A stretch of DNA of 64,000 bases, from the NCBI GenBank assembly GCA_902470365.1, contig CABRFZ010000008.1:3748-67747 (forward strand), given 5' to 3'. This document shows, in pieces, positions 1-64,000 of this stretch; the stretch's first letter is position 1, and each line of letters begins with the position of its first letter. The stretch is from an uncultured Collinsella sp. (GTDB lineage: Bacteria; Actinomycetota; Coriobacteriia; Coriobacteriales; Coriobacteriaceae). The position numbers and the translations under genes were made by a program. The notes below the pieces were generated by a model. That model was not told the DNA's origin. It worked only from the letters and a program-made list of their open reading frames with translations, and did not search any database.

Positions 1-668
1 ACGACACCTGGGGCACCGAGCTGACGTTTGGCTTTACGAGCGCCATCGACGTCGCCACCAAGTGCATCGACGACATCCACACTACCGCTTCAAGCCATGG
101 GCGCGTATTCGTTATCGAGATCATGGGCCACAAGGTTGGCTGGATCCCGCTGTACGCCGGCGTCGCGGGCGGCGCGGATGTCATCTTGATTCCCGAGATC
201 CCCTACGACATGGATAACGTCATCAAGACCATCGAGCATCGCATGGAGACCGGCAGCCGCTTTACCATCGTGGCCGTCGCCGAGGGCGCTATCTCCAAGG
301 AGGACGCGGCGCTGTCCAAGAAGGAGTACAAGAAGAAGCTCGCCGAGCGCACGAGCCCGTCAATCGTGTACGACATCGCCAAGGAGATCGAGGCCAAGAC
401 CGGTCGCGAGACCCGCGTCGCCATCCCCGGCCACACGCAGCGTGGCGGCCAGCCCGACGCTCAGGACCGCATCTTTGCGACCCAGTGCGGCGTCGAGGCC
501 GCGCTTGGCTGCCTGCGTGGCGAGTTTGGCTACATGATTGCCCTGCGTGACGGCAAGATGTGCCACATGCCGCTCGAGGATGTCGCCGGCAAGCTCAAGT
601 ATGTCGACCCCCAGAGCGATCTTGTGCGCGAAGCCAAGGCATTGGGCATCAGCTTCGGCGACGAATAG
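1..668 (+). CDS. pfkA: ATP-dependent 6-phosphofructokinase, C-terminal part (5' end lies outside the window)
   Basis: Frame 3 is open from base 3. The translation DTWGTELTFGF..VFVIEIMGHKVGW..PGHTQRGG carries PFK family motifs. Stop TAG at 666-668. Confidence 0.9.
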   Translation, partial: DTWGTELTFGFTSAIDVATKCIDDIHTTASSHGRVFVIEIMGHKVGWIPLYAGVAGGADVILIPEIPYDMDNVIKTIEHRMETGSRFTIVAVAEGAISKEDAALSKKEYKKKLAERTSPSIVYDIAKEIEAKTGRETRVAIPGHTQRGGQPDAQDRIFATQCGVEAALGCLRGEFGYMIALRDGKMCHMPLEDVAGKLKYVDPQSDLVREAKALGISFGDE

Positions 669-843
669 CCTCGGCCGAAACTGCTCTCATCGGAGGCCCC
701 AGGGCTTACCTCCCAAATCGTCCTCGGACATGTCAAGACCCCGCTGCGCGCTTCGCGCGGCGGGGTCCTTCCGTCCTGCGGAAAGATTTGGGAGGTAAGC
801 CCTGAGGCCTCCTGCGGTAACTAGGGAGGTCGAGGCTATTCGT
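661..843 (+). repeat. Nested-palindrome 3' element, family A copy 1 (three stem tiers)
   Basis: Three stem tiers: 661-676/829-843, 692-719/785-812 (27/28 complementary), and apical hairpin 738-768. Core motifs are CGTCCTCGGACATG and CCTGCGGAAAGATTTG. Confidence 0.85.
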
Positions 844-872
844 CTTCTTGCTGCGGGTGCCTGGTCTGAAAT

Positions 873-943
873 TAAGTTGCGGTGAAATAGTTCCTGCTTA
901 GCCCGCAAATGGCTGAATCTAAGAACTATTCCACCGCAACTTA
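873..943. repeat. Family E hairpin (AGTTGCGGTGRAATAG arms), copy 1
   Basis: taagttgcggtgaaatagttc (873-893) is complementary to gaactattccaccgcaactta (923-943) at 20/21. The same 16-mer recurs at 56677-56745. Confidence 0.75.
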
Positions 944-1272
944 CGAATGATCGGAGCGGCTACAGCACAAGCGTCGGCGTTCGTTTGATGGTCCGCCACG
1001 AAAAGGAGCCATCTACTACGTTTAACTCGATGGGGCCAACCATGACCGCCTTTTTCGAAAATCGACAGGCCTTCTACCTTCGGTTTTATTTTTCGTTTTC
1101 CCGGTATGGTTGAGGGTATCCAATTAAACGTAGTAGATAGGCCCGTTTTGTGGCATACAACCCATTCAAGCCCAATCTCGAAGGCTAAAGAGCGCCTCTC
1201 ATCCACGCCTGAGAGCGAAAAGCAAATAGAATAAAAGGCAAATGAAAAGCCCGTTTGACGAGCGGAGGACAT

Positions 1273-1593
1273 ATGCGCGACGTAGCCGAAAGCGACTGGA
1301 AACTGTTTAAGAAAACGCTTCCTCAATGGCAAGAACGTTATATGGAAAAGCTCATCGGCCAGTACGTTGAGATACTGAATGGCGACAGCGAAGCGTCCAG
1401 TAGATTTTGGGCACTAGAAGAGAGCCTCAATAGAGACAAGCTGTCCTCAGGCGTAATTGCAAACGACATTCGCCGCAGCACAATGCACCGCGAGATAGCC
1501 AATTTGCTTATCGACAGTGTGATCACCCTTGACGACCTTGACGGTTTTACCGAGGACATTAAGAGCTATGCGCAACACTGGATTGGCCAGTAA
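1273..1593 (+). CDS. Small conserved hypothetical protein (106 aa) in a lower-GC patch
   Basis: ATG at 1273 preceded by GGAGGA. The protein MRDVAESDWKLFKKTLPQWQERYMEKL.. is compositionally plausible. I cannot assign a family. Confidence 0.5.
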   Translation: MRDVAESDWKLFKKTLPQWQERYMEKLIGQYVEILNGDSEASSRFWALEESLNRDKLSSGVIANDIRRSTMHREIANLLIDSVITLDDLDGFTEDIKSYAQHWIGQ

Positions 1594-1665
1594 GAGCACC
1601 GAACGACAAACATCCCCAGCAAAACGGGGCAAACGCCGGGCCACCTATAGGCTGCCCGGCGTTTG

Positions 1666-1711
1666 CCCAGATAAAACCTGTCAAAATAAACCTGTCCCTT
1701 TTTGGCAGGTT
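1666..1711 (+). repeat. Family B 46-bp element (CCCAGATAAAACCTGYCAAAATAAACCTGTCCCTTTTTGG..), copy A
   Basis: Near-identical to 33503-33548 and, as reverse complement, to 5231-5276 and 38935-38980. Its end embeds the stop codon of the permease gene at 1710. Confidence 0.85.
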
Positions 1712-4487
1712 ACTCGGCGCTCTTGAGGGCGCCGACCATGTCGATCTTGTTGAGGGTACGATTGGTGGCGAGGTTGACGATAAACGTAAAGCCAAAGGCC
1801 AGCAGCACGGCGAGCACGTAGCTCAGTGGCTCGACCTCGACGTCAAAGTACAGCGACGGCATCTGCAAAATGTAGGTAAAGCTCTCGGCCAGCAAGCCGC
1901 CCAGCGGCACGCCCAGCGCAGCGCCGATCGCCGTGAGGATCAACGTCTCCTTGTTGACGTAGTGGTGCACCTCGCCACGGCGGAAGCCCAGCACCTTGAT
2001 GGTCGCCAGCTCGCGCTCGCGCTCGGAGATATTCGTGTTGGACAGCGTAAACACCACCACAAACGATAGGCACGCCGCCATAAAGGTCACGAGCACCACG
2101 ACGGAATTGATGATAGTGAAGTTCGCCTCGAAGTTCTGCCAATGTTCAGCCGTGCTCGAGATGGTGAGCCAACCGTCGCTCTTAAGCTTCTTGCTAAACG
2201 CAATCTGATCGGCCGACGAGCCCTTAAGCAGCACAAAGACGCCGTTAAGGCGCGCGCTTCGACCGAACGCGCGCTCATAGGTGCCCTGCGTCATGTAAAG
2301 CGTGTTGCCCAGATAGTTGAGCGAAATGTCGCTGACTTTGACCTTGGCTACGTTGAGCGACGAATCCTGGACGTGTGCCGTATCGCCCGGTTGAATCCCC
2401 AGTACCAGCTGTGAACTCTTGCTCAGATACACATCTCCGTCGCGCAAAGATAGAGGCTCTTTGGACTCATCCTCGAGACGCACGTAGTCGTCCAGGTCGT
2501 TCGTGCGGTCATCGGGCACCACGATCAGCTGCACGGTCTCGCTCTTGCCGCCAAATGTAAAGGTGACGTTGTCGGTCATAATCGGCAGCGTCGAAGTCAC
2601 GGTCACGTCGGAATCCTTGGCTGCGCTTCGCTCGTCGAGCGCCGCGCACGTCTGCGAAAAATCGTCGGGATTGGCAACCGCCAGCAGGTCATAGCGCGTG
2701 ATATGCCCGTACTGCTTGGGCGAAAGCGCGACCGACGTATCACGAATGCCCATGCCGCAAATCACAAGCGCCGTACAGCCCGCGATGCCAAAGATGGTCA
2801 TAAAGGCGCGCTTTTTGTAGCGGAAAAGGTTGCGTGCAGCGACCTTGTTCAAAAAGCCCATACGGTGCCAGATAAAGCCGATGCGCTCAAGCAAAATGCG
2901 CGAGCCGGCACGCGGGGCCTTGGGACGCATGAGCGAGGCTGGGGTCTCGGCCATCTCGTGGCGGCAGGCGATAATCGTGGCGCCCACCACGCCCACGGCA
3001 AACAGCGCCACCGAGACGATTGAGGACACGATGTCGTACGAAAGCAGCATCTGGGGCAGTGAGTACATGTCGTCGAACACCGTGAACAGGAACAGTGGTA
3101 GGCCCACAAATCCGACAATGTTGCCAAGCACGCCGCCGATCAGACAAGCCCACAGTGAATAGTTCACGTATTTGGACAGGATACGCCCGCGTGAATAGCC
3201 GAGCGCCTTGTACAGACCAATGAGCGTGCGCTCCTCCTCGACCATGCGCGTGGCGGTGGTAAGGCTAATGAGCACGGCGACGACAAAGAAGATGAATGGG
3301 AAAACCGTGGCGATGGCTTCGATCGAAGAGCTGTCGCTCTCCACGCTCGAGTAGCTTGTGATGCTATCGCGGTCCTGGATGTACCAAGTGCATTCGCCCA
3401 GATCGGAAAGCTCGGTACGGGCATCGGCAAATTGCTGGTCGGCGGCCGCGCGGCGCTGGTTCAAATCGGCCTGTGCCTGAACGCGCTCCTCGCTGCCCTC
3501 GGCCATGCGATTGATGTTGTCCTGCTCAACCCCAAAGAGCATATTCGCCTGGCGCTCGGCCGCATCCAAGCTTGCCGGTGTGTCGACCGTCAGTTCCTGA
3601 ACACGCGCCTTCTCGCGCTCGTCGCGGATCTCCTCGATATTACTCTTGACCTCGTTGATCTTTGTCGTGTAGGCATCGGAATAGGAGTTGAGGCTCTTGG
3701 CTCCCTCGACGATCACGTGGACGGCGGAGTAGGAGGAAGATGTCGCGGCATCCTCGCTCACATAGAACCTATAGTCCGCAGCCGAAGCAGCGCGAAAGTC
3801 GTTGACGGTCGAGTCGGAGCTCACATCAGTGGGGTCGAGGACCTCGGCCGTAATGATGTAATCGCCCGCGGCAAACTGGTCCTTAGCGCTTTGGTTCGAC
3901 GAGCTCGCATCATTGGCGGCAAAGCTCACGGTATCGCCGAGCTTTTTGCCCGAAGCCTTCAGGAACTTCGATGTCACCGCAACCTCATCGGCGCTCTCGG
4001 GCAAATCGCCGTTCACGAGCACCGGCTGATCGATGTTCTCCTTGGAGAGACTTTGCACGACCACGCGCTCGCGCGTTGTGCCCACGGCGGTGTAGGCGGT
4101 CTCGGTGTAGATACCCTCGGCCGTCTCGACGCCGTCGACCTCTTGGATAGCCGCAAGATCGTCGCGCGTAAAGCCATAGGTCGACTGCACGTTAATGTCA
4201 TAGACACTCTGCTGGTCAAAGTAGGCGTCAACCGAATCGCGCAGATCCTCGCAGCCCGCCTTAAGGCCGCACATCACGCTCACGCCAAGCGCGGTGATGA
4301 CCACGATTGACAAGAAGCGCTTAAGACTGCCTCGGATTGTGCGGTAGATGCCACGGCGAAAAACCGTCGGGACCATATCGTTTGAGCTTTGAGCAGTGCG
4401 GTAGGTCGCGAACTCCCAGTCGCGGTCTGCGTGCTCCGTATCGTGGTTTTGGCTGTTTTGGCGGTCTTGGTCCATGGGCGCTACCAC
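1710..4487 (-). CDS. ABC transporter permease, MacB/FtsX-type with two FtsX modules (925 aa)
   Basis: Long ORF with TM clusters and large extracytoplasmic loops. It overlaps the upstream ATPase stop (GTG 4487; alternative ATG at 4475). Confidence 0.8.
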   Translation of the reverse strand: MVAPMDQDRQNSQNHDTEHADRDWEFATYRTAQSSNDMVPTVFRRGIYRTIRGSLKRFLSIVVITALGVSVMCGLKAGCEDLRDSVDAYFDQQSVYDINVQSTYGFTRDDLAAIQEVDGVETAEGIYTETAYTAVGTTRERVVVQSLSKENIDQPVLVNGDLPESADEVAVTSKFLKASGKKLGDTVSFAANDASSSNQSAKDQFAAGDYIITAEVLDPTDVSSDSTVNDFRAASAADYRFYVSEDAATSSSYSAVHVIVEGAKSLNSYSDAYTTKINEVKSNIEEIRDEREKARVQELTVDTPASLDAAERQANMLFGVEQDNINRMAEGSEERVQAQADLNQRRAAADQQFADARTELSDLGECTWYIQDRDSITSYSSVESDSSSIEAIATVFPFIFFVVAVLISLTTATRMVEEERTLIGLYKALGYSRGRILSKYVNYSLWACLIGGVLGNIVGFVGLPLFLFTVFDDMYSLPQMLLSYDIVSSIVSVALFAVGVVGATIIACRHEMAETPASLMRPKAPRAGSRILLERIGFIWHRMGFLNKVAARNLFRYKKRAFMTIFGIAGCTALVICGMGIRDTSVALSPKQYGHITRYDLLAVANPDDFSQTCAALDERSAAKDSDVTVTSTLPIMTDNVTFTFGGKSETVQLIVVPDDRTNDLDDYVRLEDESKEPLSLRDGDVYLSKSSQLVLGIQPGDTAHVQDSSLNVAKVKVSDISLNYLGNTLYMTQGTYERAFGRSARLNGVFVLLKGSSADQIAFSKKLKSDGWLTISSTAEHWQNFEANFTIINSVVVLVTFMAACLSFVVVFTLSNTNISERERELATIKVLGFRRGEVHHYVNKETLILTAIGAALGVPLGGLLAESFTYILQMPSLYFDVEVEPLSYVLAVLLAFGFTFIVNLATNRTLNKIDMVGALKSAE

Positions 4488-5182
4488 TCGATCGTCTCGA
4501 TAGGCACGGGATTTTGCTGGACCGTCTCGCTCTCCACGCGGCCGCTCTTAAAGCGGATCAGGCGATCGGCCATGGGCGCCAGCGCGGAGTTGTGCGTGAT
4601 GATAATGACCGTAATGCCCTGCTTGCGACACGTGTCCTGTAGCAGCTGCAAGATCTGCTTGCCGGTTTTGTAGTCAAGCGCGCCCGTGGGCTCGTCGCAC
4701 AAAAGCAGCTTGGGGTTCTTGGCCAGTGCGCGTGCAATGGACACGCGCTGCTGCTCGCCGCCCGAAAGCTGCGCCGGAAAGTTAGCAAGGCGGTCGCCCA
4801 GGCCAACCTGACGAAGCGTTTGCTCGGCATCGAGCGAATCAGGGCAAATCTGCGCCGCAAGCTCGACATTTTCGAGCGCCGTCAGGTTGGGGACCAGATT
4901 GTAGAACTGGAAGACAAAGCCGACGTCGGCACGGCGGTATTCCACGAGCTGCGCCTCGTTGGCGGAGCTCACGTCGCGCCCGTCCACCGTCACAGTGCCG
5001 GAGGTTACCGTATCCATGCCACCCAGGATGTTGAGCGCCGTAGTCTTGCCGGCACCCGAGGCGCCCAGGATAATGGCGAGCTCGCCGCGCTCAACGGTAA
5101 AGCTCGCGCCGTCGAGCGCGTGAATGCGGGCATCGCCCTCGCCGTACGCCTTGATGACGTCTTTGAATTCGATATAAGCCAT
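4481..5182 (-). CDS. ABC transporter ATP-binding protein (MacB/LolD-like)
   Basis: Walker [10 protein letters not shown], signature LSGGEQQR, Walker [12 protein letters not shown] at 5182. Confidence 0.9.
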
Positions 5183-5230
5183 CGATTAATTCCCATCTGG
5201 TCGGATAACTCCTTAGTATTACCCATTTCG

Positions 5231-5276
5231 CACCGACCAAAAAGGGACAGGTTCATTTTGGCAGGTTTTATATGGG
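5231..5276 (-). repeat. Family B 46-bp element, copy B (inverted relative to copy A)
   Basis: The plus strand reads caccgaccaaaaagggacaggttcattttggcaggttttatatggg. It lies about 50 nt upstream of the ABC ATPase start. Confidence 0.85.
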
Positions 5277-5453
5277 GAAATGGCAGCCATAGATGAGGCG
5301 CCGGGAAGGCAGAGAAATCATCGACGGGGTCAGGCCGACCGCCAAACACAACGCATGCATCTCAATCTGTCAGCCAAATCATTCGAACAGCTGTTCGTTT
5401 CTATGATATGATTCCGCTATCTAAGCAGGCCAATACGCAGAAAGGCGGCCAAA

Positions 5454-6092
5454 ATGGCGTTCGACTTTAAGAAGGAATGCAAGGAGCTCTACAAACCTGC
5501 AAGCAAGCCGAGTATCGTAACTGTCCCGCCTATGAGCTACGTTGCCGTTCGCGGCAAGGGCGACCCAAATACCGAAGGTGGCGAGTATCAAAACGCCCTG
5601 CCGCTGCTTTACGGAATCGCCTATACCGTCAAGATGTCGAAGAAAGGCTCAAGGAGTATCGAGGGCTATTTCGACTTTGTGGTACCGCCGCTCGAGGGTT
5701 TCTGGTGGCAAGACTCCCCGAGTGGCGACATCGATTATGTACGCAAGGACGATTTCAACTTTATCTCGTGCATCCGCCTGCCCGATTTCGTCAGCCGAGA
5801 TGATTTTGACTGGGCAGTCGCGGAAGCCACGACCAAAAAGAAACTGGACTTTTCCGCCGTCGAGCTGCTTAAAGTTGACGAGGGTCTCTGCGTTCAATGC
5901 ATGCATACCGGACCCTACGACAGCGAGCCGGCGACCGTAAACGCTATGCATGAATACACGACCGAGCAGGGCTATGTCCCCGACTTCTCAGACACCCGTT
6001 TTCATCACGAAATCTATCTCTCCGATCCACGCAAATGTGCACCGGAGAAACTTAAGACTGTGGTTCGTCATCCCATCAAGCGCGCTGAATAG
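5454..6092 (+). CDS. GyrI-like small-molecule-binding domain protein
   Basis: MAFDFKKECKELYKP..VRGKGDPN..PPLEGFWWQ..HHEIYLSDPRK matches my recollection of the GyrI-like/effector-binding family. ATG at 5454. Confidence 0.75.
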   Translation: MAFDFKKECKELYKPASKPSIVTVPPMSYVAVRGKGDPNTEGGEYQNALPLLYGIAYTVKMSKKGSRSIEGYFDFVVPPLEGFWWQDSPSGDIDYVRKDDFNFISCIRLPDFVSRDDFDWAVAEATTKKKLDFSAVELLKVDEGLCVQCMHTGPYDSEPATVNAMHEYTTEQGYVPDFSDTRFHHEIYLSDPRKCAPEKLKTVVRHPIKRAE

Positions 6093-6263
6093 CGTGGAGC
6101 GCCGCCCCGTGCATCAGGTTTTAGGCCAGTCAACCAGCCGCCTCCTAGGCCGTCCGGTAATTATCTTGACGCGGCCCGTCGCATCTTATGAGTTTGTCTT
6201 GCTAAAGCTGGAAAGCCTCTCAACGATGCGCAACTCCAGCTCTTTTTCTATCAAGAGGCTTAA

Positions 6264-6620
6264 ATGAAATACCAGAAGTCGCGGATATCCATCAACAAAC
6301 GAATAGCACTATTGACAGAAAACAAGGGTCTTAAGTGCTCTGATCAAAGCGAACTCGAGCGAGTTTTGGTCGAAGCCAACCACTACAGACTGTCGGCCTA
6401 CTGGTTTCCCTACAAAACCAAATGCAAGTCCGGGATTACCATCTTTCGCGAAGGCACAACATTCGAAACCATCATCTACACGCATGAATTTGACCGAGCC
6501 CTCCGGCAGTTAATGTTTGATGCGGTCGGCAGTGCGGTCGGCAGAATTGAGATCTACCTCAGAAGCAGAATTGCCTATCTTGCCTCTGAGGAACGCGGGC
6601 CTTTCTGTTACCAAGATGTC
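6264..6620 (+). pseudogene. Abi_2 (AbiD/AbiF-like abortive infection) gene fragment, N-terminal ~115 aa only
   Basis: KRIALLTENKGLKC..HYRLSAYWFPY..EFDRALRQLMFD resembles Abi_2 N-termini. Similarity is lost near 6610-6630, where GC content jumps. Confidence 0.6.
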
Positions 6621-6838
6621 GCCATAACGAGGCTCAACTCGGCATGCCCGTCGAGCTCTGCGCCGCACTGGGCTACGCAGCCGTCTTTGGCAGCGCCACC
6701 AACACGCTGCTCGCGACCATCCTTATCGGTTGCGAGGTCTTCGGTTTCGGTAATCTGCCGGCGTTCTTCATCGTCTGCGTTGTGGCTTACCTGTTCAACA
6801 TGGATAAGTCCATCTACGCCCTGCAGGAGCGGGCGTAG
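6590..6838 (+). pseudogene. C-terminal remnant of a ClC-type chloride channel gene
   Basis: MPVELCAALGYAAVFGSATNTLLATILIGCEVFGFGNLPAFFIVCVVAYLF resembles the last helices of ClC channels. The upstream ~350 aa are absent. Confidence 0.55.
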
Positions 6839-6860
6839 ATCGATGTCCAGGCAGGTGGTC

Positions 6861-7016
6861 TCAGCCGGAAACGGCGTCCCACTCTGAGGCTGTATTCCGG
6901 GACACGGTTTCCGCTTGGAACGCCATTCGGAAAGCGAATCCCGCTTTAAAACGGAATTCCGGGACGTAGTTTCCGTCTGAGCCTCCATTCGGAAAGCATG
7001 TCCCGTTCTTTCACGG
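6861..7016. repeat. About 2.5 tandem copies of a ~62-bp hairpin unit
   Basis: Units 6894-6955 and 6956-7016 (attccgggacNNNgtttccg..cattcggaaagcNNNtcccg) plus a partial unit at 6861-6893. Each unit is internally palindromic. Confidence 0.75.
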
Positions 7017-7044
7017 CATCTTGGCTATGCAAAGCGCTCGAGTG

Positions 7045-7623
7045 TTACTCCTCGTACGCGCCCTCAAGCCGAAGCAGCCACTCTTTGCGATCAAGTCCGC
7101 CGGCATATCCGTTGAGCGAACCATCGGCGGCAACCACGCGATGGCACGGCACAATGATCGAAATGGGATTTCGCGCGACCGCAGCCCCCACCGCACGAGG
7201 AGACACAACGGGAGCCTCGTTTCCCGGCACACGATGCCGAGCTGCAATACGCTGGGCAATCTCACCATACGTAGCGACCTCGCCACGCGGGATAGAAAGC
7301 AGCTCAAACCAAACCTCGCGCTGAAACGCCGTACCAATCATATGCAACGGCGGCGTAAACCGAGGCTCCTGCCCCGCAAAATAAGCATTCAGCCAAGCCC
7401 ACGAACGCTCAAGCACCGAAGAAGCCGCGCCATTTGCCGGACTCACCGACGACATGCCGCCAGCACCAGAAACCGCATCGGCGCCTTCAACATGTTCGGG
7501 ATCTTCTTTGAGAAGCGTGGAGCCAAAGTGCTCCTGCCCCTCAAACCAAAGCCCCGTCAAACCGCGGCCATCAGCGGCAAGCAGGATTTCGCCCAAAGGC
7601 GAAGCAAACGTCGTCGTGACCAC
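7045..7623 (-). CDS. ogt: Methylated-DNA--protein-cysteine methyltransferase
   Basis: Active-site motif IIVPCHRVV and the C-terminal LLRLEG. GTG start at 7623. Confidence 0.85.
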   Translation of the reverse strand: MVTTTFASPLGEILLAADGRGLTGLWFEGQEHFGSTLLKEDPEHVEGADAVSGAGGMSSVSPANGAASSVLERSWAWLNAYFAGQEPRFTPPLHMIGTAFQREVWFELLSIPRGEVATYGEIAQRIAARHRVPGNEAPVVSPRAVGAAVARNPISIIVPCHRVVAADGSLNGYAGGLDRKEWLLRLEGAYEE

Positions 7624-7788
7624 CAGCGGCTCCCTTCAAAACTCCGCAACATAATACCGCGAATTGTGCAGACAACCCCGCAGATACGTCTGGGCGGGCT
7701 CGCAATTGCTTAAGCGAGGCTGTTTTCCCCAATCAAGCGAAGAAGACGCGGGGCTTCGACGCCAGAGCGGTACCTCTATCAGCTGAGC

Positions 7789-7960
7789 TCTAATACTTTC
7801 CCGAGAAGTGAACGAGTAAAAACGAAGCCCCAGAGCATCCGCACCTTTAGACCGCAAAACCGCAGGATTCGCACAGCAAAACCTCAGGAAATAGCGGTCA
7901 AAAAATGCCAATGCTTCGGGGGTCAAAATAAGGTCGTTCACTTCTCGGGAAAGTATTAGA
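7789..7960. repeat. 27-bp perfect inverted repeat pair with a 118-bp spacer
   Basis: tctaatactttcccgagaagtgaacga (7789-7815) is the exact reverse complement of 7934-7960. Confidence 0.8.
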
Positions 7961-8173
7961 CCCCGATTCGCACCAGCCCCAAAGTCACCTCAGGCAGCAG
8001 GCGCGAACGCGCCGCAGCTGCCGGACACGCCCCGCAGTCCCCCAAGGCGGCAGGCGCGAAGCGCCGAGGCCGCCGCCGGGACCAGGGCCCACAACAGCCA
8101 CGTGCTCCCATCAGCCCAGCGGCCCCAACCAACAACGGCCCCATCGCAGACCGCTCGCAGCCGAGTCACCGCA

Positions 8174-8303
8174 GGCGGGGGCCGGGCTTAGCTTTCAGAA
8201 CACTCCGCAGACCAGTGTGGCGCCTTGTCCGCGGCTCCGAAGGAGCAGGACAAGGCGCCACACATGGTCGAGGACGTTCTGAAAGCTAAGCCCGGCCCCC
8301 GCC
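8174..8303 (-). repeat. Nested-palindrome 3' element, family A copy 2
   Basis: Arms 8174-8201/8276-8303 are 28/28 complementary. The core is TCCGCAGACC..CATGGTCGAGGACG. It lies just downstream of the asd stop. Confidence 0.85.
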
Positions 8304-8315
8304 GGACAGGTCACA

Positions 8316-9341
8316 CTACTCGCAGAGCAGCTTAGCGATCTGGACGGCGTTGGTTGCCGCGCCCTTACGGATTTGGTCGCCGCAGCACCAGAAGGTGATG
8401 CCGCGCGCGGCCTCGGGGTTCGAGATGTCGCGACGCACGCGGCCGACCCAAATCAGGTCCTGGTCGGAGGTGTCCATCGGCATGGGGAAGCGGTCGTGTG
8501 CATCCTCGGCAGCCATATCGTCAACCAGCTTGACGCCGGGAGCAGCAGCCAGCACAGCACGGGCCTCTTCCACCGTGATGTCGCGCTCAAACTCGAGCGT
8601 AATGCTCTCGGAGTGCGAACGCAGCACGGGCACGCGCACGCAGGTGCAGTTCACGCGCAGCTCGGGCAGGTGCATAATCTTGCGGCCCTCGTTTTGCAGC
8701 TTCATCTCCTCAGAGGTAAAGCCCTCCTCCTTGACGCCGCCAATCTGCGGAATCAGGTTGCTCGCCAGCTGGGCGGCAAATGCGCGCGGCTCGGGAATCT
8801 CCTCGCCACGGCCCAGGGCAGCAAGCTGCGCTTCGAGCTCGGCCATACCGGGAGCACCGGCACCAGAAGCCGCCTGATACGTCGAGACGATCATGCGCTT
8901 CACGCCGGCAAGCTGATGCAGCGGCCACGTGGGAACCAGGCCGATGATGGTCGCGCAGTTGGGATTGGCGATAAGGCCGTGATGCCATTTGATATCGTCG
9001 GCATTGATCTCGGGCACGACCAGCGGCACCTCGGGATCCATGCGGAAGGCGTGGCTGTTGTCGACCACGACGGCTCCGCGCTTGACGGCCTCGGGCAGCA
9101 GCTCCTTGGCGATATCGTCGCCGGCAGCGCCGAGCACGATGTCGCAGCCCTCAAAGGCCTCGGGGCAAGCCTCTTCGATCACGATTTGCTCGCCGCGGAA
9201 CTCAACGGTCTTGCCCGCGGAGCGTGCGCTTGCCAACAGCTTGAGCTTGCCGACCGGGAACTCCTGCTCGTTGAGGCACTCGAGCATCTGGGTGCCCACG
9301 GCTCCCGTCGCGCCCAAAATAGCAACCGTGTACTGTTTCAT
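8316..9341 (-). CDS. asd: Aspartate-semialdehyde dehydrogenase
   Basis: MKQYTVAILGATGAVG.. with a NAD-binding N-terminus and the NPNCATI active-site region. ATG at 9341 with a GGGGGA SD. Confidence 0.9.
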   Translation of the reverse strand: MKQYTVAILGATGAVGTQMLECLNEQEFPVGKLKLLASARSAGKTVEFRGEQIVIEEACPEAFEGCDIVLGAAGDDIAKELLPEAVKRGAVVVDNSHAFRMDPEVPLVVPEINADDIKWHHGLIANPNCATIIGLVPTWPLHQLAGVKRMIVSTYQAASGAGAPGMAELEAQLAALGRGEEIPEPRAFAAQLASNLIPQIGGVKEEGFTSEEMKLQNEGRKIMHLPELRVNCTCVRVPVLRSHSESITLEFERDITVEEARAVLAAAPGVKLVDDMAAEDAHDRFPMPMDTSDQDLIWVGRVRRDISNPEAARGITFWCCGDQIRKGAATNAVQIAKLLCE

Positions 9342-9416
9342 GCTTCCCCCTTTAAAGGTTGTGGCTATCGCCCGCACGCCAGGCAGGCCGGATATTCTTG
9401 CCCAGTTTATACAAGA

Positions 9417-9443
9417 ACGGGGCGGATACAAAACCCGCCCCGT
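9417..9443 (-). terminator. Probable intrinsic terminator after lysC
   Basis: Minus strand reads acggggcgg-gttttgta-tccgccccgt followed by tcttgt. Confidence 0.55.
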
Positions 9444-9514
9444 CGAAACGAAACCGAAAAGAAACGCCCGACAGTAGATTTTTGGGACATCCTAAAAATC
9501 CACCGGGATGGTAA

Positions 9515-10903
9515 CTACTTATGGAGCGTGGCCAGGGCGGGATCGACCGGCGCGGGGACCTCCAGATCGGAGACCTTCACAATGCCGTTCTCGTCGGAGA
9601 AGGCACGGTAGATGGTCTGAATCGCCAGGTCAAAGTCCTTCTCCTCGACACCGATAATGATATTGATCTCGTCGCAGCTCTGCGAAATCATACGCACGCT
9701 CACGCCGGCCTGACCAAGCATGCCAAACAGATGGCCCGAGATACCTGCACGGCCGCGCAGGTTACGGCCAACGGTAGCGATGAGCGCCAAGCCCTCGACA
9801 ACCTCGATCTCGAGCGGCTCGACCTCCTGTTGAATGTCGCCCACGAGCGAGTACAGCGAGTCGTGCACATCCTGCTCCTGCACCACGGCGCCAAAGCGGT
9901 CGACACCGGTGGGCATGTGCTCGACGGAAACGTCATAGCGCTCGAAGACCGAAAGCGCGCGGCGCATAAAACCGACACGGGGTTTGGTGCGGTCGCGGGC
10001 AACGTTGATGGCGACAAAACCGCGCTTGCCGGTCACACCGGTAATGATGGGCTCCGCCTCGCCCTCATCAGCCGTCTCGCTAATGATGGTGCCGGGGTCC
10101 TGCGGCGCATTGGTGTTCTTGATGACCAGCGGAATGCCGGCCTCGCGCACGGGGAACACGGCCTCCTCGTGCAGGACGCTCGCACCCATGTACGAAAGCT
10201 CTCGCAGCTCCTCGTAGGTAACGCGGGCGATGGGCTGAGCCTCGGGCACAATGCGAGGATCGGCAGAATAGAAGCCCGAAACGTCGGTCCAGTTCTCGTA
10301 CAGGTCGGCACCAAGGCACTTGGCCAAGATCGAACCCGAGATATCGCCGCCACCACGGTCGAGCAGCTTGATCTGGCCCTCACGCGTCGCGCCGTAGAAG
10401 CCAGGCATAACGAAGCCGCCCTGCTGACCGTACTCTTGCACCAGCTCGGAGGTGCGGTTCATGCTGAGCGTACCGTCATGATGGAACGCCACAACCGTCG
10501 CGGCGTCCAGGAACGGTAGGCCCAGGTACTCAGCCATCAGGCGAGCGGTGAAGTACTCGCCGCGGCTCACAAGCTCCTCGGTGGAGTAACCGCCCGAGCG
10601 GGCGCGCTCGGCAAAGGCCGCGAACTCCTCGCGGATGGGATAGGTAAGCTCCAGCTCGTCAGCAATATCAAAATAGCGCTGGCCAATGTCCTCGAGCAAC
10701 TCCTCGCACGACACGTGATACTTAACGTGCGCGTTAACCAGGTAGAGCAGGTCGGTCACCTTGGTGTCGCCCTTAAAGCGGCGACCGCAGGCAGAAACCA
10801 CCACAAAACGGCGGGCAGGGTCGGCATCGACGATGGCCTTGATCTTCTTGAAGTGTTCGGCGTCGGCGACCGACGAGCCGCCAAACTTGGCAATCTTAAT
10901 CAT
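9515..10903 (-). CDS. lysC: Aspartate kinase
   Basis: MIKIAKFGGSSV.. N-terminus and ACT-domain C-terminal half. ATG at 10903. Confidence 0.9.
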   Translation of the reverse strand: MIKIAKFGGSSVADAEHFKKIKAIVDADPARRFVVVSACGRRFKGDTKVTDLLYLVNAHVKYHVSCEELLEDIGQRYFDIADELELTYPIREEFAAFAERARSGGYSTEELVSRGEYFTARLMAEYLGLPFLDAATVVAFHHDGTLSMNRTSELVQEYGQQGGFVMPGFYGATREGQIKLLDRGGGDISGSILAKCLGADLYENWTDVSGFYSADPRIVPEAQPIARVTYEELRELSYMGASVLHEEAVFPVREAGIPLVIKNTNAPQDPGTIISETADEGEAEPIITGVTGKRGFVAINVARDRTKPRVGFMRRALSVFERYDVSVEHMPTGVDRFGAVVQEQDVHDSLYSLVGDIQQEVEPLEIEVVEGLALIATVGRNLRGRAGISGHLFGMLGQAGVSVRMISQSCDEINIIIGVEEKDFDLAIQTIYRAFSDENGIVKVSDLEVPAPVDPALATLHK

Positions 10904-11006
10904 GGGCTGGAGGTTACCTTTCTAAAAGCCTCTGCGAACCTATTTTGCGTGCTCTGATACCATGGTTTCACCGATTGGGACCAAGGCATCCGAGGAGCAG
11001 TGTTAT

Positions 11007-12524
11007 ATGGGAACTTATCATAGTACACGAGGACGCACTTTATCGTGCTCAAGTAAGGTGGCAATCCGTACCGGCATCGCTCCCGACGGGGGTTTGTTTG
11101 TCTCGGACGAGCTCGGCACCCAGCAGGTCGATATCAGCTCGCTTACAGATAAATCGTACTTTGAAATCGCTCAAGATGTGTTGGGAATGTTACTGAATGA
11201 TTACACGGCCGAAGAAATTTCGGCGTGTGTCGACGAGGCATACCGCGGCACGTTCGCGAGTGAAGAGGTTACGCCGCTCGTCAAACTCGACGCTGCGCCG
11301 GGCGCTGACGCCCCTCAGACCTATGTGATGGAGCTCTTTGGCGGTCCCACGAGCGCCTTCAAGGACGTCGCCCTGCAGATGCTCCCCCGCCTCATGGCCC
11401 GCACTTCCGCCAAGGACGGCGGCGCTGAGCGCATCATGATCGTCACCGCCACGTCGGGCGACACCGGCAAGGCCGCGCTCGCCGGTTTTGCCGACGCTCC
11501 GGGCACGGGCATCACCGTCTTTTATCCCGAGGGCAAGGTCAGCCGCGTCCAGAACCTGCAGATGTCCACGCAGGAGGGCGACAACGTCGCCGTCTGCGGT
11601 ATCCGCGGCAACTTTGACGACGCCCAGAGCGCCGTCAAGCGCATCTTTGCCGATAAGGAGCTTGCCGAGCGTCTGGAGGCCGCCGGCACGGTGCTTTCGA
11701 GCGCCAACTCCATCAACGTCGGCCGCCTGGTACCGCAGGTCGTCTACTACTTTGCCGCCTATGCGCAGCTGCTGCGCGCCGGCGCCATCGAGGCCGGCGA
11801 CGCCGTGGAGTTCTGCGTACCGACCGGCAATTTTGGCGATATCCTGGCCGGCTACTACGCCAAGCGCATGGGTCTGCCCGTCGCCAAGCTCGTCGTGGCG
11901 AGCGACAAGAACAACGTGCTTGCCGACTTCCTGACCACCGGCGTTTACGACCGTAACCGCCCGTTCTTCACGACCATCTCGCCGTCGATGGACATCCTTA
12001 TTAGCTCCAATCTGGAGCGCATGCTGTACTTCCTGTCCGATGGCGACTGCGAGCTTGTTGCCGGCCTTATGGAGCAGCTGGCACAGACTGGTCGCTACGA
12101 GGTTCCCGCCGACCTGCTGGCAAAGATTCAGAGCGTCTTTGGCTGCGGTTGGGCCAGCGAGGACGAGGTCCGCGCTGCCATCAAGAGTTGCTGGGATGCG
12201 AACGGCTACGTGATCGACCCGCACACCGCCTGCGGCTATCACGTCTTTGAGCAGGTCGTTCCCGCCGAGGGTGCCAAGGCCCGCGTGCTGCTTTCGACCG
12301 CCAGCCCCTACAAGTTCCCGCGCGCCTGCTGCGACGCCCTGGGCCTCGACGTTCCCGAAGATGATTTTGAGGCTATGCGTGTGCTCGAGCAGGCCACCAA
12401 CACGGTCGCCCCGACCCAGCTCGCCGAACTCGAATCCAAGCCCGTCCGTTTCGAAGATGTCTGTGACGTCGATGAGATGGCGAGCTACGTCGAGTCTGCA
12501 GCAAAACGAATGAGCACCAACTAG
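11007..12524 (+). CDS. thrC: Threonine synthase
   Basis: MGTYHSTRG.., GGLFV and the FKD PLP-lysine region (PTSAFKDVALQ). ATG at 11007. Confidence 0.9.
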   Translation: MGTYHSTRGRTLSCSSKVAIRTGIAPDGGLFVSDELGTQQVDISSLTDKSYFEIAQDVLGMLLNDYTAEEISACVDEAYRGTFASEEVTPLVKLDAAPGADAPQTYVMELFGGPTSAFKDVALQMLPRLMARTSAKDGGAERIMIVTATSGDTGKAALAGFADAPGTGITVFYPEGKVSRVQNLQMSTQEGDNVAVCGIRGNFDDAQSAVKRIFADKELAERLEAAGTVLSSANSINVGRLVPQVVYYFAAYAQLLRAGAIEAGDAVEFCVPTGNFGDILAGYYAKRMGLPVAKLVVASDKNNVLADFLTTGVYDRNRPFFTTISPSMDILISSNLERMLYFLSDGDCELVAGLMEQLAQTGRYEVPADLLAKIQSVFGCGWASEDEVRAAIKSCWDANGYVIDPHTACGYHVFEQVVPAEGAKARVLLSTASPYKFPRACCDALGLDVPEDDFEAMRVLEQATNTVAPTQLAELESKPVRFEDVCDVDEMASYVESAAKRMSTN

Positions 12525-12536
12525 ATCCCTTATTAA

Positions 12537-12570
12537 GCGCCGGCGAAAGCCGGCGCACCTTCTTTTTATT
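12537..12570 (+). terminator. Intrinsic terminator after thrC
   Basis: gcgccggc-gaaa-gccggcgc followed by accttctttttatt. Confidence 0.75.
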
Positions 12571-12599
12571 TAGCTTTCGGGATAATGACGAGCATGCGA

Positions 12600-12711
12600 G
12601 CGGGTCTGGCCGTTTAGTTCGTCGCGAGTTCCGCACGAGCCGGAAAGCACTTAATGTGCTTTCCGAGCGAGCCAGGACTGCCCGAGCAGCGAACTAAACG
12701 GCCAGACCCGC
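12600..12711 (+). repeat. Divergent family A-like palindromic element between the thrC terminator and the thrB RBS
   Basis: Arms 12600-12621/12690-12711 are 22/22 complementary. The inner CGTCGCGAG / CCGAGCAGCG only loosely resembles the family A core. Confidence 0.6.
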
Positions 12712-12725
12712 CCAGGAGGACCCAC

Positions 12726-13607
12726 ATGATCAAAATCACCGTCCCAGCAACCAGCGCCAACCTAGGCATCGGCTACGACACCCTCGGCATGGCCGTCAGC
12801 CTCTACTCGCACTTTACCTTTGAGCGCGCCGATAAACTCACCATCACGGGCTGCCCCGAGGAATTCCAAAACGAGAACAACCTGGTCTATGTGAGCTTTG
12901 TCGATGCTCTGGCCGCCTGGGGCGAGCCGGCCTTCCCCGTCGCTATCGACATTCAGACCGACGTGCCCGTCGCCCGCGGCCTGGGTTCCAGCTCCACCTG
13001 CGTCGTCGCCGGCATCATGGCTGCCGCCGCGCTGACAGGCCACACCGTCGACCGCGCCGAACTCGTCCGCATCGCCACCGAGGTCGAGGGCCATCCCGAT
13101 AACGTCGCCCCCGCCATCCTGGGCGGCGCCGTCTGCTCCTTTACGCCGACTGATTCGCTCCCCCAGTGCCTGCGCTATGAGGTGAGCGATCGCTTGCGTT
13201 TTATTACCGTGATTCCGCCCTACGAGGTGCATACGAGCGAAGCCCGCAAGGTTGTGCCACAGGAGATTCCACTCTCCACCGCCGTATGGCAAATGGGCCG
13301 CATCGCCGGCATGACGCGCGGCTTGGAGACTGGTGACCTCGACCTGATTGCCGCCGCCAACGACGACCGCATCCAGGAGCCCTATCGCCGCCGCCTCATC
13401 CCCGACTACAACGCCGTGCGCGACACCTGCCTTAACGGAGGCGCCAAGACCATCTGGATCAGTGGCTCCGGCTCGACCCTCATGGCCGTGACTGACGACA
13501 CCATCGTGGCAAAGTTCCTACAGGTCAAGCTGCGCGAGCAGTTCCCCAAGTGCGACACGCATATCCTCACGTGCGACACGGAAGGCGCTCAAATCGAGTA
13601 CCTGTAG
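12726..13607 (+). CDS. thrB: Homoserine kinase
   Basis: MIKITVPATSANLGIGYD.. and the GHMP motif RGLGSSS. ATG at 12726 after AGGAGGA. Confidence 0.9.
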   Translation: MIKITVPATSANLGIGYDTLGMAVSLYSHFTFERADKLTITGCPEEFQNENNLVYVSFVDALAAWGEPAFPVAIDIQTDVPVARGLGSSSTCVVAGIMAAAALTGHTVDRAELVRIATEVEGHPDNVAPAILGGAVCSFTPTDSLPQCLRYEVSDRLRFITVIPPYEVHTSEARKVVPQEIPLSTAVWQMGRIAGMTRGLETGDLDLIAAANDDRIQEPYRRRLIPDYNAVRDTCLNGGAKTIWISGSGSTLMAVTDDTIVAKFLQVKLREQFPKCDTHILTCDTEGAQIEYL

Positions 13608-13787
13608 ACATCCTCCTCATATACCTGTCCGGGACGGTCGGGATATTCCCTCAAAATCGTCCTCGCGCATGAAGGCCCCTTGTCCTGCTCCTACGGAGCG
13701 ACGGACAAGGGGCCTTCGCGCTGCGGAATGATTTTGAGGGAATATCCCGACCGTCCCTGCGCCTACCTTGCTGAGGATGTCTACAGG
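13601..13787 (+). repeat. Nested-palindrome 3' element, family A copy 3 (three tiers)
   Basis: Tier 13601-13615/13773-13787 includes the thrB TAG. Tier 13631-13658/13730-13757 is 28/28 complementary. The core is CGTCCTCGCGCATGAAGGCCCC..GGGGCCTTCGCGCTGCGGAATG. Confidence 0.9.
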
Positions 13788-13863
13788 GACCCACGCTTTG
13801 AAGGGGCGCCAGGCTGATAGTTGATTTTTATTGGCAGGGGCTCTTGCTGGTAAGGGGCACTCA

Positions 13864-14454
13864 CTAGAGGCAGGCCTCGGCAATGCGGCGCTTAAGCTCG
13901 TCGATGCCGGTGCCGGTCTGGGAGCTCGTGATGATCACATTCTCGGCAGGGACGTTGAGCTGCTTTTTGATGGCTGCTGCCTGGCGGGCCTGTTGGGTGC
14001 GGCTGAGCTTGTCGGCCTTGGTGAGGCAGACGATAAAGTTGAACTCGTTGCCCTGCAGGTAGTCAATCATGTCATGGTCGAGCTTGCTCGGGTCGTGACG
14101 AATGTCCACCAGCGAGACGACCAAGTTAAAGCTGCGCTCGGAGTCGAAAAAGTCGCCGATAAGCTCGGCCCAACGGTCGCGCTCGGCCTTAGAACGACGG
14201 GCGAAACCGTAACCCGGCAGGTCGACAAAGTGCACGTCATCGGCCTCAAAGAAGTTGATGTTACTCGTCTTGCCCGGCGTACTCGAAACCTTGACCAAGT
14301 TCTTGCGGCCAAAGAGCTTGTTCATGATGGAGGACTTGCCCACATTGGAGCGGCCCACAAAGCTCACCTCGGGACAGGTGGACTCGGGAATCTGCGAAAC
14401 CTTGCCGTAGCTGGCGACGAACTTGGCAAGCTGGTAGTTAATTGAATCGGCCAT
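13864..14454 (-). CDS. engB: Ribosome biogenesis GTPase YsxC/EngB
   Basis: G1 motif GRSNVGKSS and G3 DLPGYG. ATG at 14454 with an AAGGAG SD. Confidence 0.9.
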   Translation of the reverse strand: MADSINYQLAKFVASYGKVSQIPESTCPEVSFVGRSNVGKSSIMNKLFGRKNLVKVSSTPGKTSNINFFEADDVHFVDLPGYGFARRSKAERDRWAELIGDFFDSERSFNLVVSLVDIRHDPSKLDHDMIDYLQGNEFNFIVCLTKADKLSRTQQARQAAAIKKQLNVPAENVIITSSQTGTGIDELKRRIAEACL

Positions 14455-14493
14455 GGACACTCCTTGGTCGTAGGTTTTTACAAAACGGGCGTG

Positions 14494-15234
14494 CTATTGC
14501 GCGGCGGCGATACTACGAACGATGTCAAGCGTGATGCCGCTCGCGGTGCGAGCGTACTCATCCAGATCGAACTCGCGCTCGCAAAACGCGTCATATGCCT
14601 CGTCACAATTATCGCTGATAGCGCGCAGCACTAGGCAATCGACACCATTCTTGGCCGCGATGTGCGCAATTGCCGCACCCTCCATCTCGACGCAATCGGC
14701 ATGCGTGGCCTCAATCGCAGCGTTACGCATGGCGTCACCCGTAACAAAGCGGTCACCTGTGGCGATAGTGCCACACAGGAACTGCTTGGGGTCCTTCTCC
14801 GCAGAATTCTCATCCGCCGAGGCATCCACAAATCCATGCTCGGCAAGCACGGCGGCGGCAACATCAGCCAACGCCGGCGTCGAGACAAACTCCTCGAGCC
14901 CCGGCGCGGACTCGGCGATGAGCGCCGTGTCAGTATCGAGATAGCGCAGGCACTTGCCTATAACCACGTCGTTAATATGGAGCTTAGGGTTTAGGCCACC
15001 CGCAATGCCCGAAAACACAACGGCCTGCGGGGCATATTTGCTGATGAGATGCTGCGTTGCCGCCGCGGCGTTTACGGTTCCCATGCCAGCGGTCGTAGCA
15101 ACAACGGACAAACCGTCGAGCTCGCCGTTGACAACGGTCAAGCCCGCCTCTTGTGCCACACGAGCGCCGTTCAGTTCTTCTTTAATCTGCGCAACCTCTT
15201 TTTCGAGTGCACCGATGATTGCGATGGTAGGCAT
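14494..15234 (-). CDS. mtnN: 5'-methylthioadenosine/S-adenosylhomocysteine nucleosidase
   Basis: MPTIAIIGALEKE.., FSGIAGGL and MEGAAIAH motifs. ATG at 15234. Confidence 0.85.
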   Translation of the reverse strand: MPTIAIIGALEKEVAQIKEELNGARVAQEAGLTVVNGELDGLSVVATTAGMGTVNAAAATQHLISKYAPQAVVFSGIAGGLNPKLHINDVVIGKCLRYLDTDTALIAESAPGLEEFVSTPALADVAAAVLAEHGFVDASADENSAEKDPKQFLCGTIATGDRFVTGDAMRNAAIEATHADCVEMEGAAIAHIAAKNGVDCLVLRAISDNCDEAYDAFCEREFDLDEYARTASGITLDIVRSIAAAQ

Positions 15235-15356
15235 ACCATCCCCCAAACCCGTGAAAACTGCTATCCACGGTATGGTACCAGCATTTTGACTCAACCGCGC
15301 AATACGAAGCCGCTAGACCACCGCAGCGCGGGTATCGTAGAGGAGCAAAAGACTTG

Positions 15357-16175
15357 CTAGCCGATGGCGTTTTTTAGCTCCGCGCGGCGCTTTTTCATGC
15401 CGGTCATAACGGCATTACGCAACTCGGGCATGCGCGCGGTATCCATCTGGGGCACGCCCTCGAGCTTATAGGGAATGCCCAGTTGCTCGTACTTGACGAC
15501 ACCCATCGTGTGATACGGCAGCATTTCCAGGCCCACCACGTTGTGCCATGGAGCGATGAGGCGACCGAGCTTCTCGCACTCCTCCACCGTGTCGGTAATG
15601 CCCGGCACCACCACGTGGCGGATAACGACCTTAATCTTGCGACGCGCGAGCTCATCACCAAACGCCAGAATGCGTGCGGGATCGCAACCGGTCAGCTTTT
15701 TATGCTCGATGGGATCGGCGTGTTTAATGTCGAGCAGCACCATATCGGTCTCGTTGAGTAGGGCATCGAACTTCTCGGGATGCTGGAGGTCGAAGGCGTA
15801 GCCGCAGCTATCCAGGCAGGTATGCACGCGACCATCGGGATTGTTGTGCATTGCACGGAACAGGTCGGCCAAAAATTCGGGCTGCAGGAGCGGCTCGCCG
15901 CCGGATACCGTAATACCACCGCTGCGGTAAAACTCATGGTTGCTCTGGAACTCGTCCATCAGGTGCTCGACGGTCACCATGGTGCCGCCGTTAACCGACC
16001 AGGTGTCGGGGTTGTGGCAATACGCACAGCGCATGGGACAGCCCTGAACAAACACCACAAAGCGGATGCCGGGTCCATCGACCGTTCCCATCGTCTCAAT
16101 CGAATGCACGCGGCCCAGGGCAAACGCAGAGTCCTCGGGACGAGCGTCCACACCCTCGAGCGTCATCTCAGCCAT
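15357..16175 (-). CDS. pflA: Pyruvate formate-lyase activating enzyme (radical SAM)
   Basis: GTVDGPGIRFVVFVQGCPMRCAYCHNPD. The start is uncertain (16175, 16166 or 16196). Confidence 0.9.
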   Translation of the reverse strand: MAEMTLEGVDARPEDSAFALGRVHSIETMGTVDGPGIRFVVFVQGCPMRCAYCHNPDTWSVNGGTMVTVEHLMDEFQSNHEFYRSGGITVSGGEPLLQPEFLADLFRAMHNNPDGRVHTCLDSCGYAFDLQHPEKFDALLNETDMVLLDIKHADPIEHKKLTGCDPARILAFGDELARRKIKVVIRHVVVPGITDTVEECEKLGRLIAPWHNVVGLEMLPYHTMGVVKYEQLGIPYKLEGVPQMDTARMPELRNAVMTGMKKRRAELKNAIG

Positions 16176-16361
16176 TCCCGCTACCTTGCCTCTCATTGGT
16201 TTTAGCTACATAAATGCCAGAGTCATTCTAGCCCATATGCATGATGGCGAAACGGTTTAGCGGTCAATTGGATTGTCCTATTTGGCCCTACGCAAGAGCG
16301 GCGGGAAGGTTGTCGCAACCCGCCCGCCGCCGAGGCAATAGAAATCGATAGACGCCAGGCC

Positions 16362-17216
16362 TTACGCTTTAAGCGTGAGCACCGCACCGAAGGCGGTCGG
16401 GCCGCAATGGCTCGAGATGACACCGCCGACCTGAGTCCAGGTAACGTCCTTAAAGCCCAGGTCGTACGCATAGACTTCCATGTCGTCGCGCAGCTCCTGG
16501 GAAAGACCTACCGAATACGCCAGGCCAATGTGCGAGTAGTCAATCTCGCCCTTCGCAACCATGTGGTCAATAAAGGCGCGGGCGCATTTGAGCATAGAGC
16601 CGCGGAACTTCTTGGTCGCCACAAACTTACCGCCCGTTACCTCAATGCAGGGCTTAATCTTGAGCAGGTGGGCGCCAAGGAATGCCACGTTGGACAGACG
16701 ACCGCCTGCCTTAAGGAAGGCTAGGTCGGTAGGAACAAAGCCCAGCAGCACACGGTCCATGACGGAATTCGTAAATGCAAAGATCTCGTCGACGGTGGCA
16801 TCGGGGTGAGCCTCGATGTATTTGGCGGTCTCGACGACAACGAGCGACTGGCCCACCGAGACAAAACGCGTGTCCATGGAGTAAACGTAGTCGCGACCCT
16901 TGGCGGCGATCTTCGATGATTGATGCGAGCAGGTCGTGGCCTCGGAATACGCGAGATGCAGAATAGTCGCGTCGGGCTGCTCGGCATGAATGCGGTCATA
17001 CACGTGAGCGAAATCCGCAGGCGCACAGCCACTGGTCTTGGGCATCACGCCAAACTCGTTGCAGCGCGAATAAATCTCGAGCGGATCGATCGAGCCGTCC
17101 TCGACGGTCTCGTCACCAATCGTGACATGCATGGGCACGCGCACGATGCCGTAGCGTTCGCAAAGCTCCGGCGTCACATCCGAACCAGACTCAACCACGA
17201 TTACGTACTTGCCCAT
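16362..17216 (-). CDS. DegV family fatty-acid-binding protein
   Basis: MGKYVIVVESGSDV..DGSID.. is a typical DegV N-terminus. ATG at 17216. Confidence 0.85.
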   Translation of the reverse strand: MGKYVIVVESGSDVTPELCERYGIVRVPMHVTIGDETVEDGSIDPLEIYSRCNEFGVMPKTSGCAPADFAHVYDRIHAEQPDATILHLAYSEATTCSHQSSKIAAKGRDYVYSMDTRFVSVGQSLVVVETAKYIEAHPDATVDEIFAFTNSVMDRVLLGFVPTDLAFLKAGGRLSNVAFLGAHLLKIKPCIEVTGGKFVATKKFRGSMLKCARAFIDHMVAKGEIDYSHIGLAYSVGLSQELRDDMEVYAYDLGFKDVTWTQVGGVISSHCGPTAFGAVLTLKA

Positions 17217-17492
17217 TATTATCACGACCCATCTCAACGTTGGTTTTTCAATACATGACACGCGCCGCCGCACTGTTGCGCAACGGCCTCCAAGCGCCAA
17301 AGAGACGCCGCCCCTTGCACACAACAAAGGACAGCGTCTCCCTGGAAAACTCCGTGCTTGGCTGAGATTTTACACGGTTTATAAATGAGTGTTACTTATC
17401 CCGCAAACGGTAGCTATACGCGATAAACGGTAGTTCGCTGCGGCAACTGCAACACATTCCGCCCAGCAAGTCCAATCGTGCCCCATGCACGG

Positions 17493-18935
17493 TTAATGCA
17501 CGAGGCGGTAGAAATTCATCGATGCCGCGCCCTCGGCGTGCAGCTCCATCGCCGGAACCGCCGGCGAATAGGTACGGCTCGTAAGTGCCGCCTCGCCGCC
17601 ATTTGCAAAAATCTCGACCATCGTAGTGTCCGAAAGCACACGCAGGTCGCGAAGCTCGCTGAGCTCGATCGACCTCTGGTCGCGCCCATAGCCTTCGTCA
17701 CCCATGTCGAGGGTAAGCATCCCGTCTGCATAGCACACAAAGACACCCTTGCGGATTTCGAGCTCGACCATCTTGGCGCCCTCACAGGAAACCACAAGAT
17801 CAAACAGGCGGCCCGGCTCCTCAACGGTTTCACCGCCTGTCGCGCGAACGCAGTCGCCGCGCATCCTCTCAATCTCGTGCGCCGGTTGCTGGCAGAGCTT
17901 GCCATCGCGCATGCTCAGCTCTCGCGGCACCGTCAACGCGCACTGCCACCCGCGCGCCACCGTCGGGTTTTCTGCCGTCGCATCGGGGCAACCCGACCAT
18001 CCGATCATCAAACGCCGGCCTGCAGTATCCTCAAAGGACTGCGGAGCATAGAAATCAAAACCGGCATCGACCATCGGGGGCATGCCCTGCCCGACGATTT
18101 TAAAGCTCGGCGCCTCCCAATCGGCCTCGATGGGGAACCACACGCACTGATGCGGATTGCGGTAACGCCAACCATCGGCAGGCACACCCTGCGGACAGCA
18201 AACGAGAATAAGCTCGCCATCGAGCTCAAACAGATCGGGGCACTCCCACATAAAGCCAAACTTCTCGCCCAACTCAATGCGCGTCGCATAGCTCCAGTCC
18301 TCAAGATTGCGCGAGGTATAGACAAGCACGCAGCCACGGTCGTCTTTCGTACGAGCACCCAGAACCATGTAGTAGATACCATCGTGCTCAAGGATCTTGG
18401 GGTCGCGCACGTGCGTACCGATATCGTCGGGGTAATCGACCGGTCCAACAGCTATGCACTTCTCGCCCAATTCGTCGGGATTCTCGGCAACCATATGAAT
18501 CTGGTTTTGCTCACGGCCCGTCAACACGTAGTCGTAATCATCGCGGTCAAAATGCTTGACGTTGCCGGTATAGAAGTAGTGAATCTTGCCATCACGTACA
18601 AAGGCAGAACCAGAATACGCTCCGCTCGAATCCAAATCGGAATCGGGGAACAGCACGGGGCCGTGATTCTCGTACGTCACAAAATCCTTTGTCGTCAGAT
18701 GATTCCAAAGCACTGGACCGCCATGCGCAGCATCGAACGGATCGTATTGATGATAGATGTGATACGTATCACCAATCTGAACCAAACCGTTGGGGTCGTT
18801 GAGCCAGCCAAGCTCAGGCTCCACATGGAACAGAAGCCTATCGGGGTCGGACGCGATGCGAGCCGCCGTCTCATCCTGTCCGACACGCCACTGCTCATAG
18901 TCCGCGCGTGTCACCTTGTTTTTTTGATTTAACAT
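17493..18935 (-). CDS. scrB: Sucrose-6-phosphate hydrolase / beta-fructofuranosidase (GH32)
   Basis: WLNDPNGL, RDP (VRDPKI) and ECPD (WECPDLF) motifs. Confidence 0.9.
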   Translation of the reverse strand: MLNQKNKVTRADYEQWRVGQDETAARIASDPDRLLFHVEPELGWLNDPNGLVQIGDTYHIYHQYDPFDAAHGGPVLWNHLTTKDFVTYENHGPVLFPDSDLDSSGAYSGSAFVRDGKIHYFYTGNVKHFDRDDYDYVLTGREQNQIHMVAENPDELGEKCIAVGPVDYPDDIGTHVRDPKILEHDGIYYMVLGARTKDDRGCVLVYTSRNLEDWSYATRIELGEKFGFMWECPDLFELDGELILVCCPQGVPADGWRYRNPHQCVWFPIEADWEAPSFKIVGQGMPPMVDAGFDFYAPQSFEDTAGRRLMIGWSGCPDATAENPTVARGWQCALTVPRELSMRDGKLCQQPAHEIERMRGDCVRATGGETVEEPGRLFDLVVSCEGAKMVELEIRKGVFVCYADGMLTLDMGDEGYGRDQRSIELSELRDLRVLSDTTMVEIFANGGEAALTSRTYSPAVPAMELHAEGAASMNFYRLVH

Positions 18936-19036
18936 CGCCGTTGACTTTCTCGTCTATGGGGAAGGACGCTCGACTCACACGAGTCGAACGCCCTTCCCCA
19001 AATGGACTTATCCTCAGATTACACTGAACGGCTCAA

Positions 19037-20488
19037 CTAGAAGCTAACGTCGAAGCCAGCGCCAGCGCCCTCTTCATCGGTGGTCGGCACGCCCTTTGCC
19101 TTGTTGTAGGCAAAGATCAAGACGATCGGCACGATAAAGGCGATGAGATTGCCAGCCACATACCACACGAGGGTCTCGGGCGTGACGATGAGCAGGCCAA
19201 GCACGCCGGTCAGACCCTGACCGATAGCGCGCACCTCAAAGAGCTTGACGAAGGCACCGCCGCAGCCTGCACCGATGCATGCGCAGATGAACGGAATGAT
19301 CGAATAGCGCATGTTTGCAGCAAAGATAGCGGGCTCGGAGATTCCGACCAGCGTCGGGATAAAGGACGACATGCAGATGTTGCGCTCTTTGGAGTGCTTC
19401 TTGTGAATGAGGTACATACCGATGGCGCCGCCGCCCTGGGCGATGATGGAAACCGACCAGATGGCCTGGATGTAGTTGAAGCCAGTCGTGGCAACAAGGT
19501 TTGCCTCGATACCCTGGATGAACTGATGCGTACCGGTAACGACGAGCGGCTGCAGGAACGCGGCGAAGACAAAGGCGCCAAAGACGCCCATCCTGTTGTA
19601 CAGGACATCGATTACGCCAGCGAGGACGTCGCCGATCAGGTTGCCGAGCGGGCCGAACACGGTGAACAGGGCGACGTTAGCGAGAATCAGGGTAACGGTC
19701 GGGACAAAGACGAACGAAACGACCTCGGGGATGTACTTCTGGGCAATCTTTTCGACCTTGGCCATAAACCAGGCAGTCAGGATTGCAGGGAATACGCCGC
19801 CCTGGAAAGCAACCATGGGAATGGATAGCGGACCGAAGTTCCAGTACTCAGCACCCGTCGGGTCCATAACGAACGTGTTGCGGTTCATAAGGCTCGGGTG
19901 AACCATGACGATACCGACGAGGATGCCCAGGATCGGGTTACCGCCAAAACGCTTGACCGCGCTGTACATAACCAGGACAGGCAGGTAGTCGAACGTGGTG
20001 GCGATAATGGCAAAGAAGCTTGCGAGGTTCTTGAGGAACTCGCTGTGATCGGCGAGGCTGCCTTCCATGCCAAAGAGGCCGTTGGCAACGATCAGCGACT
20101 TAAGGCCGATGATGATTGCAGCGCCGACGAAGGCGGGAATGATGGGGATAAAGATGTCCGAGAATACCTTGAGGACCGAGAAGAACTTGCCCTTCTTGTC
20201 CGCCTCAGCGCCCTTGACCTCGGAAGCACTGATCTCCTTAACGCCCGTCAGAGCCATAAACTCATCGTAAACCTTGTTGACGGTACCGGTACCGAAGATG
20301 ATCATGAGCTGGCCGCTGTTGTACAGCACGCCCTTGACGCCATCGATGTTCTCGAGCTCGGCCTTGTTGTATTTGCTCGTATCCTTGAGCACCAGACGCA
20401 GACGGGTCACGCAATGCGTGGCGCCCTCGATGTTCTCCAGTCCGCCGACGTTGTCGACGACTTGCTGGGACACTGCCTTGTAGTCCAT
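19037..20488 (-). CDS. scrA: PTS sucrose-family EIIBC component
   Basis: The N-terminal EIIB carries the CVTRLR motif, followed by a multi-TM EIIC. The MDYK start is at 20488. Confidence 0.85.
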   Translation of the reverse strand: MDYKAVSQQVVDNVGGLENIEGATHCVTRLRLVLKDTSKYNKAELENIDGVKGVLYNSGQLMIIFGTGTVNKVYDEFMALTGVKEISASEVKGAEADKKGKFFSVLKVFSDIFIPIIPAFVGAAIIIGLKSLIVANGLFGMEGSLADHSEFLKNLASFFAIIATTFDYLPVLVMYSAVKRFGGNPILGILVGIVMVHPSLMNRNTFVMDPTGAEYWNFGPLSIPMVAFQGGVFPAILTAWFMAKVEKIAQKYIPEVVSFVFVPTVTLILANVALFTVFGPLGNLIGDVLAGVIDVLYNRMGVFGAFVFAAFLQPLVVTGTHQFIQGIEANLVATTGFNYIQAIWSVSIIAQGGGAIGMYLIHKKHSKERNICMSSFIPTLVGISEPAIFAANMRYSIIPFICACIGAGCGGAFVKLFEVRAIGQGLTGVLGLLIVTPETLVWYVAGNLIAFIVPIVLIFAYNKAKGVPTTDEEGAGAGFDVSF

Positions 20489-20533
20489 GTTCCTCTCCAT
20501 TCCTTTTCTAAATCATAAAACGGTTCGTTGCCG

Positions 20534-21916
20534 CTACAGAGACGCGATCGTTGCGTTTGCGCACTTGAGCGCACCGTCGGTGACGGTAAGCGCCACACCC
20601 TGGCCCTGCTTGTTGCAGAAGCGAGCGTTGAGCGCAACATCATCGACAAAGATGGTCGCGATGTCGTCGTCGACGACCAGACGCACATGGTGAGTGCCCT
20701 CGCCCTTAAAGAACAACGGACGCTCGAGGCCCATGTTGTTGACCTGGAACCACGGGTACTGGGGAGCCGGCGTGAACTCGAGCTTGCCCTCGCGCAGGTT
20801 GGCGCGGAACTCATAGGCAAGACCGGTCTCGGCGTCCTCGGCGAACTTGACCGAGAAGCCGGCAGCGTTACCGCCGAGCTCAATGTCGGCATCGAGCAAG
20901 TAGGTGGAGCCGGCATCCGCGGCGAGCACCTGCTCGACCTTGCCCGACTCGCAGGAAAGCTCAAAGGTCTCGACTGCCTTAGCCTCGCCAAAGGCGCCAA
21001 GCATGCTGTCGGGGAGCTTGGTGCCGAGCGTTCCGTCGGCACGCTGAACGATCTCGAGGGGCATAAAGGTGCCACCCCATAGGTAAGAGCTGGGGTCGCC
21101 GCCCTCGTCACGCGTAGGAACCCAACCAAAGAGAACGCGACGCTCGCCATCGAATGCGGTGCGAGCGGCGTAGTACGCGCGGCCGTCGAAGGAGTCGTCA
21201 GCGGGGGTAATCCAAGGACCGTTGATGGACTTGGACATGCGGTAACGGGTCTTGTTGCCGTCGCTGTACTCGGAAAAGACGAGGTACCACCAGTCGCCCA
21301 TCTTAAAGAGATCAGGCATCTCAAACATGGTGTACAGGCCCGGGTTCCACCAGTCGCCCTGGAACTCCCAGTTGGTCAGATCCTTGGAGGTGAACTTGAC
21401 CAGGCGGCCGGTCATCAGACGCTTGTCCTCGCCCACACGCGTGCCGAGGATGAGCATGTACTCTTCGTTCTCCTCATCCCAAAGCACAAAGGGATCGCGC
21501 CAGTTGCGGTCATCGTAACCCTCCTGGGGCGGAAGCAGCGTCTCGGCGATGTTCTTCTCCCACTTGACGGCGTCGTCGCTCGTTGCGTGAAGAAGAACCT
21601 GCTTCATCAAACGTGCGCGGACCTTATCGCGATTGCAACCAGTGTAGAGCGCATGGTACTTGTCGCCCACCTTAAACACCGTGCCGGCATAAATGTACTG
21701 GTCGACTTCCTCGTCGCCGCCGCGCTCAAGGCTCTCGCCAAAGTCCTTGTAGTTGACGAAATCCTTGGTCGTAGCGAGTGCCCAGCCAAACGGCTCTCCG
21801 AAAGGTTCGGGGTTACGCGTGTCACGCTGATGATAGAGATAGAACGTGCCGTCCTCGCCGTACGGCATGATGTCGCCTACCCAAATTCCCTCAGGCTGGT
21901 AATACACTTTGTGCAT
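20534..21916 (-). CDS. Second GH32 family hydrolase with a divergent N-terminal motif
   Basis: WRDPFV and FEMPDLF motifs. WVGDIMP stands in place of WMNDPNG. ATG at 21916 with a GGAAAGGAAG SD. Confidence 0.7.
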   Translation of the reverse strand: MHKVYYQPEGIWVGDIMPYGEDGTFYLYHQRDTRNPEPFGEPFGWALATTKDFVNYKDFGESLERGGDEEVDQYIYAGTVFKVGDKYHALYTGCNRDKVRARLMKQVLLHATSDDAVKWEKNIAETLLPPQEGYDDRNWRDPFVLWDEENEEYMLILGTRVGEDKRLMTGRLVKFTSKDLTNWEFQGDWWNPGLYTMFEMPDLFKMGDWWYLVFSEYSDGNKTRYRMSKSINGPWITPADDSFDGRAYYAARTAFDGERRVLFGWVPTRDEGGDPSSYLWGGTFMPLEIVQRADGTLGTKLPDSMLGAFGEAKAVETFELSCESGKVEQVLAADAGSTYLLDADIELGGNAAGFSVKFAEDAETGLAYEFRANLREGKLEFTPAPQYPWFQVNNMGLERPLFFKGEGTHHVRLVVDDDIATIFVDDVALNARFCNKQGQGVALTVTDGALKCANATIASL

Positions 21917-21963
21917 CCGAGACTTCCTTTCCACGACATACTAACTCGGTACAATGGCAAGAT

Positions 21964-22047
21964 ATGTCAACCGTTTTCATATGTCAAACGTTTTCACACC
22001 AATACGTCTTTTCGCAGTTCCAGTCGTCGGCAAACGGTTGACATATG
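21964..22047. promoter_or_regulatory. Three LacI/cre-type operators upstream of the GH32-scrA-scrB genes
   Basis: TGTCAACCGTTTTCA (21965-21979), TGTCAAACGTTTTCA (21982-21996) and inverted CAAACGGTTGACA (22031-22043). Confidence 0.6.
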
Positions 22048-22099
22048 CCGGTGAACGGTCATCAGAGGCGTTTGAGGAATTCTTTTGGCACGGGGCGAA

Positions 22100-23110
22100 T
22101 TACGCGGTTTTGCCCTCGATAAGCTCAACGGGAAGCTTGATATTCGACTCGGGCTTTTCACCGTTAATAAGAGCAATGATGGATTGCGCCGCGAGCTCTC
22201 CGATGCGATCGATATCTTGACGTACGGTTGTTAAGTCAGGCATAAACGTCATAGTGCGGCGGGCACCATCCGCGCCCACGACCTTAATGTCGTCTGGAGC
22301 GCTCAAGCCGCGCTGCTTCATCACGTTGAGACAGATGGCCGCCATCGTATCGTCTCCCGCAAAGATGCCGTCAATATCGGGGTTCTCATCGAGGATCTTC
22401 GCAACGACCGCGCCCTTTTCGTCGTCGGGCTTAACGAACTCAACCTCACGGACAAGCGCGGACAAACCGGCCTGCTCAACAACATCGAGGTAGGCATCGG
22501 TACGCTTATTGGCAGGCATGCGCATGCGGCTATTGCTGCGCAGGCACAGGATACGCCTGCAGCCGTCATCAATCAGACGGCGCGTGGCGAGCTCGCCGAT
22601 GCCATAGCTGTCACTTGCAATCTGGACAGAGCCCTCGCCAAGATCGCAGTCGATGCCAACCAGGCTCAAGCCCATCTCGGCATATGCCTCGGCACCGATA
22701 TTGAGGGAGTTGACGATGACGCCGTCGACCATATTGCGGCGGAGCATGTCGATATAGGAACGCTCAAGATCAGGTCGATTGGCGCTGTTGCACAGCAACA
22801 TCTTAAAGCCGTTTTCCGCCAACGTGCGCTCGACCGCCTGCACAACCTGAGCATGGAACGGACTGCTCACAAAGGGAACGATCATGCCGATAAGGTTCAG
22901 ACGGCCGTTGAGCATGGCACGGGCGATATCGTTGGGCGTATAGTTGATGCGCTCCATCGCGGCGTGGACCTTATCGCGGGTCTCTTGGCTAATATAACCG
23001 CGGTTATTAAGCACGCGAGATACCGTAGTAGGCGAAACCCCCGCCACCGCTGCAACTTCCTTGATGCCAGGCTTAGCAGAATCCTTAGAACGAGTGCCCT
23101 CGCGAGCCAT
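22100..23110 (-). CDS. LacI family transcriptional regulator (sucrose cluster)
   Basis: The HTH is IKEVAAVAGVSPTTVSRVLN, followed by a periplasmic-binding-protein-like fold. ATG at 23110 with a GGGGAGGG SD. Confidence 0.85.
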   Translation of the reverse strand: MAREGTRSKDSAKPGIKEVAAVAGVSPTTVSRVLNNRGYISQETRDKVHAAMERINYTPNDIARAMLNGRLNLIGMIVPFVSSPFHAQVVQAVERTLAENGFKMLLCNSANRPDLERSYIDMLRRNMVDGVIVNSLNIGAEAYAEMGLSLVGIDCDLGEGSVQIASDSYGIGELATRRLIDDGCRRILCLRSNSRMRMPANKRTDAYLDVVEQAGLSALVREVEFVKPDDEKGAVVAKILDENPDIDGIFAGDDTMAAICLNVMKQRGLSAPDDIKVVGADGARRTMTFMPDLTTVRQDIDRIGELAAQSIIALINGEKPESNIKLPVELIEGKTA

Positions 23111-23129
23111 AGCACCCTCCCCTATCAAC

Positions 23130-23144
23130 ATGTCATACGTTTAC
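23130..23144. promoter_or_regulatory. Putative autoregulatory LacI operator
   Basis: The pseudo-palindrome TGTCATACGTTTACA lies 20-35 nt upstream of the regulator start. Confidence 0.45.
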
Positions 23145-23233
23145 ATACGAACAAAGCATACCCCAACAACAGCGGGAAGACGGTAACAGTACAAGTAAGT
23201 AAACGACTCATCCAAATAATTAGGAGAGTTCCG

Positions 23234-23418
23234 CCTAAAGGGTGACTCCGAAGAACCCCGCTTGGCCGTTTTTGGGTTATTTTCCAAAACATCCCGCAGG
23301 ACGCAAAGAGGCCCCGCCGCGCAACGCGCGCAGCGGAGCCTCTTTGCATGTCCGAGGACGTTTTGGAAAATAACCCAAAGCGGCCCGGCGATCCTGCGGG
23401 AGTTAAACCCCTTTAGAA
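23234..23418 (-). repeat. Nested-palindrome 3' element, family A copy 4
   Basis: Arms tttgggttattttccaaaac (23271-23290) and its complement (23360-23379) are 20/20, with imperfect extension. The core is TCCCGCAGGACG..GCATGTCCGAGGACG. The outer tier reaches the TAA of the 83-aa gene. Confidence 0.8.
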
Positions 23419-23664
23419 CTTGTCGTGGAAGGTACGCGCAATGACCTCGTCTTGCTGCTCCTTGGTGAGCGTGTGGAAGTTCACGGCATAGCCGGAAACG
23501 CGGATGGTCAGCTGCGGGTACTTCTCGGGGTGAGCCTGAGCGTCGAGCAGCGTCTCACGGTTGAAGACGTTGATGTTCAGGTGGTGGCCACCCTTCTCGG
23601 CGTAAGCGTCGAGCATGTGGACCAGGTTATCGGCCTGGGTCTCGGAAACTTCAGAAACCTTCAT
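23413..23664 (-). CDS. Stand-alone glycyl-radical domain protein (GrcA/YfiD-like; equivalent to the PFL C-terminus)
   Basis: [39 protein letters not shown] with the glycyl radical motif RVSGYAV. It has its own GAAGGAG SD 6-7 nt before the ATG at 23664. Confidence 0.85.
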
Positions 23665-23749
23665 AATATGTCTCCTTCGATTAATAGGCGCCGGCCGAAA
23701 CCGGCGCGCTAATCAGTAATCGTTATTGTTAGTATAGCACTAACAATAG

Positions 23750-25801
<2,052 letters not shown>

Positions 25802-26197
25802 TGTGTAACCACGCTCCTAGTTACGTGTAATGCGGCGCTCTCTCACACCGCTGCTTATTGAATTCTTGAATGTTCGGCTTGCACTACCAGCTTCTTCCGT
25901 TCTTCACCACACGCTGGTGCAGAGAAAACGTTTGTCCACCTTGGAACTACAACCCAAAACCCAAGATTTCACCCGTCTGAGAAGGATAACATAGCGACCC
26001 TCTCCATCTGGGCTGTTATATGTTTCTTTTTTTATATCATAAGGGCGTTTTTTACAAACCCGCAGGAAATGCGAGCGCGAACAACTACCGTTCACCGATT
26101 TGTATGTTATTTTTCCTTGCCTTTGTACGACGTTCGCTCTAGCTGTTATGCCAGCTTTAGCAGGGTAAAGTGTCTCAGAGACCCTGCAGAAACTGCA

Positions 26198-26227
26198 GGG
26201 CGGCCACGGGATCCCCCGTGGCCGCCC
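26198..26227 (-). terminator. GC hairpin downstream of the kdgT-like gene (no clear U-tract)
   Basis: gggcggccacggg-atc-ccccgtggccgccc. Confidence 0.35.
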
Positions 26228-26267
26228 TGTGGCGTAGCTAGTTTTTAGCTTTGATTGCCGCTTGGCA

Positions 26268-27287
26268 TTAGGCGGCTGCGGCGGCCTTGTCGGTCGTTGC
26301 CTTGCTATTGCCGTTGCCCTGGCCCTCAAAATGCTTGTAGCACCAGCTGGTGACCAGCGGGGTCAAAATAGCCGTCACGATTGCGCAGGCAGCAACCTGT
26401 GCCGTGGCCGTCGCGAGCACCGCGCCGCCGTACATGGCCCCGTTGACGCTTGCCATGGCAGCAGGCGTGGCCACATTGGCTCCGGCGCAGCTCGAAATGG
26501 CCGCACCTGCGACACCCGTACCGCCCGTGAGCTTATCGACCGCGATAACGGGAATTGCAAAGACCACCGAGCAGATCACGCCGAGCAGAATACCGGGGAG
26601 ACCGCCATTAATGAGCTGGCCAAAGGTCATGGTCGAGCCCATGGCAAAGAAGACGAGCACGATGACGGCGGAAAGTGCCGGTGCCATCATCTTCTTAAAG
26701 CTCGGGAAGAGGTTGCCCAGAATAATGCCGACGACGATCGGCAGGATGGCGCCCACGAGCGACCAGCCGATCGGAGCCTGACCGGCAGCGCCGAGCACGA
26801 TCATCGTGACCGGAGGGCCGACAACCAGCGTGGTGATGGCGACGGCGCCACGCTCGGCCTCATTGCCCATGGTGCCCATCAGACCAGCGTACATAGCGTT
26901 GTTGGCGCCGGTGCAAGCCGCCAGCATCACCATGGCAGAGATGCCAAACAGGTTGTCGTTGAACACATAAAGGATGAGCAGCGACACGGCAACGACCACG
27001 ATCTGCTTGACGGCGATGATGATGGCGCCGCGTGCAGCGGCGGCAGGAGCACTCTTAAACGAAATCGTCGTACCGACGATGAGCAAAAAAGCGCCCACGA
27101 GCGGGCCTGCGCCCTGCTGGGTCATACCAAGCGTAAAGCTGCCGAGCGTTTTGAACAGGTCGGGGAATAGCGTGTTGAGCAGGCAGCCCAGCAAAAGCGG
27201 CACCAAAATATTGGCACCCGGGATGGAGGACATCTTAAAGAACGGCTCCTTTGCCGCCGGCGCCTCCACCGCAGTCGATTCACTCAT
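26268..27287 (-). CDS. 2-keto-3-deoxygluconate permease (KdgT) family transporter
   Basis: IPGANILVPLLLGCLLNTLFP.. resembles the KdgT N-terminus, with about 10 TM segments. ATG at 27287 with an AAGGAG SD. Confidence 0.7.
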   Translation of the reverse strand: MSESTAVEAPAAKEPFFKMSSIPGANILVPLLLGCLLNTLFPDLFKTLGSFTLGMTQQGAGPLVGAFLLIVGTTISFKSAPAAAARGAIIIAVKQIVVVAVSLLILYVFNDNLFGISAMVMLAACTGANNAMYAGLMGTMGNEAERGAVAITTLVVGPPVTMIVLGAAGQAPIGWSLVGAILPIVVGIILGNLFPSFKKMMAPALSAVIVLVFFAMGSTMTFGQLINGGLPGILLGVICSVVFAIPVIAVDKLTGGTGVAGAAISSCAGANVATPAAMASVNGAMYGGAVLATATAQVAACAIVTAILTPLVTSWCYKHFEGQGNGNSKATTDKAAAAA

Positions 27288-27395
27288 ATATATCTCCTTT
27301 GGATGCATGCGAATCGTAGCCGCACGCGCCTATGTCAGAAAGAAGGCGACGGTCCCGAGTCGCAGGAGCCGTCGCCGAATAATCATCGCGGGGTA

Positions 27396-28145
27396 TTACC
27401 CGTCCAGGACGATGCCGCCGTCGCAGTCACCAATCTCGCCGTTCACGAAGCTGGCGAGGTCGGAAGCGAAGAACAGCACCATCTGCGCAGGCTCGCTGGC
27501 CTGGGCGGCGCGGCCCAGAGGAATACCGTTGATGATGCGCTGAGAGTTCTCGTCAGAGAGAATCGAGGTCATATCGGTCAACGTGAGCGACGGGCACACG
27601 GCGTTGCAGCGAACGCCAAACTTGCCGCCTTCCTTGGCGACTGCCTTGGTCAGACCGTTAACGCCTGCTTTGGAGCTCGCGTAAGCCGCGGTGCCGAGCA
27701 GGCCGCCACCGATCTTGCCCGCAACGGAACTCACGTTGACGATAGTGCCGGCATGGGCCGCCTTAAAGTGCGGGTAGACGGCGTTCATCATGGTAAAGGT
27801 ACCGTTGAGGTTGATGTCGATGGTGCGGCGCCACTCGGTGTCATCGATCTCGTCGAACTTCTTGGTGCTGATGACGCCAGCGCAGTTGATCAGGATGTTG
27901 GTTTGCGGCAGGTCCGTAAAAATCTGCTCGACGGTCTCGCGCGCCTTGGGCGCATCGGCGACATCGAGCTGATAGAACTTGTTGCCCTCGCCAAGCTCGG
28001 CCACAGCGGCCTCGCCCTTAGCAGCGTTCCTTGCGATGAGCGCGACATGTCCGCCGCCCGCGACGATGCCCTTGGCGATCTCGAGGCCAATGCCCTGAGT
28101 GCCGCCCGTGACAATCGCGGTCTTGCCCGTGAAGTCAAATGCCAT
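27396..28145 (-). CDS. SDR family oxidoreductase
   Basis: TGGTQGIG cofactor motif, catalytic YASSK and NAV motifs. ATG at 28145. Confidence 0.85.
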   Translation of the reverse strand: MAFDFTGKTAIVTGGTQGIGLEIAKGIVAGGGHVALIARNAAKGEAAVAELGEGNKFYQLDVADAPKARETVEQIFTDLPQTNILINCAGVISTKKFDEIDDTEWRRTIDINLNGTFTMMNAVYPHFKAAHAGTIVNVSSVAGKIGGGLLGTAAYASSKAGVNGLTKAVAKEGGKFGVRCNAVCPSLTLTDMTSILSDENSQRIINGIPLGRAAQASEPAQMVLFFASDLASFVNGEIGDCDGGIVLDG

Positions 28146-28397
28146 GACTCCATCCCCCTTTATGTAAGGTGTCTCCTTGCGGGAAGTTGGAGCATCGCAC
28201 GTGGCGATTATATGAGTCCCAGTCGTCATGGTGGTGACAACCCCTCGCCTAACCGCGTGCATAATAGTTCTTTGAAACGCTTCAGCAATTAAATGATTTT
28301 AAGTCTTAATGAGCTCTTAATATTGCCTACTGTATGAGGCCCGCGTATGGGGGTATCATCTTCCACCGAAAATAGTTTCTAGTGTTAGGGGTTTTCG

Positions 28398-28847
28398 GTG
28401 GAAGATACCGATTTCCATGAGCTTGGGCGTCAGCTCTTTACCGAGTTTGGCAGCATGCACCAGCGCGTTTCGCGCTTTGCCGACCAGGCTCTGGGTGGCG
28501 AGATGGCCGTCATGCGCGCCCTCATGCGCGCCGGCGGCTCGCTCACGCCGAGCGAACTCGCTGATCGCGCCTGGGTCTCGAGCGCCCGCATCGCCAATAT
28601 CCTGCGCGCCCTCGAGGCCAAGGGCTGGGTCGAGCGCGAGCACTCAAAGACCGACCGTCGTCGCGTACACGTCACGGTGACCGACAAAGGATTCCAGGTT
28701 ATCGAAATCAAACGTCGGGAATTCGAGGACCGCACCGCGGCCTTCCTCGAGCAGCTTGGCGAAACAGATACCCAAGAGATGGTGCGCCTTCTTAGACGTG
28801 CCAACGAAATTATCGACCGCAATCAAGAAAGGAGAGATGCCGAGTGA
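28398..28847 (+). CDS. MarR family transcriptional regulator
   Basis: Winged-helix region LTPSELADRAWVSSARIANILRALEAKGWVER. GTG start. The stop overlaps the next gene (GTGA). Confidence 0.8.
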   Translation: MEDTDFHELGRQLFTEFGSMHQRVSRFADQALGGEMAVMRALMRAGGSLTPSELADRAWVSSARIANILRALEAKGWVEREHSKTDRRRVHVTVTDKGFQVIEIKRREFEDRTAAFLEQLGETDTQEMVRLLRRANEIIDRNQERRDAE

Positions 28848-31210
28848 GGATTCTCAAGCTCTTTAAAAAGCATATCCTGGCACTGTTCGCAGCTATCGTG
28901 CTTATCGTAATCAGCTGCAACGCCGATCTGGCGCTGCCTACCTATATGAGCGACATCGTCGACGTGGGTGTGCAGCAAGGCGGCATCGCCTCGCCCGTAC
29001 CCGACACCATTCGCGCCGAATCGCTCGACGACCTTGAACTCTTTATGAGCACCAAGGACGCCAAAGCTGTGGAGGCCGTGTTTAGCAAGGCTGACAAAAA
29101 CGGCATTCGAACGTACAAGGGCACCGAGGAAGAGCGTGCCGATGGAGGCAAGATTGCCGACATTATGAGCCTGCCCGAGACTGTCGTCCTTTCGCTCAAC
29201 CAGGGCATTGACGCCAACTCCATGGGCGACATGATGGGCTCGTCCAGCGAGAAAGACAACAACGCTGCCCAGGCCATGCCCACCCCCGAGCAAATGGCAG
29301 CGATGACGCCCGAGCAGCTCGCCGAGATGCAGCAGAAGGCCGCAGCCGCGCAGAGCATGCAAAAGCAGATCGACGCCGACGGCGGCAAGATCACCATGAA
29401 GAGCCTGCGTCTGGGCGTTGAAGGCGACCTAATCGACCAGGGTAAGCTCATCGAGGGTGCCAACCAAATGGCGGACAAAATGGGCTCCATGTCGGGCTCC
29501 ATCGTGACCCAACGCGCCGTGAGCTATGTGCAAGACGAGTACAAGGCACAGGGCATCGACCCCGCCGACGTACAGAACGCCTACCTGAGCCGCATGGCGA
29601 CCACGATGTTTGGGCTGTGCCTGGTATCGCTCGTCGCCACCATCCTGACCGGTGCCGTGGCTTCGCGCACCGCCTGCTCCATCGCCCGCGACCTGCGCCG
29701 CGAGACCTTCAACAAGGTTATGCACTTCTCGCCGGCCGAGGTGGGCAAGTTTAGCCAGGCCTCGCTCATCACCCGCTGCACCAACGACATTCAGCAGATC
29801 CAGATGGCCGCAACTCTGTTTATCCGCATGTGTCTGATGGCCCCCGTCATGGGCATCGTCGCCGTCATGCGCGTCCTGGCCAACCATACCGGCCTGGAGT
29901 GGACCATCGCCGTTGCCATCATCGCGGTCTCGGCCGTCGTCGGCGTGCTTATGGGCCTCACCATGCCCAAGTTCAAAAAGATGCAAAGCTTTGTTGACCG
30001 CGTGAACCTTACCGCCCGCGAGCTGCTCGACGGCCTGATGCCCATCCGCTCGTTCAACCGCGAGGAACATGAGCTCGAACGTTTTGACAAGGCGTCGCTC
30101 GACCTGATGACCACGCAGCTCTACACCAACCGCGCCATGAGCTTTATGATGCCGCTCATGATGCTCGTCATGAACTGCATCACCGTGCTCATCGTCTGGT
30201 TTGGTGCGCAGGGCGTGTCCGACGGCGTGATGCAGGTCGGCAACATGATGGCGTTTATCTCCTACACCATGCAGATCGTCATGGCGTTTATGATCCTCAC
30301 CATGGTTTCGGTCATCCTGCCCCGTGCCGAGGTCGCAGCCGAGCGCGTGGAAGAGGTCATCACTTGTCCCACGAGCATCAACGACCCTGCCTCGCCCAAA
30401 CTGCCCGCGGCCAGCTCGCCGCGCGGTGAGCTCACCTTCCGCGACGTGAGCTTCCAGTACCCCGATGCCCGCGCCGATGTCATCAGCGGCGTGAACTTCA
30501 CCACGCATGCCGGTCAGATGCTCGGCATCATTGGCTCCACGGGCTCGGGCAAGTCCACGCTCGTGCAGCTGATTCCACGCTTGTACGACGTCACGGGCGG
30601 CAGCATTTCGCTCGACGGCATCGACGTGCGCGACATGACCCTTTCCGAGCTGCGCCGCCGCATTGGTTACATCCCGCAGCAGGGTCGCCTGTTCTCGGGC
30701 ACCGTCGAGAGCAACCTCAAGTTTGCCGGCGACATGGTGAGTGACGAGGATATGCGCCAGGCAGCACGCGTCGCCCAGGCGGAGGACTTTATCGCCGAGC
30801 GCGAGGACGGGTACGACTCTCCTATCAGCCAGGGCGGCTCCAATGTTTCGGGTGGTCAGCGCCAGCGTCTGGCCATCGCCCGCGCGTTGGCCAAAAAGCC
30901 CGAGGTCGTGGTGTTCGATGACTCGTTTAGTGCCCTCGACTACAAGACCGACGCGCGCCTACGCGAGGAGCTGGCCAAAAACGTTACCGACGCCGCGCTC
31001 GTGGTCGTGGCCCAGCGCATCGCGACCATCATGCACGCCGACCAGATCATCGTGCTCGACGACGGCCACGTAGTGGGCACCGGCACGCACGAGGAGCTGC
31101 TGCGCAGCTGCCCGGCGTACCTGGAGATCGCACAGTCGCAGCTTTCCGCCGAGGAGCTGGGGCTTACCCAAGAAGAAATTGCAGCCGTCATGGAAGGAGG
31201 CGAGCGCTAA
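28844..31210 (+). CDS. ABC exporter, fused permease/ATPase, with a ~200-aa extracytoplasmic insert after TM1
   Basis: Six-TM exporter fold, Walker A GSTGSGKST, signature VSGGQRQR, Walker B VVFDDSFS. Confidence 0.85.
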   Translation: MRILKLFKKHILALFAAIVLIVISCNADLALPTYMSDIVDVGVQQGGIASPVPDTIRAESLDDLELFMSTKDAKAVEAVFSKADKNGIRTYKGTEEERADGGKIADIMSLPETVVLSLNQGIDANSMGDMMGSSSEKDNNAAQAMPTPEQMAAMTPEQLAEMQQKAAAAQSMQKQIDADGGKITMKSLRLGVEGDLIDQGKLIEGANQMADKMGSMSGSIVTQRAVSYVQDEYKAQGIDPADVQNAYLSRMATTMFGLCLVSLVATILTGAVASRTACSIARDLRRETFNKVMHFSPAEVGKFSQASLITRCTNDIQQIQMAATLFIRMCLMAPVMGIVAVMRVLANHTGLEWTIAVAIIAVSAVVGVLMGLTMPKFKKMQSFVDRVNLTARELLDGLMPIRSFNREEHELERFDKASLDLMTTQLYTNRAMSFMMPLMMLVMNCITVLIVWFGAQGVSDGVMQVGNMMAFISYTMQIVMAFMILTMVSVILPRAEVAAERVEEVITCPTSINDPASPKLPAASSPRGELTFRDVSFQYPDARADVISGVNFTTHAGQMLGIIGSTGSGKSTLVQLIPRLYDVTGGSISLDGIDVRDMTLSELRRRIGYIPQQGRLFSGTVESNLKFAGDMVSDEDMRQAARVAQAEDFIAEREDGYDSPISQGGSNVSGGQRQRLAIARALAKKPEVVVFDDSFSALDYKTDARLREELAKNVTDAALVVVAQRIATIMHADQIIVLDDGHVVGTGTHEELLRSCPAYLEIAQSQLSAEELGLTQEEIAAVMEGGER

Positions 31211-33066
31211 TGGCAGACGAGACCAAGACTCAGATTCCCAAGCCCACCCGCCAGCGTGGTCCCATGGGCCGCATGGGTGGCATGCGCCGTGGCGAAAAGG
31301 CCAAGGACTTTAAGGGCACCATGAGGCAGCTGCTCGGCTATATCGGCCAGCACAAGATTGCCGTGTTTGCCGCCGTCGCCTTTGCCGTGTGCTCGGTCAT
31401 CTTTAACATTGTGGGGCCCAAGGTGCTCGGCCAGGTTACGACCAAGCTGTTCGAAGGCCTGGTTGCCAAGGTCAACGGCACCGGCGATGTCGACTTTAAC
31501 TGGATCGCCAAGACGCTCGGCTTTTTGCTCTGCCTGTATCTGGCGAGCTCTATCTGCAGTCTAATCCAGGGCTGGCTCATGACCGGCGTCACGCAAAAGA
31601 TCTGCTACCGAATGCGCAAGGAGATCGCCGCCAAGATTGCCGTCGTGCCGATGAGCTACTTTAACGGACACAGCAAGGGCGACGTGCTCAGTCGCATCAC
31701 CAACGACGTCGATACGCTCGGCCAGTCGCTCAACCAGAGCGTGACCCAGCTCATCACCTCGGTGACGCAGATTATCGGCGTGCTCGTCATGATGCTGTCG
31801 ATCAGCCTGCCGCTCACCGGCGTCACCGTGCTCACGCTGCCGGCAGCCGCGATTATCCTGACCGTGATGATTCACTTCTCGCAGCCGTACTTCCGAGAGC
31901 AGCAGCAAGTCCTGGGCGCCGTCAACGGCATTATCGAGGAGGACTTTGCCGGCCAGAATGTCATTCAGGTGTTCGACCGCGCCGAGGCCTCAATCGAGGA
32001 GTTCGACCGTCAAAACGACCGCCTGTTTATTAGTGGCTGGCGTTCGCAGTTCCTGTCGGGCCTGATGATGCCGCTTATGAGTCTGGTGGGCAACATGGGT
32101 TACGTGGGCGTTGTCGTAGTGGGCGCACAGCTCGCACTGACCGGCAATGCCACGCCCGGCGACATCCAGAGCTTTATCCAGTACGTGCGCAACTTTACGC
32201 AGCCGGTGCAGCAGCTGGGCAACGTGAGCAACACGATGCAGTCGATGGCAGCTGCCACCGAGCGTGTGTTTGAGTTCCTGGCCGCGCCCGAGGAGGAGCA
32301 GAAGGCCGACGCGCAGATTCCCGAGAAGCGCCCCGGCCACGTGGAGTTTGACCATGTCAAGTTTGGCTACACGCCCGACAAGACCATCATCCACGACTTT
32401 AGCTGCGAGGCGCAGCCCGGCCAGACCATCGCCATCGTCGGTCCCACCGGCGCTGGCAAGACCACGCTCATCAAGCTGCTGCAGCGTTTCTACGATGTGG
32501 ACGGCGGTTCGCTGCGCGTCGAGGGTGTCGACGTGCGAGACTGGGACCGCGCGGCGCTGCGCGGCGAGTTTGCCATGGTGCTGCAGGACACCTGGCTGTT
32601 TAACGGTACCATCCGCGAGAACATCCGTTACGGACGCCCCGATGCGAGCGATGCCGAGGTCGAAGCCGCCGCGCGTGCCGCACGCTGCGACCACTTTATC
32701 CATACGCTCGCCGGCGGCTACGACTTTATGATCAACGAGGAGGGCACCAACCTGTCGCAGGGTCAGCGCCAGCTCGTGACCATCGCCCGTGCCATTTTGG
32801 CCGACCGCCCGGCGCTGATTCTGGACGAGGCGACCTCCAACGTCGATACCCGTACCGAGGAGCTTATTCAGCGTGCCATGGATGCGCTGATGCAGGGCCG
32901 TACCAGCTTTGTTATCGCGCACCGCCTGTCCACGATCCGCAACGCCGACGTGATCTTGGTAATTCGCGACGGCGACATCGTCGAGAAGGGCACGCACGAC
33001 GAGTTGCTCGCCCAGGGCGGCTTCTACGCCGACCTGTACAACTCGCAGTTCGACGAGGCGGCGTAA
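31210..33066 (+). CDS. ABC exporter, fused permease/ATPase (heterodimer partner)
   Basis: TAATG overlap with the upstream gene. GPTGAGKTT, LSQGQRQL, LILDEATS. Confidence 0.85.
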   Translation: MADETKTQIPKPTRQRGPMGRMGGMRRGEKAKDFKGTMRQLLGYIGQHKIAVFAAVAFAVCSVIFNIVGPKVLGQVTTKLFEGLVAKVNGTGDVDFNWIAKTLGFLLCLYLASSICSLIQGWLMTGVTQKICYRMRKEIAAKIAVVPMSYFNGHSKGDVLSRITNDVDTLGQSLNQSVTQLITSVTQIIGVLVMMLSISLPLTGVTVLTLPAAAIILTVMIHFSQPYFREQQQVLGAVNGIIEEDFAGQNVIQVFDRAEASIEEFDRQNDRLFISGWRSQFLSGLMMPLMSLVGNMGYVGVVVVGAQLALTGNATPGDIQSFIQYVRNFTQPVQQLGNVSNTMQSMAAATERVFEFLAAPEEEQKADAQIPEKRPGHVEFDHVKFGYTPDKTIIHDFSCEAQPGQTIAIVGPTGAGKTTLIKLLQRFYDVDGGSLRVEGVDVRDWDRAALRGEFAMVLQDTWLFNGTIRENIRYGRPDASDAEVEAAARAARCDHFIHTLAGGYDFMINEEGTNLSQGQRQLVTIARAILADRPALILDEATSNVDTRTEELIQRAMDALMQGRTSFVIAHRLSTIRNADVILVIRDGDIVEKGTHDELLAQGGFYADLYNSQFDEAA

Positions 33067-33096
33067 AAACCAGCGGCAAACAACTGCAATACCCAG

Positions 33097-33140
33097 AAAA
33101 CGGGGGCGCAGGACAACCTGCGCCCCCGTTTTGTGTTCTT
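33097..33140 (+). terminator. Intrinsic terminator after the ABC exporter pair
   Basis: aaaacgggggcgcagg-acaa-cctgcgcccccgtttt followed by gtgttctt. Confidence 0.8.
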
Positions 33141-33189
33141 CGAGCCTCGAAACGCCTTCCCTGAGACCTCATTGACGGCGCTTTCCAGG

Positions 33190-33428
33190 CCCCGTGGGCA
33201 AAAAAGGGCAAATATGAGTACTGTTACCATTTTAGTAACAGCCAAAACAGCCCCAAATGCCGTTTTCGCGGCTTACACGCGTCCCTAAATTGATCAAACA
33301 GCCCTATAACGGACTTATATGTGTTTGCGTTAATGAACATATTTTGCTGTTATGTATATTATTTTGCGAAGGCAATATGATACTAAGATAGCAACCGTAC
33401 TCATATTTGGCGTTTTTTGCCCACAGGG
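33190..33428. mobile_element. MITE-like element: ~37-bp imperfect terminal inverted repeats around a low-GC core
   Basis: ccccgtgggcaaaaaagggcaaatatgagtactgtta (33190-33226) pairs with the reverse complement of gcaaccgtactcatatttggcgttttttgcccacaggg (33391-33428). It has no ORF. Confidence 0.45.
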
Positions 33429-33502
33429 TATTTCCTGGGGAACCGACAACAGCCTTAGGGTCCCGCGCGGCGCCGCTCCCTCCCGGCATCCGCCGACGTT
33501 TC

Positions 33503-33548
33503 CCCAGATAAAACCTGCCAAAATAAACCTGTCCCTTTTTGGTAGGTT
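33503..33548 (+). repeat. Family B 46-bp element, copy C
   Basis: cccagataaaacctgccaaaataaacctgtccctttttggtaggtt, about 100 nt upstream of the DAHP synthase start. Confidence 0.85.
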
Positions 33549-33647
33549 TCGGGGCGGCGAGGGGTTGCACTTTAGCGTGCGACAGCGGATAATGCCGAGC
33601 ATTCGACAATACGCTTATTGCTCTTTCTATAGATTGAGGAGGCCCCT

Positions 33648-34679
33648 ATGGCCATGGAATTCAAACGCAGGCTGCCGATCCCTATGGAGATCCGCGAGGA
33701 AATGCCGCTCTCCGCCGAGCTTACCGCCAAGAAGCAGGCATTTGACGCCGAGGTCGCCAAAGTCTTTACCGGCGAGGACGCGCGCAAGGTGCTCATCATT
33801 GGCCCGTGCTCTGCCGACCGCGAAGATTCGGTGCTTGAGTACATGAACCGACTGGCCAAGACCGCCGAGGAGGTCAAGGACAAGCTCATCATCATTCCGC
33901 GCGTCTACACCAACAAGCCGCGCACCAAGGGCACCGGCTACAAGGGCCTGCTGCACAACCCCAACCCCGAGGCTCCCGACGACCTGCTCGAGGGCGTCAA
34001 GGCCATCCGCCATATGCACCTGCGCGTTATTGAGGAAACGGGCTTCTTCACCGCCGACGAGATGCTCTATCCGTCCAACTACCAGTACCTCGTTGATCTG
34101 CTGAGCTATGTTGCCGTGGGTGCGCGCTCGGTCGAGAACCAGGAGCATCGCCTGGTGTCGAGCGGCATTTCGGTACCCGTCGGCATGAAGAATCCCACTG
34201 CCGGCTCTACCACCGTTATGCTCAACTCCATTTACGCCGCGCAGGCGCACCAGAGCTTCATCTTCCGCAACTGGGAGGTCGAGTGTGACGGCAACCCGCT
34301 CGCGCACGCCGTCATGCGTGGCTACATCGGTCTCGACGGTCGCACCTACCCCAACTATCACTACGAGCACCTCGAGCGCCTGGCCGAGCGCTATACCGAG
34401 CACGCCGGCTACGCCAACCCGGCGGCGGTCATCGACTGCAACCACGACAACTCGGGTAAGCGTCCGCTGGAGCAGTATCGCATTTGCAAGGAAGTGCTCG
34501 ACAGCTGCCGCCGCAACGAGTCCATCTCCAAGCTGGTCAAGGGCTTTATGATCGAGTCTTACCTGGAGGACGGCAACCAGCCGGTCGACGGCGGCGTCTT
34601 TGGTAAATCGATCACCGACCCGTGCCTGGGCTGGGAAAAGACCGACTACCTCATCCACGAGATCGCGGAGCGGGTGTAG
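33648..34679 (+). CDS. 3-deoxy-7-phosphoheptulonate (DAHP) synthase, class I
   Basis: IIGPCS and PRVYTNKPRT..GYKGLL motifs. ATG at 33648 after GAGGAGG. Confidence 0.85.
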   Translation: MAMEFKRRLPIPMEIREEMPLSAELTAKKQAFDAEVAKVFTGEDARKVLIIGPCSADREDSVLEYMNRLAKTAEEVKDKLIIIPRVYTNKPRTKGTGYKGLLHNPNPEAPDDLLEGVKAIRHMHLRVIEETGFFTADEMLYPSNYQYLVDLLSYVAVGARSVENQEHRLVSSGISVPVGMKNPTAGSTTVMLNSIYAAQAHQSFIFRNWEVECDGNPLAHAVMRGYIGLDGRTYPNYHYEHLERLAERYTEHAGYANPAAVIDCNHDNSGKRPLEQYRICKEVLDSCRRNESISKLVKGFMIESYLEDGNQPVDGGVFGKSITDPCLGWEKTDYLIHEIAERV

Positions 34680-34826
34680 GTTACGGCGTTTTACCAAACG
34701 CCGTAACCGGCCGACGCTGCGCTGGTCGCATTTGGACAATCTGACGTTCAACTTCAAGGGCGCGACCAAGAGGTCAGCGCCCTTTCGTTTCACGTCAACT
34801 TGCAATCAGGTAGCCCCTGTCCGCTT
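34679..34826 (+). repeat. Family C 3' element copy 1 (GGTTACG hairpin plus TGACGTTCAA..TTCACGTCA nested palindrome; contains a terminator-like hairpin at 34756-34790)
   Basis: ggttacggcgttt-tacc-aaacgccgtaacc starts at the G of the TAG stop. About 140 bp is alignable with the reverse complement of 51980-52120. Confidence 0.75.
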
Positions 34827-34939
34827 GACCGGCTGGGTTTCTGAGGTGCGGCAGATTCCCGTGAAAGAGGAGCGCCACGTACTTTGGTACGCAAGCGAAA
34901 AATGAACGGGAAGGCGCCGTGCCTCGGGAAGACAGACAG

Positions 34940-36145
34940 TTACGCCGAGGGTTCCTGCTGAGTAATGCAGTGGATGTTTCCGCCACCGAAGACGACCTGC
35001 TCGGACTGAACGCCGACGCATTTGTAGACGCCCTCGCCCCAGACCTCGTCGTAGATCTTCTGGAGCGTGTCAATGGCAAACTGGTCGTTCTCGTCGCCGT
35101 ACTGCGGGACGATAACGCCGTAGTTGGTGACCAGGTAGTTCATGTAGGAGGCGATCAGCGGCTCGTCGGCGACGCGCGGCTCGGCGTTCTCGTCGGCGTC
35201 GATGGTATCGCAGGAAGCCTGGTCCATGAACAGCGGGTTCACGGGCATGCAGAGCTTGTAGACCTTCATCTTGCGGCCCTTGGCGTCAACGGCGTTGGAG
35301 AGGGTCTCGTAGACAGCGTGGCATTGCTCGTAGAACGGATACTCGGGATCGTCGGTCCAGATGCAGGCCATGACGCCCGGAGCGATGAACGTAGCGACAT
35401 CATCGATGTGGCCATTGGTCTCCTCGGGATCGATGCCCTCCTTGACCCAGATGACCTTCTCGACACCCAGGTAATCCTTGAGGTGCTCGTCCATATAGGC
35501 GCGAAGTTCCTCGCTCCAGGGCTCAAACTTCTTGTGGAACTTGGGCCAGATGGACTCGGGATCCTCTTCCTCCTCCAGAACCGCAGAGCAGGTGCGGCCC
35601 GGGGAAAGCAGGCACTGGTCGGTCACGACCACGGTGCCTTCGCCGTCGACGGTGATGGAACCGCCCTCGAGGATCATGTCATCGGGACGATAGCGACGGC
35701 AGCCGGAAAGCTCAGCCATCTTAAGGGCGATCTGCTCGTCCTTGTCCCACGGGAAATAGAGGCCGTCAACGAGGCCGCCGTAGGCGTTGAAGTGCCAGTG
35801 GTTGGCGCGCTTATCGCCCTTGCCGTTGATAACAAAAGTGGCAGCGGTGTCGCGGAACCAAGCGTCGTCGGTGGTCATCTCGATAACGGTGACGTTCTCG
35901 TCTTCCTCAAAGGCGGCCTTGCAGTTGGCGTAGTCGGCCTGGTTGGCGCATATGGTAACCGGGGTGAATTCGGCAATGGCGCGGGCGATGGCGGCATACT
36001 GCCTCTGAGCCGGCTTGGCGCCGTGGGCCCAGGTGTCGGTGCGGTGGGGCCAGCCCATCCACACGCGATCCTGCGGGGCGAATTCAGCGGGCATAAAGAA
36101 GCCGTCGGCCTTGGGGGTGGACTCGGACTCGGTAATCGTGCGCAT
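34940..36145 (-). CDS. aguA: Agmatine deiminase
   Basis: WMGWPHR..W, DDAWFRD and the C-terminal GGGNIHCITQQ active-site Cys. ATG at 36145 with a GGAGGA SD. Confidence 0.9.
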   Translation of the reverse strand: MRTITESESTPKADGFFMPAEFAPQDRVWMGWPHRTDTWAHGAKPAQRQYAAIARAIAEFTPVTICANQADYANCKAAFEEDENVTVIEMTTDDAWFRDTAATFVINGKGDKRANHWHFNAYGGLVDGLYFPWDKDEQIALKMAELSGCRRYRPDDMILEGGSITVDGEGTVVVTDQCLLSPGRTCSAVLEEEEDPESIWPKFHKKFEPWSEELRAYMDEHLKDYLGVEKVIWVKEGIDPEETNGHIDDVATFIAPGVMACIWTDDPEYPFYEQCHAVYETLSNAVDAKGRKMKVYKLCMPVNPLFMDQASCDTIDADENAEPRVADEPLIASYMNYLVTNYGVIVPQYGDENDQFAIDTLQKIYDEVWGEGVYKCVGVQSEQVVFGGGNIHCITQQEPSA

Positions 36146-36429
36146 AAGATTTCCTCCAAATCGAACGATCGCTTGCTGCGGGCGAATTACCCGCAGCCTA
36201 AAACCAAGAGGTGGCGGACGCCCGTCCCCCGGCAAAGGTCGGGGCGCCCGGCGCCGGTTTTCACGAAGTCGCACCGGCAAGCGACGACGTAACCTGGCGC
36301 GCGGAGACAAAACGCACGAAGGATACGGAAGAGAGATTGGGGCGGGCGGTGGTTACCAGAGCTATCGCTCACACCCACCCCGGGGAATGGTCAAGTGGCG
36401 AGGAGGGTTGGAACCCCGAATCGGGTGTT

Positions 36430-37869
36430 CTAGTTCTCCTCGGCCTCGGCGGCCTCCTCAGCGAGACGCTGAGCAGCTAGTTCAGGGGTGAGACCCTTGT
36501 ACTCGGTCTCGCGACCCTTAGCACTGACGACGCGGACAACCTCGCCAATAAGCAAGAGCACGATGAAGATAACGATCATCGGGACCTTATCGCCAATCTC
36601 ATCGACAGAGAACGGAATCAGCGTTGCAACGATAGCCAGAATCAGCTCGATGCAGGGAATAGCCAGCATGACCTTCATCATGACGCCCTTAAACGGGAAC
36701 GTAAAGATGCGCGCACGGTTAGGGTCGTTCTTACGAAGGTTGAGGAATGCCGGGAACATCGGGATGTAGGTGAGCAGCAAGAATACAACGGAGGTACCGA
36801 AGAGCATCCAGAAGACACCGTTGGAGATGGCGTCGATGGGAACGAGCTGCAGGCACAGCACCAGGGAGGCGACGATGGCGTTGACCAGGTTGGCGCCGTT
36901 GGGCATGTCGTCATCCGAGATCATCGAGGCGAAGACCTTGGGCATGTTGCCATGCTCGGCAGCATAACGAGCAACGGAGTTGACGCCGAAGGACCAGGCA
37001 GCCATGTTGGCGAACAGGGTGATCAGGAAGGCAATGCAGATGACCTTGAAGATCATGGAGTCGCCCACCATGGTCTGGACAGCGTAGATCATGCCGTAGT
37101 CGGGATCGATGGAATCGGCCGGCACAGCAGCGCCGATGCCAAAGCCAGCGAACAGATAGATCACGGCGATAGACAGGCCGCCGACGATGATAGCCTTGGG
37201 GATATCGCGAGCGGGATCGGCCATATCGTCGGTCATGGTGCAGATGACCTCGAAGCCCATGAAGTTAAAGATGATGATCGACAGGTAGCCGAGCGCGTTG
37301 GTGTTGGTGAGCTCGGGCAGGAAGGTGGCAGCGGACATGTCGTTCGCAAAACCGTTCTCCATGGCGTACCAAATGCCCAAAGCGCCGACAATAACGGCAA
37401 CGGCAACCTTGATGACGGCGCCGCCGTTCAGGACCCACTCAGAGTCGGCAGCCTTGGAGCGACCCATAAGATAGACAATCCACACAAAGGCAAGGTCGAT
37501 ACCAATCTTGGCAATCAGATTGAACTCGACGCCAAAGACCATGCCCAAAATGTCCGAGAACATAGTGGCCAGCGAGGCAATCCACAGCGGGTAGTTAACC
37601 CAGTAGTAGTACGAAATGCGGGCGCCCCACTTGTCGCCCAGGCCATCGCGTACCCAGTCGTAAATGCCACCCTCACCGTCATAGGTAGTGCCGAGCTCGG
37701 CAACAACCATGCCATAAGGGAGCAGGAAGGTCAGAATCAGGAAGATCCACCAGAAGAACTGCTGGTTGCCAATGGCAGCAGCAGGTGCGGCGGCCTCGCA
37801 AACGAAGACGACGCAGATGATGGTCGAGATGACCGTCAAGAAGGAAAGCTTTTTCTTTCCGTCGCTCAT
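36430..37869 (-). CDS. aguD: APC-family amino acid/polyamine antiporter, likely agmatine:putrescine antiporter
   Basis: 12-TM APC-type sequence. Its position is upstream of aguA and divergent from an AguR-like regulator. Confidence 0.7.
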   Translation of the reverse strand: MSDGKKKLSFLTVISTIICVVFVCEAAAPAAAIGNQQFFWWIFLILTFLLPYGMVVAELGTTYDGEGGIYDWVRDGLGDKWGARISYYYWVNYPLWIASLATMFSDILGMVFGVEFNLIAKIGIDLAFVWIVYLMGRSKAADSEWVLNGGAVIKVAVAVIVGALGIWYAMENGFANDMSAATFLPELTNTNALGYLSIIIFNFMGFEVICTMTDDMADPARDIPKAIIVGGLSIAVIYLFAGFGIGAAVPADSIDPDYGMIYAVQTMVGDSMIFKVICIAFLITLFANMAAWSFGVNSVARYAAEHGNMPKVFASMISDDDMPNGANLVNAIVASLVLCLQLVPIDAISNGVFWMLFGTSVVFLLLTYIPMFPAFLNLRKNDPNRARIFTFPFKGVMMKVMLAIPCIELILAIVATLIPFSVDEIGDKVPMIVIFIVLLLIGEVVRVVSAKGRETEYKGLTPELAAQRLAEEAAEAEEN

Positions 37870-38189
37870 GATGAGCTCCTTCGCTCAGTTTTGGACAAAT
37901 CGAGGCCCTTAAGATATTAAGGCAATTGCCGGGCCTCGGTGAGCGGGCGACAGGAGACGAGCATCCGACGCCCGCAGACGCGCTTTTAGAAGCCTTGAGG
38001 CTTAGAGCTGCTCGAGAGCCTCGAGAGCGGCGCTCTCGCTTGCCGCCTATGCCTCGTCTCGCCGACAGTTCTTTATCTATGGCAGCGGCGTTTTTATTTG
38101 CTATGCCTTCGAGATGACCGAGATTTTCTTTTTTTGAATACACGCTGCAAAACCAGAGCTTTCCAGCTAGCGACTATTACTCAATCATC

Positions 38190-38936
38190 ATGCCCGTGAT
38201 GCGGACCCTTGTGGCGACCGCTTCACAGGCTTTTATTTGGGCCATTGCCAGGGACTTGCTCGATAAACATTCTAAAAAGCAGTTCGTTATCCCCGTCGTA
38301 ACGTTTTTGCTGTGCGAGTCGCTGACTATCGTCGCTGTCCCCTACGGCCCCATGCATCAGTGGCTCTACTACACAATGCGCCAGGTGTTCCTTATCTTTG
38401 TGGGGCTGTACATCTTTTGGACGGCTCATAAAAGTACAAAGGTCGAGTTGAAGGCACGCGTTAACAACCAACGAAAGCACCTGATTATCGGCGCCATCCT
38501 GGTCGGGTGCATCGTTACCGAGGACTTCTACAGCATCCTGGTCGTCCCCATGAGCCTGGCGCCCTCTTGGCTGCAGCTATACCTGTCCGAGCGCAACTTT
38601 AGCGAGAACGTCTTTGCGTGCTACTTTGCGATTCTGCTCATCGCCTACACCTATCACGTGCTTTCGATTCGCATGCAGGAGGCGTCCGAAGAAAAGAACG
38701 TCAGCGATCTTGATCGACACATCGAAGAGCAAATGCCCTCTTATCGCAACGCCTACAAGCTCTCCAACCGCGAAGCCGAGGTTTTGCGTCTGGTAGTGCG
38801 GGGCAAGTCGAACCAAGAGATTGCTGACGAGCTATTCCTTGCCGTGGGCACCGTCAAGGCCCACATCCACAACATCCTGGTCAAAACCGAACAGCAAAAC
38901 CGCACCACGCTCATCCTGCATTTTTGGAAACGTTAG
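38190..38936 (+). CDS. aguR: Membrane-anchored LuxR-family regulator (AguR-like)
   Basis: Multi-TM N-terminus plus the C-terminal LuxR HTH LSNREAEVLRLVVRGKSNQEIADELFLAVGTVKAHIHNI. It is divergent from aguD-aguA, as in the agu loci of lactic acid bacteria. Confidence 0.7.
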   Translation: MPVMRTLVATASQAFIWAIARDLLDKHSKKQFVIPVVTFLLCESLTIVAVPYGPMHQWLYYTMRQVFLIFVGLYIFWTAHKSTKVELKARVNNQRKHLIIGAILVGCIVTEDFYSILVVPMSLAPSWLQLYLSERNFSENVFACYFAILLIAYTYHVLSIRMQEASEEKNVSDLDRHIEEQMPSYRNAYKLSNREAEVLRLVVRGKSNQEIADELFLAVGTVKAHIHNILVKTEQQNRTTLILHFWKR

Positions 38937-38980
38937 CCTCCCAAAAAGGGACAGGTTTATTCTGGTAGGTTTTATCTGGA
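38935..38980 (-). repeat. Family B 46-bp element, copy D (inverted relative to copy C)
   Basis: agcctcccaaaaagggacaggtttattctggtaggttttatctgga. It starts inside the aguR TAG and is followed by a GC hairpin at 38990-39025. Confidence 0.85.
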
Positions 38981-39261
38981 CAAACGTCAGCCGCCACGGG
39001 GGAGTTGCCTTCCCTCGTGGCGGTCTTCTAGCAGAAAAACCAAGTGAGTAGGCTTTTTGCAGGAGGCCAAGCACGCCCCAAAACGCCACAGCTCTGACCT
39101 GCAGTTTTATAGATCATTTGTCGCGATGTGCTCGGCAGGTTCAAAAAAGTCTACTCACTTGTATCTGAGACGCACCAGATTGGCAAAAACCGCCGCGAAA
39201 GGCGCCCGGCTCCCTTCGCGGCGGTTATTTGCTCTGGTTTTGCGACCGCTTTTCCCGCTTG

Positions 39262-41499
39262 TTACTCGCTGTAGCGGGTGGCGATGGCAGCTTGCACCAT
39301 GCCAGCGCTCATGAGGTAGGTCACCAGGAAGTAGCCACCATAGGCCGCCAGGAAGATTGCACAGGTGAGGCCCACGGTGCCGCCGATGCTCATATTTCCG
39401 AAAATGCTCACCAGCTCGATGATCACCTTAAGTGCCACAAAGGAGTGCGCCAGGCCCACTGCCAGCGGGAACAGGAAGAATACCGCCTGCTGTGCCATCA
39501 CCGAATGGCGAATCTGGCGGTCGTCGCAGCCGATCTGCGCCAGCACTCGATAGCTGCGGCTGCCGTCGGCCACGTTGGAGAGTTGCTGGATCGACAGAAT
39601 CGCCGCGCATGCAACGACCAATACAAAGCCGATGTAGATGGCTAGGTAGCTAATAAGACCGTTCATTTGCGCTGCTTGCGCGTACATCTCGGAGCGTGTG
39701 ATGAAGGTTCCCCACGACCCCGGCTCCTTGCCGTCAACGAGCAGATTGTCGAGCACAGTGTATTTAATACTCTCGTCTGCCTCGGTCGTATCCATCCCCT
39801 GTTTGTAGTTAACGAGCAGGCTACTGGAATACGGCTGCAGATTAAGTTGGGACAACAGCTCGTCGGCAACGACGACGGTACCCCCATTACTGCCCATCGC
39901 CGAGTTGGCGATGGCCGCCGTATCTTCGTCCGACTTATCGGTTGCAGGCTTGAGCTCATGCCCGCCCAAGGTAAGGGCATGGCCACCAGCCATATACTTG
40001 GTGTACATGTCGACCAGCTCGCCGCCCATATCACACGTGAGCAGATACTGGTCGTGACCGATGTGCACCGGCTCCTCGCCCATCATCTGACGCAGTTTGT
40101 TGTACTGGCTCGCCGGCGTCACAAACAGACCCATCGCATCGGCATTGCTACCCCCGAACGCCTTGGGAAGCTTTTCGCCCATGATCTTGCACATCTCACT
40201 TGGAGTCACCGAAGGATCCGAGCCGCCGAGCGGGTAACTCAGATACAAATCGATCTGCACGTGCTCACCGGCAACATCGGCGATATTGACCTTCTTGCCG
40301 GTCTCGTCGTTGTTGTCCGCCGACTTGCCCTTAATACCGTCTGCAACGTTATCGGGATCGATACGATCGCCATGCCATGCAGCGTACAAATCGACCGTTG
40401 CATCGGCCAGCACCATGCGATCGGCCTCAGACGGATTGACATACTCTTTGTAGTAGTCGAGCGTATCGGGCGTGTAATAGACATACGTCTGCGACATGTC
40501 GGCCGGATTATAGCGCTCCAGGTTTTCGTTCATCACGTTGGCAATCGACATACCGCACGTCACCGAGGTGATAGCCAAAAACAGGAGCATCGCGATGACG
40601 CCCATCGAAAAGCACACCGTGTTGACCTTGGCCGAAAGCTGACGCACGGTAAACATATTGAGGCCGCGCCAATACACGCTGCGCAGGCTCTGCAGCAGCT
40701 TGATAAGCATGCCCGAGAGTCCCCAGAACAGCGCAAAGGTGCCCACGGTAACCATAGCGGTCGTAATACCAAACTGGTTCATGGCCTCTTGCAGCTTGCT
40801 GTCCGTCGCGGTTAGCGGGAACCCATCACGTAGCAGACGGTAATAGGCCACGCCCACAAGCGCCACGCCCACGGCAAAGATGGCAATCGCAATCCAGGGG
40901 TTGCGTGTCTTGATGCTCTCGTTGCGACGCTCGGCACCCATAAGCTCGATGAGTTTGGTACGACGCACGGCGCGGAGGTTCAGCAGCAGCGTGAGCACAA
41001 ACATTACGAGCATGCAGGCAAGAGTCAGACTGAACGCATGCACCGAGAAAAAGAAGTGGAAATTGGCGATCTGTGTCTTAAAGAGCGAGGCCGTAAAGAA
41101 CGTCATGAGCTGCGAGAGCCCCACGCCCAGCACGATGCCGGCGACAAAGGCCACGACCGAAACGATCACCGTCTCGAGCGCCATGATCGTGGCGACGCGC
41201 CCGCGCCCCATGCCGAGCACCTGGTACAGGCCAAACTCCTTTTTGCGGCGTTTCATGATGAAGTTATTGGCATACACCATCAAAAAGGCCATGACACCGG
41301 CCAAAAAGTACGTCAGGTCGCCGAGCATGCTGCCCATTACCTGCGCCAAGCCCTTTTCATCGATTCCGGCGATGTCGACCTGCATCGAGATAGTGTTAAA
41401 GGCATAGAAGACCGTGACACCCAGGGTGAGCGTCAAAAGGTAGACGAGGTAGTCGCGGCCGGCGCGGCGGACGTTGCCCCAAGCGAGTTTACAGAGCAT
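39262..41499 (-). CDS. BceB-like FtsX-family ABC permease (10 TM, large extracytoplasmic domain)
   Basis: N-terminus KLAWGNVRRAGRDYLVY, two FtsX-type TM bundles and a ~230-aa loop. ATG at 41499 (alternative GTG at 41511). It overlaps the ATPase stop. Confidence 0.8.
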   Translation of the reverse strand: MLCKLAWGNVRRAGRDYLVYLLTLTLGVTVFYAFNTISMQVDIAGIDEKGLAQVMGSMLGDLTYFLAGVMAFLMVYANNFIMKRRKKEFGLYQVLGMGRGRVATIMALETVIVSVVAFVAGIVLGVGLSQLMTFFTASLFKTQIANFHFFFSVHAFSLTLACMLVMFVLTLLLNLRAVRRTKLIELMGAERRNESIKTRNPWIAIAIFAVGVALVGVAYYRLLRDGFPLTATDSKLQEAMNQFGITTAMVTVGTFALFWGLSGMLIKLLQSLRSVYWRGLNMFTVRQLSAKVNTVCFSMGVIAMLLFLAITSVTCGMSIANVMNENLERYNPADMSQTYVYYTPDTLDYYKEYVNPSEADRMVLADATVDLYAAWHGDRIDPDNVADGIKGKSADNNDETGKKVNIADVAGEHVQIDLYLSYPLGGSDPSVTPSEMCKIMGEKLPKAFGGSNADAMGLFVTPASQYNKLRQMMGEEPVHIGHDQYLLTCDMGGELVDMYTKYMAGGHALTLGGHELKPATDKSDEDTAAIANSAMGSNGGTVVVADELLSQLNLQPYSSSLLVNYKQGMDTTEADESIKYTVLDNLLVDGKEPGSWGTFITRSEMYAQAAQMNGLISYLAIYIGFVLVVACAAILSIQQLSNVADGSRSYRVLAQIGCDDRQIRHSVMAQQAVFFLFPLAVGLAHSFVALKVIIELVSIFGNMSIGGTVGLTCAIFLAAYGGYFLVTYLMSAGMVQAAIATRYSE

Positions 41500-42274
41500 C
41501 GGAGCCCTCACCGCCCATCATGGCAACGACCTCCATAATGCGGTCGAAGAACTCTCGGCGGTCGGTGTCGCCGCGGCGCAGCTCGGTGAAGATCTTGCCG
41601 TCGCGAATGAACAGCACACGGCTCGTGTAGCTGGCGGCAAAGCTGTCGTGCGTGACCATGAGCACCGTGGCGCGCAGGCGGCGGTTAAGGGCCTCCAGGC
41701 TCTCGAGCAGCAGGCGAGCGCTCTTGGAATCGAGGGCGCCGGTGGGCTCGTCGGCCATGATCATGGTGGGGTCGGTGACGAGCGCGCGAGCCGCGGCAAC
41801 GCGCTGCTGCTGACCGCCGGACATCTGGTAGGGATACTTGTCGAGCACCTGACTGATGGACAGGCGCGCTGCCACATCCTGCACGCGGGTCGAGATCTCT
41901 GCCGAGTTTGTGCGGGCGATGGTGAGCGGCAGGGCGATGTTCTCGCGTGCCGTGAGCGTATCGAGCAGGTTGGAGTCCTGGAAGATAAAGCCGAGCTCCT
42001 CGCGGCGGAACTGCGAAAGCTTAGCCTGCTTCATGCGTGTTACGTCCTGGCCGTTGATGCGGATGGTGCCGCTCGTGGCGCTATCGATGGTCGACACGCA
42101 GTTGAGCAACGTCGACTTGCCCGAGCCCGAAGCGCCCATGATGCCGACGAATTCGCCGCGGTTGACGGTAAAGCTGACGTCGTTGAGCGCGCGGGTCACG
42201 TTGCCCAGCGCTCCGTATACCTTTTCGAGATGAGCGACCTCCAGTACCGGGGTCGCCATGTGCGTGGTTTGCAT
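41489..42274 (-). CDS. BceA-like ABC ATP-binding protein
   Basis: GASGSGKST, MSGGQQQR, IMADEPTG. ATG at 42274 with an AAAGGA SD. Confidence 0.9.
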   Translation of the reverse strand: MQTTHMATPVLEVAHLEKVYGALGNVTRALNDVSFTVNRGEFVGIMGASGSGKSTLLNCVSTIDSATSGTIRINGQDVTRMKQAKLSQFRREELGFIFQDSNLLDTLTARENIALPLTIARTNSAEISTRVQDVAARLSISQVLDKYPYQMSGGQQQRVAAARALVTDPTMIMADEPTGALDSKSARLLLESLEALNRRLRATVLMVTHDSFAASYTSRVLFIRDGKIFTELRRGDTDRREFFDRIMEVVAMMGGEGSDAL

Positions 42275-42377
42275 ACCGAGTCCTTTCTTGCAATTAGTCT
42301 ACGGCATCTATAGTCGCAAGAAGACGAGTCGGCTACCATCGATATGGCTTACGCTTGCCTTACCGTTGTGTAAGGTA

Positions 42378-42492
42378 GGGGTAGTCTTTTTGGGACGGGG
42401 CTTTTTTAGCTACCCCATCCGTAGCCTTCGAAACATGGGGCCGCATTTGACATAGGGCAGCTAAAAAAGCCCCGTCCCAAAAAGACTACCCT
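42378..42492. repeat. 33-bp perfect inverted repeat with a 49-nt loop in a divergent promoter region
   Basis: gggtagtctttttgggacggggcttttttagct (42378-42410) is the exact reverse complement of 42460-42492. Confidence 0.85.
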
Positions 42493-42523
42493 GCCACTTG
42501 TTGATGTTGAGGGAGGACTCCTG

Positions 42524-43513
42524 TTGAAGACTGTTCATGTTGCCGCTGGGATCATTCGCAAGGAAGGATCTGACGAGCTGCTTGCCGTGCAGCGCGGCTA
42601 TGGCAACATGCAGGGACTTTGGGAGTTCCCCGGTGGCAAGCTCATGCGCGGCGAGACGCCCGAGGACGCCGTGCGCCGCGAGCTCATGGAAGAGCTGCAG
42701 GTAAAAGTCACCAACCTGCGCGATTTCTATACCGTTGAGTACGACTACCCCGATTTCCATCTCTCCATGGAGTGCTACTACTGCTCGCTCGCCGATGAAT
42801 CCGATGAGCCGCAGAAGCACGACCGCCAACTCGATATCCGCTGGATTCCGCGCACCTCGCTTGCCACGGTTGAGTGGATGCCCGCCGACAAGGGGCTTAT
42901 CGATGCTCTGATTGAGTTGAAGGAAGATCGGCTTGAGGCCAACGACACTGCCAACGACGCCGAGGCCACCACGACCGACGAGCCCGCTTCCAAGCCCAAG
43001 CGCGCACCTAAGCGCCGCAGCAAGAAGCGCCCCAAGCCCGGTCTGCTCGACGGCATCGATACCTCGGACCTCTCCGCCGACGAGCGCGAACTGGTGCGCC
43101 GTCGCGCCGCTATAAAAAAGTCCATGAAGGGCAACAAGCGCGCCAACACCAAGCCCGAGCTGCTCGTACGACAGCGCCTGCGCGCAGCGGGCCTCACGGG
43201 CTATCGTTTGGAATGGAAGGTTCCCGGCAAACCCGATATCGCCTTCCCCGGGCGCAAGATCGCCATCTTCGTCAACGGTTGCTTTTGGCACCGCTGCCCC
43301 AAGTGCAACCCTAGCAAGCCCAAGCGCAACGTTGAGTTTTGGGAGGCAAAGTTCCGTCGCAACGTCGAGCGCGACCGCGCTGCCGTGGCAGCACTCACTC
43401 AAATGGGCTGGACACCCATAACCATCTGGGAATGCGAGCTCAAAAAAGACCGCATCGACGCCACCATGGAAAAGGTCATCGAGCAGGTGCGCACTGCAGA
43501 GCCGCAGCGCTAG
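42524..43513 (+). CDS. NUDIX (MutT-like) hydrolase fused to a Vsr very-short-patch-repair endonuclease
   Basis: The NUDIX box is GGKLMRGETPEDAVRRELMEELQV. A basic low-complexity linker follows. Vsr motifs are KPDIAF, NGCFWH, VERDR and IWECE. TTG start 6 nt after GAGGGAGGA. Confidence 0.85.
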   Translation: MKTVHVAAGIIRKEGSDELLAVQRGYGNMQGLWEFPGGKLMRGETPEDAVRRELMEELQVKVTNLRDFYTVEYDYPDFHLSMECYYCSLADESDEPQKHDRQLDIRWIPRTSLATVEWMPADKGLIDALIELKEDRLEANDTANDAEATTTDEPASKPKRAPKRRSKKRPKPGLLDGIDTSDLSADERELVRRRAAIKKSMKGNKRANTKPELLVRQRLRAAGLTGYRLEWKVPGKPDIAFPGRKIAIFVNGCFWHRCPKCNPSKPKRNVEFWEAKFRRNVERDRAAVAALTQMGWTPITIWECELKKDRIDATMEKVIEQVRTAEPQR

Positions 43514-44045
43514 GAACGAGCCGTCCACACGCCCCGCACGTCCGCGCCACATCCGCACCACAAACCTTAGAAAGCCCTTAAGCTCAAAACCTTTCAAGAG
43601 TGTTACTCGATGGCTTTGACCTGCGGTTTCATCGTATCATCAAACCAGGTTAAGCCTTTCTTTAGCGCTTCTTTGCGACAGCCGCGGCATAATACTGCCA
43701 ACGCACGGGACCTAGCAGCATACCCCGTGCGCAACCTTTTGGTGGACATCGAGGAGGCCGCATAAGCATGCATTCTTCCAATGACGCAGCACAGCAGCCA
43801 TCCCTAAAACATGCAGATCTTTTCTCCTTCCCCCCGACACAGAGAAACGACCTCCTCGACTCCCCCACCACAAAAGCAAAACGCTCAACCGACCAGAGCC
43901 TCAACTTGCGAGCATCGTTCGAAAAGCTCCAAGCATCCCTAAACAAGTCATTCCCCAACCAAGCCCGGGCATACTAATTCCCCATCAACAAAGCACCCCT
44001 CGCACCCCATCCTTTCCGCCCCAACGCCACAAGGGCGATCGAGCA

Positions 44046-44198
44046 GGACAGCTTGGGCGGGTCCCCGTACTTAGTTTCCAAAATCATTCCGCAGCGCGAA
44101 GGCCCCCGTTGCCAACGCTTCGTAGAAGCGAGGGAACGGGGGCCTTCATGCGCGAGGACGTTTTGGAAACTAAGTACGGGGACCCGCCCAAGCCGTCC
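44046..44198 (-). repeat. Nested-palindrome 3' element, family A copy 5
   Basis: Arms 44051-44083/44161-44193 are 33/33 complementary. The core is TTCCGCAGCGCGAAGGCCCCC..GGGGGCCTTCATGCGCGAGGACG. It lies just downstream of the aldolase stop. Confidence 0.9.
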
Positions 44199-44222
44199 GG
44201 TGGGATCAGAGTACCCTTGCTG

Positions 44223-45080
44223 TTACTCTGCTTTGCCCACAGAGTTGAGGTTGGTCATGCGGATCTTAACCAGCTCGGTGATCTCACGCATGCCCTCCTT
44301 GGCCGGCTTCTTGGGATCGAAGCAGGCGGGGTTCTCGGCCATGTAGGCCATGAAGCCCTTGGTGTAGGCCTGACGCAGCTCGGTGGCGTAGTTAACCTTG
44401 CAGATGCCGTTCTTCACAGCCTCGGCAACCTGCTCATCGGGCACACCAGAGGTGCCGTGCAGGACCAGCGGCACGTCGACGGCGTCGCGGATGGCCTTGA
44501 CCACGGACTGCTCGATGTGCGGATCGCTCGTGTACACACCGTGGCTGGTGCCAACGCCAATGGCCAGCGAGGTGCAGCCGGTACGCTCGACGAACTCCTT
44601 GGCCTCAGCAGGATCGGTGTAGGGGCTCTCGCCCTCAACCGCGGGACCGTCGTCCTCCTTGCCGCCAACCTTACCGAGCTCAGCCTCGACGGGCACGCCC
44701 ATGGCGCGGCCAGCGTCGGCGACGGACTTGGTCAGAGCGATGTTGTCCTCGAAAGACTCGTGCGAACCGTCAATCATGACAGAGGTGTAGCCAGTGCGGA
44801 AAGCCTGCATGCAGCGGTCATAGCCATCGCCGTGATCGAGGTGCAGAGCGACGGGCACGGAAGCGCGCTCGGCGGCAGCCTTGACCATGCCGTAGAAGTA
44901 GTCCAGACCGGCGGTCTTGATGGTGCCCGGGGTGGTCTGCATGATGACGGGGGACTTGGTCTCCTCGGCAGCGGCCAGAACGGCCATAACAAACTCGAGG
45001 TTCTCGACGTTGAACGCACCGACGGCGTAGTGGCCGGCCTGAGCGTCCTTGAGCATCTTTTCGGTGGTAACAAGTGCCAT
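44223..45080 (-). CDS. Class II fructose/tagatose-1,6-bisphosphate aldolase
   Basis: VGAFNV, LHLDHG and SVMIDGS motifs. ATG at 45080 with a GGAGAGGAG SD. Confidence 0.85.
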   Translation of the reverse strand: MALVTTEKMLKDAQAGHYAVGAFNVENLEFVMAVLAAAEETKSPVIMQTTPGTIKTAGLDYFYGMVKAAAERASVPVALHLDHGDGYDRCMQAFRTGYTSVMIDGSHESFEDNIALTKSVADAGRAMGVPVEAELGKVGGKEDDGPAVEGESPYTDPAEAKEFVERTGCTSLAIGVGTSHGVYTSDPHIEQSVVKAIRDAVDVPLVLHGTSGVPDEQVAEAVKNGICKVNYATELRQAYTKGFMAYMAENPACFDPKKPAKEGMREITELVKIRMTNLNSVGKAE

Positions 45081-45414
45081 GAGCGTTTGCTCCTCTCCCT
45101 CGCCCGCATCTGGACATCGGGCGTAGTTGTTCACAAGGCGTTTTACCTTGCGTTTTACTGCGCTCATTGTATGAAATTCAGCGGCTTTGCACGTGCGAGA
45201 TATTGAGCCCATGCAGGTCAATACCGTCGTTTTTGAAAAGCAAACGGAAGGAATTGAAGCCGAGCGGGCGTGTTCGATATTGAATTTTAGGCGTTCAGCG
45301 TCTTTCTTTTATAGAAAAGATAAGTAATCGAAAGGTGTTTTCTTACTCAAAAAGAAAATGAACGAAAATAGAGTCAACACAATTCCTGCATATTTAGCCG
45401 AGAATGGAGCAGCC

Positions 45415-46218
45415 ATGACCCAAGCTACCAACCGTGCTTTTGCCGACGAACGCCGTACCGCCATTATGGAAATGCTCGAGCATAATGCCTCGGTGCAGGT
45501 AGCGGAAATCGCCCAGACCTTTGGCGTGTCCTCCGTCACCGCCCGCGCCGACCTGGACGCGCTCGCCGAAGCAGGCAAGCTGCGCCGCACGCACGGCGGT
45601 GCCGTCTCGCTCCACAAACGCCTGACCGTCTCCACGCAGGATCGCCGCATCAATGTCAACGTCGCTGCCAAGCAGGCCATCGCGCAAAGCGCCATCGAGC
45701 TCGTCAATGACGGCGACACGCTGCTCGTCGACTCGGGCACCACGGCGCTCGAGTTTGTCCGGCTCCTCGACCAGCGCAACGGCATCACCGTTATCACGGC
45801 CGACATTACCATTGCCGATTACATCGACGAGAGCATGCCCTCGGTCGATGTCGTCATGCTGGGCGGGGCACTGCGCAAAGGCCATCGTTATTTGTACGGA
45901 CCGCTCACTATGCAGGCGCTCCAAATGGTCCATGCCGATCTGGCCGTCATGTGCCCCGGCGCCTTTGTCTCCAGCTGCGGCTTTACGACCGACTTTCCCC
46001 AGATGGCCGAGACCAAAACGGCTATGATCGCCGCGGCCCATCAAAGCGTCGCTCTCATGGACGCCAGCAAGGTTAACGGACGCGGCATGTACCGCTTTGC
46101 CGAGCTGACCGATGTCGACACCATCGTGATGGACCGTGACCCCGATCATGCCGTCGCCACCTCAATCGCCGAGGCCACCGACAGCGCACGTCCAGCCCTC
46201 ATCATCGCCGGCGCTTAA
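45415..46218 (+). CDS. DeoR family transcriptional regulator (LacR/AgaR-like)
   Basis: N-terminal HTH ERRTAIMEMLEHNASVQVAEIAQTFGVSSVTARADL and a DeoR C-terminal sensor domain. Confidence 0.8.
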   Translation: MTQATNRAFADERRTAIMEMLEHNASVQVAEIAQTFGVSSVTARADLDALAEAGKLRRTHGGAVSLHKRLTVSTQDRRINVNVAAKQAIAQSAIELVNDGDTLLVDSGTTALEFVRLLDQRNGITVITADITIADYIDESMPSVDVVMLGGALRKGHRYLYGPLTMQALQMVHADLAVMCPGAFVSSCGFTTDFPQMAETKTAMIAAAHQSVALMDASKVNGRGMYRFAELTDVDTIVMDRDPDHAVATSIAEATDSARPALIIAGA

Positions 46219-46292
46219 ACAAAAACCACCACAAAGGTGCCTGTCCCCTTTGTGGTGGTTGTGATGGTTGAGCGTCAAAAGTGAACGTGTCG

Positions 46293-47453
46293 CTACTTGG
46301 ACAGCTCGTCGGCGAGGGCCTCGATCTGAGCGCGCGAGGCGTCGTTGAGCGAACCCAGGACAGTCACCTTGTTCTGCGTCAGGGTGATGTCCTTCATGCC
46401 CTCGAGCTCCTTGGTCATAACCTTGGCAGCCGCAGGCGCCCAGGAACCGGACTCGACAAGCGCCACGGTGCGGTTCTGGTAGGCATGCTCGGCGAGCGTA
46501 TGGATGAAGGTGCTCATGCACGGGAAGATCTCGCCCTGATAGGTGATGGAGGCGAGCACCAGACGGTCGTAGCGGAACGCATCCTCAACGGCCTCGGCCA
46601 TGTCGTCACGAGCCAGGTCAAAGACGGAGACCTTCTGGCCGCGAGCCTCAAGCGCAGATGCGAGCTCCTCGACAGCAGCCTTCAGATGCCCGTACACGCT
46701 CGCATAGGCAATCGTGATACCCTCGTCCTCGGGCTGATAGCTCGACCAGGTGTTATAGGTGTCGAGGTAGTAGCCCAGGTTCTCGGTCAGCACGGGGCCG
46801 TGGAGCGGGCAGATGATCTGGATGTCCAGGTCGGCGGCCTTCTTGAGGACGGCCTGCACGAACTTGCCGAACTTACCGACGATGCCAAAGTAGTAGCGGC
46901 GAGCCTCGCAAGCCCAGCCCTCGGGGTCCTCGACGTCGTTGGCGCCAAACTTGCCAAAGCCGTCGGCACTAAAGAGCACCTTGTCGGTGGACTCGTAGGA
47001 GAAGATCACCTCGGGCCAGTGAACGTTGGGGGCGCCGATAAAGGTCAGGCTGTGACCGCCCAGGTCGAGCACATCGCCCTCTTTGACGACCATCTTGCGC
47101 TCGGGGTAGTCGGTGCCAAAGTAGTTGACCATCATGCGGAAGGCGCCCATGCTGGCCACGATCTGCGCCTGGGGATAGCGCTCCATAAAGGCAGCGATGC
47201 CGGCGGAGTGATCGGGCTCCATGTGATGGACGACCAGGTAGTCGGGCGTACGGCCATCGAGCGCGGCCTCGAGGTTGCCGAGCCACTCGTCGACAAAGCC
47301 AGCGTCAACCGAATCGGCGACAGCGATCTTGTCGCCCAAGATAACGTAGCTGTTGTATGCCATACCGTTCTCGGACACATCGTACTGGCCCTCGAACAGG
47401 TCAATGTCGTGATCGTCGACACCGATGTAGCGGATATCCTTGGTGATCTCCAT
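46293..47453 (-). CDS. FprA-type flavodiiron protein
   Basis: Metallo-beta-lactamase motif HHMEPDHSAG plus a C-terminal flavodoxin-like domain. ATG at 47453. Confidence 0.85.
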   Translation of the reverse strand: MEITKDIRYIGVDDHDIDLFEGQYDVSENGMAYNSYVILGDKIAVADSVDAGFVDEWLGNLEAALDGRTPDYLVVHHMEPDHSAGIAAFMERYPQAQIVASMGAFRMMVNYFGTDYPERKMVVKEGDVLDLGGHSLTFIGAPNVHWPEVIFSYESTDKVLFSADGFGKFGANDVEDPEGWACEARRYYFGIVGKFGKFVQAVLKKAADLDIQIICPLHGPVLTENLGYYLDTYNTWSSYQPEDEGITIAYASVYGHLKAAVEELASALEARGQKVSVFDLARDDMAEAVEDAFRYDRLVLASITYQGEIFPCMSTFIHTLAEHAYQNRTVALVESGSWAPAAAKVMTKELEGMKDITLTQNKVTVLGSLNDASRAQIEALADELSK

Positions 47454-47582
47454 CAGGCAAAGCCTCCTAGATAGACAAAAGAGCCCGTCTATCATAACAC
47501 TCGCCTTCATAGCCACGGCTATCTGTCAGCATCCTTACCGATTGTTTTTGAGGCGGAATATACCGCCGTTTACCTGCACAAA

Positions 47583-48614
47583 TTATGCGCGCGGTATCGC
47601 CGTGCTATGTCGAATGATGAGTTGGCCGGGTATACGAATGGCAACGGTTTTACCCGCCGTACCCGCCTCGGGAACCGCATGCTCAAACACCTCGCGTCCG
47701 CGCTGATGTAGATCGAATCGCACGGTCGTGAGCTCGTTGTGTGCGACAAAATCATCGAGCGAATCGTCGACGCCCACCACGCTTACGTCCTCGGGCACGC
47801 GCAGACCGCTATCGCGCAGCGCGGCAATCGCGCCATTTGCCATCTGATCGTTTGCCGCATAGATCGCCGTCATGGTGCGGTCGTGCTCGGCCAGGTACCT
47901 GCCGGCCTCGTAGCCGCTGTTGGCAGACCAGTCGCCCTCGAGCGGCTCTGCCGGCTCGATGTGTTTACGCTCGAGCGCATCCTGCCAACCGGCGCGGCGA
48001 AATTGTTCGTCGACCGAGAACGACGGGCCGCCAATATAGCGAATCTGCTCGTGCCCCAGCTCAAACAGGTGATCCATAAGCAACAGCGAGCAGCCGTAAT
48101 GATCGGAGTCGACCGTGGTCACCCGCGGGTGCGCGTACATGGTAACGATGACCGTGCCAATGCCCGGCAGCGGATCAAACGTCTCAAAATCGGGCGCCAT
48201 GCGGCTCATGCCGATGATGATGCCGTCCACCGGCAATGCGGCCATACGACGCGTGGCCTCGGCAAGCGAAAACTCCTCGGTCTTGGACATCTCGACCAGC
48301 GTGATGGCGCAATTGTGCTCGCGAGCAGCGCTGGCGATGCCGTCAATCATTGAGAGGTTGCCAAACTTGGTGACATCGTTGACGCACAGGCCGACCGAAT
48401 GGTAGCGGCCGTCACGCAGCGAGCGACCGGCATAACTCGGACGAAAGCCGAGCTCTTGCATAGCGGCCTGCACGCGCTGGCGCGTCTGCTCGTTAACGTT
48501 GGGCAAGCCGTTGGCGACGCGCGAAACCGTCTGCTGCGAAACGCCAGCAGCGCGGGCGACGTCGGCCATGGAGACCGGACGCGAACTGGTATCGTTGGAC
48601 GGGCGCCTTGCCAC
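47583..48614 (-). CDS. LacI family regulator (GalR-like, paralog 1)
   Basis: HTH MADVARAAGVSQQTVSRVANG. GTG at 48614 after GAAGGTGA. It is divergent from galK. Confidence 0.85.
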   Translation of the reverse strand: MARRPSNDTSSRPVSMADVARAAGVSQQTVSRVANGLPNVNEQTRQRVQAAMQELGFRPSYAGRSLRDGRYHSVGLCVNDVTKFGNLSMIDGIASAAREHNCAITLVEMSKTEEFSLAEATRRMAALPVDGIIIGMSRMAPDFETFDPLPGIGTVIVTMYAHPRVTTVDSDHYGCSLLLMDHLFELGHEQIRYIGGPSFSVDEQFRRAGWQDALERKHIEPAEPLEGDWSANSGYEAGRYLAEHDRTMTAIYAANDQMANGAIAALRDSGLRVPEDVSVVGVDDSLDDFVAHNELTTVRFDLHQRGREVFEHAVPEAGTAGKTVAIRIPGQLIIRHSTAIPRA

Positions 48615-48707
48615 AGGATCACCTTCACCCTTGCGAGATCTGAATAGCGTGAATGCCGGCCCGGGCAGAAATACACCCCGCGCCGAGGCCCGCTATCGTC
48701 GGACGCA

Positions 48708-48908
48708 TGTTAACGTACTCTACTTTTTCTATCTGCATCTCTTCTGCTTTATAAGTCCATACGGCAGTACCGTTCACGGCTGTATTTCTACCGATTACCG
48801 GATTCTCAAAAAGTGACAAGCGTTGTGTTATGAGTACGTTAACATAGCTCGTAACGTGCGGCATCGTGAACACTTGGTTCATGCCGCTTCAAGTTGTTAA
48901 CGTACTCA
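48708..48908. promoter_or_regulatory. Three LacI-type operators in the galR-like/galK divergent region
   Basis: TGTTAACGTACTCT (48708-48721), TGAGTACGTTAACA (48831-48844) and TGTTAACGTACTCA (48895-48908). Confidence 0.65.
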
Positions 48909-48952
48909 TAATGACGCAAAACTCACCCTCGCGCGCCAAGGAAAGGACTCCC

Positions 48953-50158
48953 ATGACCACCCCCGACGATAAGACATTCGCCACGCTCACCAAGCTGTTT
49001 GAGGAGGAGTTTGGCCCCGTCGGCGACCGCCAGGTGCTCTACGTGCACGCGCCCGGCCGTTCCGAGATCAGTGGCAACCACACCGACCACGAGGGCGGCC
49101 ACGTTATCGCCGGCTCGCTCGATGTCGCTGTCGACGGCATTGCCGTAGCGACCGACACCAACAAGATTCGCGTCGCCGACGAGGGCTACCCCACCTTTGA
49201 GATCACGCTCGACACGCTGGATATTCAAGCGCCCGAGAAGGGCACGTCCGCGAGCCTCGTCCGCGGCATGGCCCACGAAATCGCTGCTCTGGGCGTTGAG
49301 CCCCAGGGCTTCGACTTCGCCTTCACCTGCTCTGTCCCCTCGGGCGGCGGCCTTTCCAGCTCCGCTGCTGTCGAGGCGGCATACGGTCGCGCCATGGAGA
49401 CGCTCTGGGGCGCACCCGCCATCGAGCCCGTCGCGCTCGCCCAGATGAGCCAGCGCACCGAGAACAACTATTACGGCAAGCCCTGCGGTCTGATGGACCA
49501 GGCCGCTGTGTGCTTGGGCGGCCTCGCCTACATGGACTTTGAGGACCAGGCTCAGCCTAAAACCCAGAAGCTCGAGCTCAACTTTGAGGATCACGGCTAT
49601 GCGCTCGTGCTCGTTAAGGTCGGTGCCGACCACGTGGCCGCCACCGACGACTACGCCGCCGTTCCGCGCGAGATGCAAGACGTCGCTGCCGAGTTTGGCA
49701 AGACACGCCTGTGCGAGGTAAACGTGGCGGACTTTGACGCCAAGCTCCCCGAGCTGCGTGCCAAACTGGGCGACCGTGCCTGTCTGCGCGCCGTTCACTA
49801 CTGGTACGAGAATGGCCTGGTCGACAAGCGCTGGGCAGCGCTCAACGCCGGCGACATCGATCAGTTCCTGGTCCTGACGCGCGAGTCCGGCGCCAGCTCT
49901 GCCATGTACCTACAGAATGTCGTTGCCAAGCTGGGCTCCGAGCAGCCCTCGATGTATGCCCTGGCACTGGCCGAGCATGTGCTCGACGGCCGCGGCGCCG
50001 TCCGTATCCACGGCGGCGGCTTTGGTGGCACCATCCAGGCCTTCGTGCCGCTCGACCTGGTCGATACCTTCATTGCCAAGATGAACGGCTGGCTGGGCGA
50101 GGGCTCTGCCCGTCATTACGCTATCTCTGACAAGGGGGCTTACGCGGCATGGCTGTAA
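48953..50158 (+). CDS. galK: Galactokinase
   Basis: APGRSEISGNHTDHEGG signature and the GHMP motif GGGLSSSA. ATG at 48953 after AAGGAAAGGA. Confidence 0.9.
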   Translation: MTTPDDKTFATLTKLFEEEFGPVGDRQVLYVHAPGRSEISGNHTDHEGGHVIAGSLDVAVDGIAVATDTNKIRVADEGYPTFEITLDTLDIQAPEKGTSASLVRGMAHEIAALGVEPQGFDFAFTCSVPSGGGLSSSAAVEAAYGRAMETLWGAPAIEPVALAQMSQRTENNYYGKPCGLMDQAAVCLGGLAYMDFEDQAQPKTQKLELNFEDHGYALVLVKVGADHVAATDDYAAVPREMQDVAAEFGKTRLCEVNVADFDAKLPELRAKLGDRACLRAVHYWYENGLVDKRWAALNAGDIDQFLVLTRESGASSAMYLQNVVAKLGSEQPSMYALALAEHVLDGRGAVRIHGGGFGGTIQAFVPLDLVDTFIAKMNGWLGEGSARHYAISDKGAYAAWL

Positions 50159-51777
50159 TGACTGACGTGCGCGAGGCCGCGCAGAACCTGATCGAGTACG
50201 CTATCCACCGATCGATGATCGGCCAGGACGATCGCATCTGGGCGTATAACACCATTCTCGAGTGCATCGGTGCTACGGGCCCGGCGCTCGGCATGGCCTG
50301 GGCGCTCCAGGTCGAGAAACTCTCGCTCTTGCACCCCGATACCCTGCCCAACTTTGACCTGGAGGGCACGCTCGCCGCGCTTGCCGAGGCCGCCGTTGCC
50401 AACGGCGCCGCCGAGGACACGGTGTCGGGCCGCGACCGCATCGCCATGCGCATCATGGGCGCGCTCATGCCTCGTCCGTCTGCCGTGATTGACGAGTTTA
50501 CCGGCCGTATGGGCGTCAACGAACCCCGCGCCGCGACCGACTGGTTCTACGGCCTGTGCTGCGACGCCGGCTACGTGCGCCGTGCCGCCATCGCGCGCAA
50601 CATCAAATGGAGCACCCCCACCAACTGGGGCGATCTTGAAATCACTATCAACCTGTCCAAACCCGAGAAGGACCCGCGCGATATCGCCGCGGCAGGTGCA
50701 GCCAAGAACTTGGGCGAGAAGTATCCCGCCTGCCAGCTCTGCATCGAGAACGAGGGCTACCCCGGACGCTCCGCCGCAGCCGACGGCGGCGCTCACCCCG
50801 CCCGCCAGAATCTGCGCGTTATCCCCATTGAGCTCGACGGCGAGCGCTGGGGCTTCCAGTACAGCCCGTACGCGTACTTTAACGAGCACTGCATTGCCAT
50901 GAGCTCCGAGCATCGTCCGATGCACGTCGACCGCAAGGGGCTGACCTGCCTGCTCGACTTTGTCGACCTGTTCCCGCACTACTTTATTGGCTCCAACGCC
51001 GACCTGCCCATCGTGGGCGGCTCGATTCTGTCGCACGACCACTTCCAGGGCGGCGCGCACGAGTTCCCCATGATGCATGCCACCGAGGTCTCGCAGTTTA
51101 GCGTGCCCGGCTTTGACCAAGTCAGCGGTACCGTGTTGCAGTGGCCGCTTTCGGTGCTGCGACTGCGCTCGCACGACCGCGCCCAGCTGCTCGACGCCGC
51201 CGAGAAGATCATCCTCGCTTGGCGCGAGTGGACCGATGAGTCGGTGGGCGTCATCGCGCGCACAGCCGACGGCGTAGCGCACAACACCGTGACGCCCGTC
51301 ATCCGCCGCGTCGACTCCCGCGGCAACGCCGGCGGCGAGATCTACGAGGCCTATCTTGCGCTTCGCTGCAACATCACGACCGACGAGCATCCGCTGGGTG
51401 TGTTCCACCCGCATGCCGAGTATCACCATATTAAAAAGGAGAACATCGGCTTAATCGAGGTCATGGGCCTGGCTATTCTTCCGCCGCGCCTGGTTCCCGA
51501 GCTTGGCGCTGTCCGCGAGCACCTGCTGGCAGCCAAGGCCGATGCCAGCTACGACCTTGCCGGCGCGCTCGAGGGCGACGACCTTTGCCGCAGCCACGCC
51601 GCATGGGCTGAGGACGTCTTTGCCCGCCGCGCCGACGAGCTTACGGCCGACAACGCCATCGACATCCTGCACGAAGAGGTCGGCGTGGTGTTTGGCCACG
51701 TGCTCGACAACGCCGGCGTCTTTAAGTGGGACGAGGCAGGACGCGCCGCCCAACAGCGCTTTATCGACTCGCTATAG
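50158..51777 (+). CDS. galT: UDP-glucose--hexose-1-phosphate uridylyltransferase (long, type 2)
   Basis: About 540-aa Gram-positive-type GalT. The ATG overlaps the galK stop (TAATG); an alternative ATG is at 50149. Confidence 0.85.
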   Translation: MTDVREAAQNLIEYAIHRSMIGQDDRIWAYNTILECIGATGPALGMAWALQVEKLSLLHPDTLPNFDLEGTLAALAEAAVANGAAEDTVSGRDRIAMRIMGALMPRPSAVIDEFTGRMGVNEPRAATDWFYGLCCDAGYVRRAAIARNIKWSTPTNWGDLEITINLSKPEKDPRDIAAAGAAKNLGEKYPACQLCIENEGYPGRSAAADGGAHPARQNLRVIPIELDGERWGFQYSPYAYFNEHCIAMSSEHRPMHVDRKGLTCLLDFVDLFPHYFIGSNADLPIVGGSILSHDHFQGGAHEFPMMHATEVSQFSVPGFDQVSGTVLQWPLSVLRLRSHDRAQLLDAAEKIILAWREWTDESVGVIARTADGVAHNTVTPVIRRVDSRGNAGGEIYEAYLALRCNITTDEHPLGVFHPHAEYHHIKKENIGLIEVMGLAILPPRLVPELGAVREHLLAAKADASYDLAGALEGDDLCRSHAAWAEDVFARRADELTADNAIDILHEEVGVVFGHVLDNAGVFKWDEAGRAAQQRFIDSL

Positions 51778-51824
51778 CATGCGAGCTCGAACGCACGCAC
51801 TCAACAAATAGCGTCTACACGACA

Positions 51825-51865
51825 ACGGCGCCCGCCGGCAACATCACCGACGGGCGCCGTTTTTG
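51825..51865 (+). terminator. Intrinsic terminator after galT
   Basis: acggcgcccg..cgggcgccgt followed by ttttt. Confidence 0.75.
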
Positions 51866-51868
51866 AGT

Positions 51869-51940
51869 GTAGCCATTGGGGTCATTCTTAAGGGGCGTTC
51901 TTAAACGACTAGTCATTAAAGAGCGTCCCCAATGACTACT
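51869..51940. repeat. Family D repeat (CCCCAATGACTA / CGTTCTTAAACGACTAGTCATT), copy 1
   Basis: It shares a 22-nt exact match (cgttcttaaacgactagtcatt, 51897-51918) with the inverted copy at 56627-56668, within a longer imperfect alignment. It has internal IRs gtagccattggggtc / gtccccaatgactac. Confidence 0.75.
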
Positions 51941-51979
51941 TGCGACCAAGGCAACGCCGGTGTCTTGTCAACGACAGCG

Positions 51980-52120
51980 AAAACGCCCCTAAGCGAGCAA
52001 GGTGACGTGAAAGAGGAGGGCATTGACCTTTTGGTCATGCCCGACGATTGAACGTCAGATTGCCGCTTAGGGGCGTTTGCAGCGTCGCGCCGTTACGCGG
52101 TTTGGTAAAACCGCGTAACC
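51980..52120 (-). repeat. Family C 3' element, copy 2
   Basis: On the minus strand the lacC TAG is followed by ggttacgcggttttaccaaaccgcgtaac, then CGACGCTGC, CAATCTGACGTTCAA, a GC hairpin and TTTCACGTCA, as at 34679-34826. Confidence 0.75.
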
Positions 52121-53056
52121 CTACAGTTCAGTCACGACAACGCTGTTGTAGACCTCGTCCCAGCGATCCATGACCAGGTGGCCGGTCTTGGGATCCATGG
52201 CGTTGAGCTTGCCGCAGGTATTGGCGGTCTTGAGCACCGTGACGTCGTCGGCGCCGGCAGCAATGGCATGCGCAAAGCCGGCGATGGTCGAGTCGCCGGA
52301 ACCCGTCGCGTTCACAGCCGCAATCGCGGGCGTCTTGGCGCGGAACGCGCGACCCTCATGGAAGCCAACCGAACCGGCAGCGCCCATCGAAACGACAACC
52401 CAGGGAATACCGGCAAAGCGGTCATCGGCGGCGAGCGCCTCGCGCAGGGCATCGACATCATCGGTCGTAAAGGACGTACCCAGCAGGCCGTTAATCTCGG
52501 TCAGATTGGGCTTTACGAGCTCAGGCTTAGCGTCGGACTCCAGCGCGGCCTCCAGCGATGCACCCGAGGTGTCGAGCAGCACCTTGGCGCCCGCCTCCTC
52601 GGCGATCTTGACGAGCTCGGCATAGTAGCCGGCATCGACGCCGCGCGGCAGCGAGCCCGAAAGCGTCACAACGTCCGCCTTCGCTGCAAGCTCGGCGAAC
52701 TTGGCCGTAAAGGCCTCGAGCTCGGCCGGGGCGATCTGCGGGCCGCTCTCCAGCAGCTCGGTCTGATTGCCCTCGTGCAGAATATTCAGGCAAATGCGCG
52801 TCTCACCGGCGATGGGCACAAAGTCGTTCTTGACGCCGTCGGCATCCATAAGCTCGGCCATATAGGCACCCATGTGGCCGCCGAGCAGGCCAGTCGCGAG
52901 CACGTCGTCGCCCAGCTGCAGCAGCACACGGCTCACGTTGAGGCCCTTACCGCCAGCAGTCTTTTCGGGCGTCACGCGGTTCACGTCGTCGATGATCAGC
53001 TTGTCGAGCTGATAGCGCGTATCAATCGACGGGTTCATGGTAACAGTCAGAATCAT
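52121..53056 (-). CDS. lacC: Tagatose-6-phosphate kinase / PfkB-family sugar-phosphate kinase
   Basis: MILTVTMNPSIDTRY..AGGKGLNVSRVL and the C-terminal GSGDS motif. It sits in a lacABX context. Confidence 0.8.
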   Translation of the reverse strand: MILTVTMNPSIDTRYQLDKLIIDDVNRVTPEKTAGGKGLNVSRVLLQLGDDVLATGLLGGHMGAYMAELMDADGVKNDFVPIAGETRICLNILHEGNQTELLESGPQIAPAELEAFTAKFAELAAKADVVTLSGSLPRGVDAGYYAELVKIAEEAGAKVLLDTSGASLEAALESDAKPELVKPNLTEINGLLGTSFTTDDVDALREALAADDRFAGIPWVVVSMGAAGSVGFHEGRAFRAKTPAIAAVNATGSGDSTIAGFAHAIAAGADDVTVLKTANTCGKLNAMDPKTGHLVMDRWDEVYNSVVVTEL

Positions 53057-53109
53057 ATTGAACTCCTGTTCCGGGGCGGCATGACCCACCCCAAACATAC
53101 GATAGCTCG

Positions 53110-53991
53110 TTAAAGGATCTCGATCTCAAAGCCGCGGGTGACGGTCTCCCCCGGCTTGGCCACCAGGCAGCCGCGCTTGTGCTCCAGAATATCGTCCTCG
53201 TCGGAGCAGGTGGACAGACCGCCCCACGGTTCAACAGCCACAAAGTCGCCCTCGGGCTTGCTCCACACAATCAGGTACGGCATATCGGGGAACGTCAGGC
53301 GCACGCCCTTGTCCTCGGTTTTCTTGGTCAGCGTAACCACGCGGCTCTCGAGCATGTCGAAGATGGTCTCCGCGAAGTCAAAGAGTTCGTGGGTCAGCGG
53401 CAGGTCATGGCCAACCATCGGGTTCTTGCTGCGATGCTCAACATCAATCAGGCCCGTCGAGGGAACGGCAGTACAGAGCTCGGCGGCCTCGCGCTGCTCA
53501 AAACGGAGCTCGTAGTCGTCATAGGACTCGCCCTCGTCAAGCGGGCACTTAAAGCCAGGGTGACCGCCCACAAAGAACGGCATGTCCTCGGTGCCCTCAT
53601 TGGTCACCTCGTACGACACGGCCACCTTCTCCGCATCGATCATGTAACGAGCAACGATCTTAAACGGATACGGGTACTGCTCGAGTAACTCGACATGGTC
53701 GGCAGAACTTAGGCTCAGCGCAACCATGTTGTCGCTCTGTTCCTCGAGTTTCCACTCCTGTTTGCGCGCAAAGCCGTGACGGGCGAGCTTAACCTCGCGG
53801 CCGCCCATGGTCATTGCGTGACCGTCACGAAGGCCGCCGCAGATCGGGAAGCAAATAGGCGCCTGGCCCGACCACACCGCCGGATCACCCTGCCACAGAT
53901 ACTCGCGGCCGTTGGCCGTAATAGAAGTGAACGATCCGCCAGCCGTGCTCAACGCAATGCGGACAGAGCCGTTATCAAGAACAAACTCCAT
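53110..53991 (-). CDS. lacX: Aldose 1-epimerase family protein (LacX-like)
   Basis: PICFPICGG..ARHGFAR motif. ATG at 53991 with a GAAGGAG SD (the track start at 54009 is a GTG inside the SD region). Confidence 0.75.
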   Translation of the reverse strand: MEFVLDNGSVRIALSTAGGSFTSITANGREYLWQGDPAVWSGQAPICFPICGGLRDGHAMTMGGREVKLARHGFARKQEWKLEEQSDNMVALSLSSADHVELLEQYPYPFKIVARYMIDAEKVAVSYEVTNEGTEDMPFFVGGHPGFKCPLDEGESYDDYELRFEQREAAELCTAVPSTGLIDVEHRSKNPMVGHDLPLTHELFDFAETIFDMLESRVVTLTKKTEDKGVRLTFPDMPYLIVWSKPEGDFVAVEPWGGLSTCSDEDDILEHKRGCLVAKPGETVTRGFEIEIL

Positions 53992-54194
53992 GGGAATCTT
54001 CTCCTTCACATATCATCTCGCACGATCCATTGTGAACGTCGTGCCTTTAGCAGAAAGGTAATGAGGCAGCGCCGCAAACAAAAGAACAATGCACGTCCAG
54101 CCCGCTGGGCCAATTGGGCTGATAGAAAACCGGCCCGCGCCCCCTCACAGAAACGCGAGCCGTCAACGGACTAGTTAATTACGCCGGATACCCG

Positions 54195-54719
54195 CTAATC
54201 GTGGTATTCACCGCGGTCCCACTTCTCGAGGAACTCGTCAAAGAAGTGCGGGTCAGCCTGAGCCTCAGCGTCGGCCTTATTGCAGGCATCGATCTTGGCA
54301 ATCAGGGCATCGTGCTCGGGGGTCTTCTCGTAGGGCTCCTCCAGGAAGGCAAGCATGATATCGGCCATCAGGAACTCGCCGGTGATCTTACCGCCAAAGC
54401 CCACGATGTTGGCGTTGAGCTCGCGACGGGCATACAGGGCAGAGGTCATGTCGCGAACCAGGGCGCAGCGGGCGCCGGGAACCTTGTTGACGGCGTTGGT
54501 GATGCCGATGCCGGTGCCGCACAGGGCCACGCCAAAGTCGGCCTTGCCGCTGGCAACAGCCTCGCCCACGGCCTTACCGTAGATGGGGTAGTGCGTACGG
54601 GTGTGGCTGTAGGTGCCGCAATCGAGCACCTTGTAGCCAGCCTGCTCCAGGCGGTCGGCCAGATAGATCTTCTCGTCCGTAACGATATGGTCGCAACCGA
54701 TTGCGATGGTCTTCTTCAT
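54195..54719 (-). CDS. lacB: Galactose-6-phosphate isomerase subunit LacB
   Basis: [21 protein letters not shown]..RpiB/LacAB family, 174 aa. Confidence 0.85.
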
Positions 54720-54782
54720 CAGAACGTCCTTTCGTCTGAATTCACAAGTTGAGGTAGAAGTTCGAGTTCTCGGTGGCTCTCG

Positions 54783-55211
54783 TTAGGCCATCTTGTTGAG
54801 CATGTCGACACGGATCTGGTGACGGCCGCCGGCGTACTGGGCACGCAGGAACTCGCGGGCGATCTTCTTGGCGACCTCGGTGCCCACAACGCCCGGGCCC
54901 ATGGTGACCATGCGCGAGCCGTTGTGCTCGCGGGTCATGTAGGCGGAACGCTCGTCGGAAATGTTGGCGACGACCATGCCCTTAATCTTGACGGCGGCCA
55001 TATAGGAGCCGACGCCGTACTTATCGAATGCGAAGCCCTGGGAATCCTTGTGCTCCAGCAGGTCCTTGGCAACGGCGGTCGCGGAATCGACAAAGTCCGC
55101 GGCAGGGGTCTCGGAATAGTCGACGACCTCGTGACCGTCGGCGATGAGCATCTCCTTGATGGACTCCTTCATCGACATACCGTCGGCATCGGAAGCGATT
55201 ACAACCCTCAT
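54783..55211 (-). CDS. lacA: Galactose-6-phosphate isomerase subunit LacA
   Basis: MRVVIASDADG.. RpiB/LacAB family, 142 aa, immediately upstream of lacB. AAGGAGGA SD. Confidence 0.85.
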   Translation of the reverse strand: MRVVIASDADGMSMKESIKEMLIADGHEVVDYSETPAADFVDSATAVAKDLLEHKDSQGFAFDKYGVGSYMAAVKIKGMVVANISDERSAYMTREHNGSRMVTMGPGVVGTEVAKKIAREFLRAQYAGGRHQIRVDMLNKMA

Positions 55212-55518
55212 GACATCCTCCTTGAGAGATACGCAGGTGCGTAGTTTCTGTTTGGAAGTGTTGAATCGCGTTCAGGTCCGGGCATCTGAATGTGCGGTTC
55301 TTCACTGTTCATGTTTATTTGAACACATTCGAACATCAACTGCAAGAATTATTTGTTTATCTTTGTTCTTTTTTGAACAAATACCGTTCACGGATGATTG
55401 CCGACCGTTTGGGCCGGGTGCGGACGTAGCGACCATGTGTTCAACAAACAAAAAGGCGGCCGAGAACGTGTCTCGGCCGCCCTTCTTACAGTTGATCTTC
55501 CAAAGAACGCTTTGCCGC

Positions 55519-56532
55519 CTACTCAGACTGCCTGCCCTTCTTGGCGTGCTTGGACGGAGCACTCAGAAAGCGGCCCGTCAAATAGTTCGCCGGGCCGGAA
55601 ATATCAATCCCCAGTAGCGTGTGTCCCAGCCACAGAAACGCCGCGAGCACCAGCAGCGGGATAACGCACGAGGTCACGATCATCACAATGACGCCTTCGA
55701 TGAGATCGGTCACTTGCTGCACAATTTCATCGGTCATCTGCTTGGCGCCGCTGGTCACCGACGTGACGAGGCCCGAGGCACCGTCGGCAAGCTGCTCGAG
55801 CACGCTCTTGGACTCTGCGGACTCGGTCTTTTTCTTGCTTGTTTTGGAGCTATCGCTATTTGCCGCACTCGCAGCGTCGGCCGCCTTTTGCTCGGCCGCC
55901 TCGATGCTAACGCGATACGTTTCGTCGACCTTCTGCGACACCCAAACGCTTGCAGGCACCAACGCCATGCCAATTATGGCGACCACCAGCACACGCGTTG
56001 CCACGCGGCGAATGACTGCGCTCGTGCTCCAGCGTCCGTGAATGCCAAGCGACACCGCGAAGAGTACGAGCGAGAACGGAATCAGGATGCCCAGCCCGAC
56101 CGACCATAAAATGGTCAGCAGATATTTTTCGAGGTAGAGCACGGCAAGCACGATACCCAAGTTTCCCGAAAGCTGCGCGAGCTGCTCGGCAACTGGCGTT
56201 CCCGTATCGCCCGGCAGCGCAGTGATACCCGCAGATAGGGCGACGCACGAGGTTGTGAGCGCCAAAACATTGCCCTTCTTTTGATCGATGACCTCGATGG
56301 TGGAGTCCCAAGTCTTGGTATCGGCAAAATGCGGACGAGCTACAAAGCCCGACAACAGCGCCAGTACCACGAGCGCAACGATAAAGCCAATCTGCAGCTT
56401 TTTGTTTGCGCACACGACATCAGACAGGCTGGGCTGCAGCTCGGTTACCGTCGTATGCTCGGTTATCTGGACAGGACGCCCATGAGCCATCTCGTGCGCA
56501 TCTGTCTTTTGAATCAATCCGTTGTCCGGCAT
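55519..56532 (-). CDS. Hypothetical multi-pass membrane protein (337 aa)
   Basis: Strong GAGGAGG SD before the ATG at 56532. It has 5-6 hydrophobic segments and a central Ser/Lys-rich hydrophilic loop. I recognise no family. Confidence 0.6.
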   Translation of the reverse strand: MPDNGLIQKTDAHEMAHGRPVQITEHTTVTELQPSLSDVVCANKKLQIGFIVALVVLALLSGFVARPHFADTKTWDSTIEVIDQKKGNVLALTTSCVALSAGITALPGDTGTPVAEQLAQLSGNLGIVLAVLYLEKYLLTILWSVGLGILIPFSLVLFAVSLGIHGRWSTSAVIRRVATRVLVVAIIGMALVPASVWVSQKVDETYRVSIEAAEQKAADAASAANSDSSKTSKKKTESAESKSVLEQLADGASGLVTSVTSGAKQMTDEIVQQVTDLIEGVIVMIVTSCVIPLLVLAAFLWLGHTLLGIDISGPANYLTGRFLSAPSKHAKKGRQSE

Positions 56533-56626
56533 TTGGACACCTCCTCATTCCGGCCTGCATTGCGGATGGAAGTATACCCACCCATCGAAAAACCGAACGG
56601 GAGGACGAACGGAGCGCACCAAGACT

Positions 56627-56668
56627 GTCCCCAATGACTAGTCGTTTAAGAACGTCCCCAATGACTAT
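56627..56668. repeat. Family D repeat, copy 2 (inverted relative to copy 1)
   Basis: gtccccaatgacta occurs twice (56628-56641, 56654-56667), flanking gtcgtttaagaac. Confidence 0.75.
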
Positions 56669-56676
56669 CTCGGGAT

Positions 56677-56745
56677 GAGTTGCGGTGGAATAGGGATTGT
56701 TTTGCGCCCGCCGGCCCCTATTCGGTCCCCATTTCACCGCAACTT
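56677..56745. repeat. Family E hairpin, copy 2
   Basis: gagttgcggtggaataggg (56677-56695) and ccccatttcaccgcaactt (56727-56745). Confidence 0.7.
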
Positions 56746-56818
56746 GGAGGAGGACAGAAAAAGCCCTGCCGCGGGTAGCGGCAGAGCTTTTGGAAGGGGA
56801 CTTGGTTGTGAGGGCTCA

Positions 56819-57157
56819 TTAGGCGAGCTTGGCCTCGAGCTCGGCGATGCGCTTGTAGGCATCGATGGTAAAGCGGGTCTGCTTCTCCAGGATCATAGTG
56901 GTCATGAGGGTGTCCTGAGCGTGAGCCATGATGAAGGTCATCTCCATCTCGCCACCGCCGGCCTCCTGCGAAAGCAGTTTGGTCTGCGTGTCGTGGGCAC
57001 CGATGAGCGCATCGCTGGCATCCTTGTGCAGCTGTTCGGCCTTCTCAAAGTCACCCTCGCGAGCAGCATCGAGCGCTGCAAGCAGATCGGTCTGGGCGTC
57101 ACCTGCGTATGCGACGATCTCGAATCCAACCATCGAGATTTCTTCTTTGGTTGCCAT
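56819..57157 (-). CDS. lacF: PTS lactose/cellobiose-family EIIA
   Basis: 112-aa helical EIIA with FEIVAYAGDA..AHDTQT..FIMAHAQDTLM (His phosphorylation region). Confidence 0.85.
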   Translation of the reverse strand: MATKEEISMVGFEIVAYAGDAQTDLLAALDAAREGDFEKAEQLHKDASDALIGAHDTQTKLLSQEAGGGEMEMTFIMAHAQDTLMTTMILEKQTRFTIDAYKRIAELEAKLA

Positions 57158-57371
57158 ATTGCGTTCCTTTCACATATGAACCAATGGAGAGCATCGCGTC
57201 CGGGCATACGCGCTGCGTTGTCTATGACAGAAACAATAACATTCAAACAAAAAAGAACAGCTCAAAACGTAATTTCGAGCTATGAACGGTCACTTTTCGC
57301 CCGTGAACGGTTTTTAAACCAATCTGAACAATATCAAACACAATTATCGGCAACCCAAACAGGACCGCACC

Positions 57372-58376
57372 CTAACACAAATCGCGCACCGTATCGCCCT
57401 CTACAAGCACACCGGGGATCAGCATGTGCTCCACGCCAGACGCACCCCCATCGGCGCCGGCAATCTTGTCGACCGCCCACATGCCGACGCGCTTGTTGTC
57501 AAAGCGCACCGTGGTCAGGCGACGGTCGGGCACGATATCGCCCAGGCTGTCATCAACACCCACCACGCTCACGTCCTCGGGCACACGCCTTCCGCACGAC
57601 TCGAGCCCGCGAATGCAGCCGTATGCCATGGCATCGTTGGAAGCATAAATGGCCGTACAGGTCGGATCTTCCGCCAGAGCCTGACCGGCAGCATATCCGC
57701 TCTGTGCCGTCCAATCCCCACGGACGAGTCGCGGCGGCTCAATTCCATGCGCGCGCAATGTCTCGCGCCAGCCTTCCTCGCGCCGCATGCCCGAAAGCGA
57801 GCGCTCGGGACACGAGATAAAGTGCACGGTTTTGTGCCCCCGCCCCAGCAAGTACTCGACCACCTGGCGCGAGCAATCGAACTGGTCGTTATCGACCGTT
57901 GAACAGAGCGGGTGCTCCAGCATCGTAACGAGCACCGTCTGCATGCCGGGCAGCGGCTCGAAGGTGCCAAAGTCCGCCGGCATGCGATTCATGATCACGA
58001 CCATGCCGTCTACCGGCAGCGCGCTCATGCGCGACGATGCGCTCTCGAGGGTATACGGATGCCCATCTACTTTAGTGAGGGTGATGGCATAGCCATGTTT
58101 GTCGGCCGCGGCGGCAAAGCCCTCCATACGGTCGAGGTTGCCGGTACCGGTAATGTTGAACATGGCGACGCCAACGGTCTTAAACTTGCCACGGCGCAGC
58201 GATCGACCGGCAAAATTGGGGCGATACCCCAGCTCGCGCATGGCGGCACGCACGCGTTCCTTGGTCTCGGGGCGCACGCTGGGCGAATCGTGCACGGTGC
58301 GCGAGACCGTCTGCTCCGAGACGCCCGCGAGGCGCGCCACGTCTTTGACGGATACCGATTTTTTAACAGCGGCCAT
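57372..58376 (-). CDS. LacI family regulator (paralog 2)
   Basis: HTH VKDVARLAGVSEQTVSRTV. About 45-50% identity by eye to the regulators at 47583 and 62271. Confidence 0.85.
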   Translation of the reverse strand: MAAVKKSVSVKDVARLAGVSEQTVSRTVHDSPSVRPETKERVRAAMRELGYRPNFAGRSLRRGKFKTVGVAMFNITGTGNLDRMEGFAAAADKHGYAITLTKVDGHPYTLESASSRMSALPVDGMVVIMNRMPADFGTFEPLPGMQTVLVTMLEHPLCSTVDNDQFDCSRQVVEYLLGRGHKTVHFISCPERSLSGMRREEGWRETLRAHGIEPPRLVRGDWTAQSGYAAGQALAEDPTCTAIYASNDAMAYGCIRGLESCGRRVPEDVSVVGVDDSLGDIVPDRRLTTVRFDNKRVGMWAVDKIAGADGGASGVEHMLIPGVLVEGDTVRDLC

Positions 58377-58536
58377 AGGTCGATCTTTCTATGTCAACGA
58401 TGCCATTGGCGGCACCCTACGCAGTCAAATGAAACGTCTTCAAGTATATCTAACGCCTCCCCCACCATACGCTCACCACCCAAAACCTACCGTTCACCGA
58501 CATTTTTGCTTCCCCGAACGGCTTTTGTCGCCCAAA

Positions 58537-58670
58537 TGTTAACGTTGCCATTGTGCAAACAAAGAGCCACCGGGCGGCTCAAACGTTTACGCGTAAGGAA
58601 TCGACGGTTCGCAGGCACAGGAACCACCGGTTCGCGTCTTTTTTTGTGTCGCAAAATGGCAACGTCAACA
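58537..58670. promoter_or_regulatory. Two LacI-type operators upstream of lacE
   Basis: TGTTAACGTTGCCA (58537-58550) and TGGCAACGTCAACA (58657-58670), centres 120 bp apart. Confidence 0.6.
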
Positions 58671-58733
58671 TTTTGGCAAGCAAACGTCAAAAGCTACCAT
58701 CGTTGCTAACCCACCGACTCTTAGGAGCTTTGC

Positions 58734-60497
58734 ATGGAGCAACTCATCGCCATCATCGAAAAGGGCCAGCCCTTTTTCAACGCGATCGCCCGCAACAAGT
58801 ACCTCAAGGCGATCCGCGACGGCTTTATCTCCGTCATCCCCATCATCATCTTCTCGTCCATCTTTTGCCTGGTAGCCTCGGTCCCCAACATCTGGGGTTT
58901 CTACTGGCCCGATGACATCAACAACGCCCTGTGGAAGTGCTACAACTACTCCATGGGCATCCTGGCCATCGCCTGTGCCGCCACCACGGCCAAGCACTTC
59001 GCCGACGCTCAGAACCGCGACCTGCCCAAGAACAACCAAATCAACTTTATCTCGTGCATGTGCGCGGCCATCATCGGCTTCTTGCTCCTTTCGAGCGACA
59101 CGATCGCCACGGACGCCGCCAGCGGTTTCAACACCACCTACCTTGGTTCCAAGGGCCTGCTGACCGCCTTCATCGCTGCGTTTGTGACCGGCATCATCTA
59201 CAAGTTCTTTATTAAGCGCAACATCACCGTCAAGATGCCCGAGCAGGTTCCGCCCAACATCTCGCAGACTTTTAAGGACATCATCCCCTTCTCCGTCTGC
59301 ATCACCGTCTTTTGGGTCTTTGACATCGTCTTCCGCGCTGCCTTTGGCTTCTGCTTTGCCCAGGGCGTCATTCAGGTGTTCCAGCCCCTGTTCACCGCTG
59401 CCGACGGCTATATCGGCCTCGCTGTGATTTACGGCGCCATGAGCCTGTTCTGGTTCGTCGGCGTTCACGGCCCCTCGATCGTCGAGCCCGCCATCGCCGC
59501 CGCCCTCGTTGCCAACATGACCGACAACCTGGCTGCGTTCCAGGCTGGCCAGCACGCTTCCGCTGTCCTGACCCAGGGTGCCCAGTACTTCGTCGTCTGC
59601 ATGGGCGGCACCGGCGCCACGCTCGTCCTGGTCTTTATGTTCTGCTTCCTGGCCAAGTCTCAGGAGATGCGCGCCGTCGGTAAGGCCGCTATCGTCCCTG
59701 TGTGCTTTGCCGTCAACGAGCCGCTGCTGTTCGCTGCACCCATCGTGCTCAACCCCGTCTTCTTTGTCCCGTTTGTCTTTGCCCCGATCGCCAACATCTG
59801 GATTCTCAAGATCTTTATCGACTTCTTGGGCATGAACGGCTTTATGTACACCCTGCCTTGGACTGTCCCCGGCCCCATCGGCACCATCATGGGCCTGGGC
59901 TTCCAGCCGCTCGCCTTTGTGATGCTCGCCATCATCCTGGTCGTCGACTTCGTCCTGTACTATCCGTTCTTCCGTGCCTATGACGCCCAGAAGTGCGCCG
60001 AGGAGGCCGAGATTTCCGAGGAAGAGCTCGCCGCCAAGAACGCCGAGAAGGCCGCCAAGCTCAACGACGCCTTCCAGGGCAAGGCTGACGCCAAGAGCGT
60101 TGCCGCCGGCGCTGCTGCCGAGGCCGTGAAGTCCGACGTCGCTCCCGCCGCCACCGAGGCCACGGCCACCAGCGACCTCAACGGCAAGCGCGTGCTCGTG
60201 CTCTGCCAGGGTGGCGGTACCTCGGGCCTGCTCGCCAACGCGCTGGCCAAGGCCGCCAAGGAGCGCGGCATCAATCTTGAGACCGCTGCCGAGGCCTATG
60301 GCAACCACGTTGACATGCTCCCCGACTTTGACCTGGTCGTCCTGGCCCCGCAGGCTGCCAGCTACTTGGCCGACCTGCAGAAGGACTGCGAGCGCGTGGG
60401 CAACAAATGCGTCGCCTGCCGCGGTAAGCAGTACATCGAGCTCTCCCAGAACGGCGACAAGTCTCTCGCCTTCGTAAGCGAGCAACTCTCGAAGTAA
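58734..60497 (+). CDS. lacE: PTS lactose-family EIICB
   Basis: EIIC N-terminus LIAIIEKGQPFFNAIARNKYLKAIRDGF and a C-terminal EIIB with VLVLCQGGGTSGLL. Confidence 0.85.
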   Translation: MEQLIAIIEKGQPFFNAIARNKYLKAIRDGFISVIPIIIFSSIFCLVASVPNIWGFYWPDDINNALWKCYNYSMGILAIACAATTAKHFADAQNRDLPKNNQINFISCMCAAIIGFLLLSSDTIATDAASGFNTTYLGSKGLLTAFIAAFVTGIIYKFFIKRNITVKMPEQVPPNISQTFKDIIPFSVCITVFWVFDIVFRAAFGFCFAQGVIQVFQPLFTAADGYIGLAVIYGAMSLFWFVGVHGPSIVEPAIAAALVANMTDNLAAFQAGQHASAVLTQGAQYFVVCMGGTGATLVLVFMFCFLAKSQEMRAVGKAAIVPVCFAVNEPLLFAAPIVLNPVFFVPFVFAPIANIWILKIFIDFLGMNGFMYTLPWTVPGPIGTIMGLGFQPLAFVMLAIILVVDFVLYYPFFRAYDAQKCAEEAEISEEELAAKNAEKAAKLNDAFQGKADAKSVAAGAAAEAVKSDVAPAATEATATSDLNGKRVLVLCQGGGTSGLLANALAKAAKERGINLETAAEAYGNHVDMLPDFDLVVLAPQAASYLADLQKDCERVGNKCVACRGKQYIELSQNGDKSLAFVSEQLSK

Positions 60498-60563
60498 GTA
60501 ACGCTCAGGGCCAGCCGACCATCCACAGCCGGCTGGCCCTTCGATTTAGACGATTGGATCATC

Positions 60564-62003
60564 ATGTCCGTTAACCCCGCTAGCGTCACCAACCCGCCTG
60601 CGCAGTTTCCCGAGGGCTTTGTCTTTGGCGGCGCCACTGCTGCTTACCAGGTAGAGGGCGAGACCCGCACCCACGGTAAGGGCAAAGTCGCCTGGGACGA
60701 CTTCTTGGAGGCCCAGGGGCGCTTCTCCCCCGATCCTGCTTCGGACTTCTACAACCAGTACCCCGTCGATCTGGAACTGTGCGAGGAGTTTGGCATCAAC
60801 GGCATTCGCCTCTCTATCGCCTGGAGCCGCATCTTCCCCAACGGTACCGGCGAAATCAACCCCGAGGGTGTCCAGTTCTACCACGACCTCTTCGCCGAGT
60901 GCCACAAGCACCACGTTGAGCCATTTGTCACGCTGCATCACTTCGATACGCCGCTGTCCCTCTTTGAGAAGGGCGACTTCCTCAACCGCGAGACCATCGA
61001 CGCCTTTGTGAACTTTGCCACCTTCTGCTTTAAGGAGTACGCCGACCAGGTAACCTACTGGTTCACCTTTAACGAGATCTGGGCCGATGCCTCCAACACC
61101 TACATCGAGGGCACCTTCCCCGGTGGCGTCAAGGCGCATCTGGCCGAGGCCTTCCAGTGCGAGCACAACATGATGCTCGCCCACGCCAAGGCAGTACTGG
61201 CCTTCCACAACGGTGGCTTTAAGGGCAAGATCGGCGTCATTCAGTCGTTGGAGTTTAAGTATCCGCTCAACGAGAACGACCCCGCCGACATCAAGGCCGC
61301 CAACAACGAGCACGTGCTGCAGAACCAGTTTCTGCTCGACGCCACCTTCCGCGGCGACTATGCCCCCGACACCCTCGAGTGCGCCAACCGCTTGGCTGCC
61401 GTCTCGGGCGGCACCATCGAGATCCTGGACGAGGACCTCGAGATTATGCGCGAAGCCGCGCTCTACAACGACTACCTGGGCGTTAACAACTACCAGTGCC
61501 GCTTCTTGAAGGCTTACGACGGCGAGAACGACCTGCACCACAACGGTACGGGCGAGAAGGGCACTGGCCGCTGGCGCGTTAAGGGTATTGGCGAGCATGT
61601 GAACAAGCCCGGCGTCCCCACCACCGACTGGGACTGGATCATCTATCCCGAGGGTCTGTTCGACCTGCTCGTCTACATTAAGCAGCGCTACCCCAACTAC
61701 AAGCAGATCTTCATCACCGAGAACGGCATGGGCTACAAGGACCCCTACAAGGACGGTTTTGTGGACGACCAGCCGCGCATCGACTACATCGAGCAGCACC
61801 TGCGCTGGTTGCTCAAGGCCATGGAGGTGGGTGTCAACGTGGGCGGCTACTTCCTGTGGAGCCTGCAGGATCAGTTCTCCTGGACCAATGGCTACAACAA
61901 GCGTTACGGCTTCTTCTACGTTGACTTTGAAACCCAGAAGCGCACGCCCAAGGCAAGCGCATACTGGTATAAGCACGTGGCGCAGACCCGTCGTCTGGAC
62001 TAG
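60564..62003 (+). CDS. lacG: 6-phospho-beta-galactosidase (GH1)
   Basis: FPEGFVFGGATAAYQVEG, TFNEI and ITENG catalytic motifs. Confidence 0.85.
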   Translation: MSVNPASVTNPPAQFPEGFVFGGATAAYQVEGETRTHGKGKVAWDDFLEAQGRFSPDPASDFYNQYPVDLELCEEFGINGIRLSIAWSRIFPNGTGEINPEGVQFYHDLFAECHKHHVEPFVTLHHFDTPLSLFEKGDFLNRETIDAFVNFATFCFKEYADQVTYWFTFNEIWADASNTYIEGTFPGGVKAHLAEAFQCEHNMMLAHAKAVLAFHNGGFKGKIGVIQSLEFKYPLNENDPADIKAANNEHVLQNQFLLDATFRGDYAPDTLECANRLAAVSGGTIEILDEDLEIMREAALYNDYLGVNNYQCRFLKAYDGENDLHHNGTGEKGTGRWRVKGIGEHVNKPGVPTTDWDWIIYPEGLFDLLVYIKQRYPNYKQIFITENGMGYKDPYKDGFVDDQPRIDYIEQHLRWLLKAMEVGVNVGGYFLWSLQDQFSWTNGYNKRYGFFYVDFETQKRTPKASAYWYKHVAQTRRLD

Positions 62004-62049
62004 TGGCTGGCGGGGTTGCCCGCTCACACAACCTGTCCCCATTTCTCAG

Positions 62050-62098
62050 CCGGGGGCGGCACGTCACACGGCGCGCCGCCCCCGGTCTTTTTGTTTTT
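62050..62098 (+). terminator. Intrinsic terminator after lacG
   Basis: ccgggggcggc..gccgcccccgg followed by tctttttgttttt. Confidence 0.8.
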
Positions 62099-62111
62099 GG
62101 GCTGGTCGGGA

Positions 62112-62263
62112 GCCGTTTGTCTCGATCTGTAACATCTAGCCGAGTTTTTTGGTCCTAGCTGTTACAGATTGAGACGAACAGGATTGCTCTTTCCGAAGAA
62201 TCTAAATCTGTAACACGTAGCCCGCTTTTGACCGTCTACCTGTTACAAATCGAGACAAACGGA
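62112..62263. repeat. Family F composite palindrome (four CTGTAACA-containing units forming two tandem hairpins)
   Basis: Units at 62112-62139, 62155-62182 (inverted), 62203-62220 and 62236-62263 (inverted). The first and last units are almost perfect complements. Confidence 0.75.
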
Positions 62264-62270
62264 GTAGGAC

Positions 62271-63299
62271 CTAACCCCGTATGTCCCTAACAGTCGAGCG
62301 TTCGACCAGCGTACTCGGCACATGAATCGCCTCGATAGACGAGCTCTCTCCAATCGCCGCCTCAAACGCAAGCTTACCGACACCGCGCAAATCAAATCGC
62401 AGCGTCGTCAGCCGATTGTGAGGAACAAGTCCCTCGAGTGCGTCGTCGATACCAACCACGCTCACGTCGTCGGGCACGGACAGGCCCGCGTTCTCGAGCG
62501 CGGCGATAACGCCCAGCGCCATCTGGTCATTTGCCGCAAGCACGGCAGTCGGCGCCTGCGACCCGCCGGCAAGCACCTCGGCCGCAATCCGCTCGCCCAT
62601 GGCGTACCCACTGTCCGCACTCCAATCGCCACGCAGCATCGGAGCGGCATCGACATGAGCACGACCCAGCGTATCGCGCCAACCGGCCTCACGAAAACGC
62701 GAGGAAATCGAGTTTTCCGGACCCGCCACAAACCGCATATTCGAGTGACCATGTTCCAGCAGATAATTGGTCAACAGCTCGCACGAACCATACTGGTCGG
62801 AGTCGATCGTCGTGCAGCGCGGATGCGCATACATGGACAGGATGACCGTTCGCACTCCCGGCTGGGGAACAAACTCCTCAAAATCGGGAGCCATGCGGTT
62901 CATGTTGAGAATCATGCCGTCGACGGGTCGCTCGACCATGCGGCGCGAGGCATCGGCAAGTGTATAGGGCTTGTCGCCGCCCATCTCGATCATAGTGACG
63001 GCAAAATCGTGCTCGCGCGCCGCTTGCATGATACCCTCGAGCGTCGCCAGGTTACCGACACGTGTGATGTTGTACATGCACAGGCCAATAGAACGATACG
63101 ACCCGCCGCGCAACGCCGCTCCAGCAAAATTGGGACGAAAGCCCAGCTCTTCCATGGCGGCCAGCACACGCTTGCGCGTCTTTTCCGTCACGTTGGGCAT
63201 ACCGTTGACCACGCGAGACACAGTCTGGCGGCTCACGCCAGCGAGCGCCGCAACCTCTGCCGCGCTCGCCGAATGACCATTCCTTGTCTGCTGAGCCAT
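62271..63299 (-). CDS. LacI family regulator (paralog 3)
   Basis: HTH AAEVAALAGVSRQTVSRVVNG. ATG at 63299. Confidence 0.85.
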   Translation of the reverse strand: MAQQTRNGHSASAAEVAALAGVSRQTVSRVVNGMPNVTEKTRKRVLAAMEELGFRPNFAGAALRGGSYRSIGLCMYNITRVGNLATLEGIMQAAREHDFAVTMIEMGGDKPYTLADASRRMVERPVDGMILNMNRMAPDFEEFVPQPGVRTVILSMYAHPRCTTIDSDQYGSCELLTNYLLEHGHSNMRFVAGPENSISSRFREAGWRDTLGRAHVDAAPMLRGDWSADSGYAMGERIAAEVLAGGSQAPTAVLAANDQMALGVIAALENAGLSVPDDVSVVGIDDALEGLVPHNRLTTLRFDLRGVGKLAFEAAIGESSSIEAIHVPSTLVERSTVRDIRG

Positions 63300-63360
63300 G
63301 CCTTCCACGCTAACCTGCTTCCCAACTATTCCCCGCGCCCATGGCGCATCGTACATACAT

Positions 63361-63528
63361 CGATAACGTGCTCATGATACCCGAGCCATATACCACAACA
63401 TGAAAACTTCTGTCAATCAAAACCGCTTACCGAACAAATACAACCGTTCGCGGCTGTTTGAAGTTGTTTTGTTTCTATACATCCCAGCCGGATGTTAACG
63501 TGCTCATTGTCAAATGTTCACGTGCTCA
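63361..63528. promoter_or_regulatory. Three LacI-type operators between paralog 3 and the second GH1 gene
   Basis: CGATAACGTGCTCA (63361-63374), TGTTAACGTGCTCA (63493-63506) and TGTTCACGTGCTCA (63515-63528). Confidence 0.6.
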
Positions 63529-63649
63529 TTTTGGTTCTAATCATTTTAAGATAGTGTTTATCGGGCTTTTTCACCGCTGAACGCTAACCAGGGAGCCTCC
63601 TGAGCGCAAACGCACAATATCGAACAGCGAGACGAGAGGGTGTATGCAT

Positions 63650-64000
63650 ATGTCTTTGCTAAACCGCGTACAGCAGCTGCCGAAGGGCTTTGTTTGGGGC
63701 GCCGCAACCGCCGCGTACCAAACGGAAGGTTCCACGAAGGTGGCAGGCAAGGGTAAGACCATGTGGGACGATTACCTTGTCGCCCAGGGTCGCTTTTTGC
63801 CCGACCCGGCCAGTGATTTCTACAACCGCTACGAGGAGGATATCCGCCTTTCTGCCGAGCATGGACTCAACGCCATCCGTGTGTCCATCGCCTGGACCCG
63901 CATCTTCCCCAACGGCGACGATGCCGAGCCCCTCGCCGAGGGCGTTAAGCACTACCACGAGCTGTTCGCCTGCTGCAAAAAGTATGGCGTCGAGCCCTAT
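63650..64000 (+). CDS. Second GH1 6-phospho-beta-glycosidase, N-terminal part (3' end lies outside the window)
   Basis: My own translation is MSLLNRVQQLPKGFVWGAATAAYQTEGSTKVAGKGKTMWDDY..SIAWTRIFPNG. The frame is open to the window end, so it is absent from the ORF track. An alternative ATG is at 63644. Confidence 0.8.
   Translation, partial: MSLLNRVQQLPKGFVWGAATAAYQTEGSTKVAGKGKTMWDDYLVAQGRFLPDPASDFYNRYEEDIRLSAEHGLNAIRVSIAWTRIFPNGDDAEPLAEGVKHYHELFACCKKYGVEPY

What the first reader, a model, noticed from the sequence alone, without database searches (positions are those of the whole stretch)
13601..13787. Family of nested-palindrome intergenic elements whose stems covary around an invariant asymmetric internal loop
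Five elements share one architecture:
- 661-843
- 8174-8303
- 13601-13787
- 23234-23418
- 44046-44198

A divergent sixth lies at 12600-12711.

Read in a common orientation, each has a long stem enclosing CAAAA(T)-CGTCCTC-NNNN-CATG-(GC-rich apical hairpin)-NNNN-CTGCGGAAT-GATTTTG.

The long arms are 27/28, 28/28, 28/28, 20/20 (plus imperfect extension) and 33/33 complementary within a copy. They are clearly homologous between copies:
- cagggcttacctcccaaatc
- ccgggcttagctttcagaac
- gtcgggatattccctcaaaatc
- tttgggttattttccaaaac
- cccgtacttagtttccaaaac

They differ at many positions, and each difference is mirrored in the partner arm.

The inner 4-bp helix also covaries: GCGC:GCGC at 13.6 kb and 44.1 kb, GGAC:GTCC at 0.7 kb and 23.3 kb, GACC:GGTC at 8.2 kb. 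The unpaired CGTCCTC / TGCGGA(A/G)(T/A) internal loop stays conserved and asymmetric.

A MITE would show conserved termini, and a simple terminator would have no conserved loop. This pattern instead points to selection on a folded RNA (or cruciform or ssDNA) with a specific recognition loop. I do not recognise it as any named repeat family.
Basis: seen in the sequence. Interest (0 to 1): 0.8.

Follow-up and report, generated by a model that had tools for sequence, protein, structure and literature searches.

The report
Nested palindromic repeats behind Collinsella genes
A small family of about 20 nested DNA palindromes sits just behind the stop codons of fermentation and housekeeping genes in the gut bacterium Collinsella; it resembles known bacterial "REP" repeats but has locus-specific arms, swappable centres and four short conserved boxes, and its function is untested.

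Summary
All five elements exist at the stated coordinates. They share the boxes CGTCCTC / CTGCGGARTG around an inner hairpin, and their arms differ between copies yet stay complementary (95% of cells paired; covariation 0.72 against 0.22 in shuffles).

The window is Collinsella aerofaciens-like DNA. I collected 165 copies from about 17 loci. The family is specific to the genus and low in copy number: none in another 250 kb of one genome.

Thirteen loci lie 8-36 nt behind the stop codon of pfk, fba, PFOR, ppc, pta, grcA, larD, fucO, groEL, ilvE, asd, thrB or oppF, always in the gene's orientation.

The outer stem has a fixed length of 28-29 bp. Its base carries a second box pair, (C/T)GTCC / CTGCGG.

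The "covariation" does not look like RNA-level selection:
- Arms evolve at about the neutral rate.
- G·U-type mismatches equal A·C-type (40 against 44).

Arms are locus-specific, whereas inner cores are shared and swapped between loci. I also saw one flip, two precise deletions and half-element remnants.

Best reading: a REP/BIME-like nested palindrome, homogenised at the DNA level and transcribed as a 3'-end hairpin, with the boxes under selection. No Rfam, phage or transposase match was found.

The parts
13601..13787 (+). Flagged element, downstream of thrB, in sense orientation. It consists of an outermost stem, a basal loop, a 27-bp outer stem, the boxes and the inner core.
   Evidence: 116 bits on the + strand against 64.7 on the - strand
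13601..13615 (+). Left arm of the outermost, locus-specific stem (CCTGTAGACATCCTC). It contains the thrB stop codon TAG at 13605-13607 and pairs with 13773-13787.
   Evidence: L116 has a compensated variant of the same stem.
13624..13630 (+). Basal left box, CCTGTCC (family consensus (C/T)GTCC), immediately 5' of the outer stem.
13631..13657 (+). Outer stem, left arm (GGGACGGTCGGGATATTCCCTCAAAAT). It pairs with 13731-13757.
13658..13664 (+). Inner left box, CGTCCTC.
13665..13721 (+). Inner core cassette. It comprises the 4-bp helix GCGC:GCGC, an AU bulge, a 15-bp stem and the apical hairpin GCTCC-TAC-GGAGC. This part is exchangeable between loci.
13722..13730 (+). Inner right box, TGCGGAATG. 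With the preceding C it reads CTGCGG.
13731..13757 (+). Outer stem, right arm.
13758..13763 (+). Basal right box, TGCGCC. Read with the last C of the arm it is CTGCGC; the family consensus is CTGCGG.
13773..13787 (+). Right arm of the outermost stem (GAGGATGTCTACAGG).
660..844 (+). Copy behind pfk (ORF ends at 668), in sense orientation. Boxes at 719-725 and 776-785; arms at 692-718 and 786-812.
8174..8303 (-). Copy behind asd (8316-9431, minus strand), in sense orientation. CGTCCTC at 8270-8276 and CTGCGG at 8205-8210 on the minus strand.
23234..23418 (-). Copy behind grcA (23413-23664, minus strand), in sense orientation. Its outermost stem overlaps the stop codon. It lies about 100 nt upstream of a lacI-family gene.
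44037..44207 (-). Copy behind fba (44223-45221, minus strand), in sense orientation, with extended 47-bp arms.
12600..12711 (.). Separate 22-bp-arm palindrome between thrC and thrB. It carries only degenerate box-like strings on the minus strand. Membership in the family is not established.

Best explanation
What it is. A Collinsella-specific, low-copy family (about 17-25 loci per genome) of nested palindromic repeats that resemble REP/BIME elements. Each element is two concentric 'tagged hairpins'. The outer one is a stem of fixed length (28-29 bp), bracketed by (C/T)GTCC on the 5' side and CTGCGG on the 3' side. In its apex sits an inner hairpin cassette bracketed by the same kind of boxes, CGTCCTC ... 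CTGCGGARTG. A further locus-specific stem often extends outward into the stop-codon region.

Shown:
- The elements lie 8-36 nt (outer stem to stop codon) behind highly expressed central-metabolism and housekeeping genes, in the gene's orientation.
- Arm sequences are locus-specific, drift at about the neutral rate, and stay Watson-Crick complementary with no G.U excess.
- Inner cores are shared between loci and swapped within loci.
- Flips, precise deletions between short direct repeats, and half-element remnants all occur.
- The boxes and the stem length are conserved.

Inferred:
- Arm complementarity is maintained by DNA-level arm-to-arm copying (replication template switching or gene conversion within the palindrome), not by RNA-level compensatory selection.
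- Cores spread by ectopic conversion or exchange that is bounded by the boxes.
- The element is transcribed as the 3' end of the upstream mRNA. There it folds into an almost continuous hairpin of about 60 bp that acts as a 3'-end barrier (a termination or exonuclease block, a 'retroregulator').
- The boxes are the selected, strand-specific recognition feature for an unidentified factor.
For: Family and taxon. 33 of 120 genome hits are Collinsella/Coriobacteriaceae and only those have the outer stem. All 120 human-gut metagenome stretches match. There are no real copies in viral contigs, phage records or true plasmids. Rfam gives nothing.

Low copy number. There are 0 copies in 250 kb of NZ_OY725717.1, both by box search and by covariance model, and the same roughly 17 loci recur throughout the sample.

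Position and orientation. 13 of about 17 loci are sense-oriented just after a stop codon, and none lies between divergent genes. Within one replichore of the window both orientations occur, but each follows its upstream gene.

Upstream genes: Pfk, Asd, ThrB, GrcA, Fba; PFOR, PEP carboxylase, LarD, IlvE, Pta, OppF, lactaldehyde reductase, GroEL.

DNA-level symmetry of the arms. G.U-type events number 40 and A.C-type 44; G.U is 1.3% of cells. Within loci there are 74 compensated switches against 80 non-Watson-Crick states. Arm diversity is 10.4%, against 7.6% at third codon positions and 13% in flanks.

Modularity. At the fba locus the flanks are about 97% identical but the element is entirely different.

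Dynamics. Core flip in L192; empty site in L259; core deletion in L247; new elements with half remnants at the grcA and ppc loci.

Fixed stem length and basal boxes.

Sense-strand RNA. It closes the box region through G.U pairs: -56.1 against -50.4 kcal/mol for one representative core, and 135 against 28 G.U pairs over all cores.

Terminators. Genes with an element have no separate canonical terminator.

Precedent. REPs sit less than 20 bp from the 3' ends of upstream ORFs, CGTC/TGTC/CCTC-tagged REPs exist, and those lack a dedicated transposase (PMC3733652). Template switching yields multibase compensatory changes (PMC8794818).
Against: - No transcript data are available, so the RNA role is inferred from position and orientation only.
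- A perfect 28-bp duplex RNA would be an RNase III substrate. The element could therefore destabilise rather than protect the mRNA.
- No U-tract follows the hairpin.
- Two to four loci carry the element in antisense orientation or far from a stop codon.
- The copy census was ascertained through the boxes, so box conservation is partly circular. The exception is the grcA set, which was retrieved by protein identity.
- The mechanism of core exchange is unknown. The conserved homology at the boxes is only about 12-18 nt.
- A fixed stem length of 28-29 bp with a neutral sequence implies structural selection. I cannot assign that selection to DNA or to RNA.
Confidence: 0.5

Rival explanations
1. 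The element is a cis-acting structured RNA. Its stems are kept by RNA-level compensatory selection. Its conserved internal loops, separated by a 28-bp ruler helix, bind a dedicated protein that co-regulates the mRNAs of central fermentation genes, forming an RNA regulon.
For: - Sense orientation at 13 of about 17 loci.
- Strong functional bias of the upstream genes.
- Conserved boxes with variable stems.
- Fixed stem length and duplicated box pairs.
- Sense-specific G.U pairs in the box and core region.
- High formal covariation.
Against: - Outer stems show no wobble signature: G.U-type events equal A.C-type events, and G.U is 1.3% of cells.
- Arms drift at about the neutral rate.
- Much of the covariation between copies is module reassortment.
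- The G.U pairs in the core are a few conserved positions, not many independent events.
- No candidate binding protein is known, and there is no expression evidence.
Confidence: 0.2
2. The element is a DNA-level recombination site. The folded single strand or cruciform, with its (C/T)GTCC ... CTGCGG brackets, is the substrate of a structure-specific enzyme (an HUH/RAYT-like or attC/integrase-like logic). That enzyme excises and inserts hairpin cassettes. Orientation and position reflect the insertion mechanism or permissive sites.
For: - Cores are exchanged precisely at the boxes between loci.
- The bracket motif is nested.
- There is a precise empty site and a precise core deletion, both flanked by short repeats that include box sequence.
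- New elements appear next to the stop codon, with remnants of the old ones downstream.
- CGTC-tagged REPs are a known class of suspected mobile hairpins (PMC3733652).
Against: - No associated gene was found. No boxes flank an ORF in 1.36 Mb. Only IS21, IS30 and IS1249 transposases are annotated in 250 kb.
- Orientation tracks transcription, not replication, unlike IS200/IS605-type single-strand transposition.
- Copy number is low and loci are stable across strains, with elements present in nearly all orthologous sites.
- Both deletions are equally explained by slippage between 5-6 bp direct repeats.
Confidence: 0.15
3. The elements are neutral or selfish palindromic junk that persists only where it does no harm, namely at the 3' ends of genes. 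The boxes are conserved because they are mutationally protected or are conversion hot spots, not because they function.
For: - Arms evolve neutrally.
- There is frequent rearrangement, with remnants and deletions.
- The window holds many other unrelated long intergenic palindromes.
Against: - Fixed stem length and invariant boxes amid 10-17% arm diversity.
- Consistent sense orientation although a flip is mechanistically possible.
- Strong bias toward a specific set of highly expressed genes.
- Retention at nearly all orthologous sites.
Confidence: 0.07
4. The elements are ordinary transcription terminators that merely look alike.
For: - They sit at 3' ends.
- No other terminator is predicted behind these genes.
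- The top of the stem is often A-rich on the left and T-rich on the right.
Against: - No U-tract follows the structure, and the T-run is not conserved (for example the arms ...CGCGGA/TCCGCG...).
- The structures are 130-190 nt long, with conserved boxes and shared cores.
- Canonical terminators of a different, short form exist elsewhere in the window, at 12537-12556, 33097-33132 and 55450-55486.
Confidence: 0.05
5. The elements are classical MITEs, mobilised through terminal inverted repeats by a DDE transposase.
For: Their size (130-190 bp), palindromic form and intergenic position.
Against: - Arm (terminal) sequences are not conserved between copies.
- No consistent target-site duplication was found.
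- No parent IS was found.
Confidence: 0.03

Closest known systems
REP / BIME elements, especially the CGTC-tagged REP superfamily (Di Nocera, De Gregorio & Rocco 2013, PMC3733652)
   Same: - Hairpins carry an unpaired 5' tag. The paper describes CGTC with TGTC and CCTC variants; here the tags are CGTCC(TC), TGTCC and CCCTC.
- Units combine into larger foldable structures.
- They lie within about 20-35 nt of the 3' end of the upstream ORF, between unidirectional or convergent genes and never between divergent ones.
- No dedicated transposase has been found.
- The minimal inner unit, CGTCCTC-GCCGC-TTCG-GCGGC-TGCGG, is REP-sized at 25 nt.
   Different: - Described CGTC REPs have 8-9 bp stems that start with A/T pairs and a CCA tail. 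They number tens to hundreds of near-identical copies and were reported in Proteobacteria, Chlorobi, Bacteroidetes, Spirochaetes and Thermotogae, not in Actinomycetota.
- Here the tail is CTGCGG and the architecture is nested, not a head-to-head dimer.
- Here the outer stems are 28-29 bp and locus-specific, the copy number is about 20, and each copy has one fixed orientation.
REPINs with RAYT transposases (Bertels & Rainey 2011, PMC3116915)
   Same: Long hairpin-forming, non-autonomous repeats that are vertically inherited within a lineage and occupy extragenic positions.
   Different: - REPINs are inverted doublets of one conserved REP. They have a master sequence and a single-copy RAYT gene flanked by REPs.
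- Here there is no RAYT and no master sequence. The two halves carry different boxes, and the arms differ at every locus.
ERIC and Correia elements (my own knowledge of the literature, not tested here)
   Same: Imperfect palindromes of 100-190 bp that are co-transcribed with neighbouring genes, with orientation-dependent effects on mRNA processing reported.
   Different: Those families have conserved consensus sequences and termini. Correia elements also have TA target duplications. Neither feature applies here.
Integron attC sites (my own knowledge, not tested here)
   Same: The logic is the same: a site directly behind an ORF and oriented with it, with short conserved boxes at the base of a palindrome whose sequence is free to vary, and asymmetry that marks one strand.
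   Different: - The attC boxes R''/R' are complementary to each other (RYYYAAC/GTTRRRY).
- attC sites occur in cassette arrays next to an integrase.
- Here the genes are syntenic core genes, the boxes are not complementary, and there is no array and no integrase.
Quasipalindrome template-switch mutation (Monttinen & Loytynoja 2022, PMC8794818)
   Same: It provides a DNA-level route to perfect, multi-base 'compensatory' changes in hairpin stems. That matches the Watson-Crick-only, strand-symmetric pattern seen in the arms.
   Different: It is a mutational mechanism, not an element family. It does not explain the conserved boxes, the fixed stem length or the gene association.

Membership tests
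CGTC-tagged REP superfamily (PMC3733652) | Unpaired CGTC tag (TGTC/CCTC variants allowed) at the 5' end of the stem-loop | tested here: met
   The inner box CGTCCTC is present in all copies. The basal box reads TGTCC, CGTCC, CCCTC or CTCACC.
CGTC-tagged REP superfamily (PMC3733652) | Small unit with a stem of 8-9 bp whose first two pairs are A/T, and a loop of 4-5 nt | tested here: not met
   The helix next to the tag is GGAC/GCGC/GACC (4 bp) or, in the minimal core, GCCGC (5 bp). Outer stems are 28-29 bp. Only the apical loops (TTCG, CTTC, TAC) are of the right size.
CGTC-tagged REP superfamily (PMC3733652) | Short unpaired 3' tail fitting CCA | tested here: not met
   The 3' side is CTGCGG(ARTG) at both levels.
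CGTC-tagged REP superfamily (PMC3733652) | [quoted passage not shown] | tested here: met
   13 of about 17 loci lie 8-36 nt after a stop codon, and none lies between divergent genes.
REPIN/RAYT system | Inverted doublet of one conserved REP sequence, with a RAYT (Y1 transposase) gene flanked by REPs | tested here: not met
   The two halves carry different boxes. Arms are not conserved between loci. No box-flanked ORF was found in 1.36 Mb. The whole genome was not searched for a Y1 transposase.
MITE (TIR-type) | Terminal inverted repeats conserved between copies, target-site duplication, and a related autonomous IS | tested here: not met
   Arms fall into 32 clusters that are specific to their loci. 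The only direct repeat at an empty site (GCCCTG) overlaps the stem and fits slippage. No parent IS was found.
Integron attC | Complementary R''/R' core sites (RYYYAAC/GTTRRRY), cassette arrays and an adjacent IntI integrase | tested here: not met
   The boxes are not complementary. The elements are scattered behind syntenic core genes. Whether an integrase is present elsewhere in the genome was not tested.
Intrinsic (Rho-independent) terminator | A GC-rich hairpin immediately followed by a U-tract | tested here: not met
   No T-run follows the outer or outermost stem. The scan reports only incidental sub-hairpins inside the elements.
Any Rfam family | A score at or above the family's gathering threshold | tested here: not met
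   0 hits at gathering thresholds. The best sub-threshold hit over an element is a spurious microRNA-precursor match to the long hairpin at 44046-44198: 30 bits against a threshold of 84.
Structured RNA under compensatory selection | Covariation with G.U intermediates enriched on the functional strand | tested here: inconclusive
   Covariation is very strong. The outer stem shows G.U-type events equal to A.C-type events (40 against 44). Only the core and box region shows sense-biased G.U, and at a few conserved positions.

The most novel reading that the evidence does not exclude
The two identical box pairs, (C/T)GTCC / CTGCGG, held exactly 28-29 bp apart on a helix of free sequence, form a bipartite platform on the 3' UTR RNA for a dedicated and still unknown binding protein. 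That protein would co-ordinately control stability or termination of about 20 mRNAs of the fermentative core of Collinsella (pfk, fba, PFOR, ppc, pta, grcA, larD, fucO, groEL and others). This would be a 3'-UTR 'RNA regulon' of central metabolism. The DNA-level palindrome dynamics and core exchange would be the way the platform is copied and renewed.
Probability: 0.2. Interest if true: 0.85.

Novelty: new variant of a known kind. Interest (0 to 1): 0.55.

Why it matters
Collinsella is a common human gut actinobacterium, and essentially nothing is known about its post-transcriptional control or its genome repeats.

The family combines features that are not seen together in described REP, BIME or MITE families:
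- low copy number
- strict sense orientation
- a fixed-length stem of free sequence between duplicated conserved boxes
- locus-specific arms
- centres that are exchanged between loci
- association with the 3' ends of the main fermentation genes

If the boxes bind a factor, this would be a directly testable 3'-UTR control module for central metabolism. If they are recombination sites, it would be a new way of moving hairpin cassettes.

There is also a methodological point. This is a clean natural example in which spectacular 'covariation' (0/500 shuffles) is produced largely by DNA-level palindrome homogenisation and module reassortment. It is a caution for RNA-motif discovery pipelines that treat covariation as proof of RNA structure.

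Tried and rejected
- Rfam at gathering and E-value thresholds: nothing relevant.
- Collinsella-1 motif (PMC2864571): it is an Rfam family from my own knowledge, and no Rfam family matched the window.
- Fremin & Bhatt catalogue (PMC8040213): it lists unnamed Collinsella candidates but gives no sequences, so a match could not be checked.
- Viral contigs: 18 pattern hits, none with an outer stem, so all are chance.
- Phage records: no match. The only 'plasmid' hit is a 900-kb chromosome piece.
- Autonomous parent element: orphan-box search in 1.36 Mb found only variant right boxes, chance hits in genes and half-remnants.
- 'The element donates the stop codon (CCTG|TAG)': rejected. TAG is the commonest stop codon genome-wide (24 of 46), and the ThrB C-terminus is conserved across different element versions.
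- 'Arms are hypermutable': rejected. Their diversity is comparable with synonymous sites and flanks.
- 'High-copy repeat, about 1 per 13 kb': rejected. There are 0 copies in another 250 kb.
- GCRCTTCGYGC as a separate small REP family: only 2 hits in the window, not significant.
- Sixth element at 12600-12711: not supported as a member.
- Unannotated small ORFs upstream of the two antisense loci: none found.
- My first regular-expression census under-counted, because a lazy match stopped at the TGCGG inside the apical hairpins. This was corrected.
Full report

Yes. The five stretches were read directly.

- All five match CGTCCTCNNNNATGN{35,65}CTGCGG, and no match occurred in 100 shuffles.
- The inverted-repeat scan returns the described arms.
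- The flagged copy folds at -136.5 kcal/mol, z = -17.
- Put in one orientation, the five copies align over their whole length.
- The sixth candidate (12600-12711) scores only 26-28 bits on both strands with a covariance model built from the family. The five true copies score 99-127 bits on their sense strand and 51-65 bits on the antisense strand. It has at most degenerate box-like strings and is not an established member.

**2. Where does it occur?**

A pattern scan of one genome per species returned 120 stretches. About 33 are Collinsella or unnamed Coriobacteriaceae, and only those have complementary flanks; the rest are chance matches.

- A look-up of the window's GrcA protein returned complete C. 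aerofaciens-like genomes carrying the same locus. The window is therefore Collinsella aerofaciens or a close relative.
- No real copy was found in viral contigs or phage records. The single PLSDB hit is a 900-kb chromosome fragment labelled as a plasmid.
- Rfam has no matching family.

**3. Census and genomic context**

Across the window and about 1.36 Mb of Collinsella DNA I found 165 copies with 77 distinct cores. They fall into only about 17 loci.

In a further 250 kb of one C. aerofaciens genome there is not one copy, by box search or by covariance model. The family is therefore low-copy, roughly 17-25 loci per genome, and the window with five copies is a cluster.

At 13 loci the 28-bp outer stem starts 8-36 nt after the stop codon of the upstream gene, and the element points the same way as that gene. 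Two loci hold antisense copies 250-1150 nt from the nearest stop codon, with no hidden ORF upstream, and two single cases are unclear. No copy lies between divergent genes.

In the window the GC skew has the same sign in all but two of the sixteen 4-kb bins, yet two copies point one way and three the other, each following its upstream gene. Orientation therefore tracks transcription, not replication.

The upstream genes are:
- phosphofructokinase, aspartate-semialdehyde dehydrogenase, homoserine kinase, the glycyl-radical cofactor GrcA and class II aldolase
- pyruvate:ferredoxin oxidoreductase, PEP carboxylase, the lactate channel LarD, IlvE, phosphotransacetylase, OppF, lactaldehyde reductase and GroEL

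This is largely the fermentative core, which I expect to be highly expressed; that expectation is my inference. These genes have no separate canonical terminator.

**4. Anatomy**

- The outer stem ends at 28-29 bp in 57 of 92 distinct arms.
- Immediately outside it lie a left box (TGTCC, CGTCC, CCCTC or CTCACC) and a right box (CTGCGG, CTACG or CTGCC).
- These are the same kind of motifs as the inner boxes CGTCCTC and CTGCGGARTG.

The element is therefore two nested brackets, each of the form [CGTCC ... CTGCGG].

- The outer bracket encloses the 28-bp arms.
- The inner bracket encloses a core hairpin: a 4-bp helix, an AU bulge, a variable 10-15 bp stem, and an apical GC hairpin with a TTCG-like loop.
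- The core can be as small as GCCGC-TTCG-GCGGC.

Beyond the basal loop, a locus-specific outermost stem often pairs the stop-codon region with downstream DNA.

In the sense RNA the inner 'loop' is mostly closed: C-G, G.U, U-A, a bulged A, C-G, C-G. The antisense RNA leaves it open.

**5. What the covariation means**

Formally it is overwhelming. 95.0% of cells are paired, 42 of 52 pairs have changes on both sides, and the score is 0.718 against 0.215 in shuffles and 0.12-0.20 with slid partners.

The pattern, however, is not the one expected for an RNA under compensatory selection.

- G.U pairs are 1.3% of cells.
- Distinct G.U-type mismatch events (40) equal A.C-type events (44). The two DNA strands are therefore equivalent.
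- Among alleles of the same locus there are 74 compensated switches against 80 non-Watson-Crick states.
- Arm diversity (10.3-10.5%) lies between third codon positions (7.6%) and intergenic flanks (13%). The arms drift neutrally yet stay complementary.

This is what arm-to-arm copying at the DNA level predicts. The candidate processes are quasipalindrome template switching, which makes multibase 'compensatory' changes in one step (PMC8794818), or gene conversion.

A local example is the pta locus, where the internal loop TCGG/CCTC is replaced by the perfect CATG/CATG.

Only the core and box region shows a sense-strand excess of G.U (135 against 28 pairs), and this comes from a few conserved positions.

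**6. Modularity and dynamics**

Clustering arms and cores separately shows that arms are locus-specific while cores are shared between loci and differ between strains at one locus. For example, core 0 occurs with four unrelated arm types, and the grcA locus carries five core types.

- At the fba locus the window and L005 have about 97% identical flanks but entirely different elements.
- L122 is an allelic recombinant with non-complementary arms.
- L192 has the core inverted between unchanged flanks and basal boxes.
- L259 lacks the element precisely, between two GCCCTG repeats.
- L247 has lost the core between two GTCCT repeats.
- At the grcA and ppc loci some strains carry a new complete element next to the stop codon, followed by the right half of the old one.

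No box-flanked gene, and therefore no autonomous parent, was seen.

In nearly every orthologous site sampled the element is present. That sample, however, was mostly ascertained through the element.

**7. Interpretation**

The best-supported reading is a REP/BIME-like nested palindrome family.

- Position, co-orientation with the upstream gene and absence from divergent spacers match what is known for REPs. They also match the CGTC-tagged superfamily, whose tag varies to TGTC or CCTC and which lacks a dedicated transposase (PMC3733652).
- The family fails the other defining features of those families: 8-9 bp stems starting with A/T pairs, a CCA tail and high copy number. The family was also not reported in Actinomycetota. 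I therefore file it as a new variant, not a member.

The arms are kept palindromic by DNA-level processes. This is inferred from strand symmetry and the neutral rate.

The boxes and the stem length are under purifying selection. In the grcA set, which was retrieved by protein identity, CTGCGG is invariant while arm diversity is 17%.

A flip is possible, yet the orientation is constant. The asymmetric part therefore most likely acts in the transcript. I commit to a 3'-end hairpin barrier (a termination or exonuclease block) with box-dependent recognition, at confidence 0.5.

The rivals are:
- a purely RNA-selected protein-binding motif (0.2)
- a single-strand or cruciform recombination site that moves hairpin cassettes (0.15)
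- neutral junk (0.07)
- a plain terminator (0.05)
- a MITE (0.03)

None of the functional claims can be settled without transcript mapping and mutagenesis.

**8. Verdict**

The family is real, the boxes are conserved, and it is neither a MITE nor a simple terminator. The covariation, however, is not evidence for RNA-level selection.
- Novelty: a new variant of a known kind.
- Interest: 0.55. The gene association, the fixed ruler helix and the core exchange are unusual and testable, but the function is unproven.

Noticed in passing
window, all 46 predicted genes: Stop-codon usage is TAG 24, TAA 21, TGA 1 in a genome of about 59% GC. The near-absence of TGA is unusual for a GC-rich bacterium and may point to weak or lost RF2-type decoding, or to another constraint. 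Gene calls came from my own codon-bias caller.
   Followed up: partly
window 873-943, 995-1154, 7789-7960, 33190-33428, 39041-39161, 42379-42491, 51972-52087, 58523-58684, 62113-62262: Many other long intergenic inverted repeats (arms of 21-51 bp) lack the boxes. The covariance model scores them only as generic hairpins. They may be further, unrelated palindromic repeat families in this genome.
   Followed up: partly
L116 4213-7430; also L006: Between the thrB element and engB these genomes carry about 3.1 kb that is absent from the window (77 nt there). It holds ORFs of 92, 337, 232 and 231 aa that look like a small accessory island; the ORFs were only listed, not searched against family libraries. 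The variable DNA lies directly next to the element.
   Followed up: partly
window 42524-43513 (+): A single ORF combines two NUDIX domains with a Vsr very-short-patch-repair endonuclease domain.
   Followed up: no
PLSDB record NZ_OY725717.1 (L269-L273): This record is labelled 'plasmid 6' of C. aerofaciens TSDC17.2-1.1. It is 899,693 bp long and carries recA, rho, ribosomal protein genes, ftsK, pnp and similar genes. It is evidently a chromosome fragment, not a plasmid.
   Followed up: partly
window 12537-12556 and 12600-12711: The thrC-thrB spacer holds a canonical terminator-like hairpin followed by a perfect 22-bp-arm palindrome just upstream of the thrB ribosome-binding site. Its role is unknown; attenuation is one possibility.
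   Followed up: no
L152, L160, L174, L178 (ppc locus); L121, L125, L126, L130 (grcA locus): Tandem arrays of one complete element plus one or two right-half remnants, each remnant starting at a small GCGC-TTCG-GCGC hairpin. It is not explained why only right halves survive and why new copies appear on the stop-codon side.
   Followed up: partly
L273 31126-33708: The annotated Rho is unusually long, 2583 nt or about 860 aa. This may be relevant to how 3' ends are made in this organism.
   Followed up: no
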